Part shown: positions 1 to 64,000 of the stretch, piece after piece | Numbering within the stretch: the first letter of the stretch is position 1 | Layout of the letters: every line of letters begins with the position of its first letter | Origin: Anolis carolinensis | Taxonomy: Eukaryota | Reading direction: 5' to 3' | DNA: 64,000 nt | NCBI RefSeq assembly: GCF_035594765.1 | Contig: NC_085844.1 | Span: forward strand, 33,247,923-33,311,922 | The notes under the pieces: model-generated | Database searches by the model: none | What the model saw: the letters and a program-made list of their open reading frames with translations, nothing else | Told to the model about the DNA's origin: nothing | Position numbers and translations under genes: made by a program

Positions 1-11685: not shown

Positions 11686-14600
11686 AGAGAATGCTTCTGG
11701 AACATGGCCACACAGCCCGAAAGACATACAACAACCCTGTGATCCCGGCCATGAAAGCCTTCGACAACACATTTATTGGTATTATTGAATTGCTTGGATT
11801 TTCTTATGTGTTGACACTCTATTGAAGAAATGATTGCATGATCTACTCTTAATTGAAACTTACCAATTGCAGCCAAGCTATACAGTTGCCCTTTCTTGGA
11901 CAGAACCTATGTGTTAATGCCATCTTTAGTTGCTGATACTGCAGATATAGTTTCTGTGCATTCCTCATTGCACAAAGCAACAATAGGCAGGCTCATTGAC
12001 AGATATACAGTTGGTTATATGAGGTCAAATCCAATGGAAGAGTGGTATAGCACAACCACCACGTATCCATCTGAGTGCAAATTTATTAGGATCTCAGCAA
12101 ACAGGTTTTTTAAAAGTCTGGGCAATGGTGATACACCTACAAATCAGCGAAGTGCTATGTATCTAATGCTGACCACCAATCCTTATAATTCATTATCTCT
12201 GCAGACCAAACAAGCTTCACTAAAATGCAGCACTCAGCAACAAGCAAATCACTTTGTGCTGAATTCTAAAAATCTTGCCATTAATACAGTGGGGGACTGC
12301 CAAGAAAGCTTTTGATTTGATGAAGATTTGATTTCTAGAGTTTTGAAGAAGCATAGGTGGCTGAAAATGCTAAATCCTTGGATTCTTTGGTTTCTATGGA
12401 TTTATTTTCCCCTATGTTCTGAATTTCATTCCTCCATTAGCCTCTCAGCTAGGCTGCCTATGAGTGTAATAAATAGGAAAAGACATTCGCAGTTCTTGTT
12501 GCATCGAGTGTGTAACCTTCTACTTGATCGTCTTGCTGGAAGAAAACAATCATCTGTCTTAGCAGATGGCAGCATGCAGGCATTGTGTCTATGGATGTAT
12601 GTTGTCCTTTGCAAATATGATATCTTGTTATGTGTTACTGAGCCTCTGAAAGGTCACTTCTGAAATAATGGTCTTGATTGATCACTGAGGATGAGCAATC
12701 AGCAATCGTGGGCCACACTAGATGTCACAGTTATCAAGTGCTGTCACTTAGCATGATGTAGATGTTCCTTCCTTATGCTTTAAAAACACATTTGCCTATT
12801 TGCTCATGCAACAAAGATGGTAAAGAGAAAAAAAGCTACATGGACCTCACTCTTTGTGACTGGTGGCTACTATGTCAGTGCTGTAGTAAAGATAAGTTTG
12901 CATTTTACTTTGCAACATTTGCATTGTGATTTGTTTTCTTGATATGCGTTGCTTATTATCATTCAATGTAATGTAATGATAGATTACATAGTGAAAGATT
13001 ATTTAACAAAAATATATGGGAAAATTTAGCTTATAGTGTATAAGTATTCACATCATTTATATTAGAGGTTGGTGCATTTTTAAGGTTAGAGTCCTTCCTG
13101 TGTTTATTTTGAAATGCTGGGTGAATAACCCCTCAGCCCAACCCCCCTGCCCCCATTTGCCATCACGGCATAACTCCATCCTTTTGTGCAGCTGACTGGA
13201 TCTTAAAGTGGGTTTGAGGTTCTATTGGGAGATACAATGCAGCTGCTGGTTATTGCCAATACTTGCCTGTATTTGTACCTTTATTATTAATTCCAGAGGC
13301 AGTTTACAAAGCTAAAATATCAGTAAAATTAAAAAATGCACCCAAAGTCAGAATAACAGAGATAAATAAAACTGTATCCAATTAAAATTATTTAAAAACA
13401 TTAAAGCCTGGCAGGAAAAAAAAGTGTTCAATCATTTGACTAAAGCACAAGAGGGAGGGAGACAGCTTAATTGGGTGCAGTTAACACATTTTTTTTAAAA
13501 AAAGAAGGTGTAATAAATTAGTTTAGATGCTCCCTAATTTATGAGAAGTGCACCATATCAGATACTGATATATCACATATGGTATGTATAACATATCTGT
13601 GACAACACCATGAGAAACAATTAATATCATCCTGACATCTTGTTTTAAACAAATTATGGGTGATATACATTTTAAAAAAATATGTCAAAGGAACTCAGGC
13701 ACCAAATGAGACTTCTAAAATTGCAATAATGACTATGGACCTCATCAAATTGATCAGATCCAACAGCAACAGGACAAAGGAAGAGTGTCCAAGGATGTTC
13801 TGTCATATGGATTATGTTGGAATTTGGTCCATACCAATACACAGAAAAGCATACAACCTGTACACTGTTAGTATCCCATAAAAATAATCTGAAATGACTC
13901 TGGATTCCACTATTGTACAACCAACCATGGAAAAGAGGTCGTGGTCTTTACCTCACCTATTGCATCACGGTCAATAAGCTGTCCATCCACCGAGTTCAAA
14001 ATGTAAGCGAAGAGTGTTTATGCACTTGTGGAATAGTTAGCTGGGTAGAACTCATTGTTAATATCAGGTGGGTGTCTTGTTAGGGGCACAGACACACTTA
14101 AGTTTCCCTTATTCTGGTATAAGCTTTTTTTCAGATGCCATGAAGGCTGGTATTCCCTTTGTCTCTTAGCAGTGCCCAAAGTCCCCTGATTTACTTGTAC
14201 ATCATCTGAAGTTCACTCTTCGTGGTCATACCCTGCAACCATATGCAATATAGTTAACAGCAGTGCCAAGACCTCATGAATCTCTGGGTTGATCATTTTG
14301 TGTTTGGCACATGACACTGTCAGATTTTTCTTCATTCCTGTCCACTTCTATGAAGCACAGATTGGCCATATAAGGATGGGGTAGGTGAAAGCTTTGGTGG
14401 CTGGATAGAAAGTCCAAGGGGATATTCTATAGTTCAGCCACGTGGAACTGTGGGACTGTGCTGAATCATATAGTTTTGCAACCTGAAGAAGGAAATCACA
14501 TGGCAATACTATATTCACTATTGTATTGTAACCTTTTTCTTAATTCCACAAAGGGAATTTATTTTTGTACTCTTAGTGCCCTGTAAAAGTGCAGCTAGAT

Positions 14601-15460
14601 GTTACATTACTTGTCACATCTATTTTATTTGCAAGCCTTTTTAAAGTGAAGATTTCAAAGTGGGAAAGCAATTGTTATCAAGTCTGCAATGGTCCAGAAT
14701 ACCGTTTATTCAAGGAAGCATTTGTTGTTAGAAGGGGGTTTAGCATTAATTGTTGTGTTTTAACTATATTTTCAGTCTTTTCTTTAATATTTTGATTGCA
14801 TGTCCATGTTTATTTGAAGTTTAGTATTCCTACTACCTTGAGTGTCCTTTTTAATATAAGGGAGATATATAAATGTGACAAATAGACATAGAAATTGGAT
14901 AAATATACCCTAAAAACATCAAATCCCATTTGATAATGGAAGCTAAGGAAAGTCAGGCTCGTTAGTCAACAGATGAAGGTACTTCTTACACATACCAGGT
15001 GGACAATTTTAATTCTCTCCTCTTTGTCCTGTTGACCTGTTCTCCATGTGTCAATGGGCATTATTGTTCCCTTTGCTTCCTATGAAAATTCTTCTAATGC
15101 TCGGTACTAAATGGAAATAGATGGGTGGAACAGTAGAGGTATCATGGGCACTGTGCTGGAGTGAAAAGGGTTAAACATTTCTTTTCCACTAATAATGTCT
15201 GCAATGGGAAAAATGTATTTCCTATGTGATATTTTTTAAAGAAGAAATCCCTGCAGGTGAGAGTGCAATTAAAGTAATGTCAAGTTTGGTTCTGAGCCAG
15301 TGTTTTCATTGAGCAATATACTGTGAACAAGATCTTTTTTTCTTGGACAGTCACAGCTAAATCCAATCCCATCAGTGGATCTATTTTGCTTTTTTGCTTT
15401 GCTGTGCATTGCTTTACATACTGAATCTAATTTGTCATTTTGTGTCTCATTCATCCAAAG

Positions 15461-15668
15461 TTCATCTACAATGCAGAATTAATGCAATTTGACATCAATT
15501 TGACTGCAGTAGCTCATGCTATGGAATCATGGGAGTTGTAGTTTTACAAGGTCTTTAGTCCTATTTGCCAAAGAATACTGGTGCCTCACTAAACTGCAAA
15601 TCCCTGAATTCTGTGGCATTCAGCCATGGTAGTTAAAGTGGTGACAAACTGCATTATTTTTGCAGCAT
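15461..15668. mobile_element. Palindromic Harbinger-like MITE (degenerate)
   Basis: catctacaatgcagaattaatgcaatttgac ... gtgacaaactgcattattttt ends; internal tgggagttgtagttt and aaactgcaaatccc arms. Confidence 0.65.
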
Positions 15669-16104
15669 ATAAATAATGCAGTGTGAGGGTCACTTTGGAA
15701 AGGGTTCTCTGGAGTTCTTCATTACCTATTTGATTTTCACCATCATGTTTAAATTGGTGTCAGTTTACAAAAGTCTCTGTTCTAAAGGACACACATGCCT
15801 CCAATCATATAGGAATGTGCCGTAGCAATATTGTGATTGCCCCTCTGGGTATCATAGGCAGTGTGGGCCAGGATGCTTCATTCTGGGAGCATGGGGAAGA
15901 CAAGGGAGAATACAACGATCTGCAGGAAAGAACATCTTTTATGTATATTCTCCAAAAATTTAAGAGATGAAAACTGGGGCATATATGGCTAAACATTAGA
16001 GTGTGGTCAATATGACAAAAAGTATTAATGAGGAAAAACAGACTAACTAGGGGAGTGTTTGCCCAAACCCACCGGGAAAGAAAGGATACCCCCTCTGCTA
16101 AATT

Positions 16105-16768
16105 AAACTTTTTGTTACCCATCCTGTATCTATGCATTTCATTTTTATTGCTCAAGTACCTTAAAATTTTCATGTTGAAATTCATTTAATTAGTTTTGGT
16201 TCAGCTCTCTATTCTTTCAAGGTCATTTTGGATTCTGATCCTGTCCTCTGGGGATTAGCTATTCTTTCCCATTTGGTGTCATTTCCACATTTGATAGGCT
16301 TGCTTTCTATTCCATCATCCAAGTCATTGATAAAGATGTTGATTAGCACTGGGCCCAGGACATAAACCTATGGCACCCCACTGGTCATTCTCTCCAGAAT
16401 GAAGGGAAGCCATTGGCAAGCACCCTTTGGGTTCAGCCAGTTAACCAATTCCAAATAGGTCTAACAGTAGTGTTGTACTGCCTTCCTGGCAAGAATAACA
16501 TGGGGGATCTTGTCAAAGACATTACTGAAATCAAGATGTGCTATTTTCACAATGTTTCATTTATCTACCAAGATTGTAACTCTATCAAAGTGGAAGAGTG
16601 AGAGGGAGAGAGAATCATTTGGCATGATTTGCTTTTAAGAAACCCTCATTGACTTTTAGTGATCATAACATTATTTTCTAAGTGTTTACAGACAATCTGT
16701 TTAAGAATGTGTTCTATTATCTTTCATGATATTGATTTCAGGATGACTGGGAGGTAATTGTTTGGGGT
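16105..16768 (-). mobile_element. CR1 LINE reverse-transcriptase fragment
   Basis: Minus strand gives a decayed SGVP.G.VLGPVL.NIFINDLDDGIESK..K...DTK RT motif around 16270-16385. Confidence 0.88.
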
Positions 16769-16912
16769 CCCATCTACATTGCCATATAAAATCAATATTA
16801 TTTGCTTTGAACTGGATTATACGGCAGTGTAGACTCATATAATTCAGTTCAAATCAGATAATCTGGATTATCTGATTTGCTAATCTGGATTATATGACAG
16901 TGTAGGCTGAGC
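16765..16912. mobile_element. Harbinger-like MITE inserted in the CR1
   Basis: catctacattgccatataa ... ttatatgacagtgtag inverted ends; internal ctggattat repeats. Confidence 0.7.
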
Positions 16913-17027
16913 CTGGGTCCTCTCCCCCCCCACCCCAATCTGAAGCTAGGACTAATATTTCCATTGATTCTCAAATACTATTTCCAGTTGTTTTGAATTT
17001 ACTTCTGCCTGTTGTTTAAATACTCTA

Positions 17028-17656
17028 GGGGCACTTCCAGACAGGCCCAAAACATGGGAACTGTCTCAGTTTTTCCTGAGGCATCCAAATGATGCCTCAG
17101 GTGAAACTAAATTAATCTAGAGAAAACTAGAATTTCCCAGTTTGCTCCGGATTAATAAAACACCTGGAAAGATTTGGACCTTAAGTTAAGGTCAAGATCT
17201 TTCCAGGTGAGGGTTCTGAGGAGATTGATTCCTGGGACTGTTTCCACAGTGCCAGGGCTCAATCCCCATAGCCATCATGGTTCTTCGGGCTCTTGGAGCC
17301 TGAAGGAGCAGGATGGCACCCACCGCTCCCCCAGCCCCCCATTTCTCTCTCAAAAAATTATCAGAGGGGCCTGCCAGCAGTGCAGATTTCCCTCCCACCC
17401 AATCCTCCTGACACGTTATTTTGCACATCATGGGAACTCTTCAGAAGGCCCTGCGCTGTCGGCAGGTGGTGGTGGTGGTGATGGTGGTGGGGGCTGGAGG
17501 GTGGCTGGATGCCCTCCAAGGTCAACCTTTGTTTGACCCAGGATGGCATCTTGTCACCCACTGAGGGAAAGCCTGGGGTTTTGGGAGGATGTAGGGCCAA
17601 AATCTCAGGATGAACTGGTTTAAAATAACTGAGTTTCTTCCAGTATAGAAGGATCC
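17028..17656. mobile_element. Probable non-autonomous Harbinger-like DNA transposon
   Basis: Starts ggggcacttccagacaggcc and ends cagtatagaaggatcc; GC-rich interior; ends resemble 45333-45953 in opposite orientation. Confidence 0.45.
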
Positions 17657-18896
17657 TTGGATGTCATTCCATGGGGAAATAATATTCTATGCATGATGAA
17701 TGCAATGGGGAACTTTGAATAGACATGCTAGGATTGTGCCATTTCTCTTCATATAGGAAATTTTGTTCAACTGCATCATCCCCATCATCACCATGGGGAC
17801 GTATTCACATATTATTGGGATTGTAGTCTAATATATTACTCAGAAGACAATAGGTTCCTCACCCCTGATTTCAGCATTTTTGGTTGTTGCTGCCAAAGAC
17901 AAACATTTAGTAAACATGATTATACTGAGATTTTAGGAACAAAACTACAAGCCTTTTAAAAGAATCCAAAGGCAAATGTATACATACAACTATTGAGGGC
18001 TGGTAAGAAATTGACATAACACTTTAAAAATCATCCCCATGGAGGGATTTCAATGTCTGCATGCTTGTGCAATTTTTTTGGAAATCATTTTGGGGGGGGG
18101 GGGAATGCTCCCTGGGCATTTATGTACTGAATTTTGTTAATGCCACCTTGTTGACTGCGAGTTGATATATTGCTTTTACAACTTAATTCTAGTGTGCTTT
18201 TCACTTGTGCCTAATCATTTCATGGCATAATAAACCCCATGTCATTTAAACTCTTGTAATGCCATGTATCAATTAATTTTAAAAGCAAATATACCTCATA
18301 GGTTTGGTAGCTTTTAGGAAAGGAATTGTGGTAATGTAACTCATTGCATAATTTTAAAATAATTGTTCTCTCTGTTGAAAGCATTTCATATTATAAAGAC
18401 CAGTATTTTCTTTGTGTGATTTGAGTTTCTCTTAGAAACATGTTTCCTGCCTTAATGAGTTCACAAGAGACCAAAGAAAAAGTGGGGCATCTCATTTGCA
18501 GAACCTGCTGTGATTTACATCACTCATTACATGACGGCCTAGAATGAGTTTATCTTCCATACAAGGCTCAACTAAAATAATAGTAAACTCTTCATTCATT
18601 GCATTCATTTTCAACCAGAATTTTTGGTTCTATCAGCATAAGAATTCCCTTCGATAGTCAGATTACATGGAAATGTTATTTCTAGATGACCCAGGGTAGT
18701 TTACCAAATACATCTAGGAAATATAAGTTTGATAGATTTTGTCAACTTGGATACACAATGTTGCTAATATTAATGCAATAAAATCTGGTTAGATTCAAGA
18801 TTGCATCACATTCAGGGAAAATCTACTACAACCGGACCAACTTCATTTAGTCAAAGTAAAATGTTTTCTAAGGGACTAAATACCATGAATGCACTA

Positions 18897-19170
18897 CTGT
18901 CAGCACTCCACATTTGCGGGATTTTACTGTTGTAGATTTAATTATTCATGGATTTGATTACAATGTTCTCTCTAGGAATCTCTAGATCCTTCAGGGCAAC
19001 TATATAGGCTGCTTCCAGTGGAGGCTGACCATACAGTCATGCTGGAGGATTTAGAAATTCCTAGAGAGATGTTCTCTGAGGTTAAAAAAGGAGTATTTTA
19101 GAAGTTCATGGTTTTTCATCTTCATCGGGAACCTGTGCCCTTAACCCCAGTGAATGTGGACAGATGACGA
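18897..19170. mobile_element. Tigger/pogo-like MITE (degenerate)
   Basis: ctgtcagcactccacatttgcggg ... cccagtgaatgtggacagatgac imperfect TIRs; internal inverted ctctctaggaatctcta / tagaaattcctagagag. Confidence 0.6.
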
Positions 19171-19171
19171 T

Positions 19172-19375
19172 TGTTCCTTTCTGATCTTGTAAGTTCTGCA
19201 GGGACAGGACTAATTAATACTTGGAAGGGAGATTGTCAAGGAATACCAGGTGACACAGCATATACATTAAAGGAAGGCAACAACGAACCACTTCTGAGTA
19301 TTCCTTGCCTTAAGAAAAATTATAGCATTCATAGGGTTACTATAAGTCAACAGGCAATTTGAAAGCATATTCTCA
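19172..19375 (+). mobile_element. 5S rRNA-derived SINE (degenerate)
   Basis: ctgatcttgtaagttctgcagggacagg..aatacttggaagggaga..gaataccaggtg resembles 5S rRNA; tail ctgagtattccttgcc..ataagtcaacaggcaatttgaaagca. Confidence 0.7.
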
Positions 19376-19641
19376 CACAACTTTTTAAACCATTTCAGTA
19401 GGAATTTTCTAAGCATGGTTAAACCAGAAACCAACTTATAGCCCAAATATTTGCCTGATTCATTCAAATTAAAGCTGATCTTAACTGCTTATGGGGTCAC
19501 TGCCATCTTCAGTCTTTGTCTATGGTGGATAATTGAGATTTATTCCCATTATATACTAATAAAGTAAATATTTACTTTCCTTTTCAGAAGTTGGAAGGCT
19601 TGGCAATGTGAACAACTGAAATATAGTGACCCTTCCACATA

Positions 19642-19963
19642 TGAGTTGAATATCCCTTATCCAAAATGCTTGGGATCATGAGTGCTTTTGATTTCATTCC
19701 CCTCCCACCCAAGTTTGAATACCTGCATTTGCATATACATACATAATGAGATATCATGGAGATGAGACCTAAGTCTAAACACAAAATTGATTTATTTTTC
19801 ATATACACATAGCCTGAAGGAAAGTTTATACAGTATTTTAAATCTTTTTTGTGTCAAACAACATTTGTATACAAAGTGTCAGTATCGCAAACAGTCATGT
19901 GAACAATTTTGGATTTTGGAGTTGTTCAATTTTTGGACTTTTGGATCACAGATGCTTAACCAG
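19642..19963. mobile_element. Tigger-type MITE resembling mammalian MER46C
   Basis: TIR agttgaatatcccttatccaaaat and ggatcacagatgcttaaccag-TA. Interior cataatgagatatc.tgg.gatg.gacc.aagtctaaacac and cacatagcctgaagg match my recollection of MER46C. Confidence 0.7.
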
Positions 19964-20427
19964 TATCAGTTTGGCCAATTATTTTAAAAGGCTTTCTTAT
20001 TGCAAGGAAGGTGCAATTAGAACATTTTAGATAACACAAAAGAACAGGAATCTGACCATAAAATACATATCATAAAATGCAAATCAGGAATGAGTTGGTT
20101 TCTATCCCAGTATTCTCCATATATGTACTTTGTCTGTGTTCTACTCTGTGTTCTCATTTGAGCTAGAGAATGCCTGAGAGTAATTTCATAACTGGAACAT
20201 GTACAGTTTGTCACAGTTTTTAATGATATTTTCCCCAATATTGCATGAGTATTGCATGAGAGCACTTATGCTCTCATACAAAGTTACATTTTTTGTATTT
20301 AATGGGTCCTAAAATTTCAAAGTGAGGATAACTATGTATTTGGATGTATTTCTGATGTTTTAGTTCAAAGAACGTAACTTTCATATTCCTATCATGATAC
20401 AAAATGTAATCACTATAAACACTAGCA

Positions 20428-20500
20428 AGAATTATTTATTTATTTGTTTGTTTATATCCAGCTTTTCTCCAATGGGTGGGACTCAAAGTGGCAAACAAAT
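20428..20500 (-). mobile_element. L2-type 3' tail fragment
   Basis: (ttta)n then tatatccagcttttctcc..gggactcaaagtggc. Confidence 0.55.
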
Positions 20501-22189
20501 GGTAAAAAGAAAAAATTCCATGATACAAAAGACAACATCTCCTCAACACAAGCATATAAACGAAAACCAACAAATTGCACAACCACATTACATAAAACAT
20601 GCATTATATAAATAGACTAAAAATAAGATTTCCCATTATCATTAAAATCCCTATGTTGCTTTTCTATGATTCTGTGATACCAACATTTTTCTGTTGCATA
20701 TTAGATAACACACTTATACATTGATATACATTACAAACCAATAAGATGGCAGCTTGTGGACTGCTTCCTCACACTATTTTAGGGTGAGTCACCGTCCCCT
20801 GCTCATTCTGCCATCTGCCACTGCTGATAAAGATTGAGAAATAGAATAATGTGAACTGAAAACCAAAACTGAACAAACCATGAAATGTTTCAATCAAAAT
20901 AAAGTCTTAATACAAGAAAATACGCAATATGGCCATCAATGCATCATTGCCATTGTAGGGAAGGGAGATCAGGATGAGGGAGGTGGCAAGATAATAGTGA
21001 GATAATTTGGAATCCCAAATTACAGCGGAGGAGAAATTCAGGTGGAGAAGATTTTGAAAATATCCCCGCAGATAAGCCAAACAATATTTCCAGTTGGTGT
21101 TGGTGTGATTACAGCAGACAAGGTTTTTTTTGTGATCGGAAAATTATTACAATATGTTGTGCATGTATTCTAATCACTTGAAACATTTGGGGGTCAAAAC
21201 TGTGCAAAATCATGAATGCAGTAGGCAGAAATCCTTACTTCAGCCAGGTAAAAAAATTAATCTTAGGGCTGTTCCTTTAAAGGTCATCTTTCTTTAAAAG
21301 TGTAAGACATTTTGCAGAGAAGTATACCTCTGAGTAAGATCAGCAGGCATGTATCATTTTTATAATAGGAAAAATGGCAATGAGTTAAAAAAATAAGGGG
21401 ATGCAGTTTCCAAATTAACAACAAGAACTTGCCCACCAAGTAAAATAGAATTAAAATACAATATATAGCTGAAAACACATAAAACCATTTAAAACACAAA
21501 GGAATTTATCACCCAAAGCCACCATCTCATGACATTTGTGCAATCATTGATCCCAGCACTCTATCAGGATGACCACCCGCAATATTGCATGTCTTTGGTG
21601 ATTGTGATGCTCTCTGGTCCCATGACCATACCTTCTGTTGGGGAGGTAATTCTGCTCTTCCACAGTTACATAACTCTGTAAGATTTGTTTAATTATTTTT
21701 TTAAAAAAAGAAACTTTGCAGTTTCTGCAGTTTGTCTTTTAAAAATTACACTTTCCCTTTAATTACTGAAAAAGGGAGTGAGGAGGGAGAAAAAGAAGGG
21801 TTGGGTAATCTTACCCCATTTCATCACTTCTCTGCCAGCATAATGCACACAGAAACAGCTGGAGATCATTGCATCAGGAACATTGCAGCATTGTGGTGTG
21901 GTCAGGAGCTATTGAGAGGTTTTTTTTTCATCGATAGCCAGGGACAATTTGTGGCAGGGAGGTGGCAGAAAGATAAAAAAAACCAAACAAAAAAAACCAC
22001 ACAGTTCTGATGGTTTTGTGCATCTAGCAGTTACAGGCCATTAAAGTTTGCTTTTGCAGTTATTGTTTATATTTTCCATCCATATTCCAAGAATGTATAA
22101 TCAATAAACTATAAACTGTTTTCTTGCATATATCATTTTATTCCATTTTGTAATCTTGTAATCTTGTTTGATTGGCATCTGAATGCATC

Positions 22190-22858
22190 AGGACTCCAGG
22201 CTATTGTAAGAGGGCCTTACTATGAACAGAAATGCAGACAACACAGTTCACAGCAGCTCATCACAAATTTAATGCCTAGGGACTTTTCCCAGTTTCCTTC
22301 CTTGCCAATATCGTGGTAGGTGAATTCTACAACTTGCTTTGTCTCAGGGCAGTGTTCTAATGAACGTGATTTGCTGGATTGAGGCTGCAGGCACTAAGAC
22401 TAGGGATGCGACATTTATGGTCCTCTTGTTATTGTTGTATTGCTTCTCCTTTCATTTTTCAACATTGGCTATGCTTGGCTAGGCTTGATGGTCAAACAAC
22501 CTCCCTGCCAAGTCTGGACTGTGTTTCAGTTCCACCACGACCAACTTTGCCTTGCCTTGTTATCCTAGCCTCGGACATTGAACCTGGGACTCCTTGAAAG
22601 ACCTTGCTTATTTCCCCACTCAAACTGCTTGGAAGTTTGAGTGTGTTTTGGTTATTGGATTTAAAACTTTGAACTCTAATACTGTACATCTAACTTCGTA
22701 TTACTGGACTATATTTGACCTTTCCTAAAAGTACTATTGCTGGACTATATACTCCGCTTATTTTTGTTTGACTCTTTTATTTCCTTAATAAAGATATTAG
22801 ATTGTTTATTGGCCTCCGTGTCTGATTCCCTGTGCTCTCGCAGCCTAGAGGCATCACA
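22190..22858 (+). mobile_element. Partial LTR (same family as 46970-47835), 5' end lost
   Basis: aaaactttgaactctaata, tggactatatttgacct and aataaagatattagat..tggcctc are shared with the reverse complement of 46970-47230; ends ..gaggcatcaCA. Start approximate. Confidence 0.8.
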
Positions 22859-22899
22859 GACTGAAAGTCAACATGACAGCAATATTTAGATAACAAAAG

Positions 22900-23160
22900 G
22901 GATCTCATGTAGAAAATGGAGCTTCTGCAGCTGTAGCTCCAGAAATCTGGATACAAGTAAATGGATTCAAGACAAATGATTTTGCCTTAACTGTAGGAAA
23001 TGTATGACTAAGAGCCACTAGACAGTGGAATTGGCTGCCATAGATAGTGGTGAACTCTCCTTCTTTGAAAAAGCTAGATGGCCTTCTCTTGTGTATTCTT
23101 GGAGAGTAGGAGATTGGATTAGGGAGGTCTGGTAGTCCCTTCCATACCCTCTCTGATGAT
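22900..23160 (+). mobile_element. Old CR1 3' fragment
   Basis: aatggattcaag..cagtggaattggctgcc..gtggtgaactctccttcttt..gctagatggcc. Confidence 0.6.
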
Positions 23161-24036
23161 GTCATACCCTCCCTGTAAACCTTGACTTTAGAGAAAGCTT
23201 TTTAATGAAGGTTGCTTCTAAGGAGGCAAATATATGGTTACTCTGCTTATCGATAATCCTCCAATATTATAAATCATAAGAGCCTGCAGATTTAATAGTA
23301 AAGATTCAGAGATTTGAATTTCTTGAGACTGTGTTTCAGATTTTAAATTCCTCTTCTATCCAGTTTGATCATAATGAGTATTCATCTTCTGTTGGCATGG
23401 CAAATAACATTTTTCCTTGGGAACAAGCATTTTGCCCCTTTTCTTGCTATTAGTCTTATCAGCTCTGTGCACTTGGTAATGATTAAGAGTCAGCAATATC
23501 CTGTTGTTTGATTGGCAGATTTTTTTTTTCTGAGGGAAACATTGACTGAAAATATGCTTCATCTGGAAGCATAATATGCTTTCTCCTCCCACTTCAGTTT
23601 TAAATTACTTGATGCTTATTAATAACCAGTTCTAAAGTAACCCACCGAAAAAATACTAAATAATATATTGTCTTTTTATTAACTCATTTACATTCATGAT
23701 TTCCAGCAGGGTCTACTATATTCTCATATCATGCTAATTTTTATTGATATTATAAATAGTGTTCTGAAAGCAACTCTAGTAGGAGACCTAAAGCAAACGC
23801 TTGTTTTTCAGAATGGGGAAACCATCTTCTTGCAGAGGGAGGTAATAGCTCATTGTCCTTAGGCAGATAACCTGAAATCATCATCAATTCCACAACTTTA
23901 TAACAGAATGTTAATTTCCTAGGGAAGCAAATGGAAATTTCTACTTCACATGTCAAAAGGAACCACTGAATCCAAATGTCCTCATGAGCTTTGAAGCTGC
24001 TATTATCAATCTTCTTTCATTCCTGTCCTTACTTAG

Positions 24037-24122
24037 GCTGGATGTACACTGCCATATAATCCAGTTCAAAGCCAAAATCTGGATTCAAAAACTGTATTAT
24101 ATGGCAGTGTAGATATGGGGCC
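24037..24122. mobile_element. Short Harbinger-like MITE
   Basis: tacactgccatataat / attatatggcagtgta perfect inverted pair. Confidence 0.7.
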
Positions 24123-24247
24123 TTAGTTTCCTATTACAATTAACTTAGGTCTCAGTGTAGATAAGTATGGTCTCAGTGAAGATAGAAAACATTTAGTGAA
24201 TAAGCAAGGATCTTAAACGAAAATTTGATCCTAGTTTGTACTTACTA

Positions 24248-24573
24248 AGGTAAAGGTTTCCCCTGACATTAAGTCCAGTCGTGTCCGACTCTGGGGATTG
24301 GTGCTCATCTCCATTTCTAAGCTGAAGAGCCAGCGTTGTCCGTAGACACCTCCAAGGTCATGTGGCTGGCATGATTGCATGGAATGCTGTTACCTTCCCG
24401 CCGGAGCGGTACCTATTGATATACTCACATTTGCATGTTTTTGAACTGCTAGGTTGGCAGAAGCTGGAGCTAACAGTGGGTGCTCACTCTGCTCCCCGGG
24501 TTTGAACCTGGGATCTTTCGGTCTCCAAGTTCAGCAGCTCAGCACTTTAATGCACTGAGCCACCGGAGGCTCC
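24248..24573 (-). mobile_element. Sauria SINE, full length
   Basis: Tail aggtaaaggtttcccctgac, tRNA-like head ending caccggaggctcc; 12-bp TSD ttgtacttacta (24236-24247, 24574-24585). Confidence 0.95.
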
Positions 24574-24890
24574 TTGTACTTACTACCTAGAGTTAAAACA
24601 AACAATAGTTCCCCAAGATCACTAGTATTGTTTAAAAGCCAAAATACAATTTTCTTATCTGTACAACTATCAAAGAGGATATGAAATATACATTCTAATC
24701 AGACGGGGCTGAATTGGGTGGTGTATGCTGGTTTCCCTTTCCTTTTGCCACAGAGACTGCTGGCTCCCATCCCATGATGCACAGCTACTTCCATTGGGGC
24801 TCCGTAGTAAAACAGAAAAGGATCTGATGTATGCTGCCACCGCGGCAACACAGGGATCAATAGTGTCCATTATTTCTCTGATATAAGGAA

Positions 24891-26444
24891 CTAGCTGTGC
24901 CCGGCCACACGTTGCTGTGGCTTAGTCTGGTGGTGTTGGTCAGTCTGCATTAGGTTGTATTTATGCTGTGACCTCCACCTTCTTTATACTCACATTAGTA
25001 GTAGTATTTGAAGTCTGTTACCTTCTTCAATTTTTGTGTTGATTGATAATTGCTTGAGATCACTGTTGTCTTTGGTTTGTTGTTAGTTGTAATGTCTGAT
25101 TCTGCTGAGTGCGGTTTATATTTTCATTGTGGTACAATAGTCTTTTTTTGTTTTGCCTGTGAAGGTGTTTATTATTATTGTTGTTGTAGTGGTCATGAAG
25201 GTTGGATAGATGCTACTGTATTGTTTTTTGGAGGCCCAGTGTAGCACTGACTGGCCTCTCAGCCTCAGTCCCTGGCTGCTTCTTGCCTGTGATGGTGTTG
25301 ATTCTTATTGTTATTGTTGTTGTCATTGTTATTATTGTAATTGTTTTTTTTTGGAGGCCAAGTGTGAATGTAGGGATTGGGGAAGTGTTGGCGTTGTTGT
25401 GAGTTTTGTGGGTCCGGATTGTGGTTTTGTGGTGTGGTTGTGTTGTTACAATCGGGAGGGAATGCTTTTGTGTTGTGTTGCCAAGTTTTGTATTTCTGGG
25501 GCGTTTAGTTGTGTTGTTATAGTCATGATGCGTTGTTGTGAGTTTTGTGGGTCCAGTGTGGTTTTGTGGTGTGGTTGTGTTGTTACAACTGGGAGGCAAG
25601 GCTTTTGCATTGTTTTGCCAAGTTTTGTATTTCTGGGGCGTTTAGTTGTGTTGTTATAGTCACGATGCGTTGTTGTGAGTTTTGTGGGTCCTGTGTGGTT
25701 TTGTGGTGTGTTTGTGTTGTTACAACTGGGAGGCAAGGCTTTTGCATTGTGTTGTCAAGTTTTATATTTCTGGGGCGTTTAGTTGTGTGCCAAGTTTTGT
25801 ATTTCTGGGGCGTTTAGTTGTGTTGTTATAGTCACGATGCATTGTTGTGAGTTTTGTGGGTCCAGATTGTGGTTTTGTGGTGTGGTTGTGTTATTACAAC
25901 TGGGAGGCAAGGCTTTTGCATTGTGTTGTCAAGTTTTATATTTCTGGGGCGTTTAGTTGTGTGCCAAGTTTCGTATTTCTGGGGCGTTTAGTTGTGTTGT
26001 TATAGTCACGATGCGTTGTTGTGAGTTTTATGGGTCCGGATTGTGGTTTTGTGGTGTGGTTGTGTTGTTACAACCTGGAGGGAAGGCTTTTGTGTTGTGT
26101 TGTCAAGTTTCGTATTTCTGGGGCGTTTAGTTGTGTTGTTATAGTCACGATGCGTTGTTGTGAGTTTTGTGGGTCCTGTGTGGTTGTGTTGTTACAACCG
26201 GGAGGCAAGGCTTTTGCATTGTGTTGCCAAGTTTTGTATTTCTGGGGCGTTTAGTTGTGTTGTTATCGCATGATGCGTTGTTTTGAGTTTTGTGGGTCTG
26301 GATTGTGGTTTTGTGGTGTGGTTGTGTTGTTGTAACCTGGAGGCAAGCCTTTTGCATTGTGTTGCCAAATTTCGTATTTCTGGGATGTTTAGTTTTGTTG
26401 TTATAGTCACTGCGCAAACAACTTTATCATTTTATATATATAGA
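24891..26444 (-). mobile_element. Non-autonomous Helitron with internal tandem array
   Basis: Minus strand starts TCtatatatataaaa and ends with the gccacagcaacgtgtggc hairpin (24904-24921) plus CTAG; inserted between A and T; no TSD. Confidence 0.88.
25391..26412. repeat. ~139-bp G/T-skewed tandem array, about 7 units
   Basis: Unit starts at 25391, 25530, 25667, 25839, 26013, 26152 and 26275 (periods 139, 137, 172, 174, 139, 123). Confidence 0.95.
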
Positions 26445-26714
26445 TAAGAACTTTCATCTCATTATGAATTGAATGGGATGAACTCAAAGGTATGAGGAGG
26501 ACAAGGCAGCACAGGTTCTATAGAATGTGGTGTTCTGTTCTATGTACACAATAAATGTGCTCTATCATTGATATGTGCAAATAATACTTCTTCATTCTCC
26601 ATTGGGGGGGGGGGGAGAGGCACAGTTATTCAACAATGCATATGTTTTGGAGGAAGTTGATGGCTTTTGAGGAGTTTCCTATTGTCAGAGCAGGTGATCC
26701 TGTCAAAACCCTTG

Positions 26715-27200
26715 TTCTGGACATCAACACTCAATGGGAGATTGACAAACAGAAACATGCTCAGTGGAGGACAGCCAAGATGATAAAAAGTCTGGAAAAC
26801 AAGTGCTTTCAAGAATGGCTTAGGGAGCTGAGAAGGTTTATCTTGAAGAAGAGCAGGCAGACAGGTGATATAATAGCCATATTTAAATACCTGAAGGGAT
26901 GTCATGTAGAAAATGTAGTGATGTTGTTTTCTGCCTCTCCAGAGACTAGACTATGAACAAATGGATTCAATTACAAGAAATAATATTCCATCTAAACAGT
27001 AGGAAGAAATTATTTATTGTAAGAGCTGTTTGATAATGGAATGGACCACTTTAAGGGATAATGGACTCTCTATCTTTGGAAGTCTTTAAACAGAGGATGG
27101 ATGGGTATCTTTCAAGTGTGTTTTAGTTGTACATTCCTGTATAGTTAGTGGCTGGACCGGATGGTCATTATGGTTCTTCAACATTTTGTGGTTCTGTGGT
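26715..27200 (+). mobile_element. CR1 LINE 3' fragment
   Basis: ORF 26636-26956 has Q.RTAKMIKSLE...EWLREL..F.L.K.R..GDIIAIFKYLKG (CR1 ORF2 C-terminus), followed by a CR1 3' UTR. Confidence 0.88.
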
Positions 27201-27736
27201 ATCAGGATAGTAGTCATAATTACAGAACTGTTTTTCAAAATAGGCTCCAGATGATTTGGCATTTTTGGCTGCCGGATCACCTGTAATTGCATAAGGTCAT
27301 GTGCTTTTTAGCTGCAACAAAACACATGGCTGCTGAAAATGGCTACTTTCTGTTTCCTTTGGCTACACATGGAGCTCAGAGAGGCAGTTGCATGTGCACA
27401 GATTTACCTGTGAGGCTGTGAGCCCTGCTGCCTACCTGAGCCAATCAGAAGAAGAAAGCCACTCACATACTCGGTGTTCTACCTCAGTGCCTTTGCTGCT
27501 TGTAGGATCGCTTCACTTGCTTTTGGACTCAATTTCAATTTCAATTGTAATTACATTTATTATTCTTACTTTAATATCTTTCATTCCTTCCTTTTTATTA
27601 TTTTGCTAGGGAAGTGATGGTGGGGCATGCATTTGGGGAGGCTGTGAAAGGGCATTGGGGGTATTTGTTTAAGTATTGGTGTGGTTTACTGAAGGGAGGG
27701 GATAGCCTGACTCTGCTTCCACAGGAACTCCTCATG

Positions 27737-27948
27737 TCTACTTGAAGGATATTAGGGGGAAGGATTCCAGAAAAAGTGGTTTCTTAAGTCTGATGCCTTA
27801 ACCCAGATCTAGTTGAAGGATATGAAGGGAAACAACCCCAGAAAAAGTGGTTTCTTAAGTCTGATGCCCTAACCCAGGTCTAGTTGAAAGACATGAGGGA
27901 AAATGACCTCATAAAAGTAGTTTCTTAAGTATGATGCTTTAACTCACG
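27737..27948. repeat. 71-bp tandem repeat, 3 copies
   Basis: tcta.ttgaa.ga.at...ag(t/a)..tttcttaagt.tgatgc..taac units start at 27737, 27808 and 27879. Confidence 0.9.
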
Positions 27949-28081
27949 TCTGGGTATGAAGTCAAACTACAAGGGAAGAGACAATGGGAGGAGATATGAC
28001 TTTTGTGTGATGGCAAATCAAACGGATAAATCTTAAAGAAAGTGAATAAAAGGATTAGGTGTGATGGGGGTAGGAATCACC

Positions 28082-28114
<33 letters not shown>

Positions 28115-28775
28115 GCCGTGGTATGAATGCAGCTGGGTCAATTGACCAGGGTTTCAGGGCAAAAAAGTATCTTTTGGTTGCCTGATTGAAAAATGGCATT
28201 TTGCCCTTATGAATTTGGGAAGCTCCCAAAAAATGGAAGGGGGGGGGGAGAGGGGTCACCAAAATCAGGACACTAAAATGGCAGGCCATTTACCCGAATT
28301 GCACACCCCTAATAACTATAATTGAAAATCCACTCCCATGGAATGGAGCCAAGTAGGATCTTAGTTTATCAAGGAGCTGACAGTCATGAAACATATGGAA
28401 AAGAGTCTAGAGTGTTGGTGGCAAAACCATTGGTATGGATGAAGCAAAACTCAAGTAAGAACCACTTGGTAGACCTACTCTATGGTGATGGTGGCAATGA
28501 AGAAACTATTCTTTTCTGCCAGTATTTCATTTGAAGAGTTGTCCACAGAATTGCTTTGCATCATTGGGGGCTTTCAGTGATTTGCCTGCAAAAAGAAAAT
28601 GCAGACTACCTAACAGAATGCTGTGAAGAATTTGCAAGACACTTGAAAACAAAAGAAGTGGGTCTCCTCTCACCTGGGGCTTATCTACACTGACACTTAG
28701 GGCAATTCCAAATCAGAAACCAGTGTTACTGTATGGATGATTAGATTGCCATTTCTGGAACAGGTTCAAACCAGT

Positions 28776-28852
28776 TCATAGAATCATAGAATAGTAAAGT
28801 TGAAAGAGACCTCATGGGCCATCCAGTCCAACCCCCTGCCAAGAAGCAGGAA
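28776..28852 (-). mobile_element. CR1 3' terminal fragment
   Basis: (catagaat)2 tail plus gagacctcatgggccatccagtccaaccccctgcc. Confidence 0.85.
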
Positions 28853-30299
28853 TTCACAAGATCCACAGCTATCAGAATGTAATGTTTCTGGTTTCCAACA
28901 CATGTGCACCCTGGAAGCACACAAGGTAGAACAAAGAAGCAGAAAGTGACAGCAGTGGAGGTATTCAATTTCCTGAACCAGGGGTCACTTGGCCAGCCAT
29001 GCCCTTAGGAATTTTTGTCAGCCCAGTCACATTCTGAAGTTCACAACATACATCAGCACATTGGGTGTCCACAATGCACTTTGTATCCTATGAAGCTGAG
29101 TTTGCCATACAATGTGGTTTACATTGGAGCTCAGCTGCAGCACATTCAAGGGCTTATTCCAGATTTTACCCCAATGTAGCTTAAGTTGATTTAAACTCCT
29201 TAAAGTGCATTGCATCATGCTTCTGTGGCATAAGTAATATAGCTATCGCAGTTTGAGCCCTTGGGTGCTGTCATTTCCAAAGAACAGTAGATGTAACCTT
29301 GGCTCCTGCTTGTCCTGCGTTATTGGATGTGTTTCAATTTGTGCTGTCTAAGGATGAGGATAATAGCCTTTGTGAGCTGAGAGGTATCATGTTCATACTA
29401 GACCTGTGTCTTTTCTGGTTTTAAAAAAAGGTCTGAGGAGGACTGGTTGAGTGGATAGGAGCAATAGCAAAAGGCTCAATCATGTAAAGCAGGTTTCCAT
29501 TCTACATGAAAGAAGCCATGGTATTGACATTACTGAACTCCACCACACTGGACAGTAACCAGGCAGTCTCCAATACCCCTTTCCAGAGCATACGGAAACC
29601 TCTCAGCTCCAAGGGTTCCAAGATTAAAGGGATAAATCTACACCAGGGTGGATGCTCTAATCATTCCTAGGCTAATATTGAGTCACCAGTCAGGTCTCTC
29701 TGGTGGTGCTAAGCCTCCAAAGTCTAAACACCACAATCAAGCAGATGCTGTTATACATGTCGTCTACATAGTGCAATGAAAGGACTCATAGCCTACATTA
29801 TGGCCACAGCAATTATCAGAAAGAACCCTCTGGCCCCAGTTGTCACAATGAATCATATTAGTGCTATTCCTATATGCACTAAGCAATAGCATAGCTTATG
29901 GATAAAGAAATTGAAAGTCTAAATGCTTCCATATTCATTCTTGTAGTGAATGGCCTGGTTATGGGAAAGTGCACTTGGAGATCAATATTGATTAAGCACA
30001 GAAGCACATGGCAAATTAGGGGAAATGGAGGTGTTTTTCTTGTTCTTCCTATAGAGAACAAGCAGAATTTTGCTTTCAAGCTGCATCTACACACACGTAT
30101 CTGGAAATAATCCTTATTCATTTCAATGATATTTCTGAGCAAATTAAAACAAGGTTGTTGTTAATCTCTACATTCCTGCAAACCATTTAAAAACCATTGT
30201 TTCCTGTCATTTGAAATATTGCATATCCTAAAAGTCAGTGTGGGTAGCCTAGGGAAACCCTGCGGAGACAAAAGAAGGGATATTAATCTTACATATATA

Positions 30300-30530
30300 A
30301 TCTTAAAGACTGTCTGGATAGGACTCTTCCTGCAGGCCTACCCAGAATGTCTTTAAGCATAAATTTTAAATGTGTGTCCTTTGTTTAATTTCTGCTTTGT
30401 GTATTTTAATATGTATGTTATAGAGATACGTTTTAATAAGTGTATTTGTGGTGTTTTTGTAGTGTTTATGTGTTTTAATTGTTCTGTAAGCCATCTCAAG
30501 CCATGAGAAGAAGCAAGTAAGAAATAAAAC
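30300..30530 (+). mobile_element. L2-type 3' UTR/tail (old)
   Basis: tgttttaat-rich UTR, then tgtaagccatctcaagcc..aaataaa. Confidence 0.55.
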
Positions 30531-31091
30531 TACAGTAGAACCCCGGTTATCTGAGATAAATGGGGGGGGGGGGGGCTGATCTCGGATGACCAAATGGCTC
30601 GGATAGGGTGATGGCTTATTTTTACTAGCTTCCTCAAAAAATTTCTTAGACATTCAATACTTGATTTAAACAAACTGCCAAAGGCATTGGGATGTTTATG
30701 GCAGTAGTAAACAATATCACTATTATTTGCTTTTCGTAAGTTTGAAGATCTTAAATTAGCTTTGCAACCACAAATACATGGACACATTATTGCAATTTGT
30801 TCTTTCTGTCCTTTCCCCTATCCTTCTGTCTATTTTGTATTTCATGTATTTCAGAACCACGGAGGGGTAAAATTTAAATCAGTTTGATCTGTATGAAGAT
30901 TTTGTAAGGTCATGCTTCATTTAATGCAATTCATTGTGACTCTTCTTGTTGAGTTTAATCATTACCAAATATGTCTTTTCTTTTAGTAGCAATGTCTTGA
31001 CCCAGGAGACGAAATTTGTCAGAAGTCTAGGACATCCATTTTTCTATTCCAGTCTAGAGGCTGAAACTCTAAGAAATTAGTTTCTTTGTAA

Positions 31092-31092
<1 letters not shown>

Positions 31093-31146
<54 letters not shown>

Positions 31147-31147
31147 T
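31093..31147. repeat. (AAT)n microsatellite
   Basis: Seen directly. Confidence 0.98.
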
Positions 31148-31554
31148 TGATGAGCCATTGAATTTCAGAAAAAAATGGAAGATTTACTTTGAGGAACTAC
31201 AGTTCCCAGAACCTCTTCTTCAGCATGACAAAAGTGCATTATAGGAATTGTAGTACTTCAAAATATAACTTTTCCAAGTCTCCAAGTATTGATACCAGAA
31301 GTACTGAACTAATTAACATATGTAGCCAAAGATGGCCATCTTTGTATAACATTCTTGCAGAGACATTCATGTGTATGTTCTAAAATAAAACTTCTTTGTC
31401 TGATTGAAAGGTTAGCCATGAAATCCTATCCTAGTCAAGTTTTGTACCTAGAATCCATTTACCAAAACTCACCATATCAAGAATAATTATTGAGTTAATT
31501 TAAAAAACTGAATAGTACCCCCAGCTTTCTCTCCAAGTATCATCCAATGCATCT

Positions 31555-31767
31555 TAAAGGCACAAGATCCCATTTGATCTTGAAAATTAAGTAGAGACAA
31601 CTCTGGTTAGTAATTAAGTGGGAGATTGCCAATGAATGCCAGGTGCTGTAGGGGGTATTTCAAAGGAGGGAGCTGGCCAAACTACCTCTGAGTATTTCAT
31701 GCTCAAGAAAGCCCTATAAAATCTATGAGATCAGCAGAAGTTGACAGGAAACTTGAATGCACACAGA
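31555..31767 (+). mobile_element. 5S rRNA-derived SINE
   Basis: gatcccatttgatcttgaaaattaag..ctggttagtaattaagtgggaga..gaatgccaggtgctgtagg aligns to 5S rRNA; tail acctctgagtatt..acttgaatgcacaca. Confidence 0.8.
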
Positions 31768-33805
31768 CAAGCACATAGAAAGAATAATCTCTGGAGCACT
31801 GAGTGATCCACTCAATGCTTTTCTCTTTGTTATTCAAAACACCGCAACAATCATTTTCTGGTAAGCCTTAGTTGACAAAAAGTGAAGTATCCTGAGATAC
31901 TGCAAGATTGAAATCTACAAAATAAAGGAAGTAGGGGGTTCTTTCTCAACTAATAGGCTCTTTTTAAAGCATCTTCAATTTTAAGGTAGTTTGTTCTGTG
32001 AGTGGGATCTACCTGCATCTTCAACCAAGAGCTTCAACCAACACTTAGCTTTTAAACCAAAGAGGAAATTTGACCATATGCAGGAACACATGGTTTCTAT
32101 GTCACTAAATCCATTTTAGTTTTTAATTTTAACTTTAAAGGATCCCCAAGATTCTGACTTAAATGTACAAGGTTTAGAACCTTGAACAGCTCTTTTAGAA
32201 AATCTGCAGTGGGATTTACTGACACTCAAACCACCTTCTGCCACAATACAGGAATCTGATCCTCCTCCTCCTTCTCTGTAGTAAATATCCTAAAATTACA
32301 ACAGTTGGCGACACCTTTTGAAGAATCTGAGTGTTGTCAATGATCTTGGAAGCTAAGCATTTATTCCTATATGAACAAATGAAAAATTCTAGCCATTTTT
32401 CCTTTTCCACGAGAATATAAGAATTTCTGCCAATTCTGAGCATTATTTATATTTTGTTGGGGAAATTTATTTGCACAAAAATACAAATAGTTTTTTGTTT
32501 GAAAGCATACTTTGGTACCAAAATATGTGGGTTTTAGGACAAAAGACATTTCTGCACAAAATATATTTTGAGATTTGTTCATAAAAAACGGACTGTATGT
32601 GTTTTTTTCTGCACAGAAATGCAACTATTTATGCAGACTACATAGTTTTTATGCAAACTGCACAAAATCTAAACTTATTGCATAAATACATAAATTACTG
32701 TGCAATCATATGCAGTTTTGCTTCATGAGTGTTTTTGTGAAAATAACTCCTGCAATTTTTCATGGGAATTTGTGTAATTTGCTCCAATTATCCTTTCCAA
32801 TCATATTTTTACATGGGAAATCATATGCATTTTTCTGCATATATTTTCCCAAAGTAGCAACATTCTTCAAGTAGGTTTTTTTCTGCAGCATGGAATCTGT
32901 TGAATCACATATTCTTTTTCACCAAGGATGCAAATTAATGAGTAATAAGAGATTCTACAAATACACCTACTTACTCTCTTCTAATAAAATCTCATGGCTA
33001 GAGAATGAATATCATCTTAAAGACATCTAATATCATTAAATTATGCAGTACTGGCGACTGCCATTTTAATAGTAGTGAGTATGACAAAATTGATGAACAT
33101 GAACGCCTCATAACAGCTGCCTGTCTTGCAGTATATACTCAAATTTCCCAAAAGCTTTTGACAAAGTCCCTTACTAAGTTTCTAAAGGAAACATAACAGC
33201 CATGGAATGAGAGTGAGATCTTCATACATATCAATAATTAGTCTAATAATGGGAGTCAATGAACAATTTTCACATTTAAAAGAAATAATGTCTGGAATCC
33301 TCAAAGAATTAGTATTATTCCTCTTTTTAAAATATATGGGTTTCACGTTTGAAGTGTGTAACTTTGGTTAAATATTTTTAATGACTGGGGACAAATGAAT
33401 GAGTCCATTTGATTTTCACACAATTTTTTTAAAATTACATTTGCTTAGGAACAATTAGGGAATTTTGTTTCTTGTCAAAAATAAACTGAATGAAAATCTT
33501 AGTTGTCTGTGCTGGCCAAATTCAGATTTTCTTAGAACCATGTTTTTCTTGCATGCCAGCTAATCTTTAGATGAAGAGCCTGTCAGCAAGATATTTGGAA
33601 CCATAAAGCAGTGCCACACGGATTACCAGCCTGGCATTTTTAGAGCTGAGCCCTCAAAACCTTCTGCCTAGCTAAGCAAACCTGTCCATATCATTCTCTC
33701 CTATTTTTTTTAAATTTTTAAATACCAAGATTTTTTTCCTTAGTCATTTAAAAACCAAATCCAGATTTATCTGGGAATGTGGTCCACTGAATTTACTGAG
33801 ATTTC

Positions 33806-34015
33806 TGTATGTGCTTTCAAGTCACCCATTAACTTGTGGTGACCCCATGAGTTTTGTTTAAGAAAGGAATACTCAGATGTTGTTTTTTCCAGTTTCTTCC
33901 ACTGAAATATAACCTAAAACACCTGGGATTCATTGGCAGGCTTCCATCCAAGTAATGATCAGGGCTGACCCTTCTTAGCTTCCAAGATCAAATGAAGTCT
34001 GGTACCTTCAGGGCG
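33806..34015 (-). mobile_element. 5S rRNA-derived SINE
   Basis: Reverse complement has tttgatcttggaagctaagaagggtcagccctgatcattacttggatggaag (5S-like) and a gacttgaaagcacataca tail. Confidence 0.8.
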
Positions 34016-36039
34016 CTGAAGCTTCCCTCTAGCATAGATACACAGAATGTATTGGAGAAAATCCCATCTTTATGCTTAAATTCAAAAAATCTAAAAGGTC
34101 ACAGTCTTGTGGAGACATTCAGCCTACCCATGTGAGGATTCGAAGTGTACATTGTTGGAATAGCATCCAGTTCCATTCCTGTCAGTGGCATCACTAGTGG
34201 GCTCTGGGTATCCATGGGCCCATTTACAAACTTGTTGACCCTCCATTTGGCATAATCATTTGTGATTAGTGAAAGACACAGCATAATCTGGCAAATGGCA
34301 AGGGATGAAAGAAGATAAGACTTTCTTACAGTGGAAATAAAATGCTTCCCCTTTTAGAAGAAAATCAGTGAAGAATAGCATCCCTAAGTTAAGGGAAAGC
34401 ATTGATTCATTGGGTCTGTTCCAGTTATGGATAAATCTATCCTTTGTGCCTTTGGCCAATTATTTTCTAAAATATCCTCCTATTACAATTTTATAAAAAT
34501 GGTATTAATAGAGAAACTGATAAATTTATGGTGGCATTCAGTGGGCTAGGAAAAACTTTGCAGTGTATGTCTGAGGAAGTCATTGGTTGAGCAATGATGA
34601 AGAAGTTGGTGGCAGGAAAGGAGGTGCTTGTTAGCTAATACTACTCCATTATTTGGCTTCAGTTCTGAAATCTTTACAGTAATTTGTATTCTGGTATTTC
34701 ATATCTCCTTTCATTAATCCTCTTTACATTCTCAGTGGTCCATAAGGATTTGTCAGATTAAAGATGAGTTGGTGTGTTTTATCTACAGCATAATTAAAGC
34801 AGTATGTCCAAGATGATTAAGACAGATTTTAATGTTGTTATTATTATTTTATATACTTAATGTCTTGTTTCTACTCATCTTTTGAAGTATGGCCTTTAGT
34901 GTAAACCTAGAAGGGCAAACTAACTGTTTGTTCTGTCTTCCCTTCTGCTGCCTCAAACTATAAATATATGGACTCTACAGTGTAGATGTCTTTCATTTTC
35001 TTATGCATAGAGGTAATTATTACATAAATAATTCCAGTATAGAACTTTCTGGTTGTCAATCTCCATTGTTAAACAACTGGCATCATTTCACTGCCCAATA
35101 TCTTCCAACTTCAAATGCACATGATAGTGTGGGGATCCTAACATCATGCTATTAGAATATATAATGAAATACCTACCCAGAAGTGACATTTTATGGCACA
35201 TTCTGAGAGTACTACAATCAATCATTTCTGGAAAATGTTGCGACAAACCACCTTATCACACTGAGAAATTTTCCAGACCTAGGACACTTCAGCCTCTATT
35301 CAAACATGGAGAGGCACTGAGCTCATCACATGAGTTGAACTACTTCTGGCAGTCATGCATAGGCCTCCATGGTTGAAAAGAGGCCAAAGTACTAAAAGGA
35401 GGGAGCACCATCAATCAACCTCATCATATTGAGAAATTTCCCCTTCGTAGGACACTTAAGCCTCTTTTCTAGCATGGAAAAGCACAGAGCTCATCACATG
35501 TTCCAGGGTTGAAAAGAGGCTGAAATGTCCTAAAAGGAAGGAACTCTGAACCGGGCAAGCGATTGTGTTCAGAGCTCCTGCCTCTTATCACACTTTACTC
35601 ACATCTTTACAACTGAAAAACAGGTGTGACGGGAACCATCAAAGTTTCCAAAACTGTTTCATTGCCCAACTGTCAGCAGTCTCTTGTATCCTCTGGGGTT
35701 TGGTGCAGAACAATAGGATCCCATGGAAAGCAATGGTTTTGGACTGGATCACTGACTCTTGTATCCTCTAGGGTTTGGGGCAGAACAATATTTTCCCATG
35801 GAAAGATGAGGTTTTAAACTGGTTGTCAGTCTCCTTTAATGTAAGGGGTGTTGGGCTGGGCAAAAGATCTCTTGGTTTTTGGATATTGGTGTTTCTCCTG
35901 ATTAAAAACAAAAAAGGTAACACTGACCTTATGATGAATGAAAGATGAATGCATTGCCAGCTCTCAAGTTGCCATATGTGACTGTGATGTGGAGAACTCG
36001 AAACAGGACTGCTGATGATGTAAGAGGGAAAATTCTCTA

Positions 36040-36478
36040 CCGTATTTCCCCAAAAATAAGACAGACTCTTGTATTATTTTTGCTCCCAAAGACACGCTAG
36101 GTCTTAGTTTCAGGGGATGTCTTATTTTGCTTCCTTCTCCTCCACCAAGGAAGGTGCCTGTGACATGAAGGAGAAGGAGAGAAAGGCACATGACTTTTGC
36201 TCCTTCTCCTTCACCTTCCTCGATGGAAGAGGGAGCTGTCACTGCTGAGGAAGGCAAAGGAGGGCTTTTCCTTCGCCTTCCTGGGCAAGGAAGGGAGCTG
36301 CTGCCAGTGGAGAAGGAGAAGGAGGGGAAGGCATACACCTTTCCCTCCTTCTCCTCATGCCACATGCACCTTCCTCAGCGGCAGTGGCTCCCTCCTCCTA
36401 GGTCTTACTTTCGGGGGATGTCTTATATTTGGCAATTCCCCTAAATCTCAACTAGGTCTTATTTTCAGGAAAACACAG
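36040..36478. mobile_element. Tc2/pogo-like MITE, same ends as 8511-8903 but a different interior
   Basis: TA-ccgtatttccccaaaaataagac ... gtcttattttcaggaaaacacag-TA. Confidence 0.82.
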
Positions 36479-36594
36479 TATGCTAAAAGGATGGTCACCC
36501 ATGTGTTCTCCTCTCAATGTGATGAGGTCATAAGTACTGCAGGCATAAGGAAAATGTGGTCCTCACAATGTTGATAGTTTGCCTAATTCTGTAT

Positions 36595-36913
36595 CATCTC
36601 CCAGTGGCTCAGTGAGTTAAACTGCCGAGCTGCTGAACTTGCAGATTGAAAGGTCTGTAGTTCAAATCTGGGGAGCGGGGTGAGCTCCCGCCGTTAGTCC
36701 CAGCTTCTGCCAACTAAGAAGAAAACATGCTAATGTGAGTAGATCAATAGGTACCACTCCAGCAGGAAGGTAAAGGCGCTCCATGCAGTCATGCTGATCA
36801 CATGACCTTGGAGATGTATATGGACAACACCGGCTCTTCAGCTTAAAAATGGAGATGAGCACCAACCCGAGTCGGACATGACTAGACCTATTGTCAGGGG
36901 AAAACCTTTACCA
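36595..36913 (+). mobile_element. Sauria SINE
   Basis: Typical body agtagatcaataggtac..gagatgagcacc..gggaaaacctttacc; TSD taattctgtat (36584-36594, 36914-36924). Confidence 0.93.
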
Positions 36914-38648
36914 TAATTCTGTATTTGGTCAAATGCACACACCATCTGCTTTCAACAAGCTAAGTTATCACCAATTTTGACAGCATTGTTATCCTGTGAA
37001 AGTGGGATGCAGAAATATAAAATAAGTCTTTTTTTGAGAGTCTTGGAAGGAGCGGGAGGCAGCCGCAGCCTCATGCGAGCCACAAATTGGCAAAGATAGT
37101 GTCTAATGGCATGAAGAAATCTTGCAGAAATATTCCTACTTAGAAAAGCTCTCTAAGAATACACATCCTCGTATGGGTCCCTTGGCATCCAAAATGAATT
37201 TCATCCAGGATAAGGTAGCTGAAAAGGCAGTTATATTATCATAGCTCTGGGAAGCTACGGTTAGAGGCAAACCATTTATTAATAATGTATTTTGATATTT
37301 GCTGGCAAGGCTACACAACAGCATATGGAAGCCCTGTCTAAAGTGATTCAGTATTTAATCTTTAACAGGGGGTGTATGAACTTAGTTCCCAGCAAGAAAT
37401 ATGGGAGGGGAATACTCTTAATCCTACTTTATATGTTATAATGGGCAGAGTTGAGGGGATGCATTATTACTAATGAGCTTACTTTACTTACATGCTGCAA
37501 TAACCAAAGAGGTAAATTTGCTTTCAGAAGGTAAGACCCAAAGGCGCATGAGACACAAAACTCATGCATATTTCCACAGAGGAAATGTGAAAACTTTGGA
37601 AAGCTACTATGTATTGTTGTTTTTTAAGGACATGTAAGGACCTCATCTATTAGCTTCATATTAAAATAGCAGAATCTCTATTCACTTGATATAGCCTAAG
37701 CACAGAAGAGGAATAGCACATCAGTACATTTTCCTGAGAAGAAGCACACATTGAGAGAATTCCTTGCAGTGTATCCACCAGTGTTATGGATTTATTTGTT
37801 ACGTTTGTATGCTCCTTCTCCCCTAATAAGTTCCTGGTTAGTCACTGTAACAGCCTAGCATGGCCATTTTTGGATTACAACTTCCGACAGCGCCCACCCT
37901 CAAGCTAGGAATTTGTGAGAGTGGTAGCTTTTTTAAAAGTAGCATTTTCAGGTTCTATTGACATCTAGTCAGAATCCAATAAGTTGACTGACGACTTATC
38001 TACATGGGTAAAAAGCCCTGGACTCACCTCAAATCCATGAATGGATATCCCTACAATGTGTGGTGAGGATTGTAAGCTTCTCTTAACCTGACTTTACCCT
38101 GTTTTAGGTAAGATAGGGAGGATACTCAGGAGTTTGCAGGAAACTCTGGAGAATCACTGAGCTTTACAGCAGTCTGGACAGCTGGATCAGGTTCCATTCA
38201 TTCTAATCCTGGTGATCAACACAGGAGAAGGGGGTGTCTCATCACCATGTTGCCGTAGAGCTCACAACAAGCGCCTGGCTGTTGCAGTCCCATCTCCTGA
38301 TGTCAGAATGGGGCATCCTCATGACCAGCACTCCACCCTCTCCTTGGAGGTCATATGGGCATTTATTTCTTATATCAGCATATGTGCAGGCGATGGCCAG
38401 ATACTGACAGTGAGCTCTGTACAGTAGTGACATGGAGTGGCAGCTGTGACATGGAGAAGGGAAGTGACATCCCACTGCGGATGTTGTATCTTTGTCAGCT
38501 TGGCTAGATTGTCTGGGTGTCAATTCATTCCTGCAGTGGGTTCAGAGCAGAGCATCTGGCTGCCATTATAGTCACAGACCATAATGTTCTGGACTAGCTG
38601 CAGATTAATCAATTATTGCAGACATTGTCTGAGAGGGCTATATTACAT

Positions 38649-38830
38649 CACACCAGGCTTTAAAGTGGGCAGCCCTGCATTTCTGCCACCTGCAGAATTC
38701 TGGGAAATGTAGTTTAGGGCAAGGCCTTTTGAATTTTCAGCTACAGATGTCCTCACCTTCCCAAACTACATTTCTCAACATTCTGCAGGTGGCAGAAATG
38801 CGGGGCTGCCCACTTTAAAGCCCTGGTGTG
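38649..38830. repeat. Long inverted repeat / palindromic MITE
   Basis: ~68-bp arms 38649-38716 and 38763-38830 with 4 mismatches and 1 indel. Confidence 0.9.
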
Positions 38831-41800
38831 CTGATTTGGAGTGTTCTGAAAAGGCAACAAGTTATTACTTATTTAATGTAGTTATGGCACTATACTTAGT
38901 CTTGATGTAAAGCATGACCCCTGGTAATTACATCTGCAATATTGCTCTGGAAACATTTCATTACCTTAAAAAGAAAAGCTACTCATGGCTACAGAATTAT
39001 CCAGCACCACCCAAAAGTGTTAGTGCAATTACTGGTGTCCTGTAACAAGAAGGGCAGTGATGGTCAGAATCAATATGTTATGCTGAATGGGTAAGAACAT
39101 TATGGTTTCCATTTGTCTTATTTAAACAGCAGATTAGAATAGGCTGTTTTATCTGAGCCAACCCTATAAAGCTAATAGAGCAAGAAATGTGTTAAGGCTG
39201 CTGTGTTCCAGATTTAGGCCCAATGTAGAGCTCTCCCTGAAGATGCTTTGTCAGAGACTGACTGACTACACTTGTATCCATACTTCCACTCTAAACTTAA
39301 TGAAAACAGAGGTTCTGCTTTTCCAAATGGGTTTGTTCCCTAGAAAGAATAACAGCCAATTAACAACAATGTTGCAATACAATCCTATGTATGTTTACTC
39401 TGTGCCAAAATTTTCTGTAGACTAAGTGCGCACTGGGATGAATCTCTTCATGTGGATTTTATGAATGAGACAACAAGGGATTTATTTTTCTTTATAGCAG
39501 CATGAAAATAAGGAAGTGCACATTTCCTGCTCATGGAAAGCAGGAAACATGCCAAAGTCACTATGTGCTCTTTGATCTTGATATCGGGATATAGACTTCT
39601 GACTAGGGGTCCTCTGGTATTGCAGTGGTCCATCGGATCACATGACAATTTGATAGATGGATGTAACTATTCAAATTGTGGAAGACATTTTCATCATCCC
39701 TATTGTAGTAATATTTGTATTAATCCAAAAGACATGAAGCAAGCTTTCAAGAAAACAGCATTGTCATCAGGCTAAGTTTGTGTAATCAGAATTACACTAT
39801 CATTCACCATGTTTCCCATAGAATTAAAGGTTTAAAAAAGGGTGTGCTGGGGGTGGGTGGATTGGGAGGAGAAGCTCTCTGAGGCTCCAAAGGAAGATGA
39901 TGCAGCCCTGAATCTTTTAATCCTAAAGTACTTAGGCAATAATGTCTTCGTCCATATTTAACTCGGAATATCTCCCTGTCATTGTTCTGATAGACACCTA
40001 GATGGAAATCTAAAATCTTTTTATGGTAAGCACTCTATCTCTATATGTATGCTAGCTTTACAACATTTTAATATTAAAATGGGGCTATCTAGCATCAACT
40101 TCAAAATTAGATTTCCTTAAATGAAATGACCACAGACAAACTCAATTGATAGTAATAGGCAAAATCCAGAATTACATTGCTAAGTCAAATATACACTGGC
40201 TGTAGGACTGTATGATTAGACATAAGCTCTTTTGCTGGCAGAAGCATCCTTCTGCTAGAGGTCTGCAAAACACACACAGACACACAAACATCCAACAGCA
40301 ATCTGCTGGCAGAACTGTTCTGTTGGCTAAAATCTTCTGGAAGAAGAGGCAAAAAGGGGGTAGAGAAGGGATGGGATGAGGGAAGAATGTGTATATGCCA
40401 AATCCAAGTATCTTGCTCCTTGTAACTATAAAAAGAAGAATGGAGAGTTTGTACCTCCTGGGGCAACATGAAACAGGCTAGGAGCACGTCCTGATCCTTA
40501 GTGAGAAAATTTCTTCTGAGGAAATAGGGACCACAGTCAGATAGTCTTCTAAATAAGATGTAAGAATTTGATTAGAAAGCGCTGTCTGAGATTGTAAAGA
40601 GTAGTCTTACAAATCTGTAATGCTCTCCAGGGGCACATTTGCAATATAAGCATAAAGCTGGGTCAGGGTGAGGGTAATTCTAAGAAAATTCCAGCACCCT
40701 AGACTGACAGGAAGGTAGATTCAGCACAGCTTCGTCTGCTTTAGTGATGAGCTGGTCCTCAGCCAACTCAGCCATTTAGGATTGTACATTTAGTCATGTT
40801 TAGTAATCTGTTGGCCAGAGGTCTAAAATGAGTGGTACCATCTGGCAGCAAAGTAGTGGAACTCTCCACACTGACCGCCCGTAGCTTGTGCTCTAGTAAC
40901 ATTATTTTCCCTGACGGTTATTGGTAATTAACTCAAAAGCATTTTGCTTTCAACTAACTCAGCAGGAAGGAGAGAAGGAGTGGGCAGAATCTTGTCCTTC
41001 CCAGTTGGCTCAGACAAAAGCAAACTGCTGCAGCCTCTTCTAGCTTGTGTGACCCATCTCATTAATACCCTTTGCCATTTTGATTGCACTCTTGGCCACA
41101 ATGTGCTCCAGTTTTCTTTAGCCAATTACAGTGTGAAAAACACATACTTCCACACAATATCCTACCAGTGAATCAATATTAAAGTCAGATTTAGCTGCAC
41201 GACAACAATAGGGAGATAATGCTCTTATCTTATCCATGAAAATGTCTTCGGTCAGCCTTGCCATAAAATGACCTGTAGATTTATATGAACTTGGGAACAG
41301 CCTAGATGTATTCTGTCAGTTGTGCTTCTCTGGCAAAATTTCTTCCGTAAAACTACCTTACAAGCCTTCCAAAATTCATCATAGCGGATCTGGAGAAACA
41401 CAAGGAAGTAAGCCAGACCTACTGTTGTCAAGTCATGCTCAGTGGAGTATGCTGCCAGTTGATGTCGCATATAGTGAGAGCAAAAAATGTTCACAATTGC
41501 TGCTGGGGAAATAGAAATAAAACACCTGGCTGTGCGATACTATAATGAATTACTAAAACTGCTAGAGTATTAAAGAAAGCAGCTGGGACATGCTTAGAAT
41601 GAGAGGACTGGAAGACTGGAACTGAAATGGAAGCCAAAATAATGCTTTTTCTTCATGGTGAGGGTATTTTCTTAATTAAATGTTTCAGCATAGGAAGTCA
41701 GTTCCCCACAGAGTATTCTGCAATGCAAATAGTTTTCCTGTGAGGCAACCTCTTTGCCAAAGATGACTACACATCAGTGGTCTCTGTGTGAGACTGTACC

Positions 41801-42026
41801 ATATAGCACAAACATGCACACACTATTCTGCTTTCAAATAATGACTCCAAAATCAAACAACCATCTATTCTAAAGCATTTCATGGATACTCAGATGTCTA
41901 AACTGAAAATAGATATCACTGTAATGTATTTTTGCAACTAGTATTAATCTTTTCTACCCTTTAGGACGGGGATGTGGAAGGTTTGGCCCGCACCGTCCTG
42001 CAGGGGCTCATGCAAGTGGAGATCTT

Positions 42027-42100
42027 GTTATTATTTATTTATTGACAGTATTTATATGCCACCCTTCTCACCCCGAAGGGGACTCAGGGCGGATCACAAA
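42027..42100 (-). mobile_element. L2-type 3' tail
   Basis: (ttta)n plus gccacccttctcaccccgaaggggactcagggcggatcaca. Confidence 0.75.
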
Positions 42101-45100
42101 ACACGTATGTGGCAAAAATTCAACGTCGTTTTATATAATTGTACATACAATTATACATAGATAAGAGGTATACAGTATATATTGGCTTTCTCCATCTTTT
42201 TGGCATCTTGGAAAGTGTTGTGCTCGATTGTGGCTGCCAGGGGTGTTATCATCCTATAGCAAGAAAAACATAGCACATATTCTGCATGTTACTGGAACAA
42301 CTGAATGTCACACTGGGATTCAGCCCAGACATTTTGTTCCATTCCATGCTTGTATAGAGTCAACCTAGTCTTGTGGTATCAGATTCAAGCAAGCGACTTT
42401 TTTCAAGTGTGCCACAACTGAGTTGTCTCTATTCTTGGCCCTCACTGATTTTTTATTTGTCAGCCTGGATGTAAAAGCTTGTTTTTTTTTAACATCCATG
42501 TGGATTTTTCATATTTCATGACTCCTTTTTAAACAACAGCAACAAAAATAATGATGGTTTGGGCAACAAATATGATAAAAACATGGCATTCAGGTTAGAT
42601 AAGAGCACTCAATCAGGAGACCTCAGTAATGTGAACAATGCAGAAGTGATCCTTAAGAAATAAACCCAAGATGCTGCCATAAAAGACAAGATTCCTCTGT
42701 ATCTATACAAAATCTGAACGCACAACAGAATTTGCTTCAAACCTGGAAATGTAATGGCTGGCTACATCTGAGGGCAGAAGATCAGTTTAAATTGTATACA
42801 TACTATGTCTCAAAGACAGCTCTTATAGGATATAGCTCTGTTTGGAGGACAAAGGCCAAGGGAGTCATCGAAAATAGCTAGGAGGTTGCCACAGCTTCCC
42901 TCAGCATCTGCTAGTCAAGGCAGTTAGTTTACTATATCTAATATTAGGGCTGTCCATGTATCTTAAGGAATAATAGTAGTTCATAAGAGTAAAAATGGAT
43001 TTAGACTCTATGAATAGTAGTGGCATTTATGCATCAGGCAGTAGCACAAATGTCATAATATAAACTAATATTCCACTCCTAGTTATATACATAGTGGCAG
43101 CGTCTGAAAAGCTTGCATATATCCCAGTGATTTGCATGAGGAGTTATCCTGAATCCTTGAGATAAAGCATCTAGATGGCTCACAGCCCAATTCCATCCTA
43201 AGTAGTGCCAGCTACCCACTGGCATGCAAGTGCAATTGTGCCAGCATAGCATCAGAAATCATGATGTTGCATTGGCAGGGCAAGTGGACATAATGCAATG
43301 ACATTGCAAATACTGGAACACTGACAATGCTCTGTAAGCCACTGTGACATCAGATTGCACAGAACTAAGCTGCATTGTATAGTTTAGAATATGACGGAGG
43401 AAATCAGTATTATCCAAGGCAAAAGTTCTTCTAAGCTAGCCATGAACATGGCAATGAAGCAAAAGCACAGACTAAGCTATCTGTAATTCAGTTAATATAA
43501 AAATATTTTAGTTTAGTCCCCCTTTGACTCAAATGGGACTAAGGTGGATTAAATCGAACTACTGGCAATTCCATATAAATCATTGTGAAATTGCTTTCTG
43601 TTTTTCATTGAGAAGGAGGGAAATGGTGCATAATACATGTGAATCCAGATTTGAATATGTAAAGATAATCGTCTGTACATTATGTATAGTATTCTAAGGC
43701 TCAAAGATTGAACATCTACACAAGGAATAACCATGTTTGTAAAAAGTGCATTAAAATTGTTAATGTTCATAACCTGGATCCCTTTGAATTAGAATAGTAA
43801 GCATTCTAGATCAGAAGCTTCACCCTTCACCCTATAGCACATTTTCTCTGTTCTTAAATGTTTTTCTCTGGGTAAAGTAATCATGCAGTGCTTGGAAAGT
43901 TACTTTTTAAAAGAACAACCAGAATCTGATTATCAGTGTGGCAAAACATTTGACATTTTAAGGCTTTAGCTATACCATCATCCCAAATTTGAGCCATATA
44001 GGATTATCAGATTGACTTATAGAGATGTTGTATGTCTTTAGCAATGTTTTCAGGAGTTGGTTCAGCCACTATTTTTGCCCTGTTCTTACTATGATCTTCT
44101 CACCTGTCCTCCCTTATCTGCCTGCAATGAAATGGAATTGCTGTCTTATTGAAATAGAACCAGATGTGGGTTGGCTTAGATTTAAAGAAGAGCTGTAGAA
44201 TAAATGATGAAAATGATGAAGTGGGCGCCATTCTTTTTGATCTGTGTGGATAATGGGTTGTTTTCATGATAGCATCATTATATACTTGAACAATTACAGC
44301 TTCATATTTTTTTAAAAGATAGATATGGAATGGAGGAAGCACATTGAACAGGATGATGTGGATAGTGTTGCATTTCAAGTGTGGGAAAATAAACACAGAA
44401 ACCAGTGACATTGAAGGCCAAATGCAGCAGTGATGCAAAACAATATATTGCCATTCTGCTGCCTTTCCAAATATAGGATAAGCCATTTTCAAATAAAATA
44501 AACAGCTGACTAATGTTGTTTCCACAGGGGTGGGGAAGAGCTTCTACCTGGGACTAATCAATAAGACCCAAGCCTATATGTGGGATTTTCTACTTCTACT
44601 GCCAGTTTAGGTCATTTGTGCACTTTCGAAATTCGGAAGTGTGAAACTGACCTGCCCAAGTAGTCCACATCTTCTTAGAGGCTCTGTAAAGTGCCAGCTA
44701 TGGAATGCATTCATTCTCATAGTGCTATATTGTATTTTAATTGCTGTATGCATTTGCAGTTTATGAAGGGAATTTAAAATTCTCTGCCAGATAGCTCTTG
44801 TACCTCAACTACAAACCCCAGAATATCACAGGTTGTTGCCATCGCAGATAAAGTGGAATGTAGCAGTATTACAGTTAAAAATGATAAGGACAACTAGGCT
44901 TTCTTTGGATAACATCCTATTAACAATCCCCTCAATCTTGGAACTGGCCTCACATGCAACATTTTATCAGTTGAACTTTCACCCACTATATCTATCTCTT
45001 CCAGAAGAGAACTCTTAGGTGTTGCATTCCCACTTGGCCCTCCAGGCAGTTCTGACCTTGCAGAAGAGGAAGAACTTAGAGGAACACTTTTTACAGACAA

Positions 45101-45332
45101 TGAATAAAATGAGTTTGAAAATCAACCCTCCAGAATGCATGAGATCTATCAATATCAGCCCTTCAGGAAAGCTTCCCTGAGAAAAAGCAGATATATTATT
45201 TAGATAGCCAGACTTCTGAGGCCAGTGATGAATGAATAGTTGAAGGAGTTATTTCCCAGAAAAATGGAAGATTATGCTTTTCATTTACTTCAGATGGTTC
45301 TCCTCAATTTTTTTTTAATTTGTGTTCTCTGA

Positions 45333-45953
45333 GGGCTCTTCTACACATGCATTATAACCCAGGTTAAATCGAGTTAAAGGGCGGGGGAGTAAACAACGGT
45401 TAACCAAAATGCAGGAGGAATCAGATTAAGGGCTGGAAGATGCCCTTTAAATCTGATTCCTCCTGAAAAAAGTGCAACTTTCCATGTCTGTGTATCCCTG
45501 CAGGCATGGAAAACTCGTGCTTTCCTTCCCTCAGCCCTGTAGACTCTCTCCGTGCCCCCCATTTACCTCTCTAATTATCGGAGAAAGGCTCCAATACAGG
45601 CCTGGAGCCATTTCCCCTCTACCTCCTTCCTGGAAGAGCCAAAGGGGGACTTGGAAGAGAAATGCCCCTCCCCAAGCCTCCTTCAGCATTTCCAAGGCTG
45701 GGGAAGAGGGAAGAAGATGGCAAGCCACAACAGAGCCTTCTTCTGATAAGTTGAGAGGGAAATGGGAGGAAGGGAGGGAGAGGCTGGCAGTGCCCCTCCC
45801 CACTGCTGCTGATCTTGGATCAGCAGGGGTGAGTATCTGGACACCATCCCTGCAAAAGCATGGGGTTCAGGCCAGCTGTGTGGCTACAATCCCAACAGAA
45901 AGTGGGATTTAAAATCCCAATTCCTCTCGGATTTTTGGCCTGTCTAGAAAGGC
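45333..45953. mobile_element. Probable non-autonomous Harbinger-like element
   Basis: gggctcttctacac ... ggcctgtctagaaaggc termini; GC-rich interior. Confidence 0.45.
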
Positions 45954-46969
45954 AAGGTTCTATCTCTATGCTAGACAAATGACAACACACACACATTTTA
46001 AAAGTAGTCCCTGGGCCTTGTAATAACAGCCAATGAATTCTGCTTCTGCACATTCAACCATCTATGACTTCATTTTTTAAAAAAAATCCACAAAGCAAAT
46101 CCTGATTTTGCCACTTTATGTAAGGGACACAATTTTTCTATGCCATTGTATATAGTGGGATTTGAGAGGGGTCCTGTAACAAAACCCTAGCAGATACCAA
46201 GGGCCCACTGTACTTGAAAAAGTCTAATGAAAGATAACATAGGTTTTAAACATGGCTTAAATCTCCTTCAGATACTTAGGCTGCAATCCTATATGCCAAA
46301 CACAGAAAGCCAGCAACTTGCAAATCTTCTCATCATTCTGCAGATTCCACATAACAATTACGCTCGTAAAAAGACTCTCACTGGAAGGCTCGGCTCTTCT
46401 CTCTTCCCCTTTCACCCACAATATTTTTTTTTTTAAAAAGACATTGACTATTACTACTATGTTGCAGAGAATCTTTTTTCTGGAAGTTCTGTATGTTTTG
46501 TCTGCATTGCTGTTCCCAAAATGATTTTTTTTAACTTAAAAAAATTGAAGGCGTTTTAATATGATAAGTTGTTTACTTGTGCTTTAACCACTTTTTAATG
46601 TCATTTTTAGCTCTGCTTTATTTTGACTCTGTTGTAGTTTGCCATGGGTTCCATGTATGGAGGAAGGGCATTGTTACACAAAAATAGAAATGTAACCTTT
46701 TTAGATAGAAGACCTTTGGCTCTTATCTTACAGTGGCAGAAAGGTAATTGAAAAACAAGATAGTAGGTGGAAAGCAGTAGGGAAAAATGGGAGACTGCAC
46801 CACACATGGATGGATTGAATTAAGGCAGCCACGGTCCTTAGGATTTTCATGGTAAAAGACATTCAAAGGTGGTTTACTAGGTCTTATTCTATGTGGTATT
46901 CATAAGTTGGTGGCCCATTTAATCTGGCTGCTCAACAAAAGCCTATCTGACATTGCCGACCTTACCACC

Positions 46970-47835
46970 TGTCAGAACCCTGGCTGCTGGGCACCAATAA
47001 CCTTACACAGAGGCCAGTCTCTATCTAATATCTTTATTAAAGAAATATATAAAAGCAATAAAAACAAGTGAAGAATATTGTTCAGAAACAGACCTTTCAA
47101 AAGAGGTCAAATATAGTCCAAAAATGTATTGTCCAATAAATGATATTAGAGTTCAAAGTTTTAATCCACTTGACCGAAACACACACTCTTGCCAAGCAAT
47201 AGTGTGGGGAAATGTCAGAGTCTTAGAAGTCCAATGAAGCTTGACAGCAAAGCTGGAAATAAACTTGATTCTTGACTAGGTCCATGGCTAGAAACAAGAC
47301 AAAACGTGAAGCGTGGAACAGGGTCCGTGGTTAAACTGCAAGGCAAGGCAAGGCTCGAAAACTTGATCCGGGAAGCAAGGAACTGGGGTTACGAAGTCCA
47401 CACACGATCTCTCTCCTGAAGCTGATCAATTGACTCCGCAAAGAATCTCTCGCGCCAAACCCCTATATTGGGTCTCGTTTTCCCGCCAACAATCTCTTTC
47501 CCTAGAGAACGAGAAGCAAAACCCACTCTGTCCAGATGCATTACTCCTTAGAATTTCCCAAGGGAAGCAGACCTAATCAGCCAGTTGTTTGGCAGCGATT
47601 CTTAGACTTCTCCGATTAGCTTCTCTAACTCCTGTCTTTAGAATAAGATTCCTTCCTGGGAAACGGAGGGGAGTACTGCCCAAGGCCTGGTTTACTGAAT
47701 TCTTGAGGGCAAACATCAACATCCGGCAGGTGAAGGGACTCCGGCTCTTGTTGAACTGGCGAAAATCCCATGTTTTCATCTTCATCTGCCACGATAGTAC
47801 CAGGAACAGGACTACAAGGCCCATGAGGCATCACA
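46970..47835 (-). mobile_element. Solo LTR (Gypsy-like), 866 bp
   Basis: TG...CA termini; 5-bp TSD ccacc (46965-46969, 47836-47840); minus-strand aataaa near 47035 and TATA-like aatatagg near 47465. Confidence 0.93.
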
Positions 47836-48182
47836 CCACCAGCACTTGGTACCATCCGCATACCCTCTTGCACCACAAGATCATGCAATACTATCAAAAA
47901 TTAGTGCGGCGGTGAGCTGTGCTTCTGCATTTAGCCAAGTCAAAGGTTTGAAATCTTCATTCAATTCAATTTTTATAAGAATATACTAAAATTTGCAAAT
48001 TCTTCATAAATATCTAGAAGTTCTTCAAGGAATAAAGCCAATAGTCATTAACACAGATTTGATATGCTCTTTGAAAATATTATTTGATGAATATAGCTTG
48101 CAATTCTGTATACACTGAGATTAAATCCACTGCCTCATTTTGGAGTATACTTGGCAGTGGATTACATTGCATAATATGAGTA

Positions 48183-48426
48183 CAGGCAGTCCCCGAGTTA
48201 CAAACATCCGACTTACATACACACGTCCTATGTTTTGGTCTCTGTCCTGTGTGATTAACTTAAACATGCATTGAATATGTTGAATGGTTTTTAACTGTGA
48301 ATTTTTAAAATTGTTTATGTTTCATTCTGTTTTATTGTTTGTATATTTGTATATTTTAAATTGTGTACTAATGCTTTTGTGTTAAACTGCTTTGAGTCCC
48401 CTTCATGAGAGATAAAACGGGGTATA

Positions 48427-48476
<50 letters not shown>

Positions 48477-48594
48477 TTTCACAGAAATGCTTTGATATGT
48501 ATCTTTTATGGAACTGCGTTTTAATATATGTGTTCTGTGTTTTGACTGTGCTGTGAACCACTTCAAGCCATGCAAAGAGGTGGGTAAGAAATAA

Positions 48595-48646
<52 letters not shown>

Positions 48647-49036
48647 TTGTTACAAATGACACATAGTTAAGAATGGGGGTGAAACAACAGGAAGCGAGAG
48701 AAAACCACTCCTTGGAAGGAAAATTCAATCCTGAAAGAATTATCATGGGAAAAAGATGTCTCCACTGAAGCTTTATCATTAATCCTTGTTTGCACAACAA
48801 GCCACATTTTTTGAAAATCTAATTATCACAAGAACAGGAAGTGAGGTGAAATCTTCTGAACAGAGACACAAGCAGCAAACATGACAGGGGTGTTCCCCCC
48901 TTCCCTATGCTATCCAAAGTGTGTGTGTGTGTGTGTATCTGAAGTTACACTTTAAAAAGGTGTCTTTCCCAACTTACAAATTCAACTTAAGAACAAACAT
49001 ACGCAACCTATCTTGTTCATAACTTGGGGACTGCCG
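48183..49036. mobile_element. Tigger/mariner-type MITE interrupted by two L2 tails
   Basis: TA-caggcagtccccgagttac ... ataacttggggactgcc TIRs; element resumes at ttacaaatgac..agttaagaatgggg (48649). Confidence 0.82.
48220..48648 (+). mobile_element. Two tandem L2-type 3' tails, each ending in (AAT)n
   Basis: aaactgctttgagtcccc..ggggtataaat(aat)n, then gaaccacttcaagcc..aaataaaat(aat)n. Confidence 0.7.
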
Positions 49037-49062
49037 ATATATATATATATATACACACACAC

Positions 49063-49109
<47 letters not shown>
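49037..49109. repeat. (TA)n(CA)n microsatellite
   Basis: Seen directly. Confidence 0.97.
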
Positions 49110-49112
<3 letters not shown>

Positions 49113-49885
49113 TACAATACCGCTGTTTTAATTTTCTTTATCCTTTTGTAATAGCTGTGCAGTCTAATTTACACAAGTTTCCACTGAAGTGGATTTTGAA
49201 TATTTAGGATGCAGTCTTACAGTTCTGTGTGCATCCATACAACAGTCATTTGCATAGAATCCAGTGGGATGCAGTCCTATATCAAAGGACAGAACTTTCT
49301 CACCCACGAGCTACATTCTCTCATCTCATCAAATTTTCACAGACTGAATGACAGCAGAAAACTGGATCAAAATCATACATACATCATATACACAGAGCTT
49401 CGGAAATTCATTTCATTGCATTACATCGCTCAGCATCACTTATTCATCCAGTCTTTATACCCTCAGACTTATGACCTCATCACACAGGGATTTTTAAGTG
49501 TCCTAGGACACTTCCCCACCAGTCCAGCGATGGATGGGCATGCTTCCTATCCCATGACATCACTGGATTTCCAGCAGAGGCCTGTCCACAAACCATGGAA
49601 GTATGGTATGATGCTTCCCTCTCAACATGGGAGGCTTTTCATCTTGTGCTGGCTCCAATAGAGCTGGCACGGATCCACGTGGCTTTGGTGATGCTTCCCC
49701 CCACATGATGGGGAAGCATTGCTGCAAGGAGAGAGACACAGGGAGACAGATTCACCTCGCTGCCCCTGAGTTTGCTGGCAAAGCCAGGCAAAGTGGGACA
49801 CTTTGGCTAATGTGATAGGCTTCAACCCAACATTGCTTTAACATAGTATCAGTATCCATATGTGAACCTATACTATGCTGGGCCA

Positions 49886-49975
49886 TATTTATTTATTTAT
49901 TTACTGTACTTATACCCTGTCCCCCTGAAGGGGGACTCAGGGTGGCTTACAAACTATGGCAATCATTCAATGCCA
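49886..49975 (-). mobile_element. L2-type 3' tail
   Basis: (attt)n plus tataccctgtccccctgaagggggactcagggtggcttaca. Confidence 0.75.
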
Positions 49976-50348
49976 GATTCAGATAATAACAATATTAATA
50001 AAACACAATATTATAAAACTGAAAAACACATACATATCAATTAAAATAGTCCTTCAAATGATTAAAATATATTACAATATATTAAAACATATCAAACTTA
50101 CATTGCATTGAGGCATAATTACAGGTCTTACAGTCCAGTGATTTATATACCTTCCCCTGGTCATTCTGTCCTTTGTAGTGAGCAGGGAGGCTATGAGAAG
50201 CATCTGGATACCTATAGCCAGATGCACAATGATCACAGCAGTAAAAATCTTAACAAACCATATCAACAAGAATTCATGGAAACCCCACTGACATAACCAT
50301 ATTTCAAATTTATCCTCCAACCACAGAGGAATAGGAAGAAGAAACTTA

Positions 50349-50498
50349 GGGCCCTTCCACACTGTCCCTATATCTGAGAATCTGATCCCAAAATATCTGT
50401 TTATCCCAGATTATCTGGCAGTGGAGACACACATATTCCCGTTTAAAGCAGATAATCTGGGATCAGATTCTGGGATATAGAGCAGTGTGGAAGGGCCC
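50349..50498. mobile_element. Harbinger-like MITE
   Basis: TIR gggcccttccacactg / cagtgtggaagggccc; flanks tta and ttt. Confidence 0.85.
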
Positions 50499-50744
50499 TT
50501 TAAGGTTCTATGCTGTAGTACAGGAGGAAATTGATCACACATCAAAGCAGGCTTTTGTGTTAATCATAGGCAATTGGAAACAGAGCAGAACAAAACATTT
50601 TAGGAGAATTTGGCCTAGGATCAAGTAATTAAGTAGGAAAGTGACTGAATTTTGTGAGGCCATCAGTTTGTTCATGTTCACTGTAAACACATATTTAAAC
50701 AACTGAAAGGCTACTATATACACCGATATCCTAAAGGGTTACGG

Positions 50745-51281
50745 TAAACCACTTAATACTAAAGTTAAGATTGTCCACACTATCCTTTTTCCAATTCTTA
50801 TGCAGGATTTCAAAAGTTGGACAGTGGAGAAAGCTGATAGGAAGAAAATCAACTCATCTGAAATGTATTACTGGGGAAGAGTTCTAGGAATACTGTGGAC
50901 TTTTTTAAAAAGTGCAAATAAACGGGAATTAGATCAAATCAAGTTTGACTCTCCCTATAAGCTGAGATGACTAAACTGAGACTGCTGTACGTTGGAGGTA
51001 TCATGGGAAGACATGACTCATTAGGGCCCCAATAATGCTTGTTAAGGTAGAAGGCACCAGGAAAAAAATTATTTCTATATTGTATTATATGTACAAAGAA
51101 AAATCAAATATATATTATTAAGAAAGAAAAAGGGTGATCACATTACAGGTGGATGAACTCAAAAGATTGCTGGCCATGAATCAGGTAGGGTGACTTGGAG
51201 GTTTTTCATCCACAGGACTGATAGAAAGTCAAAGTTAACTTGGTAGCAGTTAACATCAACAACAAAAACAACAACAACAAC
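50745..51281 (+). mobile_element. RTE-clade LINE 3' fragment
   Basis: TKVKIVHTILFPILM....SWTVEKADRKKINS.EM..W.RVL.I.WT (RTE ORF C-terminus); (caa)n tail. Confidence 0.85.
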
Positions 51282-52254
51282 TAAAAGCAAGCCAGTATGG
51301 TGAAATCTGCATTGTGTTACTCTTAGAGATTAGGAACCTCAAGGTCAAAAAGAGGGAGTTGAATACACAAAAATTCAAAGACAAACTTTTAAGCATATAA
51401 AGCTCTCTGCCTGGATGAACAAATCTATCCATTTTACCTTTTGCTAGTTTCAACTGAAGAAACAAACAGAAAACTCTCTTAAGACATTTGTGAAATTAGC
51501 AAAGTTCTTACACAAAAAACTCTGAATAAAGTGAAACCTTTATCCTATTCCTTTCTTATATATGCTTGGATTGGCTAGGAGAGAAGTAGATGCATTGTTT
51601 TACCAAAACTCTAAGCATTGTTTAATGTCATTTATATTGTGCCTCACAAACACACAGTTTTTACCTGCTTAATGAGCTTTAGTCATGGATACGTTCCATA
51701 ATCCTTGTCTATGATCTCATGGATTATTGAAATATGTAATATGTGTTACAATAATTCACTTTTAGTTTATCTTGATTCAATATAGATATTCTTTTATCTT
51801 TCCTTCTCCATATGTTCTTAGTCAGCTTTGTTCTGGTTAACTCAATTGTTTGCAGATCAGATTAGATTTTCTCCACAGGGAAACATCTCTTGTCTCTTTG
51901 ATGCCAGGAAAATAGTTTTGATATGGACAGAAACAGAGGAATGTTAACTGGTTTTGTAGTAAATGCTGTATCATTAGCACTTTTGTTTGTGATGTTGAAA
52001 TGAAAAGGAAAGAAGGAATATTTTAGGGAGTACATAAAGACTGGAGTAGTTAATGGCTAGGTTTTTCTAGAGACACCTAGGACATTGGAAGGAGAATCAG
52101 ATATAACCTGAATATTGTGGGTAGAATTTCAGCACTTGGAAAACTTACTTTTGATACTCCAACCTCTGCAAAAAGTAAGACACTATTGTCTTGAAATTCA
52201 CACAATGCCCTGTAAGGAAATTATATTTGCAGATCCCTTGCAAATATAATCCTT

Positions 52255-52549
52255 CCCAGTGGTGAAGTGCATTAAAGCACTGAGCTGGAGACCAAAAGGT
52301 CCCAGGTTCAAACCCCGGGAGCGGCGTGAGCGGCCAACCTAGCAGTTTGAAAACATGCAATGCGAGTAGATCAATAGGTACTGCTCTGGCAGGAAGGTAA
52401 CGGCGCTTCATGTAGTCATGCCGGCCACATGACCTTGGAGGGGTCTACGAACAACGCCGGCTCTTCGGCTTAGAAATGGAGATGAGCACCAACCCCCAGA
52501 GTCAGACATGACTGGACTTAACGTCAGGGGAAGCCTTTACCTTTACCTT
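52255..52549 (+). mobile_element. Sauria SINE with internal deletions
   Basis: ggtcccaggttcaaacccc head, gagtagatcaataggtac body, (accttt)n tail. Confidence 0.92.
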
Positions 52550-52562
52550 ATATTACTTACAT

Positions 52563-52612
52563 TTTTTTTCTGTGTTAGGAGCAACTTGAGAAACTGCAAG
52601 TTGCTTCTGGTG
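52563..52612 (-). mobile_element. 50-bp extreme 3'-end retroelement insertion (possibly Vingi-like)
   Basis: Poly-T plus hairpin ggagcaacttg-agaaactg-caagttgcttc; 10-bp TSD ttacttacat (52553-52562, 52613-52622). Family assignment is from recall only. Confidence 0.7.
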
Positions 52613-55049
52613 TTACTTACATGCATATGTATTAATAAAATACAAAATAAAAAGATGGGAACAGCAGGCACATTCATCCATGCAAGTTTTCTTGGCTCTC
52701 AGGTCATGAATATCCCTCATCACATCATCTTGACTTCTCTCCATTGGACCAAGACAACTTAAGAATTGTTTTTGTTTTTTTAAAGCAAGTTGTTAAAGAA
52801 TGCTTTTGATTTTTTAAAGACATGTTTTGCTTGTTATAGTAAGACTATATATACTCTGGGGTATATTCTTTATGCTGTCATATTGTATCTTGTTACACCA
52901 AAAATATTGTTTGATAACTCATCCCAAACAAGGCATATTAAATGATTTTTACTGAAATTATTCATCTGCCTTTTTTCCAGCACCAAAGGTAGAATGAAAT
53001 GAAAATAAAGCTTCCAAATACGTCAGACTATTCCATCTGTTTTGCTTTGATAATACAACTCCTCATGTTTCAAGATGCTGACAATTTGGCAGCCTTTAAA
53101 GGCAACTGGGGCCATTAAATTCATTGTGGAGATATAATCTGTCTTTCTAAGTAGAGAGGATGGGTTCATTTGGAAAATCTTCATCTGAAATTTCAGTTTG
53201 CCTGCACTTGCTAGTAATCATCAGCATTATCATATCAAAAACAGTAGCAGGTGAAACAACAGGAGGCTAGATATAGTGAAGCTTAGACAAGGATGCAACC
53301 TTAGAAGTTGTAAATACAGTCAGGAAACTTCAAGAAATGTGATGGAAATATTTGAGATTTTCAGTTAGAAAACATGAACAAAAAATGCCTTTTGTTTGAT
53401 TATTAGTACTTACACTACAGCAGGAACAGAGAACCTTAAATCTGTCAGCCTCTGTTGGATTACCCTTCCCACCATTCTTGCTCACTGTCCATGTTGGCTG
53501 GGACTGGGTGTAGACTCCTATAGTATTGGTCAAAGGGAAATCTCTAAATTTTATGTTCCCCAGTTCCCCCACAATCAAAAACAGCTCCACTTATCCTGCT
53601 GCTGCTGCTCAGGTGAAGATGCTGATTGGAAATGACTGAAATTGCAATCCAACTCATCTGGAAAGCACTAGGCTTGGGGAAAGGTCTATTTACTTGAGCA
53701 TTTTGGGCCCCACAATAGTTAGGTAGATATCTGTATCCCAAGGTTTTGAATTCTGCTTCTGACATTCAAACATGTCGGGCATCGTGAACATCGTGTTTGA
53801 TGTGTACAACTGAACCTCAATAAAGACTGGGCAAATTCTGAAATCCTGTGGGCTGTACATGTCTAATCCACATTTTCAAGCATGAATTCTTGAACTAAAC
53901 ATTTGTTCCTTTTTGTTAGTTTGCATGTGTAAATGCAGATCACAAAAATCTGTTTTTTATATATTTTTAGAAAACTCTCTGCACCTCAAGCTGCCACTAG
54001 CCTGCAGAATAATGTTGATAGATATATAAAAAAAAGAAAGGGAAAAGAATGTAACAGGCAGAAATGTGAATTCACATGCAGTGCATTTTTATTGGGGTCA
54101 TGAAGCCTCTTATCAAGGTAAATAGATACAGAAGTTGTAGGACAAGGAGACACCCTTTGAAATCCATCAGTGCCAAGGTGCCAAGCAACTAATGCATATT
54201 GTGTCCACTGCTTGAGCTTTCTTTTCTAGATGCTTTATCAGGACATTTCAAGGTTAGAATAATACCTATTTCTTATCAAAGAACTTTGGGAAACTGTTTT
54301 CATCAGGGGACCTTACTGAATCAGAAATGTTTTTCTAATGCCTGAGTGTGTATGGGACTTTGCTTTATGCAGGTTTAGGGACACTGAAACCCTTGAACAT
54401 TGCTTCTGATTGTTAGAAAATATCATTAAAGAATATCACAGTAAATTTAGACTCGATTTCATAGAGAACAGGCACTGTTCTGTTTTGTTAACAGCTATCT
54501 AAATTATCATAATGTAGGCCATACCTTTCCAATGCAAATTGGCTTAAGTTCCACATTTAAATTTCAGTATATTTTGGTGTATTTGAGTTTAAGGACCATA
54601 AAGTTACTATTTGAAATACAAAATGGTTTAAACCTCATAGCCAAAATATCTCTTACACATGACAGCGTTATCTCTTGGACTGTTTAATGGCAACAGTTCA
54701 TACCTTGTTTCTGGTGGTTAATGTGTTTTAGAATGTAAGGACATTTTTCACAAGACAATATAATTTATAATATAAAATCATATATTTTTTGATTATGTTG
54801 TTGAGGACAAATACGTGTTTCTAAAACGTATTTTGGAAGGAAAGGTATTTTCAGCCCCCTCTTGGTCTTCAGTACTGGTGACTCTTTATACAGTATAAAA
54901 AGCAATCCCCAGAATTAAAACCATCAATTTTTTAAAAGTCATAGTGGAAGATATTGCCCCCACCCACACCAAGGCAATTTAAACGATATATCACTTCTCC
55001 ATACTAACTTAAAACATGGCCACATAGATAGATGACTCCTGTACTTTAA

Positions 55050-56071
55050 TGTCAAACTCACAATAAATACTATAGCTTAATCCCACCAACCACTCCATCA
55101 ACTATAGAGCAATTGAAATAGCAAAGCAGTTTATTGAAGAATATATGAATAAAAAACAAAGTCAAAATGTCAGAAATAGTCCACAGAATTCGCAGTACAG
55201 GAATAGCATCAAATACCAGGAACAAGGGGAGCCCCGGTGGTGAAGTGTGTTAAAGCACTGAGCTGCTGAATTTGCGGACCCAAAGGTCCCAGGTTCAAAT
55301 CCTGGGAGTGGAATGAGCGCCCACTGTTAGCCCCAGCTCCTGCCAACCTAGCAGTTCAAAAACATGCCAGTGTGAGTAGATCAATAGGTACCGCTCCGGC
55401 GGGAAGGTAACGGTGCTCCGTGCAGTCATGCCGGCCACATGACCTTGGAGGTGTGTATGGACAACGCCCGCTCTTCGGCTTAGAAATGGAGATGAGCACC
55501 AACTCCCAGAGTCAGACATGACTGGACTTAACATCAGGAGAAACATTTACCCTTTACCAGGAACAAATCCAAAACATGAGATTCAGGAACAATCCTTAAA
55601 ACTTGGAAGCATGGAACATGAGCAACAGGAAACATGGAACTAGAAATCCCTTAACAATCTTGACTTGGCAGGAGTTGTATCCTCAAAAAGCCTTTTGGTC
55701 TTGTTAATATAAACAGAAAATCATGCCTTCTCCCCTGAGAAACTGACAAACACTTTTTCGCTAACAAGCATCTTGACCTTCTCAAACTTTGTTGAGCAAC
55801 CCAGTGTTGACTAAATGTAAACCTCCTATCTAACTACTCATTAGACTGAGCACCTGGAGCCTCCCCCTCTGAGCTGATCTCTGCTTCTGATCCTGCTTCC
55901 CTAGTGAATGCCCTCTCTGGAATGTGTCCTTCAGATTCAGACAGCTCGTTTTCAGGGTTTAAAATATCCTGCTGCTGATTGTCCTGCTGACGTGCAGGCC
56001 CAGAATCCCCAGTGACATCTCCAGAATCCCCAGTGACATCAGGTACGGGCACAATCAAAGGCTGAACTACA
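55050..56071 (-). mobile_element. Solo LTR (Gypsy-like) interrupted by a Sauria SINE
   Basis: Minus strand starts TGtagttcagcc and ends gagtttgaCA; minus-strand aataaa near 55131; no matching TSD. Confidence 0.75.
55226..55554 (+). mobile_element. Sauria SINE, full length
   Basis: ggggagccccggtgg head; 12-bp TSD taccaggaacaa (55214-55225, 55555-55566). Confidence 0.95.
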
Positions 56072-56264
56072 AGTTCTGTGGAAGAGTTGAAATAAAATAA
56101 AAGATTTGATAGTGCCAGTATTTACAGATTTGCAATCTTGCCCTTGCACAGTTAGAACATTTTACAGTTCAGTTGTTACATTATGTCAGGCAACCAATTT
56201 TCATTGGCTTTAATGGCTTTCATTCACAGTAAGCCAAATATATAGGATTCCACTTGTAAACATT

Positions 56265-56396
56265 GGCCCCATCTACACTGCCATATGCAGTAATGCAGTT
56301 TCATAACACAAATTAACTGCACTGAACTGCATTATATGAGTCAATGTAGTTAAACTACTTTATGAAACTGCATTATATTGCAGTGTAGATGGCACC
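56265..56396. mobile_element. Harbinger-like MITE
   Basis: ccatctacactgc.atat / atattgcagtgtagatgg inverted ends. Confidence 0.78.
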
Positions 56397-56849
56397 TAAG
56401 TGCAACTTGAAGACAGGACTGCATTTTAGATGTAAAATTTCCTTGCTACTCTTTGTTTCATTTGTTTCTAACTGTAAGTAGGGGTTTCTGTTCTCACCCA
56501 TGCCTTCTTTCAGAAAGAATGTTCCATGACTTGACCAGAAAGGATAATGAAATATATGCTTTCCACTTTGGGAAGCAAGGAATTCCAGTGTGGCCAGTTC
56601 TGTAACAATGGCAGTTTAACATTACATTGTAATTGTACAGTTTTAGAGAGTGGGGTACATCTTGTATTTTGCCTCAAGAAAGAAAGGAAAAAGCAAGCAT
56701 GTAAATGTGTCCATGCTTAGAATTTGCTTGTAGAGGTGATGGAGTCTATAGTTACTTGCTTTTTAAAATAAAGTACAGCCCTTGCAGATAATTTCATTTC
56801 TAGAAAGTGAGAGATAAAGTTATCAGAAATTTTGGATTTCAAAGATTAA

Positions 56850-57540
56850 CTAGACAATGGCATAGAAGTAGTGGGGTATTGGATGAATGAGTGTTTCTTA
56901 AAGATGAGATATTAAAGAAACAGTCAAAAATACTTCCAATGAGAAAGACAAATGGGAGATGTCTAAAAAATCCCAAGTTAGATGAACAAAGAACTTTTTG
57001 ATGAGCTGAGATTTAAATGACACTTGTACAAGAAATGCAAGAAGGGGAAAATCATGAGAGGAATACAAAGTAACATCCAGGGAGAAAGTCTGAAAAACTA
57101 AAGATCAGAATAAGCTCCGGCTTCCACGAAAGATTAAAATAATAAAAAGAGCTCTCTTTTCTATGTTTGAGCAACAGCGAAAAATAACAAGAATTTTTAG
57201 GGCTAATATATAGAGAAGATGGTGAGATGCTACTAGGAGACAGAGAGAAGGCCAAACAGTTCAACCTTCTTCACCTCAGCCTTCTCCCCAAAGGGAAACA
57301 AGACTTTAATTGGTGAAAATAAAACAAACAATGCAGTACGAAGACTGCTGCACAGAATAAGTAAAAAGGTAACGAAGGGATAGCTATCTACTTTCTAAAA
57401 GAATTCAAGCCTCTAGGGCTATCTGAACTGCATTCAATGGTACTAAAAGAACTTGCAAGTGTAATCTTAGAACCACTGTTGAATTTGTTCAGAATTCTTG
57501 GAGAAAAGGAAAGATCCCAGTAGATTGGAAGAAGGATGTT
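56850..57540 (+). mobile_element. Old CR1 ORF2 fragment
   Basis: Decayed KPLGLSELHSMVLKELASVI.EPL..LFR.S....E.P.DW motif upstream of the RT. Confidence 0.7.
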
Positions 57541-57651
57541 TGCTGCTTCCAAGCAAATAATGGGACATGAACAGAGATACAAAGAGGTTCCATCAAAATA
57601 TGAATTCAATGTTCTTTATTGTAAGAGCCATAGAACAAATATTGAGAATTT

Positions 57652-58165
57652 GACACCTGGAATATTGTTTCCAATTCTGGGCACCACAATTCAAGAGAGA
57701 TATTAAAGAAGGAACGTGTCCAGAAGAGGGTGACTAAAATGCTCAGAAGCCTGGAGACCATACCCTATGAGGAGCGTCCTAAAGAGCTGGGTATGATTAG
57801 CCTGCAGAGAAAAGGTTGAGAGGAGACATGATAGCCATGTATAAATATGTGAAAGGATGTCATAAGGAATTGGGAGAAGGCTTGTTTTCTGATGCCCATG
57901 AAACTAGGACTTAGAGCAATGAGTTCAAATTACTGGAAAGGAGATTCCACCTGGACATTAGGAAGAACTTCCTGACCATAAGAGCTTTTCAACAGTGGAG
58001 CTCTCTGCCTTGGAGTGTGGTGGAAACTCCTTCCTTGGAGGTTTTTAAACAGAGGCTGGATGGCTATCTGTCAGGGGTACTTTATGCTTTTCCTGCATGG
58101 CAGGGGGTTGGACTAGATGGCCCATGTAGTCTCTTCCAGCTCTATGATTCTATGATTATATGATA
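57652..58165 (+). mobile_element. CR1 LINE 3' end (younger)
   Basis: HLEYC.QFWAPQFK.DI..ERVQKRVTKM..LET.PYEER.KELGM; (tctatgat)n tail. Confidence 0.92.
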
Positions 58166-59819
58166 TAGGACACATATTTAAATGTGTTAAATAATATAAA
58201 ACTGCATTTGTTTTCTGCTGCTCCATAGACTAGAACATGAATCAATGTATTCAAATTACAAGAAAAGAGAATACACCCATATGTTAGGATGAGTGCACTC
58301 CCTCAGAGAATGGTGGCCTCTTTTTCTTTGGGGTTTTTTAACCGAGGCTGGATGGTCACCTTTCGGGAGTGCTTCATTCATTCATATATTCCTGCATGAC
58401 AAGGAGATGGATTGCATGACACTTCCATTTCCTTCAATGTTTTCAGTTTTATTATGTTTATTTACCTCTTGGCTTTTGAGTGAGGTTTTCTTTTTCAGGA
58501 ATGAAAGACTACAGTAGGTGTTTAGTTGGGGTGGAAAGATATATACAAGAAAAGCTCAAGGTAAGAATAGTATTCACCATTCTTATCTGAAAGTAGAAAA
58601 CATGGAAATCTTTCATCAGCCCTAACCCTACAATTACTAGAGGGATCATATAATGAAAATCAAGCTTTAGGAAAGTCAAAGGTTACACTGATTAATATGG
58701 AGATAAGAGAACTGGTGACATATAATGAGATGGGAGAATTTGAGTAGAACAAAGAATAGGAAATAAATGATAATGTTCATAAAAGAGACACAATGCATAG
58801 CCCCTATTAATAATCAGAGACAAAATTGTGATCAATCCTTTTAAATTAAGAAAAATGCAATAATAATTGCTCTCTTCTCAAGTTTAAATATGAATCTCTG
58901 AATCTATCTATAATGAAATTTCAAATCCAGACTACTGTACTGCTAATACTACCATTATCAACATATAATTATTTTACAATTCAAAAACCCAGTCTGTGTA
59001 ATATGAAATCCAAATTCTTTTATTGCTTGGTTTTCCATTTATTACATTCATGCAGTATTTCTGAGCCCAAGGTTAATTAGCTTATTAGAAACCCACTATT
59101 GTTCCTCATAATAAAATAAAATGTAGCTCATGTAGGCATCTAAGCACCAAACATATTCAATTGCTGCATTAAACTCTTTAAAATTCTGAGGATTATGCAG
59201 ATATTTTATTTCTTGTTTCTGCTAGTCAGGAAAGGCTGGAAGAAGGCTGTGCTCAAAACAAATTGAAAATGGTCTCCTTCAGCATTAAGATCTCTCTGGA
59301 AAATGTCATTTTTAGTAATGCTCTGCTGAAGAAAACCTATACCTGATATGATGGTTTTAGGTTATGCAGCCGAGGTAATCCCTGTTTTGTAAAGAAGAGA
59401 ACATTGTGAAAAGTTCTATAAAACATAGGAAGACATGACGTTTTTAAAAAGAGGACTTATTTTTAGCTTCACGGTGTGGCATTTGAAATTATGCAGCTGT
59501 TTCTCTACTTATCCAGTACATACATTATACAGTTGAATGTGCGATATACGTATTGATTTATTTTGACCCAAGAACCTCTCCTCCTCTTTGCATCTCACAA
59601 TAACCTTGGAATGTATTAGGCTCAGAGAAAGTGACAGGCCAAAGGTGAGGATGAGCTTCATAGTCAAGTAGGAATTTTAGCCCTTTCTCCATCTTCCCAC
59701 AACTGTCCTGTCTCTCAGTAATGTCATGTTTCATGTGTAAATGCATAAAAACAATGCTTAATTCTGTACCCACCAACTGGGTAAAGCAATTGGTAGAGAT
59801 GTTCAGATGCACCTAACTC

Positions 59820-60960
59820 CTCTGAATGAATTCAAGTTGTCAGGGTCAGATAAACGCATCCAAAGGCATTGAAGGAATTTGCAGATGTAATCTCAGAAAG
59901 ATTATCAATAATCTTGCATAACTTTTGGAGTCTAGGGAAGGTCCCAATAAACTGGAGGAACACAAATGTTGCCCTCATCTTTAGAAAGAATAGAAAAGAG
60001 AGCTTGCTGGCCAATAAGCTTGATATTGCTACTAAGAAAGATTCCAGAATGGAAATTAAACAGTCTGTGAAAATTGAGAAAAGAAAGCCATCCATAGGTC
60101 AGTGCAAAACAAGATATGCCACACTAATCATACCTCATTTTTGATAGAACTACAAGCTTTATATATAAGAAGAATGCTCTAGATTATAATATTTTTATTT
60201 CTGTAATGTCCCCTATGTTCTTGCAGAAGAGTTGTCAAATAAGAATGGACAGTGATGTTGTTATGTGGATCTGTAACTAGTCCTTTTCATTCTGTATCCC
60301 TAAAGAAAAGATATGGGATGGATGTAAGTAAGGGAGCCAAGTAAAATGCACAAACATAAGATAGGTAACAACTAGCTTGACCACACAAATCAACAGCAAG
60401 ATGTAGTAGCCAAAAAAGCCGATCGAGTTCCATGTTCCATCAACAGGATTATTGTGTCCAGACTTGAGGAGGTAATCATCCTATTATATTCTGCTTTTTT
60501 GAGACCTTCATTGGAGTCTGTCCAGCTCTGGGCACAGAGATTATGTCCACTATCAAACTAGAATGTATTTAGAGGAAGGTGACATAGATAGTAAAAGGTC
60601 TGCTAAACAAAGCACTGCTTGGGATACTAGGTATGCCTAGCTTGTAGAAAAGAAGATGGAGAGGTAATATGATATCCATATTTCAGTATCTGAAAATGGG
60701 GCAGAGTTGTTTTCTGCTGCTCAGAGATTGAAACAAACAAATTGACTCAAATCGCAAGACAACAGATTCCATTACAACTTGTGGGTGTTAAAAGGTGTTT
60801 GATAGTGGTATAGACTGGCTTGTAAGGTGGTAGACTCTAGTTCTATGCCAGTCTTTAAGTAAATCTTCTAGGGCCGTCTTTGTAAAGTTCATTGGTTATG
60901 TATTACTGCACAATAGGAGATTGAACTGCACGGATCTTGTTTTCCATCCATTTGATTCTT
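59820..60960 (+). mobile_element. Old fragmented CR1 LINE
   Basis: ORF 59869 KEFADVISE.LSII...W..G.VP.NWR..NV.LIFRK, with further decayed CR1 blocks to the 3' UTR. Confidence 0.8.
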
Positions 60961-61039
60961 TGTGATCTTAGACTGTTGTTTTAAAGTTGTAAGTGAATAG
61001 GAATATTAAAATATACTCATGTAAGTGTTCTAAAAAAAG

Positions 61040-61042
<3 letters not shown>

Positions 61043-61099
<57 letters not shown>

Positions 61100-61100
61100 A
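61043..61100. repeat. (TA)n/(TATG)n microsatellite
   Basis: Seen directly. Confidence 0.97.
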
Positions 61101-61139
61101 CGTTGTGTATTTTGCCCATTTCTAATGGTTCATGAGAGT

Positions 61140-61322
61140 GTTTAAGATCCCCCATGGATACAAAAGCTCTATTTTATACAAGAGCATAGTAAAATGGTGC
61201 CCCTTGAATTAAATGGCAAAATCAAGGTTTGCTTTTGGGAATTTCTTTTTGTGGAATATTTTCAAGCCATGGATGGTTGAATGCATGGATTCAGAATGTG
61301 TGGATATGAAGGTACGATAGTA
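61140..61322. mobile_element. Tigger (MER2-like) MITE end
   Basis: aatattttcaagccatggatggttgaatgcatggattcagaatgtgtggatatgaagg terminus. Confidence 0.6.
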
Positions 61323-61452
61323 CAAGTTTCACCACATTTGTCTGTGAAAAGTAACTGGATCAAGTTAGTTTTTCTTTTCTTTTTTTAAAAGATGGGATGC
61401 TCATCTAGGTTCTTATTGTCAGGTAATTTGTCAAGCACATGGAATCAAAGTA

Positions 61453-61775
61453 CAGTAGAGTCTCACTTATCCAACGTAAACGGGCTGGCAGAATGTTGGA
61501 TAAGCGAATATGTTGGATAATAAGGAGGCATTAAGGAAAAGCCTATTAAACATCAAATTAAGTTATGATTTTACAAATTAAGCACCAAAACATCATGTTA
61601 TACAACAAATTTGACAGAAAAAGTAGTTCAATATGCAGTAATGCTATGTAGTAATTACTGTATTTACGAATTTAGCACCAAAATATCATGATGTATTGAA
61701 AACATTGACTACAAAAATGTGTTGGATAATCCAGAACGTTGGATAAGCGAGTGTTGGATAAGTGAGACTCTACTG
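61453..61775. mobile_element. Young Tc1/mariner MITE
   Basis: Perfect TIR cagtagagtctcacttatccaac; TA TSD on both sides; subterminal gttggataa repeats. Confidence 0.95.
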
Positions 61776-61976
61776 TATACTATACATACTTCAGCACCAG
61801 GGAATTCTGCTTATTCCCCTTTACATCTAGCTGTTTCAATCAAGCTTATATGCAGGGCCGGTCCAACATGGGGACGCCAATTACGCCTCGGAGTTGGGCG
61901 CACATTGACGGGGGGCGCTCTCGGGCAAAACATGTGCCTTGGCAGCTCTCCGTGCGCCCCGTACCCTCCGTGCCTT

Positions 61977-62629
61977 TTTCCAGCTGATTTTGACATTTTT
62001 GTCCCTGAGTGGGATTCGAACTCGCAGCCTCCTGGTTCTGAGTGTGGTGTACTCTCTCTGGGAGCCACCGACTGCCCTGTAACAATAGCAATTCGGAACT
62101 TATACTTATTCTCTCTCTTGCAATCAGTTCATCTTTTCCCTTTATCTTCTAAGAATAATAATAAAAAAACTTTATTTATTTATTTATTTATTATGATATA
62201 ATACTGATAATAATACAATTTAATAATTTTAATTATATATTATATATTAAATGTAATATTACTAATAATATTACAATGTAATGATTTAGTACAATATAGT
62301 AATTTAATACTATTATTTTACTATGCTAATAATATAATGTATTGTATGTGAATGTAATTTGTAAGCTGCTCTGAGTCCCCTTTGGGGTGAGAAGGGCAGC
62401 ATATAAATGTAGTAAATAAATAAATCGAGCTGTCAAGCCTTGCCTTCTCTGGCAAAACATTTCCAACTGATTTTGACATTTTTGTCCCTGAGCGGGATTC
62501 GAACTCGCAGCCTCCTGGTTCTGAGTGTGGTGTGTTCTCTCTGGGAGCCACCGACTGCCCCGTAACAATAGCAATTCGGAACTTATACTTATTCTCTCTC
62601 TTGCAATCAGTTCATCTTTTCCCTCTATC
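61977..62629 (-). repeat. Two 170-bp direct copies containing a tRNA-like (Pol III box A/B) segment
   Basis: 61977-62146 and 62460-62629 differ at 6 positions; minus strand reads ggtggctc..gcgagttcgaatccc. Confidence 0.85.
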
Positions 62630-63229
62630 GGGGCCATCCTGGCCCCGTGCCTTCCCAAACTTAGGGACATTCCTTCCTTCATCCCTCTCTTTAGAGTCCC
62701 CCAGGATTTATGTGCCAAGGAGTCTGGCTTGCTAGGGTACTTTGGGAAACTACATCTTTCATGTATATAAAATTGTCCTAAAAGCTCAGTGTTTCTGTCT
62801 ATGTGTTCCTACTTGCCCATGTGTTATGTTGCCTCATTATGTTTCTGAGACCCCATCCCCTTCCCTTTGGCGGGAAATGGTGTTTCTGACCCCAAAGAAG
62901 TCCTGCATCCCACATAATCATATAGCCTGCGGGGACGAAATCAAGCTGGGAATTTCCTCATCATGTATAATTATGTGAGAGGCAGTCATAGGGAGCAAGC
63001 TTGTTGTCTTCTGCCTTGGAGACTAGAACATGGAAGAATGGCTTCAAACAAATAACCCACATTACCTGCTTTGAACTGGGATATATGGCAGTAAGGATTC
63101 AGACAATCCAGTTCAAAGCAGGTAATGTGGGTTATCCTGCCTTGATATCCTGGGTTATAGAGCTGTGTGGAAGGGCCCAAATTCTTTCTCCTTCTCTGCC
63201 AAATAATGCTGGAAAGTGTCCAGAGGAGG

Positions 63230-63381
63230 GCCACATCTATGGCAGGCATCCTCAGAGGTTGTGAGGTCTGTTGGAAACTAAGCAAGTGGGGTTTGTATAT
63301 CTTTGTTGAGAGGTGTTAGCTGGCCCTGATTGTTTCATGTTTGGAATTCCCCTGTTTTTGAGTGTTCTTTTTTACTGTCCT
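63230..63381 (-). mobile_element. Penelope pLTR fragment, truncated within the hammerhead
   Basis: ccacatctatggcaggcatcctcagaggttgtgaggt is identical to 10482-10518; the GAAA/GUC half is missing. Confidence 0.85.
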
Positions 63382-63872
63382 TTTTTTACTATTTATTTAT
63401 TTATTTATTTCCCATACTTCTGTCCCGCCCTTCTCACCCGAAGAGGACTCAGGGTGGCCTCACAACTGGCAACAATTCGATGGCCGACATACAAATTCCA
63501 ATAATATAATGACAATTAAACTCAAACATTAAAACAAAAACTACTAAAAACAACAATTACAACCACATAAGTTCAAAATCATAGTCCAGAATCAGTCCAG
63601 TGGTCAATACTTAAAAAGTCCTCAATTATTGCACTGCTAGGAATAATGCTCAATAACCATAACCATGTCTAGCAAGGCTATTCTATGCTAATCAAGGTGA
63701 TCAACTGCAGTTATTCACACTTGGCCTTCATATTATCCAACATTTTTGCTTATCCAATGCTCTGCTGGCCCGTTCATGTGGTTTGGTGTGTGTGTGTGTG
63801 GGGGGGGGGGGGGACCAAAATTTCTATTCGCTTTCACTTGAAAATTATCTTGGGCTGGCTCTGCTTATATGC

Positions 63873-64000
63873 TAGGCATGGGCAAACTTTGGCCTTCTGG
63901 GTGTTTTGGACTTCAACTCCCACAATTCCTAACAGCCTACCAGCTGTTAGGAAATGTAGGAGTTGAAGTCCAAAACACCTGGAGGGCCCAAGTTTGCCCA
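63873..64000. mobile_element. Palindromic hAT MITE (runs off the window end)
   Basis: ggcatgggcaaactt..gtgttttggacttcaactcc / ggagttgaagtccaaaacac..aagtttgccca. Confidence 0.85.

Follow-up and report, generated by a model that had tools for sequence, protein, structure and literature searches.

We report that U3 of a young chromovirus LTR family in Anolis carolinensis holds a conserved reading frame that continues pol through the PPT, and that this frame, which would give the integrase a C-terminal tail, closes on an arginine motif of the form RRS[AL]R[IL]xAK. Judging from the likeness of this motif to those of host proteins that bind nucleosomes, we consider it probable (roughly 0.6) that it anchors the integration complex to the nucleosome acidic patch.

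Structure of the window LTR and its U3 frame

Within the window (the whole 64-kb stretch of DNA that was analysed), an 866-nt element on the minus strand (LTR1, 46970..47835) has TG...CA ends and is flanked on both sides by a 5-bp TSD (47836-47840 and 46965-46969), by which we recognised it as a solo LTR; it belongs to a young chromovirus family. Its minus-strand frame opens at base 2 (47834), ends in a stop codon at 47575-47573 and includes the HMGN/Dot5-like arginine motif RRSLRIAAK (47588..47614, minus strand), in agreement with the original prediction, which had read from base 2 a peptide with one frameshift and this motif at its end. In sister copies the U3-encoded integrase tail comprises 87 codons; in the window copy (47573..47834, minus strand) it is broken, a 2-base deletion near 47634 shifting the frame, and, the element being a solo LTR, no pol lies upstream of it.

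As had also been predicted, the frame lies upstream of the TATA-like box (47461..47470, minus strand), which is found ~105 nt downstream of the tail stop. The likely transcript start, or U3-R boundary, is placed ~30 nt past the box (47430..47439, minus strand), and an AATAAA polyadenylation-like signal is present at 47033..47038 (minus strand). Because 10 nt at LTR position 399, ~30 nt after the TATA-like box, are complementary to the primer-binding site (PBS) of full-length copies, the whole peptide can be assigned to U3; we take the complementarity itself to reflect Tf1-type self-priming. To gauge chance occurrence of the motif, we read Markov-simulated 64-kb windows in six frames: RRSxR[IL]xAK appeared in 0 of 100, and the looser core RRSxR[ILV] was expected 0.29 times per window, so that the core by itself carries little weight.

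Elsewhere in the window, a truncated related LTR (22500-22850, plus strand) consists of the 3′ part only, is 73% like the 3′ part of LTR1 and lacks the U3 tail. A further unit at 10417-11737, which we presume to be Penelope-type with inverted ends, has a 551-bp inverted repeat (99.8% identity) enclosing a minus-strand frame (10627-11190) whose end looks GIY-YIG-like.

Continuity of the tail with pol

Among 5000 genome candidates, the best 40 were 97-100% identical to LTR1, and three full-length LTR pairs were recovered, all with 5-bp TSDs (3/3) and with LTRs 98.8-99.4% alike. Full-length copies carry gag followed by PR-RT-RNase H-integrase-SH3-chromodomain in a two-frame gag/pol arrangement, with no env; in full-length sister copies the chromodomain (PF00385, E 1e-09) is placed after SH3_Tf2-1, and the database proteins closest to them are labelled Anolis carolinensis. 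With this gag/pol order, a C-terminal chromodomain, TG...CA LTRs, a short TSD and a self-priming PBS, the element is a vertebrate chromovirus (Ty3/Gypsy) and not a retrovirus, probably one of the Amn-ichi kind.

The frame of the integrase end crosses the PPT into LTR base 2 in 3/3 full-length copies (one of which lacks SH3 and most of the chromodomain), and at 30/30 loci retrieved with a chromodomain query it passes from chromodomain through PPT to LTR base 2 in one phase and stays open to RRSxR. On the strength of this continuity in 30/30 loci, we identify the U3 peptide as the C-terminal tail of the integrase, presumably translated and retained on the enzyme; in full-length sister copies it is 85-105 residues long and ends RRS[AL]R[IL]xAK. 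The original prediction had offered two options, an integrase tail running through the PPT or a separate accessory protein, and had proposed checking full-length proviruses for a frame open and continuous with pol. The three copies and the 30 junctions bear out the first option directly. Among close copies of LTR1 (32 rows, one a duplicate), 26 of the 31 distinct ones are open over the 87 codons; the motif is kept in 22 of these and altered in four, as post-insertion decay would give.

Some of the retrieved loci and records have structures of their own. At L010/L064 (G000:C2:220859666-220867169) a subfamily element is nested ~310 bp into the internal region of a window-family element, and at L062 (G000:C3:261299800-261308550) a LINE fragment with a 908-codon open frame, presumably CR1-type, lies inside a chromovirus. 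Four 5′ LTR copies on different contigs (L013, L016, L019 and L028) have a common upstream flank, so this insertion sits in a repeated or duplicated segment. Gene models P0147, P0214, P0298-P0300, P0009 and P0149 absorb chromovirus pieces or the LTR tail and are annotated as “uncharacterized” or fused host proteins.

The related LTR2 family

A second LTR (LTR2, 55114..56072, minus strand) is an older, decayed member of a related family, copies of which are ~75-83% identical to it. It had been predicted to share the phase, layout and motif of LTR1, and this part holds: its U3 frame (55753..56070, minus strand) is homologous to that of LTR1 and closes on the decayed motif RRSRCLLAKK (55782-55753, minus strand), and the family LTR starts three bases further out, the frame again beginning at base 2. 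The predicted frame is, however, stopped at 55836, before the motif, and the proposed LTR end at 55050 is unsupported, because likeness to a family copy runs solely from 56072 down to about 55114, a TSD-flanked SINE is inserted at ~55228-55551 and LTR2 itself has no TSD. This SINE, which we take to be a Sauria SINE, has three further copies of the same kind within the 64-kb window.

The last ~25 residues of the LTR1 and LTR2 families align without gaps. When family copies were projected on one open copy, stops occupied 26/2915 codons of the tail frame, compared to 158/2904 and 249/2907 in the other frames. The third arginine position, C in the window LTR2, is R in 15/30 family copies; alternatives at the first arginine are Q or stop and at the third C or H, which are those given by CpG decay. 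No internal region, neither gag nor pol, was found for this family, either at 30 of its loci or by three pattern searches (the search combining the LTR2 end with the primer site gave 27 matches vs 22 in the control, at chance level), and its link to pol is for this reason one that we only infer. TGTTGT-start LTRs, which are related to LTR2, do follow the chromodomain at three loci (L233, L246 and L250), and two of these LTRs show an RRSxR-like end. We considered and rejected Copia and BEL elements as the source of the TGTTGTAG LTRs, such LTRs sharing the PPT junction and the integrase type.

Purifying selection on the tail

To estimate constraint at the codon level, 37 of 38 junction copies (one dropped for an upstream break) were grouped into 13 subfamilies at 93% tail identity, and one natural copy per subfamily entered pairwise Nei-Gojobori comparisons (78 pairs). 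Tail dN/dS across the 13 subfamilies was 0.34 (codon bootstrap 0.25-0.45, an interval that is too narrow because the 78 pairs share ancestry), with values of 0.07 for the chromodomain, 0.15 for the integrase C-terminus, 0.51 for the middle of the tail and 0.67 for the linker with the PPT. As controls, the other forward frames of the tail gave 0.97 and 1.12, the reverse frames 1.07, 1.24 and 0.57 (in the frame that gave 0.57, third codon positions coincide with those of the coding frame), and non-coding LTR 0.73-0.83 in all six frames. Gap runs within the tail measured 36, 15, 30 and 17+1 nt, and those outside it were multiples of three in 12/73; stops numbered 0 in the tail frame vs 2-10 in the other two frames.

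Across the nine motif codons pN was 0.094 and pS 0.753, and R1, R2, S3 and R5 were present in 13/13 subfamilies, with varied codons and almost no exchange of R for K. The tail is under purifying selection and its motif is conserved. The codon-level constraint on which the original prediction depended is thus borne out by the tail dN/dS, the 0 in-frame stops and the three arginines retained in 13 subfamilies. A DNA-level promoter element was also considered as the cause of motif conservation and rejected, silent sites being saturated (pS 0.75) while the residues are retained.

Distribution of the motif

The gapless alignment of the last 25 residues extends beyond LTR1 and LTR2 to several other old LTR families. 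Among fetched proteins with a post-chromodomain tail of at most 200 residues (166 tails, sampling being thin beyond Anolis and Podarcis), the motif is found in 8/166: 2 Anolis, 5 Podarcis and 1 other ENA record nearest amphibian proteins. It occurs 0 times in the 143,841 residues that make up the body of the fetched chromovirus proteins. Podarcis elements end RRSARLKA after an unrelated acidic linker, one more database protein ends RRSERL, and overall the motif follows unrelated linkers ~10 to 100 residues long. In P0194, an ENA record of a chromovirus most like amphibian ones, the PPT junction is followed by about six residues, RRSARIAAR and a stop. Among chromovirus integrases 3/118 have the motif and most amphibian, fish and fungal matches are without it; since most lack it, it is unnecessary for integration in general. 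A search of the ESM Atlas returned chromodomain clusters only, all under 0.9.

A candidate anchor to the nucleosome acidic patch

All 13 subfamily representatives (13/13) have the RRSxR[LI] core, arginines 1, 2 and 5 included, and several subfamilies read RRSARIAA. In yeast Dot5 (RRSARIAT), R1, R2 and R5 are required for nucleosome acidic-patch binding, and HMGN RRSARLSA and tardigrade Dsup RRSSRLTS are acidic-patch motifs (PMC13347269). These proteins and the elements described here have in common the RRSxR[LI] core, including the three arginines needed in Dot5, whereas here the motif closes a retrotransposon integrase and binding is predicted. According to our proposal, the C-terminal Pol/integrase tail would be read from the chromodomain through the PPT, translated from the 3′ U3 copy in genomic RNA and disordered; its RRS[AL]R[IL]xAK ending would serve as an arginine anchor tethering the integration complex to the H2A/H2B acidic patch, and tail and chromodomain together would provide a two-point chromatin grip. 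There are retroviral counterparts (PMC9040877): tethering of the integration complex to the acidic patch by a short arginine anchor is shown for foamy virus Gag and suggested for MLV p12. Those are retroviral Gag products, whereas the candidate anchor here lies in a Ty3/Gypsy integrase tail inside U3.

When an HMGN domain beyond the core word was looked for, the 87-residue tail matched no Pfam family even with E values allowed up to 1, and neither a whole single tail nor a tail-end profile matched HMGN or another acidic-patch binder in the PDB; the best PDB match of the profile was the CENP-C motif peptide 4X23 (E 0.071, not significant). Predicted together with H2A and H2B, the 39 residues at the tail end gave a complex that scored 0.01, with the alignment unused, and that counts neither way. 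That basic disordered regions often contain RRSxR-type words counts against the acidic-patch reading, and protease may possibly cleave the tail from the integrase.

The strongest alternative accepts the tail as a selected part of the integrase and assigns the arginine motif to nuclear import or retention, or to DNA or RNA binding. A basic motif that follows an acidic linker and closes the protein would suit such a role, as would the C-terminal NLS of Ty1 integrase (titles cited in PMC3605345), and every selection result fits it equally. What tells against this reading is the pattern retained, R-R-S-x-R-aliphatic, in which the three arginines hardly ever exchange with lysine; HMGN, Dot5 and Dsup show the same pattern. 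Classical NLSs follow a lysine-rich pattern. We regard the NLS option as weaker than acidic-patch tethering, and this alternative overall as unlikely.

Far less probable still is that the U3 frame serves additionally, through splicing or an internal transcript, to make a small accessory protein in the manner of HIV nef or MMTV sag. An ATG does form codon 2 in the TGTGATG families, but this ATG (LTR base 5) is absent from the related TGTTGTAG families, which share the frame. Within the 5′ LTR, transcription probably starts downstream of U3. The frame is continuous with pol in 30/30 loci, and the second option of the original prediction, a separate nef- or sag-like product, finds no support. Contigs from four runs that we guess to be RNA cover the element, and in one run a single contig passes directly from a position in gag to LTR base 1; we do not read this join as a splice product because it misses the frame of the tail and nesting like that at L010 gives the same join, in keeping with a nested insertion.

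Least plausible by a small step is a tolerated run-on of pol, in which an open frame and charge pattern are merely kept or promoter DNA happens to read RRSxR: chromovirus pol often runs briefly into the LTR (database proteins; PMC3605345) and the tail middle is under weak constraint (dN/dS 0.51), but the motif keeps its residues while its silent sites are saturated (pS 0.75), which excludes a DNA element, and it recurs after unrelated linkers of ~10 to 100 residues, so that this explanation is largely refuted.

FxGF repeats in a chromodomain-less sister lineage

The same U3 slot is occupied by helix-acidic-FxGF repeats in a chromodomain-less lineage (L152/L177-L201, G000:C1:11354381-11355099 and family; L203-L232). 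In one old LTR family, found by pattern search, the frame that opens at base 2 runs for 205 codons and contains three such repeats but no RRSxR, and a sister-lineage copy with internal sequence reads RT, RNase H, integrase, SH3 and then PPT, with no chromodomain. A search with the SH3 stretch returned 30 loci, with a chromodomain in 0/30 and the junction in frame in 27/30; tails carry one to three FxGF in 10/30 loci and a helix plus acidic stretch without FxGF in 20/30 (one young family), and long open pol frames are seen in many of the sister-lineage matches listed.

On an integrase tree of 42 rows, which is without Amn-ichi and Sushi references, the squamate elements cluster together, separate from the chromovirus proteins of amphibians, fish and fungi. 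The sister lineage (100/100) sits on a long branch inside this squamate group (100/99), the remaining members of which have chromodomains, and Podarcis adjoins it with weaker support (86/87). Given this nesting among chromodomain-bearing squamate elements, chromodomain loss looks derived, on a long branch. Among 1.84 billion representatives searched with a chromodomain-less alignment, FxGF tails were found in 3/137 new proteins, two of them named Anolis; in all, FxGF tails were found only in Anolis-named records or records without an organism name.

By sequence, the sister lineage, rather than the window LTR, has the layout of a TIM: a short helix with aliphatic anchors, an acidic linker and FxGF. 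The TIMs of JPO2/CDCA7L, IWS1 and MLL1 have the same helix, acidic linker and FxGF, and a series of up to three is found in IWS1 too (PMC9987994); in the parts of this review at hand, the FxGF part is essential for LEDGF/HRP2 binding, many TIMs are without FxGF and a transposon TIM is not mentioned. When single repeats were compared with 177,635 PDB sequences, one found as its best match the JPO2 motif in the LEDGF IBD fusion 6EMO (E 0.16) and two others did not match JPO2; single-sequence PDB searches with whole tails gave nothing useful. A 17-repeat profile, its repeats picked by the FxGF pattern, again gave 6EMO (JPO2 motif) as best match at E 1.2e-4 (next 0.25), a score that is inflated because the alignment was chosen by a pattern containing FxGF. 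We predict that the sister-lineage repeats bind the integrase-binding domain of LEDGF/HRP2, for which the U3 slot would here supply the ligand.

In the window family, the acidic-GF stretch DEDENMGF (47763..47786, minus strand), located from the subfamily alignment, belongs to a pattern DE[DE]E[NS]xGF found early in the tail in 13/13 subfamily representatives. It appears to resemble an FxGF motif minus the first F, and the TIM-like repeat could have arisen from this pattern or have left it behind. A one-FxGF family (L211, L224) has GRS[QH]RC near the C-terminus, possibly an RRSxR remnant. Upstream of one chromodomain-less element lies a tandem array of an 84-bp unit in ~35 copies (L202:2110-5087).

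Discussion

A pol tail coded in the LTR is known from the plant CRM group A chromoviruses, in which the pol frame enters the 3′ LTR and carries a targeting motif (PMC3059260 and PMC3605345). Coding within the 3′ LTR, in frame with pol, is common to this CR motif, the window family and the sister lineage. The CR motif replaces the chromodomain, whereas the window family has both chromodomain and tail and only the sister lineage is without a chromodomain; host kingdom and clade also differ, the copies described here are spread over many contigs, and the comparison is one of arrangement, not of sequence. Closer at hand, Anolis carolinensis is host to the chromovirus Amn-ichi (Piskurek et al., cited in PMC2774666). 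V-clade Amn/Sushi-like elements, as described in PMC2774666, agree with ours in host, domain order, chromodomain, two-frame gag/pol and TG...CA ends. For Amn-ichi we found no account of a long tail that is coded in U3 and carries a conserved motif, and the original paper may mention the overlap. The literature searched, outside which lay subscription papers, Repbase and GyDB, held no HMGN-like or acidic-patch motif and no FxGF motif in a retrotransposon integrase.

Since a sister lineage without chromodomain holds FxGF repeats in the slot, U3 looks like an exchangeable cassette of chromatin-tethering motifs. In its fullest form, namely that squamate chromoviruses use U3 as a cassette of host-mimicking tethers, combining chromodomain and HMGN-type acidic-patch anchor in most families or, in one derived lineage, bearing up to three true LEDGF/HRP2-binding TIMs, we hold this view tentatively, at a little short of even odds. 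HIV integrase binds LEDGF through folded domains, not through a TIM. A retrotransposon TIM would give access to the LEDGF tether of lentiviruses by a second route, independent of theirs: a lizard retrotransposon would have reached that tether independently, by motif mimicry, and the FxGF lineage would steer its insertions into transcribed gene bodies.

To our knowledge, site choice by vertebrate LTR retrotransposons is largely unknown, with the chromodomain as the sole recognised handle. One genome here holds young families with three predicted tethers (chromodomain plus arginine anchor, FxGF, and helix-acidic without FxGF), so that tether and insertion landscape can be compared in thousands of copies, and the motifs are testable as short peptides. 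In these elements U3, a region commonly annotated as non-coding, carries selected protein sequence.
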